Notes: generated by a model not told the origin, from the sequence alone. A DNA stretch of 64,000 nucleotides from Zootoca vivipara (GCF_963506605.1 NC_083279.1:56916001-56980000), one strand, 5' to 3'; shown: positions 1 through 64,000, counted from the stretch's first letter. Program-made: numbers and translations.

Positions 1-948
1 AGCCCCAGCACAGTCCCAAAGAAGAGGAAGCTGCATCCTGAACCTTCAGAAGGTCATTTGAAATTGCTAAAAGGTAACAAAGGTAACATATCTGATGCTG
101 CAAACAATCATAAGTCTTCTGCAGATGCCTTGTATGGTCCTGGGCTCAACCAGAAAGAATTGAAATTTAGCAGAACTGATGTTGAATTAAAATACCCTTC
201 AGGTCACGGTTCAAATAATGAAAGTGAAAATAGGAGTTGGTCTAGAGAAAGCAAAGGATTTAACGTGTTGAAACAACTGCTTCTGTCAGAAAATTGTGAA
301 AAAGACGTGCCTCAGCATAGGAATAATTCAGCAGTAACTGATGGCAAAAAGAAAGGAACAAAAAATAACCTCACAAATAACAGCAAAACTGAATTCAGTG
401 TCCCTTCAGTACATACACTAATGGGGAATCCTGGACAGCAAACCAATTGTTTGGATCACCGAACATTTCAATATTCAGTTGCAATGAGGAGTCCTGCCAG
501 TTCTCCCTTCACTGAACATTTGGGAGGCACAGTTTCATCAAAACCTGAATGTGACCAGTTTAGTGTTTGCCATGTACCTAGAGAAAGGGGGCCTATAAAA
601 TGGGTCATCACAGATACGGACAAAAATGAACATGAGCGAGATTCCCCAAGACTGACTAAAACTAATCCTATATTATATTACATGTTACAGAAAGGGGGGA
701 ATTCCATTAATATTCAGGAAGCACATGGCAAAGATGTTTGGAGTGATACGTCATTTACAGAACATTCCTCTGTTGTCACATTTAAGAAAGAGCTTTCGCC
801 TGTTGCAGAATGTAAAATGCCATTTCATAATGTAAGAAATACTTACAGTAGTCATTCAAGTAATAAAGTGTCCCTTCAACACAATGTGAATGGAAATGTA
901 TATGGACTCTTAGACAAAGTATTAACAATTAAAAAAGAACCAGAGTAA
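1..948 (+). CDS. NRIP1: Nuclear receptor-interacting protein 1 (RIP140), C-terminal part of coding exon, 5'-partial
   Basis: Frame 1 is open from base 1 (SPSTVPKKRK...) to TAA 946-948; the TTG at 58 is not the real start. The peptide has the recognisable RIP140 segments SKGFNVLKQLLLSENC (LxxLL, 268-282), GPIKWVITD, DSPRLTKTNPILYYMLQKGG (LxxML, 673-687) and the terminus VYGLL..VLTIKKEPE. Confidence 0.97.
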   Translation, partial: SPSTVPKKRKLHPEPSEGHLKLLKGNKGNISDAANNHKSSADALYGPGLNQKELKFSRTDVELKYPSGHGSNNESENRSWSRESKGFNVLKQLLLSENCEKDVPQHRNNSAVTDGKKKGTKNNLTNNSKTEFSVPSVHTLMGNPGQQTNCLDHRTFQYSVAMRSPASSPFTEHLGGTVSSKPECDQFSVCHVPRERGPIKWVITDTDKNEHERDSPRLTKTNPILYYMLQKGGNSINIQEAHGKDVWSDTSFTEHSSVVTFKKELSPVAECKMPFHNVRNTYSSHSSNKVSLQHNVNGNVYGLLDKVLTIKKEPE

Positions 949-3557
949 ATTATAATCATATTAGAAGTGTTTACAGTCAGGTTGAAATCTTTGCTCTTTT
1001 TTTAAAGTGTTGTATAAATCTAGCATGATTTGAGAAAAGCATGGTATAACTGAAACATGGTTTTGTTTGATGAACTTTTCTGCTGATATTTAAAATACAT
1101 GTAGCAATTTTTTATTTTTATTTTTGCTTTACAGGAAATTTGTCACCAGGCACCTATCATCACAAATTGTTAGTTACATCAAAATTCATAAGGAAACTGA
1201 CTGCTGGTGTTTGTGCAAAGGTTTAAAACCATGTGGTTCAGCTTCCTGATATGTTTCCAAACCATGCAAATGATGGCAGATGGTCTTCCCGTGGACCTTG
1301 GATGTCATGTATATGATTTATTCTTATATTCTTATTATTATTATTATTATTACTTTTAATTATTATTTCTGGAATTTCGTCAGTCGCTTTATCTTGCCTA
1401 GGGCAACCCAAAGCAACTTGCAAACAAAAATCCCCACATAGGTACATTAAAAGACATCCCAATTCTAAAAGTCCACAAATGGCTAAAGGCCTGGTTATAG
1501 ACAAAAGTTTTTGCCTGGCAACTGAGGATTTAGTCCCTTCCCTTCACCAGCAGGTCCCAGTTATAAACATGGCAGGAAGCTGAACCATATGGGCGGAATT
1601 ATTTACAAATATCTGAGCCAGCATAGGGGGGAAATACAGAGATAGCAGCAATTATACTGGGTTATGTGTTATAAAAAGGTACTGTATCTATTTGGAACTA
1701 CTAGTATTACACATGCAATGCATAAAGCTGACACTGCTGGCAGAGTGTTTTGCAGCATTTCATCCTGTTGCATGATATATTTTCCTTTTTGAAACTCTTA
1801 AGCACTGGGGCAGTATAATTTTGTTTCTTCATACATGTATGAAATGTGAAGAACCCCCCCTTTTTTTTGGTAAATGGAACACTTAAGACCAAGGCATTAG
1901 TCTACTCTAGCATATTAGTAATCATCATCAGTGTTAACTGGAGAAATGTATAGAAATGAAACCTTTGGGTGCTTCCTAACGGCTTTTGATTGCATTTTAA
2001 TATCTGGGAGAACCACAAGAAATATATTATGTATTTTCTCTAGTTGCATTTGGAGAATGCCTTCCCTAGACACTCAGCTGAAATAAATATAAAACCTGGG
2101 TTATGCGTTTATAAAGCTAGATTTGCAAAATGCTGGCAGCAAAATATAAGTCCCTCATCCACTTCTTTCATTCCCCCCCCCCCAAAAAAAAATTATACTT
2201 GGTCAAAGAACACATTAGTGAACTTTGGATTTTCCAGATTCAATGTTGCATTTTGCTTAAGAAAAAAGAATAAGTAACACATCGCGTTTGTATCTTTTCC
2301 CATCAGCTCAATCTTGCTTACAGTATGAGCACTACTAAAGTATTGAAAATGCTGACATGTTTAGAGGGATTTTTGGTAAGAAGGTGGCATATGTATTGAT
2401 ATTAGTAGTCAGTGAAAAGATCGTTTGTGGAAAATTAATTAATATTTAATAAACCAGAATTAAGGGAGGTGAAGTATCGCAAATTTAAAGAATGGAATGA
2501 CAGTTTTTACAAGTTCTGTTTATCACTCTCCAACTTCTTAGACAAATTTTACCTAAGTAGGATATTTTGAGTTTGTACTGAATTTTAGTTTAGGTAAATC
2601 CTGTGTCTACTGCAATGCTTTTAAACATGTAGGAGTCTTAACTCAGAAGTTCAGTTAAGCTGTGATCCTATACAATAGGGTTGTAGAACAGGATTCCCCC
2701 CTCCCATGAGCCATGTTGATGAGTGCGTATGGCTGCAAAGCCTAATTTGGCAAATGGGCCCAAGGTCCGCCCCCCCCAAAAAAACCTTATTCACACATGG
2801 CAATAAGTCCAATTGATTTCTGTGGTACCTACTTGTAAGTGGCATGTATAGAATTGCACTGTTTGTTAAGTTGGGTTTTGATTACTTCACTTTTCTGCAT
2901 AATTTACTTATTATTTTTTTAAAAAAATACACTATTCTGAGCTAAAACGTTTATTGCAACACAGTTCAAATGTGTTCACGTCTTCCATTGATTTTGAGGG
3001 GATTTTTTTATCAATGTCCTAGAAAAAGAATCAGGCAAGTTCAGTGCAGCTCAATGAGTGATTTTGATTATGATGAAAGCATATATTTTAATGCTGACTG
3101 GATAAAGCTTTTACATACAAGAAGATAAATATTTTCAACCAGATCTTGTTTTACCTTCCATCATAAGCTTGGCATCAGTTGTAAAGTTATATAATTCAAA
3201 CTTCTTTATTTTGTAGCTGAACACCTTCTCTTTGCCCCGGTAGAGAAATGTATTAGAAATATTTGTTCCAGCTGTTAGTCTACAAAGTATCACAGCTTTA
3301 TTATTATTATTATTAACATAATATAATTAATAATAATATAAAAAAATTAAAGTATGTGTGTGTGATTGTGAACGACAGACCAGGTAGATTCATAGCCCTG
3401 GAGGAAATACAAATTTGTCTTTATAGGAAAATCCCAGTGCAAATTGGCATGAAAAAAATTGGCTGAAGCTCTGTTGTATCCCACCATTCTACTCCTGTTG
3501 CCAATGGCGCCTTCAGGTGTACTTTAATTTCATGACAAAATACTGTTACCTTATATC

Positions 3558-3655
3558 AGGGATTGACAACCTGTGGCCCTCCAGGAGTTCTTGGACTACA
3601 GATCCTGACTATTTGCCATGCAGTTGGGACAACATCTGGTGGGCCATAAGTTGCC
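3558..3655. mobile_element. Degenerate palindromic hAT-type MITE within the 3'UTR
   Basis: cagggattgacaacctgtggccctccag...ttggactaca...catctggtgggccataagttgcc resembles the intact copies at 18301 and 26703. Confidence 0.65.
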
Positions 3656-4622
3656 TTTGTCTTATACTACCTTGGTATAATCATAGACACTGCATTTCTA
3701 TATTCTAGTGGATTGTGGGCTTTTCATCACAGATGCTAGAGATGACAATTCTGATAGTTAACAGTTTACATATTCCTCTTGGGAGTTATTTGCACAAATA
3801 TTTTAAGAGCTCACCTTACCTGTATTTATCGACAAATACACATTGCAGATTAATTTTCCCCATACTGAACCTTATAATGAGAGCAGTTCAGTTGGTACAT
3901 CTCATCTCAGTCATGTACTTCATTGACACCACAAATCTCATAACTTGGTAGAACACATTATTTCAAAAAGATTTTAGATATGTAATTACCTGCCTTAACC
4001 AGTACAATGTAGTTTAGGAAACAAGGTGGGGCAAGACCATGCTTTGCTTGTAACCATTTCCATAGTTCAGAATACAAAGCACACACCTGCCAGTTATACA
4101 TCAGTGTAATATGTGACACAGAATCAACTTCTACACTATGATGCATAGCTATCTGCCCCAATTGTGTGTAAAATAGGGGACTGATGGCAACATGCAGGTA
4201 CATCTACACAGCCCCCTGCAGTTCTGCAAAGGCTTTTTTTTAGCAGGACTTCAATCCATCAGTCTGCCTGGCAGAGGAAGAAGAAGAAGAAAAACTGAAG
4301 GGTACAGGGAAGGTTCTGGGCTTCTCAACCACTTACCCCTCTTGGTTCAAGCCCCCATTTTACATGAGTGGAGGCAGATTAAAATTCATGGGCCTGCAAC
4401 TTCGTAGTTTCAACTAGAGAGCTGTATTGGTACAGTTGAAAGAGTTTGATCAAAAGGACAGAAGGAAAAATAATTCACTGTCTTCCCACATAGTATGAAA
4501 GAGGAAAAATGTGGACCTGTGTTGGAACATTTCTCTCGTTTCATTCTGTAAAGGCAAACACAAATTAGAACTTCAGAAAAACATGGACACTATATTTTAC
4601 TAGAGAAAATGACTTAAAGCAT

Positions 4623-4785
4623 CAATCCTTTCCTCACTTAGAAGTAAACCCAATTGAGCACAGTGGGTCTTGCATCTAAATAGACATGGGTAGGATTGGG
4701 TGGCACATTTGGAATCCTATGCATGTTTACCCGAAAGGAAATGTGATGGAATTCAGTAAAAACCTCTGAGCATGTTTAGGATTAC
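4623..4785. repeat. Two adjacent degenerate short palindromic repeats (caatcct...aggattg type)
   Basis: Each ~75 bp unit starts aatcct and ends aggatt. Similar units occur at ~29170-29250 and ~63080-63150. Confidence 0.5.
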
Positions 4786-5833
4786 CCTGAAAACCCATTT
4801 CTGTAAGAGCAGTTCATCTCTGAAGATGAACACAACAGTTTGAAAGGGAAATCAGCCATGTATTTACTTCTTAAGCTATATATTTTTAAAAAATAGATTA
4901 TAAAGTGCTTAATTTACATTTTTTTAAAAAAAAATGATTTAAGTTTCCCCCAACAAAACATCAGTGAAATGTGATAGAGCAGTCATTAATGACAACAAAA
5001 TGTTGCCAGTTTATCTCTGCTGCATTTTAGTTGAGTGAACTGGTAAGTTATATTTTATATATATATGTATATGTATACATATGTAAATATATAGACTTGT
5101 TACACATACATGTTGAAATTGATTTTTAAAAAAGTGATGTAAATAGTGGTTTCTTTAATGAAAAATACATATTTTGTATTCTATCTAATGCAAAGGAAAA
5201 ACATTTTAATCTTTTTGTTATGTATATTCCATATATTAAATGTAAATATGATCACATAGGTTTAAATTTTTTGCATGTATGTATACAGTTGCAAGTCTGG
5301 AAGAATGTATAGAAAATGTTTTATTTAATATTGTAATTACCTGCTGCATGAAAAATGCATGGGAGACCCTGTGCATCTCTGCAATGGCAAATATGTCTTA
5401 AGTCAAACCAGATGTTTATCAAACACAATTGTATTCTGTTTCTGGACATGACTTCTGCTGTGGTATTTTAGCTTTGTGAAAGAATGTGCTTCAAATGAAA
5501 GGGTCTGGGGGAAAAGTCAACCTTTTTTTCCTTTTCATTTTTTAAAACGAAAAGAGCACCTCCCCACCCCCAACAGCAAACATTAACATTTTGTTATTCC
5601 ATTTCAAACCACTGCAATTCTATTCTGGTATTGCTAGATGTGCAGTACTGGTTTCATTACCACACACAAGAATTCTGGGGTTTATGCAATCTTTTCGTTG
5701 TGGTGTTTCACTAATTTAACTGTTCTCATTTTTATTAGGAAATGATTTATTCATGTGATGTCACAAAACTGTACATACTGCAGTGTGAGGTTTTTTTTAA
5801 TTCTTTCAGTGTTTACTTCCTACAGAAAATTTG

Positions 5834-5839
5834 AATAAA
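5834..5839 (+). terminator. Polyadenylation signal AATAAA (putative NRIP1 main site)
   Basis: AATAAA after a U-rich/UGUA-rich upstream region, with U/GU-rich sequence downstream (5870-5940). Confidence 0.65.
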
Positions 5840-8800
5840 TGAAAAAAATGCATTGACTTTGAAGTTCTAATCTATTTATTGTCCAGCCAGTAAGTAGGCT
5901 AACAATGCTTGCTCAAAAGTTCCCCTGACGGTGTGTGTTTGCTTGAAGATCAGCGATTTCTATTTAGTTACAGCTGTACATATTTGTGGTAGCCACATGC
6001 ATAAGTCCCCAGGTATAGGCTATACATACAATCCATACCACATCCCATTCCTCCTAGATCAGGAGCCCACAAGCAGTCCAACTCATCCCATGTAATCACA
6101 TGGAGTCCACCCAGAGTAAGAACTTGGCCTGTGTTCATTTAGCCCTATGATAATTTGATCAACCAGCTAATCTACCTTCATTTTACTAGTCTGTGCTTCT
6201 GAGTGCAGTTGTATTAGTGTGAGCAAGATGAATTGTGCCCCCATTTGCAACAAGTTCAGCTCCTGCCCTCTAATTCAAGCATGATTCCCCTTCAAAGTAC
6301 TTGGAGGGGACCTCTTATCATCTGCTGCTGCTTCATGTCCACCAAAAGCAACGTCAGAGGTGTCATTTGTTCTTCAGGTGACCATTGCTATACATATGGT
6401 CAAGTCTTTGTGATCATCAAATGGGGCTATAAGATTATGGTTTCCTTCTGCTTTGCAGTGTACTCTTTTTTGCAGTTATTCTGCAAAACCACCAAATGCA
6501 AAAAAGAGAAGTTATCACTGAAATAAAATATTTTGACTGAGCTAGATTGTAGGCACCCCAATTTTGAGAAGCATATCTGTACAAAACACTTTTGTGGTCC
6601 AGGAGGCTTTATCCAAATGAAGAGGGGGGGAAAACACTGGGTAAAGTTGTTTGTCTCTGAATGCGGAGTCACACAGTGTATCCATTTACACTGCAGTTAT
6701 TTCTTTAAGGTATGCACCACCATTGATATTCAGTAGATTACCAGAGTAGGGTCAAGATGCATGGCTCCAGTTCAGCTATTTGCATGTAAAACAGGTCTCA
6801 GAAAAAATTGTACAAGCATATGAAGATACAGTTTGCCACACATTTTGCATACAGGCAACTCTCCATTAACTCAGGGGGTTTGTTCTGAGGCACTGTGCAT
6901 TTAAGCAAAATGTGTATATTGGGAATCGCTTTCTCTGCATAGGCCTCACAGGTTGGTGCAAGGCCTTCTAAGATTGAACTAGCAAAGGCTTGTGGGATTT
7001 CTAGGTCCTGTCATCACACCATTTTTGCCCTTTCTGCACTCTTAGGGATGTTTTTGCCCCTTTTCTAGTCACTTCTGGCTTTTGCACATACTGAACACAC
7101 ACAATATGGTCATTGCCTATACTTAAAAACACCAGTGATTTTAATTCAGTCTGATCTGGAAATCAATGGGGTTTAACAATGGTTTATTCTAGACTGAATT
7201 GTGGCTAATATATATACTGATACAAAACTCTCAAGAGTGTTTCCTCCCACCTAAATATTTTAACTGAATTTTAATAACAACCACGTTTCTGAAATTAAAA
7301 GTTAAAGAAAAATAAATCCAAGCAAAATAAAAACACATACACTGTCCCAAGTTGTGACAACTCTCCTATTGATCCTTATGTAGCCAATACAGCATCACCC
7401 TCACAACAGAAGCAGCACTCGAGTAAACCTTGAGGTCTACACAAGAACCAAAAAAGCAAAAAGGAATCTAGGAAAAAACCCTTTGGGGCTGGGAAAAATC
7501 CCGAAACAGTCCGATGACAACCGAATATGCTCAGTGGCCTTGGAAAGCTGGCTCACTGTTGGAAGTGGGCAAGAATGGAATGCTGGGGAAACGCCCGCTG
7601 TAACCCTGAACAGGAGCACTGCACATCATATTACTGAAATCCTGAATTGGAACCCTTTTCTGCCTGCAAGTGAGCAATTTTCTTTCCCTTCCCCTCCTAA
7701 CCAGACACCTCTCTAGAGCACATTGTTCCAGGGGCAATATGAATGTGCACAGCCTTTAGTTTTAAGTGTCCATGTGCTCCGTTTATATGATGATCCAGCA
7801 TGCTTACACTGTGATAGCTGTTCTTGGCACATCACATTGGTTGGATAGCTGCATAAAACAGGAGAAGAAATGTGGGGTGAGGGAAGCAGATGTACATGAA
7901 TATTACTTCACAGGCCACTCAAGGCAGCATTTTTGAAATGACACTACAACAATATTTTTAAATAAGCGTATCTACAAATTTCCTCCTAGTTTATCTCCTA
8001 TGGGATATGATTTAAACACCAACAGAGGAAAACATTGCTGCTTTGATTCGCCTTGACAATCAATAAGGAGCTTTGGGAATTTCACACAGATTTGGAAATG
8101 CACCTTGGAAGAAGCGCATAAATGAACTTGTACCCCTGTCATATTAAAGGAGTTTATTGCTCTTCAGGGAAGCCTTAATACTTGGTTAATTGAGAAGGCG
8201 GAAGATCATTTGCACTTGACTGCACAGTATTACTACGAATGTTATAATAAATGGAGTAAACTTTAGCTCTCATGCTAGAGTAACATTTTACAAGGAAAGC
8301 TTAATAAAATAGCCAAAGGCAGTGTTTGTTTTTGATTAGCTGATACCGACTTTTGAATGGTAAAGGCTTCTGTTACAATTCATTGGTATATATTGTAACA
8401 CAACTGAGAGTAGATTTGGTTTAACCACTGAAGTGAAAGGCACCCAGCCACAACTATTCCTCTCCCGGCCCCCCAAAAACATAAATCCTGAGTTGTGGAG
8501 TGAGGTGATAATGTCTCAAAAGTGTAAAGTGTAACCATTTCTGTAAGCATGCTGAATTGTTGATATCTTAGCTGGAGATAGTTGGTCTAGTTTCATTCAA
8601 ATTTGCACCCCAGAGATTAAAGCAGAAAGACCATAGACTAAAGATTATAACTGAAAAGAATTAAATGGTTTATTGACAAATAATATAGAAACAGTAGATA
8701 ATAAAAATTAGTGGTCCAAATGACTCCAAAAGTACAGAAAAGAAATTCAATCCAAGCACTCCAATGTAGTGGACAAGGCAAAGCACTAAGAGTAAACTAA

Positions 8801-8849
8801 AAAGGAATCAAGTGTTGATATGCATAAAGAATGAGAACTATAATAAAGC

Positions 8850-9180
8850 AATGTTTCATTCCTATACCACTTTATATTTTTAAGGAGAATATCTCAAAGG
8901 ACTTTACAACACATTAAAATATACAATGAAACAATCCAGAATAAAGCATTACTGAAGAAAGTTGACTATAAAGTATGCATTCAAGCAGCATAATTAACAG
9001 GAAACTAAACTATTATCTTAAAGATTTCAAAATAAAACATTACAAAGGAGGTCAACTACAGAATGCACATCTAACACAGCCAGGTTAACAGCAAAAATTA
9101 TCTTAAATGTTTCAAAAGAAGACATTACACAATGATGTCAGATATAAAATGTAAAACAACATAATTAAGAAGAGAATAAC
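8850..9180 (-). mobile_element. L2-type LINE 3' end with ~85-90 bp internal tandem units
   Basis: Repeated unit attatcttaaa.(a/g)tttcaaaa.aa.acattac at ~9013 and ~9098. Reverse-complement match to 61840-62520. Confidence 0.6.
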
Positions 9181-9949
9181 ATATCATCAGAAGCATAGAA
9201 CATACCTGCTGCTGTTGCTGCCCAACCTGCCAATGGTGGTTCATGGTGGGCAGTGGCCGTGGAAGTTCAGGCTTGATGACCTGGGTCTGTACTAAGAGAC
9301 AACCAAGATGGTCTCTGGCCTCTTCAGCAGGTGCAGGTTTTGTAGTTGGAGTCAGTCAGAGCCCTGCCATCCCAAAAGGTGGGGAAAGGTCTGCAAGGTA
9401 GAGGGCAGGTCCCTCAGGACTCACTGCTAAGATGGTCAGTTGATTGATTGCCTGGATGGTTGGTTGGTTAATTGATTGATTGATTGCCATGTCTTACATT
9501 ACCTCCTCCTGATATTTCCTCCGGCCCATCTAGTTTAAAAGCATCCTTAAGTGTTTTAGCACTACGTCCGAAAGAGAGAAAAACATACCTACCATTCTAG
9601 TATAGCAGATCAACAAGCTCAAAAATCTCTGCTTCCAGCAAAGCAGGAATAGAAAAACAAAAGAAAGATGAAGGGATGAGAAAAGGGAAGGAAATAACAA
9701 TAGCACATGGGTCACCAATGTGGTGCCTGGGGACACAAAAGGTTTTCCCTGGGGCCCAAAGGGAAAATTAGGCTGAAAAGAAGACTTGAAGGCCTAATTG
9801 TGGCAGAAGGGTGATTTCAGGGTGCCACAGCTGTGGAGCGGATGAATTAAGTCTCCCCTCCTCCCTGTAAACCCCCCCCCCATTAAAAAAACAGATCTCT
9901 AAATCTGGTCATCACCAGATCCTGAAGCCATGTGTCCTTCACAAGTAAT

Positions 9950-10040
9950 TAAGCTTGCCTAATCTCAGAAGGAACTGAGTTCCATAGTTGTGGGGCTACT
10001 ATGGAAAAAACCCCTGCCACAAGTGCCTGTCTGCTATGCA
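9950..10040 (-). mobile_element. Old L2 LINE ORF2 C-terminal fragment
   Basis: Translates AGVFSIVAPQLWNSVPSEIRQA, the typical RAFSxxAPxLWNxLP motif. Confidence 0.65.
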
Positions 10041-10257
10041 GGCTACAAGATATTGTAAGTCTAATTCTATGTACATTCGGCAGTGAACAGTGACTCCCAG
10101 CATGGGATTTGATCCTGTTTCCTTGGAAGAAGTAATGAAGCCCTGTGAATAGAATACACCTAAATGAATAAAACACACGTTAAGCAACCAAATAGCTCCA
10201 AAATGACAAAGTTCTGATGAGTGTGAAAGTGCTTTGGATCATTCATCCAATACTTGT

Positions 10258-10322
10258 TCATGATCTAGTTGAGATTCCTGCTTTGCAGCAGGGTCTAGAT
10301 GACCCTACAATTCTATGATTAT
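10258..10322 (+). mobile_element. CR1 LINE 3' tip
   Basis: gagattcctgctttgcag...ctagatgaccct...attctatgatt, carrying the CR1 octamer tail. Confidence 0.65.
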
Positions 10323-10929
10323 ATGTCAGCATCACATCCTAGTTCATATCAAATGAAGAGATTTGGCTTATTATTTTTCTAGATTAGTTTCTCCATGTGC
10401 AATTCTCCAGGGAAATACATTTATAAATTTTGCTTTCAGTCTTCATTAATACTGTTTTTCATATAATTAGATGTGTATGCTTAAAATATCTACTGACCTT
10501 GTCATTTTTGTTTATCCAGTTCCCACTAGAATAGACCAGAGCCTTGAAATGTTGATTTATTTGGAAGAAGTGATGCTAAAGTCTCAAAAAAGCTCTACTG
10601 TAATCCCTGTACCAGGGATTCCAAAACAATCACATATGATCCGGCAGTCATCCGTATACTTATTAAACATAACTGGGTACTTTTTCTTGAAAAGTGTCAC
10701 CTAAATATAGGTAGAGCTTGCATGCCCATGGAAGCAGGATTTTGCAGGCATACCTCTAGTGAGATTGGGAATTGTGCAGACAATTGTGAAACCCCATTGA
10801 TTGGTTACCAGGAAGGCACATTTAATTATTTATAAAATACAATATGGTTGAAGAGTAATAATAATGGTTTTTGCATGCTATTATATAACTCTGCAGAGTA
10901 AGAATGATTAATAAGACATCATACCAGCA

Positions 10930-11063
10930 AATCCACCCACATATTGTTTAGCTACTATTGCAGTTAAAGAGTATTGCAGCCTTAAACAGTAAGGCTTCCA
11001 CCAAAGAATTCTGGGAGTTGTGGTTTTTTTAAGGGTGCTGAGGGGAGCCCTATTCCCTAATAT

Positions 11064-11103
<40 letters not shown>

Positions 11104-11730
11104 TATTTGTATGCCACCCATCTAACTGGGTTGCTCCAGGTACTCTGGGCTGTTCCCAACAAAATATTGTAAAAACACAACACGTCACACACTAAAAACT
11201 TCCCTGAACTATGGAAGGTCATATAATTATTTATCTCTTTGATATCTGATGGGAAGGTGTTCCACAGAGTGGGTTCAGCTACAGAGAAGGCCCTCTGCCT
11301 GGTTCCCTGTAGCTTCATTTCTTTCAGTGAGGGAACTACCAGAATGCCCTCAGAGCTGGATCTTAGTGTCTGGGCTGCACGATGGGGGTGGAAACGCTCC
11401 TTCAGGTATACTGGGCCAAAACCATTTAGGGCTTTAAAGGCTAGGACCAACACTTTGAATTGTGTTCATAAATGTTCTGGGAGCCAATGTAGTTCATGTA
11501 GGACCAGTGTTTAGGGCCAATGTAGTTCTTTTAGGTTAGGGCCAGCCACAATTCTCAGAGTGCTTTAACAATCAATACCTCTTCATAGGAAACTGGCAAT
11601 TGTAGCGCTGTGAGGGTGGTGTTCTAACAACTCTCAGCATCCTTAACAAACAGCAGCTCCCAGGATTCTTTGTCCATGACTGCTTGAAGTGGTCTCATAG
11701 TGCTTTAAACATATGGTGTGAATATGGCCC
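10930..11730. mobile_element. Old palindromic MITE split by an L2 insertion
   Basis: Left arm aaagaattctgggagttgtggttttttt-aagggtgctgag (~11003-11042) is inverted relative to right arm ctcagcatccttaacaaacagcagctcccaggattcttt (~11633-11671). Ends are approximate. Confidence 0.55.
11064..11540 (-). mobile_element. 5'-truncated L2 LINE with (TGT)n tail
   Basis: ORF LVLAFKALNGFGPVYLKER...RAFSVAEPTLWN, with a microsatellite tail (ACA)n at 11064-11102. Same family as 39697-41393. Confidence 0.9.
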
Positions 11731-13109
11731 TAATTTCTGTTCAGCCATGACTATTTTTAACCTTTTTCTGCAAGCATCAGTAGCAGTCAATGATACGAAG
11801 CTTCATTGCCAGAGAAATGCACAACTCAATGGAGTCATACTACATATTATGAAGGGGCGAACTTGCCATTGGAGTTCTTTCAGTAGCAAACCTCAGTTTC
11901 TTATAATATGTAACCTTTACAATACATTTTTCCTGCAGAAATATCGTGAACCAATTTTAAACAGCATTAGGGGGTTTTATGTTTAAAAAAGTGAAAGAGC
12001 ACATTGGCAACATTTTGAAGGTTCTTTAAAAATGGCACATAATAAGACTTTGTCCTAACTGGAAACATTAGGGAAAAAACATATATTATATTATTAATGC
12101 CCAACAAAGCCATTAATGTTATATTTCATTTCCCTTTTCCACCCTAGGAATTTGTGCAGTGTAATAAATTCAGGGTTCAGCATTCAATCTAATAAAGGAT
12201 TTGATGTATCAGCTCTTCTTTAGAATTTGGCTCTAGCTGTATTTTAATTGGAATATATTATCTCCTACCTTAGGCAAGTAATTCCTTACTGTGCTGATAG
12301 CATGCTTCGCACAAGGATTTGCCTGTGCAAATATAACTGGATGCTGCCAAATTGAATTATGAAAATTGAATAGTTTTGGGGGGGAAACAAATGGATGCAA
12401 AGAGGGAAGAGGGGGGAAAAACCTGGACCAACCATACATTTCTAACCCATTGATTCCTAACAACAAACCTGTAAGATGGCTTCAGCTGAGTGATGGTTTC
12501 TTGCTCATGACCACACAACCCTATGAGATTCATGACTCAGCAGAAATTTAAACTTTGGTCTCCCAGAGTGAAGACCAAGATTTTCTGTTGCACTGGATTG
12601 CAAATTACAATGGTGCCCTAGACAGACTAGCAGCCTAGGAGAAAAGTTAAATCTTCTGAAGTCCTTCAATACTTTCAGCTCCTCAGTTCAGAAATAACAG
12701 CAGCCAATAATGGGGATGAGATCCTAGAGAACTTCCATTATTTTAATAACTTCCTGGAATGGTTCCAGACATTATTGTATTTTATCATTTGGAAACATCC
12801 ACTTTGTGAAGCAGCTAGAGCTGTTGAAATGATCATGATGGACAGGATGAGAAGATAGTGCAGCCCTTCATAATCTCCTTGTAATATTGTCGCATTACAT
12901 TGGAGGATGCCAGTGGGGAGTGGCGTCGTCGTCGTCATGAAGCCATGCGCTGACAACAAACAAAAATGAACCCTGTGCATATTGGAAAAAGCAATAAATC
13001 CTATTACAAATTCAAAATGGAATCAACACTATACTAAAAGAGTGGGACTGGAAACAAAAAAAGTCATATTTTCAAAGCAGATTTGGCAAATGGTGCCTTA
13101 CGCCCAACT

Positions 13110-13285
13110 ATCAGCAGTATGCTGATGACACACAGCTCTACCTTTCCTTTACATCTGCAGGTGAGGCAGTGGATGTGCTGGACCAATGTCTTGCCTCAGT
13201 AACAGGCTGGATAAGAGTCAACAAACTGAAGCTCAATGCAGATAAGATTAAGCAACTGTTAATAGTGGTTCCAGATACCGGATGG
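13110..13285 (+). mobile_element. L2 reverse transcriptase fragment
   Basis: Translates QQYADDTQLYLSF...WIRVNKLKLNADK, including the YADD motif. Confidence 0.85.
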
Positions 13286-14345
13286 GAGGAAGGAGACTTG
13301 CTTTGTATTTTTGTGTTTCTTTAAAAAAGAAACTATGGGATTCGGGTTGGTGTACTGGACCAGACCTTTGACAGTGAAAGAAAGGCATAATAGTTGTAAC
13401 CAATCATAATTGCATAGAGAGCTAACAGTTACAGGAAAAAATCATGCAAAATGGGACATGCAAGTAACCATTTTCAAAACCTCAGGGGAGATACTGCCAG
13501 CCAAGGAACTTTCAGAGTAACAATGCTAGCTAGCTAGCTAGATGATGTAGGCATAAAATAAGACTTTTCTTGTTTTTAAAAAAGAAAATATATTTACCAT
13601 AACTCCACCTTTTGTAATAACATATTTTCCATTATCTAAGTTCCTAATTAATAGAATGTTGTATGACTTTTTTGATTGTGTCTACTTGTATAATATACCT
13701 ATTTTATGTTATTTTATATTTTCTTTTCATGGCAATAATTTAATGCATACAGGGATTAGGAAAAATAAAGAAACCATTTAATAATGCAAGGTTGAGACTG
13801 CAAGGTTAATCATATTTTTAGTGGAAGTGAATGCAAAATTTGTAATCTAATCATTTCAGTCTCACTGGAAAAGTAAGGAATCAGACATATGGTCCTACAG
13901 CCTCACTGTATCCATATTCTTCTTTTGATGAGCATTGTCTGAATAGGACTGTTGTTCTATGGGGAAAATGTAGGCTACACATGGCTAAAGCAGAATCTGT
14001 ATCATGGGTTAAGCAGGCAATTTACAGTGGGCACATGTGAGCGGAGGCTCCTGCTGATGCACAGGAACAAGCACTGACAGCTTTCCATTGCTCTCTGCTC
14101 CCACCCCCTAACCCCAATAATCTGTTTATGTATACTTGTGTTCAGTGAAAACTGGAGGGATTGGGATTGGGTAGTGATGCTGCTAATCTCCAAATGGAAA
14201 GTGTGCAGTAGTCTGCATTGTGAGAGCTACATAATCACTTATTTATGTACATTGGCTCTTTGTGTACAGTCTATCCCGCTACATCCAGCCAATTGGGCTC
14301 TTTAGAAATTCACACATATTTTCCAGTTCTTGTAACATGTGAACT

Positions 14346-14506
14346 CAATGGTGGAGCAACATGCTGCAGCCCCCGGAGTGGAGAACAGGTGGGGGCGTTG
14401 CCCGGGGGGGGCAATGGCGCATGTCATGGGGGGCAGCCATAATGGCACCATTTCCCCAAATGGTACCGGTGTGGCGCGCTCCCCCGCCCCCCTTCGTACA
14501 CCAGTG
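14346..14506. mobile_element. GC-rich non-autonomous hAT element
   Basis: Perfect 8-bp TSD TGTGAACT (14338-14345 / 14507-14514) and imperfect TIRs caatggtggagc / cgtacaccagtg. Confidence 0.8.
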
Positions 14507-14606
14507 TGTGAACTTCATAAATACCCTCTTCCCACTGTATATGCATCTGGACGAGAATCTTAGTTTTCTTAAGAATGCTGATAAAGAATCAAAAATAATA
14601 AGTCTA

Positions 14607-14762
14607 GGACATAGGGATGTAGGAAGCTGCTTTTTGATGAATCAGACCATTGATTGGTCCATCCAGCTAAATATTGCCTATAATTACCAGTAGCTGCTCT
14701 GCAGTATTTAAGGCAGAAGATTCTCCTAGCTCTACTTGGAGATGCCAAGGATTGAACCTGGA
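14607..14762 (-). mobile_element. Degenerate squamate SINE fragment
   Basis: ggaagctgc...tcagaccattg..ggtccatccagc...ggagatgccaaggattgaacctgg, which has a B-box-like GGTTCAATCC on the minus strand. A related copy lies at ~50778-50905 (+). Confidence 0.55.
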
Positions 14763-14836
14763 AATTAACACTGGTCCTAAAGGATCTTTATTAGCTCCCA
14801 GTGCATTTCCAAGCATAATTCAAACTGCTGAATTAC

Positions 14837-15211
14837 CTTTAAAGCCCTCTAAACAGCCTCGGCCCAGCATACCTGAAGGAGTGTCTCCACTCTGATCGCT
14901 CAGCCTGGACACTGAGATCCTCCTCTGAGGGCCTTCTGGTGGTTCCCTCACTGTGAGAAGTGAAGTTACAGGGAACCAGGCAGAGGACCTTCTCAGTAGT
15001 GGCACCCACCCTGTGGAACACCCTCCCTTCAGATGTCAAAGAAATAAACAACTATCTGACGTTTAGAAGACATCTGAAGGCAGCCCTGTTTAGGGAAGTT
15101 TTTAACATTTGATGTTTTGTCGTGTTTTTACTATTCTGCTGGGAACCACCCAGTATGGCTAGAGAAACCCAGCCAGATGGACGGGGTATTAATCATCATA
15201 ATCATAATCAT
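14837..15211 (+). mobile_element. 5'-truncated L2 LINE
   Basis: Same sequence as the 3' end of 39697-41393 in the opposite orientation, ending in an (ATCATA)n tail. Confidence 0.9.
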
Positions 15212-16128
15212 AGCAGTTTGCACAGTGCATACTGAAATTGAAGGGTGTGAGAACGAAGCCCGGGCTTCTGCAATCTCCTTTGTTGCATGCCAAGTTCCAG
15301 AAATTTGGCTTCAAAACACAAGTGGGGCTTTCCCATATGGGACCCCATTCTCGAAAAAGGTTGTGCACAGGGTAGCCAAGAGTTATGAGTCTGAGTATTG
15401 CCATATGAATAATCAGTGTTTTGATTTTTGTTAAAAAATGAGGTACTGGGCCTGATGGGTGCCAGCAGAAAATGGCTGCCATGGGCAGCAAAATAAGAGG
15501 TACCAGGGCTCCATACCATTGGGTACTGTCACAAACAAAGCCTTGTGAATAACCACTCACCTAGTTACATGTGGGCTTCAATGCTCATACTTATTTTTCT
15601 TTTAAATCTACTTATTCTAAGAAAGTGTAGTCCATATATCTCAGGGATAACAAACAACATGTCCACCAGATAATGTTGGACTGCAACTCCCATCATCCAT
15701 TGGACATGGAAGGTGAGCTGATAAGAGTTGGGTTCCAACAACATCTGGAGGCTACCAAGTTGGCTATCCCCAATATAACACAATACTCCGTTTCTGACAG
15801 CAGCTTAGCAGGTTGCTTTGAAAGTGTACCAAACTCTCCAGTGCCTTGGTTGGGATGGGGAGCTAACAGACAACATGGAATACTTGAGACTAGGAATCTT
15901 GAATTAGTATCCATCCCCATTTAGTCTCTGTGGTGCACACAAATAAGTTTCAGGGGCTAAGAAAAAGGAGGCAACCCCATTAATTCACACCAACTCCATG
16001 GGATACTACAAACCCAGATAGTGTGTTTCAGGAGTGAAATATGCTGGACCTTGGACTATTTGGAGAAGGTAAGCAGTGGCCACAACCTTTTATGTGCAGT
16101 TAGGAATTCAAGGAGACAATATATTATC

Positions 16129-16856
16129 TTTTTTTTTTAAATGTTTTTTATTTATTTCAATCATTAAAAAACATACATATATTTACATACAAATTAAGAC
16201 AAAAAGAAACACCAAAGATACAATATATCATTTGATTTACATCTTAGCAATCAAAAAAAAAAATAGAAAGACACGGAAAAAGAAAAAGGAAAGATGAAAA
16301 AAAGGGAAGAAGAAGAAAAAGAAAAAAGAAAAAGAAACAGAAAAGGCGAGAAAAAAAATACAAAAATTACAAACAATACGTAAAATACCAACAACTTCCA
16401 GTCATCTCTCTGTAGCTAGTACTATTCGTTTTCATCATCCGCAAAATAAATTCCTTATTATCTATCTCTTTACCCTTCACCTTGGTTCGGTTTTGTCTGC
16501 TTGGGGTGTTATTTACTTAATTGTTTTTATATACTCATCAAAAATCCTCCATTCCTTTTTTATTCTTTGTCTTGTTTGCCCTCTAATTCTCCCAGTGGTT
16601 CTGGCTAGCTGTGAGTATTCTTTCATTAGTATTTGCCAATCTGTTATACTAGGGGTGTTTCTACTTTTCCAGTTCCTAGCGATCAGCACCCTCGCGGCTA
16701 CAATACCATACATTAATAATTTTCTATTTACATCTCCTATATCCTCCGGTATTATATTTAATAGGAACATTTCTGGTTTTTTCGTAATTTTACATTTTAA
16801 CATTCTCTTTAACTCTTCATAAATCTTCTCCCAGTATGTCCTTATCTCTGCACATT
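16129..16856 (-). mobile_element. 5'-truncated L1 LINE (ORF2 C-terminus + 3'UTR + poly(A))
   Basis: 19-bp TSD AAGGAGACAATATATTATC (16110-16128 / 16857-16875), T-run at 16129, and peptide KPEMFLL...AARVLIARNWKS..P...DW...W typical of the L1 ORF2 end. Confidence 0.92.
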
Positions 16857-18027
16857 AAGGAGACAATATATTATCATAGGACAATTCAACCCAAATGCCG
16901 CATTCACATTTCAGTCTATAACAAGGACTGAGTGGTGCAGAACAATCTAGCCTTGATAGAAGCTGAGGAAGAGAATGTAGCCTTTCATATAGGACACACC
17001 CCATGAGATGCAGCCTTTCTCCATGGCTTTCAAAAAGCAGGGAGTAGGTTTGCCAAATCCTGAAACCACTCCAATTACATTAATAAAAATAGATTTAATA
17101 TTTGCTGTCGCCAGTCAAAAGCTGCTGTCTGCCTTATTATTGTTGCTGACGCTGCCTGGAAAGGCAACCTTTCCCCTGCATTTTCCAGGAGCAAAATGTC
17201 ACATAAAAGGGACCCATCCGCTGCATTATGCATCTAAGAAGAAAGGTAGCCTAGTTTACTACACATTTTAAGCTCCAACCAAGGAGATCTGCCAGGCAAA
17301 GCCAGAACACCACGTAACCGACCTGAGCCCTTAATCTGTCCTGATAGCATAAGAAAGCCAGCACGGTCTTTCATAGTGAATGACTCCAGTTGGTATTTAA
17401 ATTTATGTGAAAAGAAATCAGCCTAAAAATATAACTTAAGTCTGATGTATTTTTCTAGGTTAGCTCTGCCTTATTTAGTCAGCTTCATTACATGCCCAGT
17501 GACATAAAACCAGGTGGCAGTTGACACACTAAACCACTCTAAGCAGGTCACCATCTACTCCAATGTCAATCATTTGCCCGGGGTCAGGAAATAGAACTAG
17601 GCCATGATTTCATTTCCGAAAAAAATAAGACTTGCCTTTGTTTCTTGTTAGTCTGATTCGCTTTGCACATTATTGGGCCATGTTCTAGCTGGAAAATGGG
17701 CAGGAAGAATTGTCTGGGGAAGGGAAAAGGAAGCCCTTTTCAAAGGCAAGTGGTTTGTAGGTGATCTTGGTTAAAAACATCTCCCTGCCTGTTTGTTGAT
17801 AAGGCTACTGAATGGGGCAAGTTAACAGTCACTTAGGACTATTTATTAATTAGCATTGCCTCTCCCTGCCTCCGGCAATAATCACTTCAAATTTCACACT
17901 GGAGCTCCTGTGATAAAATGAACGGATGTTGAAGGACTATGTAGCCAAATATATATTCTGCCTCAGATTTTCAGTGGTTTTGTTTTTATAAAAAAGGGAC
18001 TTCATTTGGTCTTCATTAACACAGGAT

Positions 18028-18270
18028 CTATTTTTATTTTGTTTGTTTAAAATATACATATGCCACCCTTTCACCATGTTCTCAGGGTGGTTTATAGGAA
18101 AGGGGGGGAAAACACATTTGAATACACAATTAGAACAGTAAAACATATGAAAGCAGCATAAAAAAACAAAGGTGTTTAAATCAGGAATGAATTTAAAGGC
18201 CTAAGAAAATAAGGAGGTCTTCACATGGTGCTGAAATGGCGTAACTTGTGGAATTCCCTCCTCACAGAGA
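18028..18270 (-). mobile_element. Old L2-type 3' tail
   Basis: T-rich tail, then atgccaccctt...ctcagggtggttta, the L2 3' terminal motif pattern. Confidence 0.5.
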
Positions 18271-18300
18271 CATATCTGCTATCTTCACTATACTGTATAT

Positions 18301-18436
18301 CAGGCATCCCCAAACTTCGGCCCTCCAGATGTTTTGGACTACAATTCCCATCATCCCTGACCACTGGTCCTGTTAGCTAGGGATCATGGGAGTTGTAGGC
18401 CAAAACATCTGGAGGGCCACAGTTTGGGGATGCCTG
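18301..18436. mobile_element. 136-bp palindromic hAT MITE
   Basis: TIR caggcatccccaaact / agtttggggatgcctg and perfect TSD CTGTATAT (18293-18300 / 18437-18444). Confidence 0.95.
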
Positions 18437-18569
18437 CTGTATATCTTTCAGCAAATGCTGAAGGCACACTACTTTACCTTGCCCTTTGACACCCAAGATG
18501 TATGGATTTAGGACCCACCCAATTACTGTGACTATAATTTAACTGCTGGTGAAAGGTGGCAACACAATG

Positions 18570-19036
18570 CAGGGGTGTAGCAAGGAGGGCGTAGGGGGCG
18601 GGGCACCCCGGGTTCCACACTGGAGGGGGTGACACTCGGTGCGCCACAACTCTCAAGCCGAGTTCCGTGGCAGCGCCCGGTAAAAAGTCTCGCTTGGTGC
18701 CACGCGGCGGCTAGCTTCCAGCTGCCACTGCACCAAACAAGGCTTTCTTTTTACCGGGTGCCACCACGGCGCTCGGTTTGGGAGTCGCGGGGGGCACCCC
18801 GCAGCACAGCGTTGCACGCCGTCTGCCGTAAAAAGAAAGCCTTGCTTGGTGCAGCAGCAGCTGGAAGCTAGCCGCCGTGTTGCATTGAGCGAGACTTTCT
18901 TTTTACCGGAAGCCACCTCGGCACTTGGCTTGGGAGTTATGGGGGGGCACGCAGCGTTGCACGATGTCTGCGCATGCGCCAAACATTGCAATGCCCCACC
19001 CCTGGGTTTGCCGCCCCAGGTGCCGCTTTGGCTTCC
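18570..19036. mobile_element. GC-rich non-autonomous hAT-like element, right end in assembly gap
   Basis: Starts caggggtgtagc, is CpG-rich, has an internal inverted repeat, and shares subterminal motifs (ggggtgaca) with 61085-61436. Confidence 0.7.
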
Positions 19037-19178
19037 NNNNNNNNNNNNNNNNNNNNNNNNNNNNNNNNNNNNNNNNNNNNNNNNNNNNNNNNNNNNNNNN
19101 NNNNNNNNNNNNNNNNNNNNNNNNNNNNNNNNNNNNNNNNNNNNNNNNNNNNNNNNNNNNNNNNNNNNNNNNNNNNNN
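19037..19178. other. Assembly gap (142 N)
   Basis: Run of N. Confidence 1.
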
Positions 19179-19804
19179 AAGTTGTTGAGCTTTCTGAGCA
19201 ATGTTGTGAGCTGGGTTGCCGACATGGCTTGCCATACAACCAGATTTCCCCAGACATTTTACTGATTTCTGCTCAGACACTGCTTCCAATGTATGGCAAC
19301 CCTAATAGGTGCTGAAAGCAACCCTCACTATCCAGACATTGGGACTCTCTCCAGACCACACCTCTTACCTGGCCTGTTCCAAGTTCTCCTTGATTCCTTC
19401 TATCTGGATGGAATGTATCATTGAACTGTGATAATACATCTCATCTAACTGGATGGAGGTGTGTGCATGTGTGTATAAAGAATTCTCACTTTTGTGTGGA
19501 AGGGATATAGAAAGGCAAGACTCACACATACTGCTCCATCCATTTTCACCTGTGACTCCATCCACTTTTTACTGCTGGCCTTGCCAATCACCAGCATTCA
19601 GCTTGCAGAAGGTAGTCCAGGATAAAATGTGGCCTTTAGCCTGAAAACAGATCCTCACCCCTGACACAGGGCACAGTGAGGTGCCACCACTGAAAAGGCC
19701 CCAACTATGCTAATATACTCACCCAAAAGTCGTCACTTAAGATTCTTGCCTCCCATTTACTGTCTTTTTTTAACTGCTAAACTAAAACGATTCACTACTT
19801 TAAA

Positions 19805-20110
19805 AGGTCATGTGCTGCTAAGCACTCCTGTGCTGAAGGAATTGTACTGGCTGCCAATTTGCTATCAAGCCAAGTTTAAGGTGATTTTACTAGCTTACAA
19901 AATGCTAAACAGCTCAGGACTAGGCTGTCTGAGAGAATGCCCCATATTGATGAGCCCAACCATTTCAAACATCACAGGATGCCTTCCTCATCATGCCATT
20001 TCTTACAGAAATACATCTCATGACGATATGGAGACGGGCTTTCTCAATGGTGACATCCATTTTGTGGAATACTCTCTCCTCACAGATCCACCAGGCTTCC
20101 ATGTTCATAT
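19805..20110 (+). mobile_element. Old L2 ORF2 fragment
   Basis: Translates TPVLKELYWLPICYQAKFKVILLAYKMLN..G..CLRE, matching the L2 LHWLP..R..FK motif. Confidence 0.8.
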
Positions 20111-20989
20111 TTTGATTACAAAAAAACTTACTGCTTTGTGGATATTACACTTACGTATTTTTATTATTGACTTCTCCAGTCATGTTGTGAACCACCTTAC
20201 AAATCTTGCCACGCCACCAAGCGGGAGGAGACATCTTACTTCCCATCTGGCAGCAAAACTGGGTGGTGGAATGCCTCCCTTCTTACTGACTTGGGTGGAG
20301 ATGAGGTGTTCTGCAGGGCTTTGCCACTGGTCCCTCTCTGGCCCTAGAGGCCAGGGAGACTGGCAATGAAGCCGGACAGTGGAATGGGGCTACTGGCTCT
20401 TGTGTGGGTATGTGGGTGTGCTTCAGACATTACTCCTGTGGAGTGAGATTAACCCAACTGGAAGCAAGAGTTTGTTTGGGGGGGGTTGGTTTTTTTTAGC
20501 AGTTACTGTACTGTATCAGTAGCATATGAACTGAACCTATGCCTCCAATAAATACACAGCACAGGTGTTGTGGAAAAGAAAATGGTTTTGTGTGGCAGGG
20601 AAAGAACACCAGTGTTGTTCCTATCACTGAATAAATCCAATGAACAGAATCATGGATAAGGAGGACAGCAAGCAGCAGACTAGTCCTAGAAACATACCTG
20701 TTGTTGCTATCTGTTGTTGCTGCATCTACACTCTGTCTTACATGACAAATCCACCCTGCTGTGCTGTGTGTCAGCAGCATTCATACTCCAATGACTTACT
20801 AACTGTTATTAGAAGTTCACCGGTATAGTTGGCTAATGAATGGCTTAAGTCAGCTTCTGCAAATATAAGTAGCCACTAATTAAAGTAACTACAGGCTCTT
20901 TTTGTGCTCTGAGCTAGGCTCTTGTGACTGTACCACCCTTGCTCTTGGTCAGAGAGTTGGGCTTGCATATTATGTAAGTGAGTGAGATA

Positions 20990-21170
20990 TGTGAGTGAGA
21001 TGATTTGATGGACATCCTATGCCTTTTTAAAATGTGTTTGGGAAGTAATTGGGTTGTTGTTTTTATTTTGATTATGTACTTTGTGGCTTTATATTCTGGT
21101 TTTACCCTGTGTACCTCCCTGAGACCTGAGTATACAGGGTAGTATATAAATTCAACAAACAATAAAGAAA
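20990..21170 (+). mobile_element. L2-type 3' tail
   Basis: T-rich 3'UTR followed by ccctgaga...agggtagtatataaatt and an A-rich end. Confidence 0.5.
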
Positions 21171-24100
21171 TAATATGAAACTATGACATCTCAAACCATA
21201 CACCAGCCACAAACCCACTACTACTATGTAATATTAAGCAAACCATTATCTGCTACCGGTATCAGCCTCCCACAATCAGCAACATGGTGATAATAATTCT
21301 AGTCTGCTTCTCACTGCTGTTGTAAGAATTGCTGAGTTAATCTATATGTAAACAGTTCTGAACACTGGAAGCAAACCTTTTAATTGGTAAAAATCAGTAT
21401 TCCCACTCTAGTTGAACGGCAGTGGCTAAAACACCATATAAACCGCCTGCTTGCTGTCTTAGACTCTCATTCTAACCCCTTTTCTGTGTTACAGAACCTG
21501 TAGAACTTGAGACACATGTCTTAATGCTTGTCAGGTAAGAAGTTCACACAAGTAGCCACACCAGCCTGGATAGCCCTTTCTTCCAATAGCCCAGTGGGTT
21601 CCTCACAACAGCTTCTAAAGAAGGCTTGCTTGCTCATCTGAGCAAGAAAGATACCTGCTCTTGTAGGCAGCAAGCCTTTGGCCTGTTGAATGTACAGGCA
21701 TTGGATCCGAAAATAACAGACATGCTTTGTGTATCATCCCTGCATATTTTTCCATGGCAGTCACGGTAACACCTCTTTTTCCGGCTGAACCATTTCAGTT
21801 CACAATATTGGCACATCAGAATGGGCTGCTCTCTTGTGCTGTCTCAGCATTAGCTGTGCTGCAGTCATGATGACTGGTGCGGCAGTTCACAGAACTAGGC
21901 TAAGAGACTGAGGGAATGTCTTGGTGGTCATGCCGCTGGACAACCTAAATTGGAATATTTATTTATCCGTAGCTTTCCATTTCTAGTTCCCATTTCTCAG
22001 TGGCTCAGGGCAGGTCTGAAAGAAGAAACTTTCAACTGAAATCAGAGTAAAATGGTTCCAAGCCTGACTGTCATGACCATGTGTCATATGTAATTGCCTC
22101 TCAAGAGCTCTTTATGACGAGTCTTTCCCCCAACAGAAGGCCTTGGCTGAAAATGTTTATAGGCATTCTTTAAAGGCCCATGTCTAGCTGAAAGCAAACT
22201 CTTTGACTTCGTAGCTCTGGCAAAAGTCTTTTCTAATTCCTCAGCATAGAATATGTTATTGAGACTGATGCTAGAGAAATTATTCAGCTTTAACTTGTTC
22301 AGAATCAGGTGTATGAATAGATTCTGATTTGGCAACTTTTCTCAGAGATAATGTTCTTTGCTGATCTATGATCACTTTTAAATCAGTGTGATTTTTTCCC
22401 CCTTTTATGTTTCTGAGACAAACATTGTTGATGAGAGTTATCAGCGGGAGTTGAGCATTAAAATACAAATCATCATTCCAAAGTCAGTGCTGATGAATTT
22501 CTTCTCTTTATATCCATTGGAGAAACACTTCTCTACAGTGCAAGGTTATATACTTCAGGATCACAGAGTAATTGTACCCCCAGAGCATATCAGTTCAAAT
22601 TATATGCAGGGCATTGTGGCATATGTCATATGAATTCCCTGGTCAAATGCTATCTAATGATGACCTGAGCTGGCTCAGGTTTCCATTCTGCAAAAATTGC
22701 AAACTGTGATCTTCATTATAATGTATAATTAATGGGCAGCAATGACTTTACATTTGCAGTCATAGACATAACCATATTTTTACAGCAAGATCATGGAGCT
22801 TTCACCAGCTTCACTGTGATAGTTGTGCCACTTCAATTAGCTTTCGGACTGTCCTCCTATGTCACATTTACTAAGACCCATATAAATTAATGCTGCTTCA
22901 CTTCCTGAAGGTTCAGAGCCATCACTTACAATCTGCAATTTACTGCTGCAAACTCAGATACTATCGTTTGCGGTACTCCATAGCCACTGGGAATTCAAGG
23001 AAAGTTACAATGCAAGTAGTGTATACCATTTTACAGTGCAGCAGTGGAAAAACACTAAAGTGATTATCTTTGCCCAAAATTTTTACCATTCCTCTAAAAC
23101 ATTGTGATGCTGTTAGAAAGTAAAGGAAGTGTTGTTGTTGTTTTTTGAAAAATGAACAAAACGACAACAGCACAAGAAATCACTTCCATGTTCAAGTCTG
23201 GAAAGAAGTTACCACAGGCAGCTATTGTTTCTACATGGGCACAGATTCTAGATGTTCATGCACAGGGGGTACCGCAAACAGGCTCTCACCAAGGCCATAC
23301 TTCCATTTCCTCTGCCATCTCTTGTAGCTCCACTATGCTAGATACAAAACAGTGCTTCTAGGTACAGTTGATAACATGAAAATCTCCTCCTGCTTCTCAT
23401 GAACTTCTGTCCATCAGCCTCCTTCAGGGCTCAAGCTTACAGGCTGTATTTCCTCACTTCCTATTGGTTACTGATACGCAGTTCCCTTTATCAACACGAT
23501 TTCTGCTTCCTCTGAAAAAACTGATGCATAATTTGTATGTCAAATTCATATCATTTCCCTATTTCCAGCGGTGTGAATGAACAAGGACTATCTGATAGGA
23601 AAAGATAACACCTGTCTACCTCTAAAGGGGAAAAGTAGCATTAATCTTGTTTCAGAGCATTGCTGATGAAAGTCGTTGCACAGACATCAATCAACTTGAA
23701 GTAAGTTTTTTTATTCAATTCAACAATTCCATTTCTCAAGCAACACAGGGAGAAAGACACTCATGGATTGGTGTTTGGTCTATTATATGCAGCAAGTTTG
23801 TTTTACTCCAGAGATAGGGAACCTGTTGCCCTCCAACAGCATATGGACTCCACTGTGTCCGGATAGAGGTGTGACATTTCTGGTCATTGGCCATACTGTC
23901 TGATTGAAGTAGGAGCCCAGAAACATCGAGAGTGCCACAGGTTCCCATTTAGTGTACCTGGCTTCTTTTGGTACCAGTTCAACACATAAGCACTACTGTT
24001 TGACTTTAGTGGGACATCCACATTTCCACCACAGTCACCACAGTTATGAATATGAATATTGACCAGAGAAATAGCCATGCTTTCTGAAGTAGAAAAACTG

Positions 24101-26702
24101 GGAGTGTGTATTTATTTGACAAATGGAAAATAGAACTGAATGGCTTCTATTCAGTTGAATTTCTGTTTGATCCAAAACAAACCCAGAGGGAAACCACTAG
24201 GCACAAACAGAAGTCAAATCATGCCCATCTGTTGCAGTCTGCTGTTTTGTTGGTGTTTAGGATCCTGTCCAACCTGGACCTTGGACGGATGTCTGCAGGT
24301 GACAAAAAGTGGAACGAATAAATAAACTGGAGACAAATGTATCAAGACATGAAGGAAATGGGATTTTAACAAAAACAAATGAGAAGAAATAAAATTTTAA
24401 CAAATAAAACACAAAATGTATGAGGCGTTTGGCAACAAATGGGAACAGAATCCTGAAATGACAGAATTGTTCTTTCACACATTTAACTCACACATCATTG
24501 AATTTTTACCACTTTACTTATTTCTGGATTTATTAGATTGCTGCTAAGAACCAATCTTTCTTCTCCCATTTTGCATATCAATGTATGGGGAAAGTTTGAT
24601 TCCTGTTATATTGTTGCCTGCTCTTATATCCCTGCCTGCAACCTGTCTTCTGAAAATTTCTTCATGATTACTTGTGTTGACCCCAGCCACTTTTGCCAAT
24701 TACCTCAACAAGTGTTCTCTGTTATCTGATTTTGCTGAAGCACATGAATGTCCATTCCCCACAGGCAAGGTGTGAATATGGTTATGAATATGAAAGAAAA
24801 TCATATATCTTTTCATTGCAGTTGCTCCATTTTTACTATAGTGATCAGATGTTACATGTTTGAATCAGATATTACATGTTTGAATGTTGTATTATTTCCC
24901 ATGTAGCCCTATGTCAATATAGTGCTTGGGATGGCCACAGATTTTTGCTAAGCCTGCAGTCATTCCAAACCAGAGAAAGTGATCTTTCTGAGAGATAACA
25001 GAATTCTATTGGAAAATCAGCTCCCTTGATCAAATTTCGCACAGACTAAAGAATTTGGCACAGGAAAGTGGGGATGGGGGGCAGAATCCTGTATTCAGAA
25101 CTCTATGCATTGTTGAACAGATGGTTGGCACTTGGACAGGGCTGATCAGCTGTTTGGAGGGTCAGGGTGTGGCAAATTCCTGGTTGGTTGGTTGGTTGGC
25201 ATCCATCTGTCTTGGGAGACAACCTGCTCCTTAAACCTAAACAAGTCACCAGTGCTGTGAAAGCAGATCATCCGTTCAGCAGGTGAAAGGTCTTCATGCA
25301 GAAACATGCACTTTGGTGAAGCACCTAGATAATCATTCAGCACAGGCAAAATGTGACAATAGTTATACATATAAATGTTGACAAGAGAACTAACCATGTT
25401 TACTGAAGGAGAAAAATAGCAAAATTCTGTGGTTTTGGGTCTGTGTGTTTTACTTAATCGGGAGTGTCCAGTGTCTTACTGACACAGCCCATAATAGCAG
25501 ATTCTGGCCACTGTGAGAACAGAGTGCTGGGCCAGAAGGACATCAGAAAAGATGTGATAATGACAAAAAGATGACAAAGATAGCTGGACAATGCTGAAAA
25601 CCAGGTAGAAATGATAGCTCCATTTCTTTAAGGAGCATAGCTAAACACTATGTAGACTAACACAGTTTCAGCTTACGATGTAGCCATAAAGACTACATCA
25701 GCAGTTTGCAGTGTTCAATATGGCATTAAGAGAGCCAAAAATTTGCTTAAATATGCCTGACACAGATGATATAGTGCTTAAAGGCCAATAGAGCGGCTTT
25801 ATATTCAGTGAAAGCTTTGAAATGTAAATCAAGCTGCATTTTGTTATCATCCACTTTAGCTGCAGTGGTAGACCTGAAATTCCAAATTGCAAAATCTTGG
25901 AGAGCCTATTTGCCTTGAAAGGGGACATGGAAGTCCATAACTTCGTAATAGCTACATTGTTGAACAACCTAATTTAATAATAGATGGAATGAGAAATGAA
26001 AGTGGATAACGGATCATAATGAGATGGCACAATTGCTATAGAAAGATATCTTTAGACGTATTATTATGCCCAGTGAAGATGAATTCTATTTCTTGGCTGC
26101 TACCTGCCAAATCTTCAAATGGTATAAATCTGGATGCAGCTTCTCTACCTTAAAGTGCTAACACTGCAGAAGTTGAAGTACTGATCTGGTGTCTAACAAT
26201 TTTGTATTTCTTCTGACTAACTTGAAATGTTCTCCCAGGAGTCATTTCCAAGATTGCCAGGTGCAACTGATGCATAGCATCTGGTCCTGTTTATTGTCAG
26301 TATGTCCAAACACTTGATTTCCCATATACTGATGGACTGTATGTTGCCACTGTTTTTAAACAAATGCTCTTGCTCTGGGTTTCTGGGAGGCATGGAGAAA
26401 GTAAGTTCTTGGTTTTGTTGTTTAGGCAAATACATTTTCTGTGATCCTGCATTTGTCAGTGTTTTTTAGGTTTCAGTCCAGTATTCTTTTAGGTTGCTCA
26501 GGCCACAACTCTGATTTTTTGGCACTTGGAAGATGAGTGCAGTTTCATCCCACCTTTAAACTCAATTACTAGCCTGGTCAACTGACATACTGAGCACTTG
26601 TCTCTTTTGCAATGTGCTGATACAAATGAGGCCAGTATCCATGCATAGTTTTTCCTTGCTGGTTACAGGAGATAGATCATGGAACATCCAAATTATTTAT
26701 GA

Positions 26703-26838
26703 CAGGCTTCCTCGACCTCGACCCTCCAGATGTTTTGAGACTACAATTCCCAGCATCCCTGACCACTGGTCCTGCTAGCTAGGGATCATGGGAATTGTAG
26801 GCCAAAAACATCTGGAGAGCTGAGGTTGAGGAAGCCTG
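26703..26838. mobile_element. 136-bp palindromic hAT MITE
   Basis: TIR caggcttcctcgacctc / gaggttgaggaagcctg and TSD ATTTATGA / ATTTATGG. The interior matches 18301-18436. Confidence 0.93.
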
Positions 26839-29800
26839 ATTTATGGGATAGCATGATCTGAGGGCTGGGAACTGAGAAATTTCTACTTCATATGGATCGA
26901 TGAGTTTCCTCCAGGATAAGTACACACCACTAAGGTTTAGGCTCTCTGTCCTCACCAAGTCTTTGTTACTTCAAGGGACTTACCATCATTGACAAGGTAG
27001 GATTTAGCTTGCCTTACCCTGACCCAGCCAGAGCAGCCTGGAAAGCTTCTCTGTGCTGTGACCAGGGTCAGCCTCCCTGGCTAACACAGCTTGTTTGCCT
27101 CCAGTTTCCTTTTCTTCCTTGAGGTGGAAGGAAGGGTTCTCCTGCCCTCCTTGAAAAGGGCTCTTCTGAGGATGCCACAGCAGGCTTAGCTCACCCACTC
27201 CTGTGCTTCAGCTGCCCATCCATCATTGCCCTCCTTGAATAGGCTGCTGACAGTCAGCACACCAGGGTGATATCATCACTGGCCATGGCAAATTAGAAGG
27301 GTGCCCTGTCTGAACTGAGCAGAATGGCAGAATTAGGACAGTAGTGCCCCTTGTCACAGTGAGTAATGATGATCATAATTATAGAAAATTAGAATAATAG
27401 GCCATAGGAAAGTATGTCATGCTCAAGAAGCACATCACTCTGGGGTCTAGGAAATGAAATTATGGGCTTTTAGACAGAGGGAAATTTGTGTAATCCATCA
27501 TGGACAAGGGAGATGGTTTTGGCTATAGTATGGCACCATATTAAAAAATTTCTTCCCACAGCCCTGTGTATTATGTAGCATTACCTAATGTCAACAAGCA
27601 TGTTTTTGCTTGCTGTTTCCTGACAGCCGCCACCCTTTTTTGGTATGATCTCCCATCTGCTTGAATCATTGCCTACTTCCATTTCCTCTTATGCTTATAT
27701 CCAAGTTTTGGAAAGTATAAATAGATTTCTGTTGCTCATTTTAGTAACCTTCCTGTGCTCATAAATAAGCAAGACATGTCTTAACAAAGCTACACATTCG
27801 AAGTAGTAACAAAGCATGTTGAATATTGTTGTGATATGTGCAGTTTAACTGGTAGGGTCAGACAGGAACAAACTGAGGCAAGGGAAAAGAGGTTCATAGC
27901 ATTACGAAGCAGACATATGTGAAGCACTTTGGATTCTCTCAAGCACTACATAAATGCTAAGAGTTATTAGGACATTTTCAATACTAAGAACCAAGGAATG
28001 TCAAACTTGAGAAATTGTGCTTCAATGGCCAATAAAGTTGTCCTTTCTAAAAAGAATGCTACCTGCTTAAGAAATGTACCATTAATAATAAAATAGTAAA
28101 ACAGCTTCACTGCAACACTAACCCTATGTGAGGCAAATTACATTTTTGAAACTAACCATCATGTTTCTCACTAACATCTCTTGTTTAGTTTGGAGCTAGA
28201 GTTAGAATCCTTAAGAATTTGCACAATTTTTATCCTGGCTCTACCTATTTGATATCTCAGACCATTAGTTAATATACCGTATTAATATACCATCTGTTAA
28301 TATACCATCTGCCTGCAAAGCTGGTGGAAAGTTAGCATGTCAAATGATTTGTTCCCTGATGTCACAGCTTTCTATATGCAGGAAGTAATACAGGAGTAAT
28401 TTTAAGTAAGACACACACACACCTGCCCCCAATAGAGGCTTGTGGCCACATCTGCCAGCTCATTCAATGCCACAAAGCTGTGAGAGATGTAGAGGCATAA
28501 AAATCAAACACTGGGGGATCCAAAATGCAAGGAACTAAAATCTGTACTTAAAATCAACAATGGCAATCACTGTTTGTAGACACTTTTCAAAGCTATCCTC
28601 TTAGTTAACAATGTATGCTAATAACTTGGTTATTACGGAGCCCAATTTCTTTCTCATACTGCACATACCTGTAAATCTGCCACTGAGAGTTAAACTAAAA
28701 GAGATTTTGTCCAGAATCTCTGCTCTCTTGGAAAAAATGGCTGATGATGAAATAACTTGAAAAGTGCACAAGCAGAGTGAAGAAAAATTAAGTTACACAA
28801 CAAATTGCTATTTTTAAGAAGAGAACTAGCTGGATGGCAAAAGAGTGTTCTTAGTAGCTTGAGCAACACACCCTAAATGCTTTGTCCATTTATTTATGTA
28901 TTTATCAGGTTATTTATTTAGTTTTTAAAAATCCAGAGTATCACATGTCTCGTATCTATAAATCAGTGAGTTGTAGGTTGTCAGTTCATTCCATTATGAA
29001 TTACGCATGTACATAGGACCGCTGCTGTCATATAGGAAAGGAATCAATGTATTTGTGCTTTTCATCTTTTTTAGAAATGCCTTGGTGGTTGAGGATGTCC
29101 TCTGTTTCCTGACTGCTTATACCTACTGAAGAGGATCTGCACTGGTGTTTTCCTCATGTTAAGTGACTCTAAACACACACTTGCTAAGGAGAAGGTCCTA
29201 TTTAACACAGTGGGACTTCCCTCTGAGTAAAAATGCATAGGATAGCCTTGCACTTCACCAAAGGCCAAAACTTGATCTCATTCTCGTCTTAATCAGCCTG
29301 CGATTGTATCCTCACTGACATAGAAGAAAGTGCTATTGAACTGAGTGGGACACACTTCTGAGTATAATAAGTGGTGCCAGCCATTAACATGAAGAGGCTT
29401 GACGCACAACATACGCTGTGGAGCTTTCTTTCTTTGAAGCAGTGCCAAAACAATATTAAAACATCGTCAGAGATTCATTGTGAAAGAACTGAAACACAAC
29501 TCTGGATTTAGGAAAAACCTTTGAGTTTAGCAAGGATTCCGTATATATTTGTTCTATGCCTTTTATGCACGTTAGGGATTAATAATACTCCATACTTTTA
29601 ACAAGTTCCAGGCCAGTTTACAAAAAGTTAAGATTACTCTAAAGCAAATGAAAACAAAAACACCAGAACATCTCAGTATAAGAGAGCAGTCTAAAAGCTG
29701 CTTCAAGCATCACTTCCCTGCCTTTCATGCGACCTCTTTTGACCCTTCCTGCTTTGACAAACTCTTACGTGTCCAAATCCCCAGCTTGGGACCTTATGTG

Positions 29801-30962
29801 GATATACATGTATAACTCTTTATGTTTTCATTTTCAGAGTGCCCTGTCCAAAAGGCTTAGGACAGACCACAGCTTTCAACAGAGATACAAAAAAAAGTTA
29901 ATCTAAAATAATCCCATGCATGCTTAATCTACAAATACAACTTTTTGACCAAGGTTTTCAATTCTGCTTTATCTCAACAGAAACTGTCTTCTTTGAGAAA
30001 CTTTCACTTTCCTTTTCACATTTCCTCTGGACAAATCAAGGTAAATTCACTGCAGGTAGGCCCTGATTAGCCACAAGGCTTTCCACATGTCCCTCGCCTT
30101 TGTGGCTCTGGGGCTGATCTCTTTCCTCCTGTGGCTTGTGCTGCATAACCTCCTTTCTCCCTTACGTCATGTGCAAAGCAATCCTTTTTCTTCTGTGTTA
30201 ACATGCCCAGTAATCTGCCTGGAAAGGCACCAGCTTGCCCTAACAGAATGATCCCCATCACCTTCACCTCAGGCATAGGATCACGTGGTGGGAGATTACA
30301 TGATTAAGATGTATTTTCAGTCTTGTTATTGCTGGTTGTAAACCATTCAAGCTTCACGCCCACCTGCCTTTTGTAGCATGTCAGCTGCCTCAGCAAACCT
30401 CATAGATAGTCAGCTCTCCTTCGTTTTCTCCAGCAGTTACTTTTTAAGTAAGCACCTGATGGTCAAATGCCATCAATTTGCCAGTGTATTTCCAGGAGCT
30501 GGTGATAATGCTTCTGTATCGTATTTAGCACTGCCAAGAGCAAAACATATCGTTTTTAGGGAATAAAATATGTCAGAGACAGCTCCTGCCATCATTGCTG
30601 GAGAAACACCGCTTTCATTTCTGCCTACTTGTAGCATTTATTTTTGGACCAGTAAAATAAATGTCTGTGCATTTAACTCTCTCTTGGTAGACATCACCAA
30701 GGAGACTGGCATAAACTGGCCAGGAGTTTATTATACTCGAATATGATAGTTACTTAGAATAGTGGTGCTTGTTTCTTCCCTGCTTCCCCAGACTCTGAGA
30801 TAAGAGCCCAAAAGTTCCTCTGGATTAGACCCAAGGCCCATCTGGTTCAGAATCCTCACAGTGGCCAACCAGATGTCTGTGGGAAGCCCTCTCCAGCAAC
30901 TGCTCAAGAACAAGAGCTGGACTCAAAGTCATATGCTTTGTCTACTAGAAGAAGCTCTATAC

Positions 30963-31920
30963 CAGGGGTCTGCAACCTGCGGCTCCGGAGCCGCATGTGG
31001 CTCTTTTACACCTTTGCTGCGGCTCCGGAGCGGATACGAGGGGAGGAGGCGTCCAAGCCATGCGCCACCTGAGCCATGCGGCGGCGCCCGCCAGACACTC
31101 GCGTGGTGCCCACCGCCACCGGAGCACACAGCTGCGGCGGTGCGCTGTGCGCCCCGCACGGCACCCACCGGAGCCCACAACTCCGCTGTGCGCGTGCGCT
31201 GTGCAAAAAGGACGCAAGGTGACGTTAGCAGCCCGGGGAGCGTGGTCGGCCCCCTCCCTGCATCAGCCCCTCCCCGCCGCATTTCTGCAGCCAATAGGCT
31301 CACGGGGGGCGGAGTTATTTATTTTTTTAAACGGGCGCGCTTCTTCCCGCCCAGCAGAAAAGGCTTGCGGGCTCGGAGCGCGTGTTTGCTGCTGCTGCTC
31401 CTGCCTGCGGCCTGCCTGTGGCCTCCTGCTGGCCTGGTCAGGAGATTGAGGTAGATGTATTAATCAATGGGTTGATTCAATATGAGGAAATTTTATAAGT
31501 TCACTTGATGGGAGCAACACACATGAAACCATACAGGTGTCCTAATAAGGGAGTCAGAGTTTTGCCCATTCCCAGTACAGTAATCAAGGCAGCCCAAACT
31601 CATAAGGCAGTGGTTGCTGGTGCCCATTCCCGGTAATCAAGGCAGCCCAAACTCAAAGTTATTTTTATAATGACGAGGATGACATTGGGCCCTCATTATT
31701 AATTATTATTTACATCAGGCACTGATTATGATTTATGGTACACTGGGGCCCTGATTAATTTTCTATGGCATTTTGGGGCATTGATTATTGGGCATAGCAA
31801 ATTTTGCTATGGGGCCCTCTGATTTCTACTTACGTCCCTGTTTTGCGGCTCCCAGTTTGTTTGTTTTCTTCGGAAACGGGTCCAAGTGGCTCTTTTTGTC
31901 TTAAAGGTTGCAGACCCCTG
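30963..31920. mobile_element. 958-bp non-autonomous hAT (Charlie-like) transposon
   Basis: Perfect 16-bp TIR CAGGGGTCTGCAACCT, perfect 8-bp TSD CTCTATAC (30955-30962 / 31921-31928), subterminal gcggctcc and gtggctcttt motifs at both ends, and no transposase ORF. Confidence 0.95.
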
Positions 31921-31969
31921 CTCTATACCATAGATTCAGGGAGCTCCTGCACTTAAATGAATGTACAAT

Positions 31970-34250
31970 GTCCTGATGCACTTGTGTCTTCTTGTGGGCA
32001 GAAGCAGGGAAAAGGGGTAGAGGGGGCTAAAAGCACCGACACAGGATAGTTTAAGGGTTGAGAACCACCAAAGGGATATGAGACAATTTTATTTGACATT
32101 ACAATAATGACAAGTACGATCTAGTACACCTAATGACAAGTACGACCGAGTACACTCAGAAGGCTCCACTACAATAAACTTGTCCATGTCACCTCAACTA
32201 CAATAAATCTGTTCACAAGGCTCTAGCCACAACAGGAGATAATTATCAAATGATGATGGCTCACTGCTTGCTTTTGACACCTACAGCAAAGTGGGATGAT
32301 CTGTCCCTCTGATCGTCATTTACAGGTGAGCCATAGACCTTTTCCTGTTAGTCCAAGGTAAGTCTTCACCAATAGAACAGGCAGACTGTCCTGGAATAAC
32401 TGACCAGGAAGTCCCTTTTGAAAGCCTATGTGTCACCTTGTTTTAAATTCAAAACCACTGGAACAGATTGCTGTTCCTTTTTTAACTGCTCCTTTTATAA
32501 TACTTTCTGCAAAGGAGTAAAAAGATTCCCAAGCCACTTCCTGTTCTATCCTGTGATACTATTGCCATCCAAACAAATATATTGATGTCAGCAAACTAAT
32601 CCAGGACTGTCAGCAAACCAATATGGTAAATTCAGCAGAATAATGGATGAATCCTAATCAATGCATTCACAACAGTTCAGCAACGTGTTCTCCAACTACT
32701 ATTACATTTAGATCTTAAGCTACATCTTAAGCCAATTCTATTCCTTAGTAATGTCTCCTTCCACTTCTTCATGGATAATGTAATTCAAGCAATCTCTTCG
32801 TGCTCATGTCCTTGGGCCCCCATTAATTTCACCAGCAGTTAAGTGCTAGAAGAGTCTTACCATATTGGCTGCTTCAGCAAGCCATAATCTCCTGATTGCT
32901 TTTGCTAGGCAGTACACCCCCTTACAACCAGAACATTGGCAACTCACCTTCCACGGGCGTTCTTCAGTAGGGTATGAAGAGACTCCCTGAGATACAAAGG
33001 GGGGGGGTGTCAGATCCCTGACATGTCCCAAATATGAACTTTTAGTATATATGCAAGTTCCCCAAGGACTTTCTGCTGTGTCGACATTTAAATAAAATTA
33101 AAATGTGAAATTCTTGTTGAAATAGGAGCTGCACAATATCCCACAGTACCCTCGGCATTTGCATCAGCAATCAAAAATGTAAAAAAGAAGAAGGAGTAAC
33201 TGCCAAGGTGGATTTTGTACTAGAAGTCTAATTTTTAAATCAAAATTGGCAGGAACAGTAAATTAATTAATCTGGAATTACAATGGAACTGCTAGGAAAG
33301 TACCTATGACATTCAAATTAATACCAAAAGTGCATAAAATGATTAATGTTACTACGATGAACATCAGAGAAATTAATAAAGATTAGACCAATTATTACAA
33401 AGTGTCAGAGACTAGAGATAGTTCATTGCAAAATATGATGTACACCATGGAAATGGGCAATTGCTTTCCCCCAGAAAAGCCATGTTAATAGAACGATAAG
33501 GATCTGGTGGAAAATTGGAGCACCTAGAAAGTGCTTCCTATGATGCATGCATCCACATTTCCATTGTTCTGCCTGATCTTTATGGTTTAACAGACACATA
33601 TTTGATATGCAGCGTTGTGCATGGCCAGCTTTTGATTGGTGAAAGACACAAGGACATTTGGTTGCTTAGTTACATACTGGGAGACAAGTTCTTTAATATA
33701 GAATGATTTGATCATTAAAGAAACTTGTAGCTTAGTTCTTGTTGCAATTAGGAAGCAGAACCATTTCAGAACCATTTCAGAACTGGTCTGTGTACAAGTT
33801 CTATTGATGTTTATGCAATACCAGTAGTGCTCTGTTAATCTATCAATCCTGCAAGATTCCTCCTCAAATGGAAATATTCTTAAAACAACTACAAACATCA
33901 AGGAGGAGCACTAGAGGAACACAAAATGGACCTAGACTGCTGGTTCTGCACAGCAAGAAGTTGATAGAGCTCTTTTTAAAATGATCTCTGGGGGAAAGCC
34001 CACAGAAGCGGGGGTAGTATTCACTTCAGGATTTATCATTCCTAAGGGATGGGAATGAAAATGTTCTCTCCCTACCCCCACGGGAACCATGTGGAAACAG
34101 GCCAAGAACCTACAGCGGAACATGACAGCCAGTCAAAGAGGCCAAATGGTCACAGGACAAAAATGCACATGGTAGAAGGAAAGGGACACAATGTGCTGAT
34201 GTTTCTATGCTAAGGCTAGAAGCCCCGTAGTTAAGATGGGCAAGCTGGAA
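31970..34250 (-). mobile_element. Possible decayed endogenous retrovirus env/3'LTR remnant
   Basis: Minus-strand peptides in env order: WGTC (~33060), GVYCLAKAIRRL, TLLRNRIGL (32754-32728), C-x6-RC (32706-32680), WISLLTSIYLFGW (32603-32565). Many stops and frameshifts; boundaries approximate. Confidence 0.4.
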
Positions 34251-34349
34251 TGCTTGGTTATAAAGGAGAACACAGAAATAGTGAACATAATGGAAACGGA
34301 ATGGAGAGAACAAGTAGAATACAGTCATACCTCAAGACAATCTCTATGG

Positions 34350-34567
34350 GAAAGAGACCTACACTTGCTAACAGGAAGAAATGTTCAGAATGGAACAGAC
34401 TGCCCTGGGAGGTGGTTGGGTCTTCTTCTCTTGAGGAACAAACAGAGGCTAGTAGACTGTCTGTCAGGGATGCTGTAAGTGCATCCTATTGCTGGTCCTG
34501 CCTGGAGTGGTAGATTGGACTAGATGCCTTCCAGGTTCCCTTCCAACCCAATGATCCTATGATTCTA
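34350..34567 (+). mobile_element. CR1 LINE 3' end
   Basis: WNRLPWEVVGSSSLE peptide, then ttggactagatg...cccttccaac...ctatgattcta terminus. Confidence 0.85.
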
Positions 34568-35853
34568 CCCCACATGAAGAGCTTTCCATATTATGCATCC
34601 ACTGACCTTTTGTGGAGACTGTTCTTCCTGAGTGTTTGAGACAGAGAACACACAGCATGTTGTATTCCATGTCATGTCAGTCATTATTCTCTTTTTGACA
34701 TCACTTGTGTTCTTAAGTCAATGCATTCTTAATTAATGAGGCATTTGTACTCAATCAAGAAACCATTTAAAATACACTTTTAATTTTAATGAGTTTCCTG
34801 TGATTAATTATTTCCACATGACTTATTCATATTTTAGGACATTTCATAATTTACTCCCTCTTCCCCTGAACATGCAGCATAAAACTTGAAATTTGAGAGT
34901 AGCTTTGACGCAGTACTTTACCAAAGTGAACCTTTCTATATAAGATTATGTATTTTCTTGAATAACTTGCCTTTACAGGTTTACAGGAACAGAAGTTTCT
35001 AATATGTAGCATGTGTACAGTACTAGGCACTGGAATGTGTATGTGTGACTACTGTAATAAGAAATATGTGGTTATATGTTCAAGAATATATAGCCATTTT
35101 GTTACTCCACCATACTGTCAATTTTGCATAATATTTCTAGCATGAAATGTCTTGTTCTCAACAAACATACAAGCCATTCTACAGGAACAGCAATTCTAAA
35201 GATTCAGTATAAAAATCCTCATGGCAGCTTCTTCATTCGTTCTGACAATTGGTTCACTCCTTAGTTTTGCCTCAAATCTCTTGCCATCTTTTCTAATAAA
35301 TAGTAAGGGCCTAGATTTCCATTTCACTAGGGTTAGGAGACTTGTGGCCATGTAGAAATTGTTGGTCTCCAACTACCATGTCCAATGGTTAGGGATTGTA
35401 GTCCAGCAATGTCTGGCAGGCTACAGTCTTTGGACAGGGTGTGTGGTTTGGCTAAAATTTGGAGGAACTAGAGGATGGAGCTTGTGGACTGACCTCCTAC
35501 CCATTGTCTCATAATTAGAGCCCTGCATAATAGCAAAATGAAATTTCCCTCAGGGGCACAGAAGTTTGGGATATTGATCTGGAGATGATAGGCTTTTCCT
35601 GGGTACCTAACTGTAAGGGACAGAACATGAGCAAATACCAAAGAAGGACTCTGCTAGCGCCTGGATAGTGGATTTGAATCCTCAAAAAAGACTGGATTCA
35701 AGGCAACACAATACAAAACAATGTTTAAAACAGCATGCCCAGGAAAATTGAGAATGCAACCTTCATGCTGCTTTCCAATTATATAAGCAACATAAGTATT
35801 TGAAATAATTCACAGCATATGTCCATTTAGAGTCTCTGCTTTTAATTCCAATT

Positions 35854-36514
35854 TGTTGTTGTTTAGTCGTTTAGTCGTGTCCGACTCTTCGTGACCCCAT
35901 GGACCATAGCACGCCAGGCACTCCTGTCTTGCACTGCCTCCCGCAGTTTGGTCAAACTCATGTTCGTAGCTTCGAGAACACTGTCCAACCATCTTGTCCT
36001 CTGACGTCCCCTTCTCCTAGTGCCCTCAATCTTTCCCAACATCAGGGTCTTTCCCAAGGATTCTTCTCTTCTCATGAGGTGGCCAAAGTATTGGAGCCTC
36101 AGCTTCACAATCTGTCCTTCCAGGGAGCACTCAGGGCTGATTTCCTTAAGAATGGATAGGTTTGATCTTCTTGCAGTCCATGGGACTCTCAAGAGTCTCC
36201 TCCAGCACCACAATTCAAAAGCATCAATTCTTCGGCGATCAGCCTTCTTTATGGTCCAGCTCTCACTTCCATACATCACTTCCATACATCACTACTGGGA
36301 AAATCATAGCTTTAACTATACGGACCTTTGTCGGCAAGGGCATGATGAATTCTGCATATAAGTTAAATAAGCAGGGAGACAATATACAACCTTGTCGTAC
36401 TCCTTTCCCAATTTTGAACCACTCAGTTGTTCCATATCCAGTTCTAACTGTAGCTTCTTGTCCCACATAGAGATTTCTCAGGAGACAGATGAGGTGATCA
36501 GGCACTCCCATTTC
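35854..36514 (-). mobile_element. BovB (RTE) LINE, 5'-truncated with internal deletion
   Basis: Peptides MYGSESWTIKKADRRRIDAFELWCWRRLL and WFKIGKGVRQGCILSPCLFNLYAE, an (AAC)n tail, and 13-bp TSD TTTAATTCCAATT (35841-35853 / 36515-36527). Confidence 0.95.
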
Positions 36515-37620
36515 TTTAATTCCAATTACTGTACTTTTTTTTAAAATCCAAACCACCTCTTTTTCAATTGTAAGATCTATGAGGCCATATGAACCAATGT
36601 GGCTTTCTGTCCATTGACACTTACTGCACTGAAACTGGAAAAGCCTCAAACACGAGCACTTCCCATTTGCTAACTAGATGAAGGAAATGAATGTATGTCA
36701 CTTTAAGAAGAGTGCCTTAATGAGAACAAATACACTTCCTAGTTTTTATATAAAGAAAAATGATCTGAATCCAACTTTTGAAGCAATGTAGCATACAGGT
36801 TTTACATTGATAATGGAAACAGAGATGGTTTGGTTAGAGATGTACAGAAAAGTCTGAAAATTAAGGACACTGAGGCAAAATTAATGGATCTCTTAGCAAA
36901 AATACTAAAGAAGGAAAGCTTTGGATCTGGAGTGTAGGGTAATATCACAGCTAAGAGTGTGACATATGAGCTAATCAGCTACTGGCTCAAATTTTCACTT
37001 TACTCACAAATGAACTACGTGGGCTCAAGCAAGCCACTATTTTTCAGTTTCATTCCTTCCTCACTCCTAACCACAATATGGGCATAGTGACATTTATTTT
37101 TAAATTGATTGTATCAATAGAAATTTATTTAAAAATTGATCTTATCTATCCCACTGTTCATCCTAGAAGATTTCAGGGTGGGTAACAACAGTTGAAGATA
37201 CGATTAAACAACACTTTAATTGTATAATAAACAAATTCACTGATGTCAGGGTAGCTAGCAACAATTTAAGTCCTTGATTGAGCTTAAAGAGCTGAGATAA
37301 TGTGTGTGAAGCACTTTGCCTGAACACTACCTCAATGTGATGCATTAATGCCAATAGAATGAACACTTGCATGTCACACACTTGACCCTCCCAACATGAG
37401 TCAAGTGTTTTCAGTACACGTCACGGCAACAACTGACCTGAACAGGGTTAGAGTCTACTGTGGGTGGAACTTTGTGGTGTGCTTCACTCATATACACCAA
37501 GGTAACCTAGCTCTGTTTTTCAAAGGTTTAGCATTGAGGGCTCTGGTCGACTTTTACAAGGTTGTGCATTGTTCTTTCAAATACTGTACCACTTTCTTAT
37601 AGATGGCAAGTAGTCATTTG

Positions 37621-37808
37621 CAGTGGTACCTCGGTTTATGAACACAATTGGTTCCAGAGGTCTGTTCATAAACTGAAGCATTCATAAACTGAAGCAAACT
37701 TTCCCATTGAAAGTAATGGAAAGTGAATTAATCCGTTCCAGATAGGTCCGCGGCGTTCGTAAACCGAAAATTCATAAACCGAGGTGTTCATAAACTGAGG
37801 TTCCACTG
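37621..37808. mobile_element. Tc1/mariner (Tigger/pogo-like) MITE
   Basis: TIR cagtggtacctcggttt / aaactgaggttccactg, with TA on the right and TG on the left. Confidence 0.9.
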
Positions 37809-37882
37809 TATATATAAAAAACCCTGCTTCTTTCATGCACATTGGTATAGTTTGCTAAGCTGAACCATGGCTTAATGCATAT

Positions 37883-37977
37883 CAAAGCTGTCAAGTTCTC
37901 CCCTTTTTTAAGGGAAATTCCCTTATGCTGAATCGGCTTCCTCACGAGAAAAGGGAAAACTTGACAGCTACGGTATG
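37883..37977. mobile_element. ~90-bp mini hAT element
   Basis: Near-identical to 62764-62853; TSD ATGCATAT (37875-37882 / 37978-37985). Confidence 0.88.
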
Positions 37978-39696
37978 ATGCATATGCATGAACATGCAGG
38001 TTCCCAGACAGGAGATCACAGCTGCTTTGCTCCTCCCTGGCCCTTTAGCTCAGAATGTGATTTAGGGTGGCCTGTTGTCCAGACCTAGGCTCATGGTTAA
38101 GCTTTCTCCTTCTTAGCCATGACTTATAGCCAGGGTTTATTTAGCTCATTTAGTGCTCTGCTGAGCTAAAGGGACCAAGGAGGAACATAGCAGGTGTGAG
38201 CTCCTCCCTGGGAATTTGCATGTTTGCAGACGTGCACTAAGCCATGGTTCAGTTTAGCGTAATATACCAATGTGTGAAACAAGCATATTTTTATGAATGA
38301 CTACTTGCCATCTATTTAAAAAAAAGTGGTATCAGCAACACAAGGCATACAGGAATGAACCTAATGTATAAGTGGTAAACATAAATTGCATTTATTTGAA
38401 AAATATAAAGACTTCTTCAATGCTGTGTGTTGATGTTAAACCTCTAAAGTTGGCTTACAGGAGACATTTCTTTTCCAAAGTTCAAAATACAAAGACAATA
38501 AAATGTGAAAGTCATTCCGATGTGACAACAGATTAAAGAGTATCCCTTTGTCACAAGGTTTTCATTCTTGTGGAATAGAATCACACTGGACTTTGCCTTT
38601 TATTTGAAATCTTACCTTTTAATAAGTGAACTTTTGAAATTACCTCAGCGAACAAAGGTTCCTCTTTTACAGTTAAACTTTTAACCCTTGAGGTTGAACT
38701 AGTGTAGGCCAAAGGAGAAAACCATCGTGTTTTCACTGAACTTTTTACCCTTTCAAAAAAAAATGCAGACAAGTTTAAAGTTCATACAGTGAGCAAGAGG
38801 TCTCTAGTGGGTATTTCTGGTATTATTAACTTCCTGACCTCAGATAATTAAAAGGGAACAGTGAAGGCAGTATAGACTCAGGCTCAACTTTGAACTTTTA
38901 ACCTCTCTTGCAAAACTATTTTGTGTACAAGTAGCATATACACTCAACCCATTTATTATTAACTTTCCTCAGAACTTGCATGCAAAGTGCAACCTATTTT
39001 CGGTATCAATCCAAAATGCTTTGTATTCTTGAATTCCTTAAGGGTTGGGTTTTATCTGGGGGAAAAATAAAATCTCCAATCAAAATAATACAGTAGGGAG
39101 TTGTTGTTTTAAATCTGGGGTTAGGAAGTACAGTATTGCTGGGAAAATAAAAAGGTTCTGATCCAGAGCCAAACTAGATGCGCAGCTGCTTCCAGATTGC
39201 TGCTATTTTGAGGGTGGCCTTCAATCATACACTGTCAAATTCAGCTTGCACAATTGAAGTGGATTTAGTGCTCTTGTGCAACAATCCACTTGTGCCCCAA
39301 ACCCAGACTTTTGCAGTAAGGCAAATGGGGAAAACCATTGGGAAGTGTGGGATAGCAATGGTTTGACATGATATATTGTAACCTCCATGGAAAGAAACAA
39401 TTAAAAAACAGCAGATGCTGTATAACTTCTGCACAACTTTTGTGAAAACAAACAAGGATGAATGCTCAATAAACAAGTTGTCCAGAAGAGCCCACAGTTG
39501 TGTGCTTTTCTTATGACAGGTTTTTTAAAATGAAAAACAAGGCTATTGCGGAATGTTTAAACTAAGGAGTGAAAGCAGTGCATGTATGTAGGGAAAGAAC
39601 CTACTTCACTCTGTTTCCCAGTGCCCTCCACTTAGGGCCTAATGACATGTGATGTTAATTGCATCACACCTACTCACAGCCACCACACTGTGGTAT

Positions 39697-41393
39697 TAAT
39701 TATTATTATTATTTTATTATTATTTATTATTTATACCCCGCCCATCTGGCTGGGTTTCCCCCGCCACTCTGGGCGGCTTCCAACAAACACCAAAATATAT
39801 TAAAATATCACAGATTAAAACTTCCCTAAACAGGGCTGCCTTTAGGTGTTTTCTAAATGTCAGGTAGTTGTTCATCTCCCTGACCTCCGATGGAAGGGCG
39901 TTCCACAGGGCGGGCGCCACTACCGAAAAGGCCCTCTGCCTGGTTCCCTGTAGCTTTGCTTCTCACAGTGAGGGAACCGCCAGAAGGCTCTCGCTACTGG
40001 GCCTCAGTGTCCGGGCTGAATGATGGGGGTGGAGACGCTCCTTCAGGTATACAGGACCGAGGCCGTTTAGGGCTTTAAAGGTCAGCACCAACACTTTGAA
40101 TTGTGCTCGGAAACATACTGGGAGCCAATGTAGGTCTCTTAGGACCGGTGTTATGTGGTCTTGGCGGCCACTCCCAGTCACCAGTCTAGCTGCCGCATTC
40201 TGGATTAATTGCAGTTTCTGGGTCACCTTCAAAGGTAGCCCCACGTAGAGCGCATTGCAGTAGTCCAAGCGGGAGATAACTAGAGCATGCACCACTCTGG
40301 TGAGACAGTCTGCGGGCAGGTAGGGTCTCAGCCTGCGTACCAGATGGAGCTGATAGACAGCCGCCGTGGACACAGAATTAATCTGTGGCTCCATGGACAG
40401 CTGTGAGTTCAAAATGACTCCTAGGCTGCGCACCTGGTCCTTCAGGGGCACAGTGACCCCATTCACGACCAGGGAGTCCCCCACACCCGCCTGCCCCCTG
40501 TCCCCCCAAAACAGTTCTTCTGTCTTGTCAGGATTCAACCTCAATCTGTTAGCCGCTATCCATCCTCCAACCGCCTCCAGGCACTCACACAGGACATTCA
40601 CTGCCTTCACTGGTTCTGATTTAAAAGAGAGGTAGAGTTGGGTGTCATCCGCATACTGATGAACACCCAGCCCAAAATCCCTGATGATCTCTCCCAGCGG
40701 CTTCATATAGATGTTAAAAAGCATGGGGGAGAGGATGGAACCCCGAGGCACCCCACAAGTGAGATCCCAGGGGTCTGAGCACTCATCCCCCCCCCCACTT
40801 TCTGAACACGGCCCAGGAGGAAGGAGCGGAACCACTGTATGACAGTGCCCCCAGCTCCCAACCCCTCTAGATGGTCCAGAAGGATGTTATGGTCGATTGT
40901 ATCAAAGGCCGCTGAGAGATCCAGCAGAACTAGGAAACATCTCTTACCTTTGTCCCTAGACCGCCAGAGATCTTCAACCAGCGCGGCCAAGGCAGTTTCA
41001 GTCCCATGATGAGGCATGAATCCCGATTGGAAGGGATCCAAATGGTCTGCATCCTCCAGGTGTGCTTGGAGTTGTTCAGCAACCACTCGCTAAATCACCT
41101 TGCCCAAGAATGGTAGGTTTGAGACTGGGCGATAATTGGCCACATTTGTCAGGTCTAAAGATGTTTTTTTAAGAAGTGGTTTAATGACCACCTCTTTCAG
41201 CGGGTCTGGGAATACTCCCTCATAGAGGGAAGCATTTACCACCCCGGGGAGCCCATCGCCCAGCCCTTCCCAGGTCACTTTTATTAGCCAGGATGGGCAA
41301 GGATCAAGGAAACAGGTGGTCGGTTTCACTCGTCCAAGCAGCCTGTCCACATCCTCGGAGGTAACAGATTGAAATTGATCCCATGAAACATTG
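39697..41393 (-). mobile_element. L2 LINE, 1.7 kb 5'-truncated, frameshifted RT domain
   Basis: Consecutive ORFs give NYRPVSNLPFLGK, QSGF..HGTETAL, LLDLSAAFDTIDH, GVPRGSILSPMLFNIY, YADDTQLY and LHWLP. (ATA)n tail at 39697-39733. Confidence 0.97.
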
Positions 41394-42704
41394 TTTAATT
41401 GTATGTGCAGGGTCAATTTTAATTTGGAATCCAGGGAGAGGAGGTTCAACCCTTCCCCACCACCCCAACAAAATTACCTCCTCCATGCTGCAATTGGCAC
41501 ACCCCTTGGCACCAAAAATCAGGGGGTTTATTAAGCCAAATTGTACTGCAGTGGGTGGAGAGGGTTCTTTTTGCAATTGCTGAAAAGGATTCCTATTTAT
41601 ATAGCATGAGGATAAGTTTCAATTAACAAATAGCGAGGAAGGAAATCATTAAGCAGCTCTTTCCCCTTGCTATGTTCCCCTCCCTTCCAGTGCAACCTTC
41701 ACCATGTCCTCCCCCATTTAAAACAATAATATACATTCTTTGGTGGGGGGGAATACATGCAACCAGTTGGCTCTCAAGCACTCTTTGCTGCCATTTCTGA
41801 GCTTATTTGCTTACAATTGCTTCGATTCTATATGTTGCTGTGGTCTGACTTCATCTGGGGCTTGTCTCTTGGTTGTTCAAGGCATATGGACTGTATTCCC
41901 CAATATTGTTGTTCCTCAGCTTTCTCCCTTGCCTTGAGGAATAAAAATAGCAGCTTATTGCCTGGTTTACCTTTGCCCTCTACTGGCTGTGACATTCAGG
42001 AGCTGGAGATGTCAGCTGTCTATTCCCAGAGGCAGCAACAAGGTTGCCAGGCGGCTAGCTCAGGTGAGTGACTTGAGACCTCTGAATCCAACTCTGTGGT
42101 GATTTCAAGCCTCCTGCTTTCTGGCACCGTGAAATTATGATTTCCTCGTTAACGATGATAACTGTTTCAATGGGTTTTTTGTTTTTTTCAAAAGTATGAC
42201 ACAAAGAATAATTTCTTTTAGAACGTCTCGTGAAGCTGGAGGCATATTTGTTGCTAATCGTCTGTCTCGAAACAAATGTGGCATAAATAACAAATCATTA
42301 AAAGTTATCAAAGATAGTAATCCATTTGTACAAGAAATAAAGTTGTAATGTCTTCACTCCTGAAGCTTTGTAATGTTTTTGATAGGTGTCAATGGCAGAT
42401 ATTAATGAACAGATGGCTGCCAACTCCTCCAGCCTCAAATAATATTCACTAGGATGCTTCTGTCAATTGTTTTCCATTATCATGATTAAAAGTTTATGAA
42501 GTAGACTGGCTGACTGGCCTCCCATTGAGCAGTGACAGTTTCAGCAGTTGGACATTGCACTGCTCTGTGACTACCCTTTGCAATTATTGTATATTTTTTA
42601 TCATGTTCTTTTCCTATTAGCAATCGCTACCTTAACACTTATTGCTCATGTTTTCCTACAGTCATAACTTTGGGAATAAGAGGTACATAACTGAATAAGA
42701 AATA

Positions 42705-43016
42705 CAGTCATACCTCGGTTTAAGTTTAAGTACTCCACGGACCCGCCTGGAACGGATTAATCCACTTTCCATTACTTTCAATGGGAAAGTTCACTTCAGG
42801 TTAAGTACGCTTCGGGTTAAGTACGGACTTCCAGAACCAATTACACTCATACCTTGGGTTAAGTACGCTTCAGGTTGAGTACTCCGCAGACCCATCTGGA
42901 ACAGATTAATCCACTTTCCATTACTTTCAATGGGAAAGTTTGCTTCAGGTTAAGTACACTTCAGGTTAAGTACAGACTTCTGGAACCAATTGTGTTTGTA
43001 AACCGAGGTACCACTG
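42705..43016. mobile_element. Tigger/pogo-like MITE with internal duplication
   Basis: TA TSD, TIR cagtcatacctcggttt / aaaccgaggtaccactg, and two tandem copies of ggattaatccactttccattactttcaatgggaaagtt. It is the reverse complement of the 37621 family. Confidence 0.9.
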
Positions 43017-44667
43017 TAACTAAATTAAGAGAAACAATAACAAATATTTCACACATGGCATATATTCATTTAATTATTTGAAGTACTTTTATGCTGTTCT
43101 TCAGTAGAAAAGGCTGCAGAGCTGCTTACAGATAAATATCAAAAATTATAGTTTCCATCTTTGGGCTTATAATCTACAAGACATAACCTAAAAGGAAAAA
43201 GGGATGGGGACAGTGAAGGAAAATAGCATACACATGGGTAGATTAGAATCCCTGAAGGCATATACCATAATAAAATTTGTTTGCTTTTAAAGTGCTAGGA
43301 GACTCAGTATTTTCAACTGATTAAACTGGACTCAGGTATATTATCCTGCACTTCTGCCTGAGGTCTTTGTTAGTTTTTTAACTTGCAGAGAGTCAGGTAC
43401 TGCAACATCTCTCTTCTGACAGGTAGCCTTTTGACCCAGAGGAGGTGTTTGTTTTGTTTTGTTTTGCAAATTCCTCCATTCTCTTGCAGACCCCCCCTCC
43501 CCAAGTCATCTCCTGTACAATTTTAAATGGTCCCCCAATCCTTTGGAGAGGACGGTGGAGGGCTGGAGTGGGCTCCAGAGCGAAGGCTGAAACAGCAACC
43601 CTCACTCCTCCGGCCTTTATTCTCATGGAAGCTTCTGCTGGATCAAATTGCCTTCTGACAGTGGTGGGACACAATTATGATACATTAAATGGGAGTTTAC
43701 AAGCTTTACTTTAATGAGAATGGGATTGACTTTTGTTTTGTCACATCTCTGAAATTCCACTGGAGAATTCTTATGCGCATAAGGCTATGAACAAGAAAGG
43801 TTCAAACTTGTGTATTATTTGCAGTGGTTTTATTTTGCTTTACTTAGTGTTTGATCTCCAAGGTGCATTTACACATCTCTCTCCCTTTCAAGGTAGCACA
43901 CCCTACAGTGCATAGGAGCAGGGACTGGTTTCGGCAATGTGAAGCTGACTAAAGTTGATGCTGACGCTGCCCTTGTCTGAAATCACTGCGAGAGGAGAGC
44001 AGCTATTATTAAAGGAATTCAAAGGGCACTTGACATAATCGGGTCAGCCAGAGGTGCATAAACAAGAAGCCAAAGAGGACGCACTACACAGAAATGTGTC
44101 TTTTGGGTATGTACCTGGAAGACACACACTGTGAAGCTTTTATTCACACCTGCTTGCATGACGATTCTCTCTTCTTCTTCTTCTCTTCACCCCCAGCCCT
44201 GTTTTATGTTTTATCAGCCAAGCAATTTTATTCATGGCAACCTGACATGCGAAAGGACATTTTAAAAAAATGACTACCCAGTTCTTAAGCAAATCTTTCT
44301 ATTATGGTTATCTTCATAGCAGGAAGATTTCCTTATCCAGGCAGCTTAATGGGTAGGTACCCCCACAATTGTGTCCTGCCTGACAGGAAGAAAGAGGCAT
44401 TTCAGTTTCGTCATGGATGAAGGAAGGGAGGAGATGGAGTTAGAAGAGATGATGTAGGTTGTTCTCAATCCCTTAGAAAGGAATTGGCTTCTGCTGAGAC
44501 AATGTATTTACTCTGAGGTTTTCTTCACTTTATCGAAATGTTTACAGTACAATGTTTATACTTTATAGATGCTCATTTTGGGTTGTGCAAATACACTATT
44601 CTTAATGTACCAGCTTCTTGGAGATAAACTTAAAATGAGATTGTCCATGAATCAGGCATTGGGCAAC

Positions 44668-44708
<41 letters not shown>
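44668..44708. repeat. (TAA)n microsatellite
   Basis: About 13-14 perfect TAA units. Confidence 0.95.
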
Positions 44709-45626
44709 GCATACAATAATTGATGCCAGGCCACTTTATATTTCAATTGCTTCACAAAGGTATTGATACTGAAGTGCAGCATTCTCTTGGAAAACTGAAC
44801 CAGTGGTGTAGTTGCAGTGTTAAGTCAAATACCACCCAAACAACAATTTAGATATACAGTACGGGCATGCATGCATCCTTGCTTAATAAGAGAATACTTC
44901 ATTTCTTGCCAATGCATAGGGTCAGAGTTATTTATTATAAATTTCATTTTTGGACCTGTGCATTCTTCCTAGTTTAGAATCAATTGCTGTTTAAACTTTA
45001 AAGAGTGATTATGTGTTCACTTTTGAAATGAAAGGGCACATAGTTGGCCACAACACAATAAGAACAGAATTTCTAGTATCAACTCCTTTAAGGGTTTTGA
45101 CAGGATCAGGCCACTGGGAACAATCTGTGGGTCAGGCACCAGACAGCACTTAAAACAATTATGGCCCAGGATAGGGTGGGTCAAGTCTACAATATCTAAA
45201 ACTCCAAGTCAGGGCCACCACTATGTATATATCACAGCTTTTAGGCAAGGTCAAGTGAAAGTTGAAGGCTTAGACATGAAATCATGGCCAAGATTGTAAA
45301 CAATTCTGACAATGGCATGAGGAGTGGATTTTAGCAAATTTGAATCAGGTCCTAGTTCACATTCAGGATCATTTATTATTGTCTGTATTTTACAAAATGT
45401 GAATACTGGCAATTATTCTATATCTTACATTTTAAAGTTCTGATTCATGTCTCATTCTGATGAGTTGCACTGTGCATATTTCGAAAGATTAATTTAGGGT
45501 TTCTACTACAACACTCTTTCCATATCTTCTTATGTATTTTCATCATCTTCCTTCCTTACGTACTGCTGTGGCCAGCTGGGCTCTACTTTTGTCTCCTGGC
45601 AGGCAAAGGAGGAGGATGGGCAGGAG

Positions 45627-46290
45627 ATAAGAATTTATGAACCGTCCTGCTGGGTGAGACCAAAGGTCTGTTCTGTCCTGGAGGTCCACCAGAAGGGCTT
45701 GAAGTGAATAGCCCTCTTCTCATTGTTTCCCCTGCTGTCTCTGAAACTGGGGGTTGCATTTAGCAGTTATAAATTATAGCCATCAGAGATATGCATTTCA
45801 TGAAGGAGGCCAATCCTTTAAAAAGGTTTTCTAAGCTAGTGGACACCATAACATTCTGTGGCTGTAAATTCACATATTAATTACATTTTGTGTGAACAAG
45901 CATTTCCACTGTCTGTCCCCGAATCTACTGCCAGTCGATTACACTGGAAGACTCCAAAATCCAGTATTAAGAGAAAATTACAAAACTTCCTCTGTATCTA
46001 CTTTCTGCACACAGCCATCATCTCTATTTTCCCCCTTAAATTCAATAGACCCTTTCACATTTTCTGAAAGAGAAGGTGGTTCCCCATCTCCCTGATTATT
46101 ACACCCCCTTTCTGGTTGGTGATTTTCTTTTTGAGATGGAGCAACTCAAGCTATACTCAAACATGGCTGCACATGTGAGTATAGTATAAGCACATTATGA
46201 TACTTGCAAGTATACTTTACATTCCTTTCCTAATGCTTCTTAGCATGGCATCTGCTGTTTTCTAACATGGAGTTGACATTTTGACTCTAT
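45627..46290 (-). mobile_element. Old CR1 LINE fragment
   Basis: ataagaa...cctgctgggtgagaccaaaggtc terminus with degenerate ORF2 sequence upstream; recognised by pattern only. Confidence 0.55.
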
Positions 46291-47464
46291 GACAAAACTA
46301 ATCTGATAAGACAATCCTTGTATTTGTCAGGAGTGGGAAATTGGTGGAGCAGGCTGGAACTGGTCCAAAAAGACTTTTTGAGTAGCCCGTCAGCCCCTTA
46401 CAACATTTCTTGGTTGCTATGGCAGCAATGACAACATGGTTGCTTTAAAATATCCTCCACAAAGTGTAGTGGTAGCAAAGGTAGTAGCAGTGGGGACATT
46501 ATCCCTGGTGGGGTTATCCTAACCTAAGTGTTATCCTTGGTGGCGGGAACCTCCTCCCAACTACTTAGAATCTGGAAATAATCCTCATGGAGCTTCAGCC
46601 TCTGAAACAGTTTCTAGACATCTTCATGGGAGCATTTCTGGAGAGCTTGGGGATCATCAGAGGAGCATTGTCATCATTTGGTCAAGATCAGAAGAGATAC
46701 ACTTCCCACATCTCCCTTTACAATTCCAAGGAAGAAGAGTTCCAGGCAGGGCAAGAGCTGCACACAGGCGAAGTGTTTTGTCTTCCTACTTCCTTTCCCT
46801 GCCACAACTCTAAGCAAAACAGACAACTCAATAGCAACTCTAACAAACGTTTCAATTGCATTCCATGCAGCAGGTTACTATTATCCTGGTCTGTGAGAAT
46901 CCTGGTCTATGTTAAATTTGTCACCTAAATAGCATCTCCACGTTGAACTTGCAGCTGAGCAAAAGGTGTGTGAACTGTGTGTGTGTGTTTAGGGTGTGTG
47001 GTGGTGTTAAGTGTGTTGTGTGATTGCATGTGTTGTGTGCATGTATGCCCCCACTTACCTTTGAATCTGGTCCACACACTTTTGGAATGCACCCTCTGAT
47101 AGATTTTGACCTAGGTAATATGGACCTTGGCTTGAAGAATGTTACCCATGAACCTCATTTGCCATTATTATTATTTTGCTCATTTACTGAGTATATTGTT
47201 GTAAGTTTGTGGGATGCAAAATACCCTAAATTCCAGGGTCCAGTGAAAGTTAGAATTAATGAAGGTTTGGGCAATGAAATTGTGCTAAACATTGAAGCCC
47301 TGGATTCAGCTTATGTTAAAATACAAGCCAGGCCAGCCTGGTGATAGCTTGTTGAGTGTGGGTTATTAGGGGAACAAAGCCTAGACATGGCCTGGTAGGT
47401 GAACCATTAAATGAGACATTAACAGGCAAAGAATATGCCAGCCATCCTGAGCTGAGAGACAGAT

Positions 47465-47758
47465 TGTTGTTGTTGTTGTTGTTGTTTAGTCGTTTAGTCG
47501 TGTCCGACTCTTCGTGACCCCATGGACCAGAGCACGCCAGGCACTCCTGTCTTGCACTGCCTCCCGCAGTTTGGTCAAACTCATGTTCATAGCTTCGAGA
47601 ACACTGTCCAACCATCTCGTCCTCTGTCATCCCCTTCTCCTAGTGCTCTCAATCTTTCCCAACATCAAGGTCTTTTCCAGGGAGTCTTCTCTTCTCATGA
47701 GGTGGCCAATGTATTGGAGCCTCAGCTTCATGATCTGTCCTTCCAGTGAGCACTCAGG
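47465..47758 (-). mobile_element. BovB LINE 3' fragment
   Basis: Near-identical to 35854-36140, with an (AAC)n tail and 14-bp TSD GCTGAGAGACAGAT (47451-47464 / 47759-47772). Confidence 0.95.
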
Positions 47759-50700
47759 GCTGAGAGACAGATATCAGAAGCAAAAGCAGAATTTTTAGTT
47801 TGGTGTTGCAGCTGGTGATGATTTAAGCAGAAGGGAAAAGTTGCATTTTGCAAGCAGTTTGCAAGCTGGAGAAAGGGGGATCAGAGCAATGTGAATCCAA
47901 GGAGGCAGTAATGTGAGAAACAGGACCCTCTTGGAGTCCCTCCATCATAGGCTCAGGTTGTATATATGTATAAATAAACCATATTTCATAAAGACACTAC
48001 AGTCTCCACTGCATCTCATTTTTAAAGGAAACACAGATCCTGGTAAATATGGCTGGTACCCCTGGAATCTTGCACCACTCAGAGATTGGGCTGGCGTGTA
48101 AATATATATATATATTGAAGCTCTTCACAGTCTGCTTGGTTCCCCCACCATCCTGAATAATTTTGCGACCAGTTGAAGAACAGAATGGGAGGGACAGCAT
48201 CTGTGTACGTAAAGTATAGACACTATCACTGCAAGAAGACAACCCTAGTTGTTATAGCAGACAAAAGTGAGTCCTTCTCTGCAATTAGGCTATCATGCCA
48301 ATTGTAATGCATTTACCTAAAATGTACTACCTTGATTATTGTTTACTGCATATGTCAAAGTGTGTATTCAGGCAAGTGACTTCTAGCCATTATTTTCATT
48401 GTTCTGCTGAAACCATGTCTGTTACGCCAGTGAGTTTCACAACAACATATATATGTTAGCACGCGGTGATAAGAATACAAACATCACTGTGCCACTCACC
48501 AACTTGACAGTAAATAAAAACCATGGTTATATCACTTCAGCTTGCATTCTTTCCATACCACAGGTCACCATGCCCCAAGGAGATGTGTCTTCCAAAATAT
48601 TGGCCAACTACACTCACAGGAAGATGCTGTTGAGTCTAGCCAAGAGAGATGAATAAATGATGGCTGGAATATACTAGGTCGATGGAGTGTCTGAAAGATT
48701 ATTTGACATTACAAGACAAACAAAGCCAACTGTGGGGGCAGTCTGCTTGCTAAGCGTCAATGGGATCTTTTTGCACTAAGTTTAATGGGAGAAGGCTCTG
48801 TAATTAATCTTCATGAGTAATGCGTAGGTTTCCAAAACATTCTAATTGCCCACAATCATCCTTTATTTATGCCCAGATAAGTAAATGTTCTTAGGGCAGC
48901 TAAACCACTCTGTAGAAGAACTGTCCCAAGTCTATGAACACCATCTTTATTTAATTTAACTGGCTTTCCAAACTTTCCCCTAAGAATTACAAAAAGCTCT
49001 TAGTTTTGCCTAAAGAAATTCTTAGCAGCACAGTTCTGCCTCTACCCACAGAGTATAGGCAAAGAAAGCTCAAACTGCAAATAAATATTGTCCCTTATCT
49101 AGGGAGGGAAGACATCTGCAATAGCCCACATAGTGCTACCCAGATATTATGGACAGCTCCCATCATTCCTGACCATTGTTCATGTTGGTTAATGACACAA
49201 AAACTGGCCACCCCTGGTGTCTATGGCGCTTCTTTCACAATGGTTCTACACAAATTAGTTAGGTTGGGAGATGGTGAGGAACTGGTATAGGGTCACCCAG
49301 TGAATTTCATGGCTATGTGAAGATTTCAAAGCAGATCTCCACTGTCAAACCTCTAACCATTAAACTATGCTAGTTCTTATCGTACATGAGGCAATTTACC
49401 AGAGCATGCTTGAATTTTTCAAGCTAACAACTGGCTAATTAACATGCAGATGAAACACAAGGAAGAAATGAAAACTCTGAAATCTGCTTTGAGTAGAGTT
49501 ATTTGGTTAGTGCTGAATGCTGCAGCATGGTTGCAGACAGGAGTGAGATCTCTGACTCCCAAGCCGCAACATGGGATCTACATTCACATTTTCACTTTTG
49601 ATTTATAGTTAAGAGCACTAGAAAAGCATAAGGTTTTGTGATTAGCCAGCAATTTGTCAGTATTAAAAATGTCTCATGCCTTTCTCCTGCCACATTGCGG
49701 TACTTGTGAAAACGGATAACATAACATTTCATCAGAAGACTGTTTCCTAGTCCTGACATGCATGTAGTGCTCCTGTGGTCTGGTCAGAGCCTAAGCTGGA
49801 ATCCAACATGGCAGCAATAGCTTTGCTGCAACCCACCTGGTATGGCCTCATGACCCACCTGTGGGTCCTGACCCACTGCTCTAGATGAATCTATCATTTA
49901 TGTACCATACAGGTATATTTCTATCACACTGTTGTAGAAACTACCCTGATCTTCAATTTTTGTATGTTGCTGTTGGCAAAGAGGTAGCTCATGAATAAAT
50001 AACCTCAACTATTATTATTGTTTTAAAAAATTATCTCTCTGTGTGTGTACTGGATAGTATATGTTCATGCATAGATAGCATTTCTTGCATAATATTATTA
50101 GTTTTTTAATACAGAGAAATAATACAAATCAACCACCAAACCACACATTCCTAATATTACCTCTCCCACCCTTAACAAATACATTGCCACAACTGGCACC
50201 TACAAGATGTAATTCAGCTTTATATACTTACCGCCACTACCCTGCCCACTTCCAAACAAGGTAACAGAAGATAAAAAGACAAAATAAAAGGGGAGGTTGT
50301 GACAGTAGATATTTTTAAGAATTTGTGTTGCTTATTGAAAAATGCTCCCAGCTGCCTATATTTATTTATAATTGACTCAGTTCCTCTTCTCGCTACAGGC
50401 ATTCCTATGCACGCTTCAGCAATGCTGAAATGACAGGAGAAAACACCGCAGCTTATGAAAAAATGCTATGCAAGGTTCTCATTTATGTTGTCTTTAGATT
50501 GACTTCATATAAAGAGTCTCTGAAGGGACCATGAATAAAATATGGAGAGTAATAACAGCCACTTTGCATTGACAGGGGCATCCTTTAAATTAAAACCAAG
50601 TTTCTGCAGTGCTGGCCCCTCCAAGAAAGACTGGTTGGAAATCTGTTAGTCATCCTTTTCAAATTAAAGACTTGGAACAGTTACTGGAAATGAGCTGGGA

Positions 50701-53700
50701 TTAAATTCCACAGACCTTGACACAGTGTTTCAGGCATCCCCTAGCATTGCTTCTTGACAGTGACTTTGGTGGTGGTAGGGGCCATAGCTTTGGGGGAGGG
50801 CAGATCCTTTGCATGCAGAAAGGCCCAAGTTCAAACACTGACATCTGTATTAAAGGGGGGTGGCATAAAGAGGACCTTTGGAGAGTCATGGCAGTCATAG
50901 CCTGACCTTGGCTGCAGCACTGACCAAGTGCTGGCTTACTGCAGTCTAATCACAAGTTTTATTTGACACATTGTGGAACTGTGATTCCATCTTTATGTTT
51001 TGGGTGCAGGTTTAGGTAGGCAGCTAATGTGCTGCTGTAGGAACAAGGCATACACCCTTATCGTCAAGGCAACCAAAACCAATACTATTTTGCATTAGGG
51101 AAGACGGAATTTTGTCATGATGCAAGAAGATGAGTGACTGTCCCTTATCTTTAAATCACCAAGTAAAAGCCATGGCAGCTCTCGACAGCTCTCATTCTCA
51201 CTAGCTTAGCACAAATAGCCATGAAAGAACCAAGGAAATGCATATCAAGAAAGAAAATAGAAGGAAAGCACTATTTCAAAGGTTTAAATTCTGACAGATA
51301 CGTATGTTCTTTTGGCAAAGGGACTACAGTATGTGTGCTTTCAAAAGAGCTGAATATGCAACTCGGCCTTTTCTAAATATATAAATGCAGAAAGGGGCAG
51401 TAGAATCCATGAGGTTCAGTGTCATCTCCCCTTGATGAAACGCCTTTAGGAACCCAGCCAAGATCCATGATGCATGACATATTAGTCTAGCTGTATGTCA
51501 ACAAGGCCTTCAAAACGCAAAGTACATCTGGGAAGTTATAGATGTTTGAAAGAAGCTGGTAAGCTAAAAGGGGTTATGGACAATATCTTTTGTGTCATGA
51601 AGGCAAAGCAGAGCTTCTTTGTTTGACTTTCCAAATCTTATATGGGAGTAGAATAGTATGTTTGTCATATGTTTATATAAACATAGGAGCTTTATGTAAA
51701 CTCTAAAGGCAGAAATGGCATTGTATATCGCACAGTTTTACCTACTGTGAAATGCATTACAGACTGCACTTTAGCATCGATTGGCAAACTCTCAGTCAAA
51801 AGACATGGTTAGGTTCACGTAATTTATAAGGGCCTTATGGAGTTGAGCGCTTTGCATACTGCCTTCTTGCAAACCATCAATAATTCTATATCTCAAGCTT
51901 ATTTTTCTAAAACTGCCAGATTTTGGGAAAATAAGTCCAAGATATGTTATGCTAAGTTTGTGTAAACAGAGGGATTGCTGACCACAAAGTGCTGCTGTGC
52001 CACTTTCGAATTCTGGGATTTGATTTTAGTGTTGGGGCTTCTAGGGAACAAAAACCCCATTTGGGAAATTCTATGAACCAAGTCTATGAACCTGACTGAG
52101 CAGAAAGGGCTGCATCTCAGCAACAGTAAGTGCACTCATCCCTCATACAAAATCCCTCATACAAAATGACAATTTCCATTGGCTCAGGATTGTGTACCTT
52201 AGTTGTCCCATTTGTATTTAGCTACCAACCATGAAAAGGCACTGAGTAAGCAGAGTGGCTTCAGGGCCTGATTTGGATGAGAAGGGTGTTCATTAAAGGC
52301 TGTCATCAATGCATCAATGGTACCAAACTTTGAATCCATGCCCAAGTTTGAGCATTTTGACAATTTGCATCATGTACACATTGAAATGACTGGCATTATG
52401 TATACAGGGAGTGACCACTTTGCATGCAACCAATGTACACAAAACCGCTTTTGCATGTGCTGCTTTTGGCCCTGGAATGGGATGGGGCCGAAATGGGCTT
52501 ATGCATGACCACTGATATGCACGACGACCCAGAATGCAACCTCTGCACAAATGGGGAGTTGCCTGTACACTGGAATAATTTGCATCATGTACACACTGCA
52601 ATGATGTGGGGCTGGAACAAGATTTTCCCTATGATGGGTTTGTCCCCCCTTTTTGGACAAAGGTTCTGTGCCTTTTGTCACTGTATGACCTGGAGAAATC
52701 CATCTCCTTTAGCTTTTTCAGTTATGAAGATGCAGTAATGGCTTGTCCTTGCTAGACATATATACAACAGAGATAGGTCCCGAAGCACCAGCTAATCCCA
52801 TAGCAACAAACACCTCATTGTCACTGGCAACAAAAGCTTTTGCAAGAACTAATAATAGAGCAGGATATACTGTAGTTTTGCCCAGCCATCTCTAGGTGCA
52901 GATCATCCACCATGGCCTTGATTGGGTTGACACAGGTTTAGGCTCCCTGCTGCTCTTCACAGGCTGTAGTGGAGGTAAATCTTACTGAAGCTAGAAGGGT
53001 CAGTTCTAGTTGAACTGTGACAGAGCCAAGCCTGGAGAGAGGCAGAAGCAGGGGTGGGCTCGGAGAACTGAGTCTGCTTGCCGTTTCACCCTGACTCCAT
53101 CTCTTTCCTGTGCAGGATTCTGATAGGAACATGTGGAGCTTTTATTTATTATTTATTTGATTGATGTTGAGAATGTTTACTCAGGGCACCATACAAAGGA
53201 TGATTAAAATAATTATAAAACCAAGGGAGCCGCACAAGGGAGCAAAGCAGCTAGAATTTCATCGTAAGGTCAGAATAAAGTGAGTCAATCTAAATGGAAA
53301 ACTAGATCCAGCCAGCAGGATGGATGCTGAACCAACCCACCTCCATGGGCCACTTTGACAACTGGACAGGCCCTCCCAAATGCCATTCTGCCTATCACCT
53401 GATGACACCATGACATCAGGAGATAGTACTTGTATTTCAAAGGAAAGAATAAGGAGCTCACACTAAATGTGCCGTCAAGTGATCATTTTTTCTTTTGCAG
53501 GTAGCACTTAAACTGAAGGTGCCACTGCAAAGGAAGAACCTTTGAATTCAATGTAGGGAATGTAAGGGAAGAATCAGGAGTGCACTCAAAATGCCCTCCC
53601 AATTCTTCCTTTGCAGCTGAAAGTTGATGCCAAAGGTGTCCATTTTTTGCTGCAAAGGTTTGCATTCAAAGTTGACTCTCCACTCTCCATCCTTTAGCCA

Positions 53701-56700
53701 CAGCTTGAACTTGTCTATGCGTGATGTGATATATAATGTCAGGCCCAGGAAAAATAGGCATGGTTTGCCCAAATCAATGGTTCTCACCACTGATCAAAGC
53801 AACCTTCAGCTGGTGCTGGATAGGAGGTGAGCTCCAGACCTGGGCACCATGACTGACAAGGCACTCTCTGCAAACACTGCCCACATCATCTCTGACAGGA
53901 AGGAGACTCAGAGAAAGGCCTATTACTTCGGACAAAGGCACCTATATACAGTTTTCATTCACTTTTCTAAGACACAAAAAGGGTCAGTCCTAAGACATTT
54001 TGGGGCTGATTACCAATTTAACCAAAGCACTACAAAAGTTAGTATTGCAACCTGCAGCTACCAAACTCTCTGTAAATCCATTAAATACTAATTTGAGGAC
54101 AGTATTTATGATGAAAACAAGGCACCCCCCCCCCCCGAATTTCATAGTTATTTGATGCAATGTTGCTACAGTAGCTGGAGGTTGCTGACTGCTAGGACAG
54201 AATGGTTACGTCCTCCTGATTACAGGTTTTTTTATGTTATTACCAAGCACTCAGTCTTGTATTTGAGAGCCAAATTCATCTTGGATGTAACCTAGTTTGA
54301 AATGAATGAAAGCTCCTGGCCCATTAAGTTTAGCCTGTGATAAAGTCAAGGGCAAAAGGATATTCTTATGCAAAGTAGCATCAATGCAGATATGCCACTA
54401 ATCGCTGTGGATTAGGAGGAGGATATCCATGTCCTCATCACACCTTCATGCTGATCTTTCTCTCTTTCTCATTTTTCTAAACACAAGTAAAAGGATTTAT
54501 TCCTTCCCCAGAGAAGACACAGTGCTATCTGTTAATGAAGCAACAGAGCATCATTAAAGGTGCAAATCTCTTATTATTTTGGAGATGGTGATTTGATAAA
54601 AGTGTTGTTATGCACAATGTCATATTAAAGGTGTTCATTTTGCTTCTCCAGACCCCAGCAAAACCTGTTAGCAAATTGGCTTCCAGTGATGGGTACAGCA
54701 AGATCAACCTAGCCATGCCAAAAGCTGATAATTCAAACTGGATTTAAGCACACACCTGATAGTTTGATCACGAAATCAGTTCCACAACCCACTCTAGCCC
54801 CCTTCACAGGTTAATTGCACGGTGGCAACTCCACGTGATTAAGAGGAAGCAGGGCTGTGCCATTCCTGATGACACAAATCTTCCTGGCCCTGACCCAAAC
54901 ATCCACACACTGAGAATGGACAGTGTAGAAACATGTTCTGGAATGCTGCATGATCAGGGCTGCAGAATCCACAAAGGAAGCTTCTGTGGTGCCACTTTTT
55001 GACTGATTCAGTAGGAAGATTCAGTAGGAAGAATATAAGACAGAGGCCAAATTCATATGGGAGATTCTGGGTGGCTTCAAAAAGACTGCCACTGGAGGCA
55101 GACTCATATGAACATACAAAATTGCAAGCTGGAAGTCAATTTCATTGGGCAAAGTGCGGCTGAAGTAAACATGCATAGGAACAAGCTGTTCAGTTCTCTG
55201 ATTTGTAAAAATTAAAGTGCCAAGCACCTGCCATGAGCAGGGAGGCACAGAACAAAAAAGCACTTTGGATCCAAAGTACTAAATAGGCTAATAATAAAGA
55301 CAGCACATTGGTATATTTTCAATCCTTGCGCCTCATGGTAGCTGTGATGTAGCTGTGATGGGACACAAAGCAACTATGCTGTCAATACTTCAGTAGCCTG
55401 TTAAAGGCAAATGTGGCAAATCATTCCTGCTAAGCTGCCTGACAGCTGCAATCCCATTATGAGACTATTGCTACATATCATGTGTGCAGGTTTGCTTGGA
55501 CGTAGATGGTTTGATGTTTATTGAGATACCATAAGCATAGTGCTGAAAGGTATACAAATGCCTCCTTCAGTCTTTATTCCTGGGAAATACAACCCCTTTG
55601 TGCAATGGACACTTTGTTAATAAAATAATGGGGTCTGTTGCCAGGCTAGTAGCACTCTCTGAACTCATTGCTCTAGTATAACATACAGAGTTGACATACA
55701 TGATGGAGGAAATGCGAAATATAACTTTGCCATGTTGACTGCTGGTTTACTGGTGCATTGGCCAATTAACAGCTCTTTCACCTTACTTATATGAATATTT
55801 ACAACCAGAAAAGCAACAGACAGATCACTTTGCATGCTATGCAATTCCATTGCAAACCAAAATCTGTTTGATATCAACTTACCTGCTATTAAGAAGAGAT
55901 ATACTACTCTGAAACTCAAGTGAAATGCCACAGTTCAATGATTAACTGATAATATATATTGAATTCAGTTAACATATATTGAATTTGGTTGCTGGGTGTA
56001 TGCTTAAGTATATTTAAACGGAGCTTATGTGAAATATCTCTGTCTTTATGCAATTATAAATGGAGATGCAGAAGTAGATTATGATTTTATTGCTTAAAAT
56101 GCATTTCCTCACTTAATCATAATGTTCTGAGTTAAGGTACATTGCAACTGGGAATGCAACTATTGGATAAAAACTAGGTTATGTTTCTCTTCCTTATGTG
56201 GGAATATGCATAAAAGATAATCATTTTGCTTAATGGATGTAAATTAAGAGTAGTGTAGATTACTGTTACTGTAAAAATAGGTTAAGATGTTTCTACCACA
56301 CTCTTGCTTATTCTGTTTCTAAATAAGCATGCAATTTACAGTAGTTATTAAATTAAAGGCTTACTACATGTTACAGACCAAAGTGCTGAGTCAAGTCCAG
56401 ACTACAATGTTTTAAATACACAAGCCACTTTCCTTTCCCTTTTTTCCTTCCTCAGTCCTTTTTCCTTCCTCAGTGTTTCCATCTTTCTGGTTCTACCAAA
56501 GTATATTATTTCATTTCATCCTCGGGTTTTACCTGTTGGCTGTGCCACCTATCTTTTGTAAATGTTTACAATAGCATCAGGAAAGTTGTAGCATGTAGCC
56601 ATTTGATGAGATAACTTGGTCCTGTGTAGATTTCACTAACAGATACATTCATGGCTACATTCAAGTTTCCTTAGTAAAAGTTACACTCACACTTTCTCAG

Positions 56701-57562
56701 CTGGGAAAGGATTTTCAGCCTCCTAACATGCCAGAGACAGGTGGATATCCAATATAGCCGCATGCTGCGGCATCTGCTAATGGTTACAGATTGCATTTAA
56801 AACAGCTATGCATCTGATAAGTACACTAAGTGTTGACAGGTATTCCGCTAAAGCAGACTGTACAATACTATGTACAATAATATGAAAAAGCAACATATTA
56901 CACCCATGTTTTAATCTAAGATGCCACTTTAGAAAGGTTAAACATTATTAACAGATGCAGACCTCATTTCACAGAATGCATTTTAAGGACAAGAGATCTA
57001 ATGGCCTGGTACACTGATCCATATCCATTCAATTGCAAAAACAGTCACAATTAGAATGGCTCTGTTATATAAACATATGAAAGTTTCCAAGCAGGTCTAG
57101 AAACATATGTAATTTGTTTCCCAATGTTTTGGTTATTTCCTTTCACATAGAACACCAGCAGAATAACTACTGTTTGTGGCAAGGCATGGGGATCCAACTT
57201 TGCATAACCTTTGCAATCATATGTTCCCCAGATTCATCTGCCAGTCATCAATAAGAGAACAAAATTCTACTACCACTGGAGTTTGGGCTGGTACTGTATA
57301 TTCCAGCGAGCATAAATGCATTTCCAGAACATAGTTAAAATCGCCTGTTTGGCAACAGGTTCTGGACCTAGCCTAGAAATAAACAGAGGCCCCCTGTGAA
57401 GGAAAAGAGGATTTTGCTTGAAAATTCCTGCCTTGAAGGACTTAGGAGCATGCCAGGTGAGGACTAGTGTGGTGCAGGCAATGCTTTCTTCTGGGGTTAC
57501 TCAAAGGTACAGAGTACCAGCACTTTCCCCCCAAATGTTCAAAATGTGGCACTTACTGCAGC

Positions 57563-57704
57563 NNNNNNNNNNNNNNNNNNNNNNNNNNNNNNNNNNNNNN
57601 NNNNNNNNNNNNNNNNNNNNNNNNNNNNNNNNNNNNNNNNNNNNNNNNNNNNNNNNNNNNNNNNNNNNNNNNNNNNNNNNNNNNNNNNNNNNNNNNNNNN
57701 NNNN
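57563..57704. other. Assembly gap (142 N)
   Basis: Run of N. Confidence 1.
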
Positions 57705-58314
57705 TTATACTGTATATGACTAGATACTCCAACCCAACCCTCCTGTGTTCCAAGGCCATCAATGAAACAGTTGGTGCCATTTTTATCAACACATCTTAAC
57801 AGTATCTAAGGGCTTCACTGTGGAAAAGGTTGTGGAAAGAATCTTCATTACATTCCTGAAATGAACACTCTGATGATCTGTTGTGGTAGTGATGTCTCCT
57901 ACAGCCCCCCCAAAAAACAAACAAACAAACAAGCATACTGGATGGCTTCAAGAATATGCAAAAGGTCTCAGTTCTGCTGAGTTCTGCCAATTTGTGTACA
58001 CCCACAGCGAACTGTAGAAGCAATCCTGTCTTCTGCAATTCACACAGGTTTGGGTAGAACGGAACATTCCATTCTCTGTCAAAATGTCACAGAGTGGAAC
58101 AGACTATTCTGTACTCGCCTAATCCTCTAGGGGCAGGTCACATTTGCAGGGTAGAATCTGCAGGTGGGAAAGTAATGTGTTTAATTCTACCCCACTCCTC
58201 CAGTTCTCTCCCAAATGCCCCCCCACACTATAGAATGTCTCATGCCTGCAACATGCTTCCACAAAGATCAATGCAGTACTTGTGTTATGAGATTAAGCTG
58301 CTAGACTACATTTT

Positions 58315-58520
58315 CAGTGAGGAATAGTGGTTAGTGTCGAACTAGGGCCAGGAGACCAGGTCATGAAGCTCACTGGGTGACCTTGGGCCACTCACTGCCT
58401 TTCAGCCCAACCCACCTCACAGGATTGTTGTGGGAGTTAAATGAAGACGAGGGAGAACCATGTATGCCACTTTGTGCTCATTGGAGAAAAAAATAGTGGG
58501 ATATAAATGGAATAAATAAA
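58315..58520 (+). mobile_element. CORE-type SINE (Squam3/MIR-like)
   Basis: A-box-like tagtggttag, core ctgggtgaccttgggcca.tcact...cctcacagg.ttgttgtg, and aataaataaa tail. Confidence 0.8.
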
Positions 58521-58547
58521 GTGTATATTGGTAGTTGTACCATTTGC

Positions 58548-60628
58548 TTTTTTTAAACATACTTTTTATTAATTTTACAAAATACAAAAAAAAACCCGGT
58601 ACATACATAAACACCTTTTCCACCTCCTTCCTACCCACCCACATGGGTCCTCCCCTGCCACAGAAGTATCCCATGTATGTGAACAGTCAGAGATGGTCCA
58701 TTTTATGCTTGGATTTCTGTCCTCCTCCCCCTCCCCTGACCCCAAAGCCCCCCCCTGCCACCAGGGAGCTCCAGCAAACCAGGGCAGTACGCAGGAGGCC
58801 ATCCATCCAACCATCTATTGTCATACCAAAAAAAGAGAAAAATAGAAATAGGAAAAAAGAGAAAAAAGAAAGGGCAAAAAAAGAGAAAAAAACAATACAA
58901 AACAGAAAAATTTTTCTTACATTCATAATTGTAAAACCATATTTTGTGGGCTTCCCCTCCCCCCCCTTCCCCGGTTTTCATCCCTTTTTTATCATCTGCA
59001 ACAGTTTCTTACTTTATAAAAATACACCTTTGTATCTTATACAACTTATAAATCAATTGTTAACATTTTCATCTAATATTCAAATCACTGAAAAATCAAA
59101 CTCCCATTTTATCTTCCCGTGCCTAATTTTTACTCCCTCTATAAGCCTCCATATTTTCACATTTTTCCAAAATCCATTCACTTTTAAAACTATAACTATT
59201 CTCAATTTAACCTTACATCCCCGATTACCGGCTCCACCCCACCAATCCAGCAAATTCCATAATCAGCAGACCAGTTATAAACCTGTTAATCCATCCTTAT
59301 AATCACAACATCACTTTCCCTTCACCCCACCCCCTGTTTACAGTCTTTTGCCATCCAGGCCACCATACAGGACCCCTGAATTTCTTCTCTTCTCTGCATA
59401 TTTTTTCCTTCTTCCCTGTGGACGTTCTGGAGTTCCAATAATACCAATCGTGCCCCCCTCAAAGGCAGGGCACTCCATCCAACTTTTTGTAGAGTAAAGT
59501 CATCATTTTTTTCGTGGTGTGCTTCATTTTGTGTTGAATCATCACAGTCCTCATCTTCATCTTTTCCTTCCAAATCACAGTCACCATCATTGTCATTCTC
59601 ACATTCATCTTTTTCAGTGTCAAAAGCTTCATCTTCTAAAAAATCATATTCTGCCATCACCATCTGAAATTGTTGCTGTAACTCTTGCCGTCGTGTCTCC
59701 TCTTGACATAGCTCTATTCTTGTTTCCCACATTAAGGTCAAAACAGACCGCTGGAACTCAGGGGAACACTTTTTTGTTGACATAGTTCAATCCTGCCAAG
59801 GTCAAAACTTGTCACGTGGGGTGGAATATGATCACAGTTTATTTTCTCGACTCCATTTTAACAAACTGGCTGCATTCTTCAAGTCTTATTAACAATAAAG
59901 TTCGAACTCACATTTCACAAACATTTAAACCAAAAAAGAAATTCCACAAAGTCCAGAAATACAAAGTGAAATAAAAATTGACTTATAAATCCTGATCAAC
60001 TCACTGGGTTGTCTGGGCTGCCGGCTCCCGAGGAAAAGAAAGGTTTTTCTTAGTCTTTACCTCTTGCTGCAGGGCTCACAACCACAGTCTCTCTCTCTCC
60101 CCTTTCACCCTGCATCAAAGGGGAGATTCTCTTTGATGCCTTTGAGGGATCCTTTTGAATTGCAAATCTTCTGTTTACGGCTTCGGGTTTCTATTTACTG
60201 TCTCTTTTGTTGCCGTGGGGGGGGGGGTGGCTTCCTCTTTTCTCCCCTCTCTCCCAGATCCAAATTGTTTTATAATCCAAATCGTGAGGTTACTTACAGT
60301 CTTGTTTCCAATCGTTTTATTTTCGGAAGAATCCAGCGCTCTCCGCCTTCGGCTTGAAGCTTCTCCCTGCTAGAATAACGTTGCCGCTCAAAATGCCCCC
60401 CGCGACTTCTACCCTCCTCGCTCCGGAGCTCTTATTAGAGCTAGCCGAAGGGTTGGGGAGTCCGGATTGGGGCTGTGCCGAGCAAATTTGCCCCCGGGAC
60501 GCCCTTCCCGAGGTTCTATGGGGCGCAGCGTCGCTCTCGCTGCCCTCCCCACTCCTAGCAGGGACGGGCCGTCTCGGAGACGAGACGAAACCCCGCCGAT
60601 CGGCGCTGGCGCTGAACCCGGAAGCCCC
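58548..60628 (-). mobile_element. Full-length non-autonomous L1-like retroelement
   Basis: 18-bp TSD GGTAGTTGTACCATTTGC (58530-58547 / 60629-60646), CpG-rich 5' end starting GGGGCTTCCGG, AATAAA plus A-tail at the 3' end, and no EN/RT motifs. Confidence 0.85.
59322..59783 (-). CDS. 153-aa acidic / predicted coiled-coil ORF inside the retroelement, function unknown
   Basis: ATG-initiated open frame directly after the 5'UTR, with an E/Q-rich helical segment then a D/E-rich tract. No family recognised. Confidence 0.4.
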   Translation of the reverse strand: MSTKKCSPEFQRSVLTLMWETRIELCQEETRRQELQQQFQMVMAEYDFLEDEAFDTEKDECENDNDGDCDLEGKDEDEDCDDSTQNEAHHEKNDDFTLQKVGWSALPLRGARLVLLELQNVHREEGKNMQRREEIQGSCMVAWMAKDCKQGVG

Positions 60629-61084
60629 GGTAGTTGTACCATTTGCGCCCCACTTTCAGAATCCTATATTAGAACACAGTGAGGCAGCCCTTTTCTGATG
60701 TGAAGACTACAAATGCCTTGCATCAAATTTCCACCAGACATCTTAGTTTACTGGTACATGATGAAAAATGATAATGCTGTATAATCTCTGTGGTTTCTGC
60801 AAAATACAATTTCATTCCCGACGACACATTTTTCACAGAAGGATTCTGCCATTATCAGCTTCTCATATATTGCAGGAACTTACTTTCCAGTTCAATTCTC
60901 CTTCATGTTTTCGAATGGGAAGGAATAAAGCTGTAATATAGTATCTATACATGAGAAGAGGCTTCTCGGGGCAGCCCACAGAGCAGGTTAGAGAACAATT
61001 TTTCTGATGAGAACTGTGTTTGCTCAAGGGTAATTTGTTGGGGTCCACATGTTGGCAATGCGAAGGGCCATTGGTGGGTGCAGC

Positions 61085-61436
61085 CAGTGGCGGAAGAAGC
61101 CCCTTGGGCACCCGGAGTGGCAAACATGACGTGCACCTGGGGGCGTGCCGTCACTACGTAGCATGCATGTGTGGCATCGCTACGTACGACACATGCACCG
61201 TATGTAGTGACACCGCACATGCGTGCTACATAGCTGTTTGCCGCCGCCGCTCCAGCGCTGTATGGATGGTGCCAGGATCCTCTGCTTGCGGCTGCAGCCA
61301 CGAGCAGAGGATCCCGGCATATGTGGTTGCGGCGGCGTGATGGCTGCTCATGCCGCCGCGGTGGGGCACCACCTTGTCACCCCTGGAGATGTGGCACCAG
61401 GAGCGCACTGCCCCGCCCCCCGTTGCGACACCACTG
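61085..61436. mobile_element. GC-rich non-autonomous hAT element
   Basis: Termini cagtggcgga / cgacaccactg and TSD GGTGCAGC / AGTGCAGC (61077-61084 / 61437-61444). Confidence 0.8.
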
Positions 61437-61839
61437 AGTGCAGCCAACCCCGTTTCTATTGTTCTCTTTCTGTCAGTCCATTCTCTTTCTCCTCCTTCTC
61501 TTCTGTCTCCATTGCTGATCATCAGACTGCTAGGGCAGGGACAGATCACTCTGCAGACAGCAGTGGTGACATCAGGAAAAAAAATCTGGGTGGGCACTGA
61601 AGGATCAAAGCACATTTCTAGGGGGGGGGGGAAGTTAGCTCTCTGAAATAAAGCCAACACTATAGGTAAGTGACAGGATCCCAGCAAAGGAGGTGCAAGT
61701 GGGGTAGGAATCTCCTTGTTTGGGCTGGTGTTTGCCCCTCCCCAACCTCTGGCAGAGAGCTTTTGAAATTAGATTGAAGACCACACAAAATTAGTCAGAA
61801 GACCACATGCAGCCTTAGAGTGAAGAATGTAGATGCCAC

Positions 61840-62520
61840 CATGCTTAAGATAATATTTTATTCTCTGTTTTAAATGTGCATTTTATATTTGACTTCCTTT
61901 AGTAATGTTTTATTTTGAAATGTTTAAGATAAATATTTTTTGCTAACTTTGCTACGTTAAATGTGCATTCTGTAGCTGACCTCTTTGCAATGTTTTATTA
62001 TGAAATCTTTAAGATAATATTTTAGTTTCCAGTTAAATATATTGCTTTGAATGTATACATCATATTTGACTTTCTTCAGCAATGCTTTATTATAGATTCA
62101 AAGAATCATAGAATTGTAGAGCTGGAAAGGACCCAAGGGTCATCTAGTCCAACCCCCTGCAATGCAGGAATCTCAACTAAAGCATCAATGACAAAGGGCC
62201 ATCTAGCCTCTGCTTAGAGTCCATAACCTCCTGAAGGAGTCCGTTCCACTACTGAATAGCACTTTCTGCCAGAAAGTTCTTCCTTTCTTGTAACTTGAAT
62301 CAATTGGTTCAGGTCCTACCCACCAGAACAGGAGAAGGCAAGCTTGCTCCATCCTCCATGGGACACCCCTTTAGGTATTTGAAGATGACCATCATATCTC
62401 CTCTCAGTCTCCTCATCTCCAGGCTTTATCCAGTTTTATTGTATGTTTTAATGTAAGCTGTAAACCACCTGGAGATTTTTTTGCTTTAAAATATAAACAG
62501 CTACAGAAATGAAATGAATG
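61840..62520 (+). mobile_element. L2-type 3' end with tandem units, interrupted by CR1
   Basis: Reverse complement of 8850-9180 on both sides of the CR1 insert; ends gtaaaccacctggag...aaatgaaatgaatg. Confidence 0.65.
62098..62425 (-). mobile_element. CR1 LINE 3' fragment
   Basis: agaatcatagaat (reverse complement of the ATTCTATG tail), gggtcatctagtccaacccc. Confidence 0.88.
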
Positions 62521-62763
62521 ATAATTATAATCATAATCAGATGACAAAACAAACCTTCTGGAAAGAAGGCTGTTACCTTGTAAGAGGGTCACTTTGAAAT
62601 TAAGTTTACTTTTGGCCCAAGCTGATCAGTGGTATTAGCAACCTAATCTGGTAGGAAGAAAAATATTTCTCAATAATGCGAGTAGGTTAACTGAGAAGAT
62701 CCCAAGGATGTTGAAGGTCTCTGAAAAGGTTAGAAGTTCGGTGCTTCATTGCTCCAACAGGGG

Positions 62764-62853
62764 CATAGCTGCCAAGTTCTCCCTTTTTTTAAGGGAAATT
62801 CCCTTATGCTGAATAGGCTTCCTCGCGAGAAAAGGGAAAACTTGGCAGCTATG
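62764..62853. mobile_element. 90-bp mini hAT element
   Basis: Perfect 15-bp TIR CATAGCTGCCAAGTT and TSD AACAGGGG / AATAGGGG. Confidence 0.92.
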
Positions 62854-62909
62854 AATAGGGGAGACTACTAGACTCATCACCACAATGGGAAAGACAAAAG
62901 CCATTTTGC

Positions 62910-62935
62910 TGCAGCAAGCCCAACAGGCGGCGCTC
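62910..62935 (+). promoter_or_regulatory. Candidate CTCF site with upstream (U) motif
   Basis: TGCAG-n5-CCAACAGGCGGCGCT resembles the CTCF core CCACCAGGGGGCGCT plus the U motif. Confidence 0.45.
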
Positions 62936-64000
62936 TACAGAAATATGGGACAATTTCCCTAGAAGAACTAGCAAAAATGGTAGAACCTCTTGCATTGAAC
63001 GGGGCTGCACTGTTGTGCCACAGTCACTATATTTGGCCCTGAGGCATCATGATTTCCTATTTGTTGAGAGCCAGAGGATGTTTACGCATGTGACAAATCT
63101 CACTATATTCAATGGGCCTTATTCGCTAGTAAGCAAGTCTAGGATTGCAGACTTAAACCTTCATATTATCTTTGCTGTGACCCTATTTTAGTTTAACAGA
63201 AAAGGTTTTTCCTAATTTGACTATTAATCTTGGTGCCAGACTGATGAATTTTCTCTCTCGAGTCCTTTAATTTAGCCACAACAAAATGCACATGTAGTAT
63301 ATTCACTTATGTGTCAGAAGTAATATATATTAATCACTGTGGTTGTCTGCTTTAGGGCACAGAATTTGTAAAACTCTTACTGGCTGCTCATCCTAGTTGT
63401 CTAATATCTTTGAGAAGAGTGACCCTGGATCCCTTTAAAGTCACAGAGAATTGTGGTTAAAGGTCACAGGAGATTTAGGATGTCACTATGTGTATGCTGG
63501 TTAACCATGCTCCAGCTCTGTATAAACAGCTTATTGTTTAAGCTCCCTGTCCCTAGCCTTATTTCTAGCACAGCAGAGTCATATAAGGGCATACAATTGT
63601 TGCACCAATTACTCATTGTCAGATAATTCTGGTGGCGCTTTCTCATGCCATCTTGTGTGCTGTTGCTATACTACACCTTGGGCTATTTGCTTTCACATCC
63701 AGTCCCAAGGGGACTGATTCATGCGGATGCAGATTCACAGGGGGCGGGGATGATAATTTTTTAAACCAAGCACAAGCCCATGTGGATGAACAGCAAAGAG
63801 ATGGTATGTCCTTTCTCTCTCAATTTGCTTGATTGGTTTGTAGCTTATTTCAAGCCAACTGCAATAACGCATCTTGTCTTGGACAAGACTGGCTGATTAG
63901 CTTCTGGATGTGATAACTGGATAATTCCTTGGGCATTTCCTTCCCCTTAGAAAATTCAGTTTAGAATGATGGGTTCTTTTGAGTTGTCTGGTAAAGAACG

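Follow-up and report, generated by a model that had tools for sequence, protein, structure and literature searches.

The locus described here raises the question of how a unit that has the ends of an L1 retrotransposon, and neither endonuclease nor reverse transcriptase (RT), comes to carry a protein of its own, and what this protein may do for it. It lies on the minus strand of the window, by which we mean the whole analysed stretch of 64,000 nt of Zootoca vivipara DNA, and the original prediction of a 2.08-kb unit enclosed by a perfect 18-bp target site duplication (TSD) was borne out (Table 1). Its first bases are GGGGCTTCCGG. The 5' end is CpG-rich, as had been stated: module A, the first 331 nt, contains 32 CpG (observed/expected 1.03, GC content 0.62) and is likely to be an internal Pol II promoter. 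The whole leader of the window copy measures 845 nt. The ORF behind it had been called the only one starting with ATG, which is true for ORFs longer than 100 aa on the sense strand; shorter ATG frames exist upstream of it and in the 3' UTR, the latter (79-92 aa) differing between copies. An antisense frame of 255 codons (58535-59302, plus strand) was rejected, since it ranges from 67 to 220 aa among copies. At the 3' end the predicted length of approximately 770 nt, the U-rich tract and the AATAAA were found as described, but the A tail is short, with only 7 A.

Long hairpins are predicted in the last ~270 nt of the 3' UTR (z -6.5 for the window copy) and also in module A. Compensatory support for them is nearly absent, with almost no two-sided changes and pair changes that are one-sided. 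The 3' hairpins are formed by pyrimidine-rich and then G-rich arms before the poly(A) signal (58570-58835, minus strand); z for this region is -6.5, -3.4 and -0.4 in three copies, with variation mostly from G-C to G-U, and a related block is present twice in some sister lineages (see below).

Table 1. Parts of the element and its flanking duplication, in window positions.
Feature	Position	Strand	Remark
Element unit	58548-60628	minus	2,081 nt
5' copy of the 18-nt TSD	60629..60646	minus	exact duplication
3' copy of the 18-nt TSD	58530..58547	minus	exact duplication
5' module A, CpG island	60298..60628	minus	starts GGCTTCCGG like lizard clade-1 L1s (PMC5381506, passages cited)
GTAAGT, splice-donor-like motif at the module boundary	60292..60297	minus	leader comparison
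Remaining leader	59784..60291	minus	five upstream ATGs opening frames of 1-21 codons
Conserved CCTT(G/A)..AG motif	59793..59801	minus	7-11 nt upstream of the start codon
ORF, 153 aa plus stop	59322..59783	minus	purifying selection on an orphan protein
Codons 1-48	59640..59783	minus	conserved N-terminal helix (predicted)
Codons 49-97	59493..59639	minus	acidic tract, predicted disordered, in-frame indels
C-terminal motif W-x-x-K-x-x-[RK]-K-G-V-G-stop	59325..59357	minus	kept across lineages
3' UTR	58548..59321	minus	774 nt, G-rich and U-rich tracts
Poly(A) signal and A tail	58548..58570	minus	AATAAA 58570-58565, A tail 58554-58548

The genome (1.44 Gb in 48 contigs) harbours about a thousand copies of this unit, ~960 by tight-motif counts, which agrees with the claim of a multi-copy family with its own small protein. 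The counts were 963 for the 3' motif (controls 0), 863 for the ORF start (2) and 608 for the 5' end of module A (0); type-B 5' ends are left out of them, and the motifs differ in sensitivity. All 40 scored genome matches were near full length at 97-100%, and 5' truncation occurs occasionally among the copies. A duplication of its own, 10-20 nt long, was found at 29 of 30 young loci (L030 has none, and that of L010 is A-rich and weak) and a duplication also at all 20 older loci; its length was 14-21 nt in 60 of the 66 measured. Insertion sites are T/AAAA-like, the first TSD base being obscured by the A tail. TSDs that are long and variable, together with an A tail and such a site preference, are established marks of L1 target-primed reverse transcription, and intact L1s exist in this genome, an ORF2 frame of more than 1200 aa being present in 22 of 43 sampled L1 loci. 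Taken together, this strongly argues that the family is mobilised by L1. The window copy differs by 0.6% from its nearest relatives, and the youngest copies differ by 0.6-1.1%. Thus, the window element is a young copy, as had been proposed, of an old and diverse family.

Two arrangements were noted among the loci. L015 and L019 (G000:C18, 9.0 and 8.0 Mb) have the same flanks and TSD and represent a segmental or assembly duplicate, and L019 was left out. At L191 (G000:C5, 11.42 Mb) two copies of different subfamilies, one of them apparently 5'-truncated, lie ~1 kb apart in opposite orientation.

Other classes of elements were considered. A SINE was rejected, because Rfam gave no match near the gathering score for a SINE head (best E 0.33) and the ORF is under selection; an LTR element, ERV or TRIM was rejected, because the unit contains no terminal repeat pair and the TSDs are mostly 14-21 nt long. 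In a check for processed pseudogenes (150 candidates scored per genome search), all matches examined were copies of the element.

The relation to L1 itself was analysed with 43 clade-1 L1 loci of this genome, spanning ~47-100% ORF1 identity, a sample that does not include other L1 clades and Tx1. The termini of these L1s match the lizard clade-1 consensus as given in the cited passages of PMC5381506. BLASTN and TBLASTX of the element against the 43 loci returned low-complexity tracts only, the ORF1 and ORF2 profiles built from them gave no signal in its six frames, and on eight family copies the ORF2 HMM reached E 3 at best. An autonomous L1 was therefore rejected, in agreement with the predicted lack of endonuclease and RT. 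Shared with L1 are the first ~10 nt, the general layout and low-complexity tracts, and module A shows one weak 125-nt match to the leader of L145 (z 5.3; among 32 L1 leaders). No L1 family sharing alignable UTRs with the element was found among those sampled. An internally deleted (bipartite) LINE was rejected since the 5' and 3' parts align to no one of the 43 loci, and with ~960 copies the element is not a single-copy deletion of an L1 either.

The prediction had also named HAL1 as a known ORF1-only parasite of L1 and had suggested that the protein could be a remodelled ORF1 coiled coil, a suggestion to which the comparison with ORF1 lent no support. In the ORF1 profile of 43 proteins the real ORFs scored below shuffled ones (best -0.4 vs 6.8 bits), and hhalign of the family protein against ORF1 gave a probability of 0.1-0.4%; the absence of an L1 ORF1 RRM or CTD was as predicted. 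Since Pfam PF02994 also misses the true ORF1s of this genome, it is the genome-specific profile that decides here. (At least 150 matches were obtained with the genome's own ORF1 and none with PF02994; the Pfam model misses lizard clade-1 ORF1.) HAL1 is defined as encoding only ORF1p in the cited passages of PMC5753468. The element is TSD-flanked, A-tailed and without ORF2, but its single ORF is not L1 ORF1p and we do not file it as HAL1. These comparisons set it apart both from HAL1 and from deletion derivatives of the L1s sampled.

An extreme form of HAL1 deserves separate mention, in which a coiled-coil fragment co-assembling with ORF1p trimers would be all that is left of the ORF1 from an L1 or Tx1 lineage that is extinct or outside our sample. 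The protein occupies the position of ORF1, after a 0.8-0.9 kb leader that starts like that of clade-1 L1s, it contains an acidic stretch and a long helix in which the hydrophobic residues are spaced roughly in heptads, and all known protein-coding non-autonomous LINEs carry ORF1p according to the cited passages of PMC5786205. Nevertheless we consider this origin unlikely, given the profile and hhalign results above, a conserved helix of only ~40 residues without RRM or CTD, and a weak BLASTP match to ORF1 (E 0.24) that fits derived rather than older residues.

Two observations on L1s of this genome may be added. The predicted true L1 at 16129-16856 of the window is real: a 5'-truncated L1 with its own duplication (16110-16860, minus strand) matches at 100% the 3' end of L043, a full-length L1 in which ORF1 and ORF2 are intact; this L1 family is therefore young. 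In another L1, an AATAAA/A-rich stretch like the 3' end of our element is located between ORF1 and ORF2 (L141:2987-3030, oriented); internal polyadenylation giving an ORF1-only RNA is possible there.

L228, one locus among the 20 retrieved with the 5' motif, has module A in common with the window element (81%), while its body does not align. It holds a 131-aa ORF that is homologous to the window ORF (hhalign 96.8%, E 2e-10); its protein has at least 86 matches in the genome, and that of a more distant member at least 90. Of 50 sister loci, 27 could be delimited by TSDs. These elements are 1.9-2.8 kb long, have the same first bases and leaders of 810-900 nt, and gave no ORF1 or ORF2 signal (best E 0.2 with the ORF2 HMM). 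On protein homology and shared layout the family is thus a superfamily with several RT-less lineages, in which the protein is 125-165 aa long and the sister proteins are 16-41% identical in amino acids to that of the window. L228 itself (G000:C4, about 92.10 Mb) adjoins L1 3' fragments and has a flanking duplication of ~57 nt, which is long and was read by eye. Short pieces at ~90% or better were also found in contigs of two other organisms (depth <5, weak), one of which covers the ORF end without gaps at the same weak depth.

Alignment of 28 proteins revealed M1, T3, F10 and W19 to be invariant in all of them. The C-terminus [RK]KGVG-stop is also kept across lineages, a motif overstated by our C-terminal table, since only proteins matching GV[G/R]-stop were collected for it. 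Between lineages without alignable DNA, G9, F10, V14, L15, L18 and I23 are preserved via different codons, and omega across lineages is 0.47 in the first 41 codons (p 1.6e-10), which together argue for constraint at the protein level. No synonymous change was seen at codons 1-3, at E20 (the codon after W19) and at the V of GVG; this points to a nucleotide-level constraint as part of the conservation, and the C-terminal motif may be partly of this kind. AF2 predicts one confident helix (pLDDT 89-97 over residues 11-50) followed by disorder (pTM 0.29). Since the net charge is -20 to -26 in the window lineage and -11 to +10 in sister lineages, acidity is not a conserved trait. This weakens the earlier idea of an acidic nucleic-acid mimic, of which the acidic tract remains for the window lineage only. 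Judged by the alignment, the conserved traits are the N-terminal helix and the last residues.

No relative of this protein was found elsewhere. A word search of 5.8 billion proteins, with the single protein, with longer proteins and with a deeper alignment, and a HMMER search of 1.84 billion representative proteins with a shallow 10-sequence alignment as query revealed no homologue. Pfam returned nothing above cut-off, with scattered sub-threshold compositional matches; the PDB contained no homologue by sequence (best E 1.6) or by Foldseek (best E 9.8), and the ESM Atlas none, the best values of 0.77 and 0.91 belonging to unnamed clusters with low recognition. Full-text literature searching, which mostly does not reach subscription papers and supplements, found no description of the family. 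Thus, the protein collections searched lack a family that has about a thousand copies in the genome.

The ORF is intact in all 29 youngest copies, in 103 of 120 copies overall and in 27 of the 39 that are absent from the protein top lists. Among the intact ones are copies at 76-81% nucleotide identity. The same start and stop are used by subfamilies at 76-87% nucleotide identity, whose ORF lengths (134-164 aa) differ by whole codons. A first selection test with 55 copies was not significant (omega 0.72, p 0.08). We then counted changes on the internal branches of a 110-copy tree, from which the 10 of 120 copies with short or rearranged leaders are left out and which, because modules are exchanged, represents more than one history. 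There were 101 synonymous, 144 nonsynonymous and 0 stop changes, with 22 stops expected from the flank spectrum (omega 0.57, p 1.4e-5). The +1 control frame falls short of stops as well (12 vs 36 expected), so the flank-based expectation runs high; plain kappa nulls predict ~12 stops vs 0 (P(0) 2e-6 to 7e-6) and give omega of 0.40-0.52. Off-register control frames gain stops and have omega of 0.9-2.4, and the in-register antisense frame, which mirrors the low omega but gains 22 stops, was rejected. Codon-model runs with intact ORFs only (97 unique) yielded an ML omega of 0.56 overall (p 1.6e-9), 0.50 for the helix (p 1.5e-4) and 0.35 for the acidic part (p 4e-10), while the C-terminal third in the window lineage was indistinguishable from 1 (0.82, p 0.2). 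On tip branches of copies not chosen by protein, 2 stops were found vs ~12 expected. This points to a large number of source copies, in each of which the frame has to be open. Most single-copy frameshifts fall in an A homopolymer near codons 91-93 and could be due to slippage or assembly error.

With the frame kept open and amino-acid changes depleted, the ORF is under purifying selection and hence very likely translated. Decay of the ORF among copies (dN/dS ~1) would have spoken against the prediction; instead, the copies preserve it, with omega of 0.4-0.6. It is hardly conceivable that the ORF is incidental in a non-coding retroposon and intact only because copies are young. The youngest copies are indeed very similar and the protein has no database homologue, but the same start and stop are kept at 76% nucleotide identity and at 16-41% protein identity, internal branches are free of stops, and the off-register frames gain them. 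A subtler alternative is that selection acts on translation as such and on RNA signals rather than on a function of the protein; the open frame would then stabilise or export the RNA and put it on ribosomes. This would account for stops being avoided much more strongly than amino-acid changes, for an omega that is only 0.4-0.6, for invariant codons at both ends and for a protein mostly predicted to be disordered. We regard it as quite improbable, because six helix residues are kept via different codons in lineages whose DNA does not align and because omega is significantly below 1 in both the helix and the acidic part.

Two 5' modules of ~330 nt, A and B, occur on different bodies in the window lineage and in sister lineages, and have therefore been exchanged. 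A GT(A/G)AGT word is present at +317..331 in 34 of 37 leaders, which are related sequences and not independent. Splicing from this word to CCTT(G/A)..AG would remove the upstream ATGs, which, together with the middling start context, speak against efficient scanning. The base before AG is often A or G, which is poor for an acceptor, and the motif may be acceptor-like or a translation signal. Neither contigs nor the raw reads from three RNA runs, analysed to ~6% of each run and with low depth over the first 330 nt, contained a spliced joint, and no spliced genomic copy was found, the one candidate being a point variant. Matches to the junction pattern in the genome numbered 2 vs 3 in the control, neither related to the element, and none of the indexed holders of the stretch is recorded as RNA. 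The idea that lizard L1s generally have an intron in the 5' UTR was rejected: with a looser pattern, a donor-like word was found at 200-450 in 7 of 32 leaders. The 5' UTR of human L1 has a conserved donor that is retained within a RUNX3 promoter site, as described in the cited passages of PMC5860796, and by this precedent the donor here may also be kept as part of a promoter site. Protection by introns from HUSH is independent of the 5' splice site in the cited passages of PMC8770142, and so does not explain the donor-like motif.

Element RNA was detected in three raw runs (453, 430 and 793 element reads of about 7.5 million each), with the whole element covered. The reads are mostly 90-99% alike and thus come from many copies. 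In two runs those of the 5' half have mostly one orientation, corresponding to sense RNA if strandedness is as usual. One contig passes through both flanks of a copy, so that host read-through contributes. A second read-derived motif was not found in the genome. At 58300-58407, immediately downstream of the element, the window contains a common short repeat, SINE-like, with many RNA reads that have varied loose ends. Short inverted-repeat units resembling MITEs, some of them repeated in the window, are located at 18296-18441, 18644-18898, 26703-26838, 37618-37769, 42719-43019 and 37838-38274.

What could the protein do? We lean towards the view that this RT-less retroposon family, probably copied by L1, keeps an orphan protein that works on the very mRNA encoding it and thereby captures the L1 machinery. 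The outer steps of such a cycle appear highly probable: a multi-copy family with long variable TSDs, an A tail, L1-like first bases and no endonuclease or RT would be transcribed by Pol II from its CpG-rich 5' module, which is swapped between subfamilies like L1 promoters, and its RNA would be inserted by L1 ORF2p through target-primed reverse transcription. Translation of the ORF, given its open frame and depleted amino-acid changes, we hold to be no less probable. Selection would then quite likely act in cis: a diffusible protein could be provided by hundreds of intact copies, and yet broken ones have almost no descendants. Indeed, 40 loci picked by 5' or 3' motifs comprised 34 full-length members of the window lineage, one sister, one internally deleted and four partial elements, and no ORF-less subfamily was found among them.

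The step of capture itself is speculative, and we put it forward tentatively. The N-terminal helix would leave the ribosome first, tethered by a variable linker of 90-120 residues, and would bind L1 ORF1p, ORF2p or a cofactor, while the conserved C-terminus may slow termination. An N-terminal helix, a linker tolerant of length changes and a conserved stretch before the stop codon would fit a nascent chain tethered to its mRNA. Alu uses SRP RNA to overcome the cis-preference of L1. In the most specific form of our proposal, a long-lived squamate retroposon superfamily, as a distinct class of LINE parasite, would have replaced ORF1 and ORF2 with a cis-acting adaptor protein, the helix of which grabs the L1 RNP while tethered and so overcomes this preference, and a conserved, weakly used 5' intron may split its RNA into one form for translation and another for copying; as a whole, this version is doubtful.

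Alternatively, the protein could serve in counter-defence and shield the element, and perhaps L1, from silencing by the host, acting at the locus or in the cell and not on the L1 particle. The linker changes fast and 5' modules have been exchanged repeatedly across lineages, as in an arms race, a host protein would be a fitting partner for a short helix with invariant F and W, and no L1 partner was found. However, a diffusible factor is a shared good, and ORF-less derivatives should have amplified, while none was present among the 40 loci chosen independently of the ORF, and of 963 motif counts 863 extend to the ORF start; further, there is no sign of omega above 1 overall. A counter-defence role therefore seems unlikely to us, and a protein capturing L1 in cis is the reading with which we proceed.

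The family is of interest because an abundant and recently active vertebrate element keeps an unrelated protein under selection across many lineages, which implies an undescribed function in retrotransposition, either in taking L1 enzymes in trans or in evading host silencing. How passengers overcome the cis-preference of L1 is a long-standing question, and a 2-kb element, a helix of 40 residues and two invariant aromatic residues make it testable. Kilobase-sized passengers of L1-clade machinery are represented by SVA in primates and Sadhu in Arabidopsis, and neither is known to carry a conserved protein under purifying selection.

The comparisons with described LINE relatives are based on the passages of the respective sources cited here. 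HAL1 of mammals is likewise non-autonomous, with one ORF, no RT and L1-type ends (PMC5753468, PMC5786205), but encodes L1 ORF1p, while the 125-165 aa protein of our family has no detectable ORF1 homology, RRM or CTD. Kojima 2018 names HeT-A, HAL1 and Ag-Sponge as the non-autonomous LINEs that code for a protein, which is ORF1p in every case (PMC5786205). HeT-A (Jockey) and Ag-Sponge (CR1) also lack RT, and their single protein, presumed to enter the machinery of the partner, is the ORF1p of the parent clade (PMC5786205), whereas here the protein is an orphan and the parent is unrecognisable. The bipartite RIME, NARTc and Bov-A resemble the element in Pol II transcription, probable in its case, and in LINE-like ends and lack of RT, but have no ORF and derive from RTE, Ingi, Vingi or R2 by internal deletion (PMC5786205), while in our element the middle codes and the ends match no sampled L1. 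With clade-1 L1s of lizards it shares the 5' terminus (G/A)CTTCCGGT, a long CpG-rich leader, a U-rich 3' UTR, AATAAA with an A tail, and long TSDs (PMC5381506 and the 43 loci sampled here); it differs from them in having neither ORF1p nor ORF2p and in UTRs that are unalignable beyond the termini and low-complexity tracts. Finally, 5' UTRs of anole clade-1 L1s were mostly not replaced (PMC5381506), in contrast to the 5' modules of this superfamily, which are exchanged.
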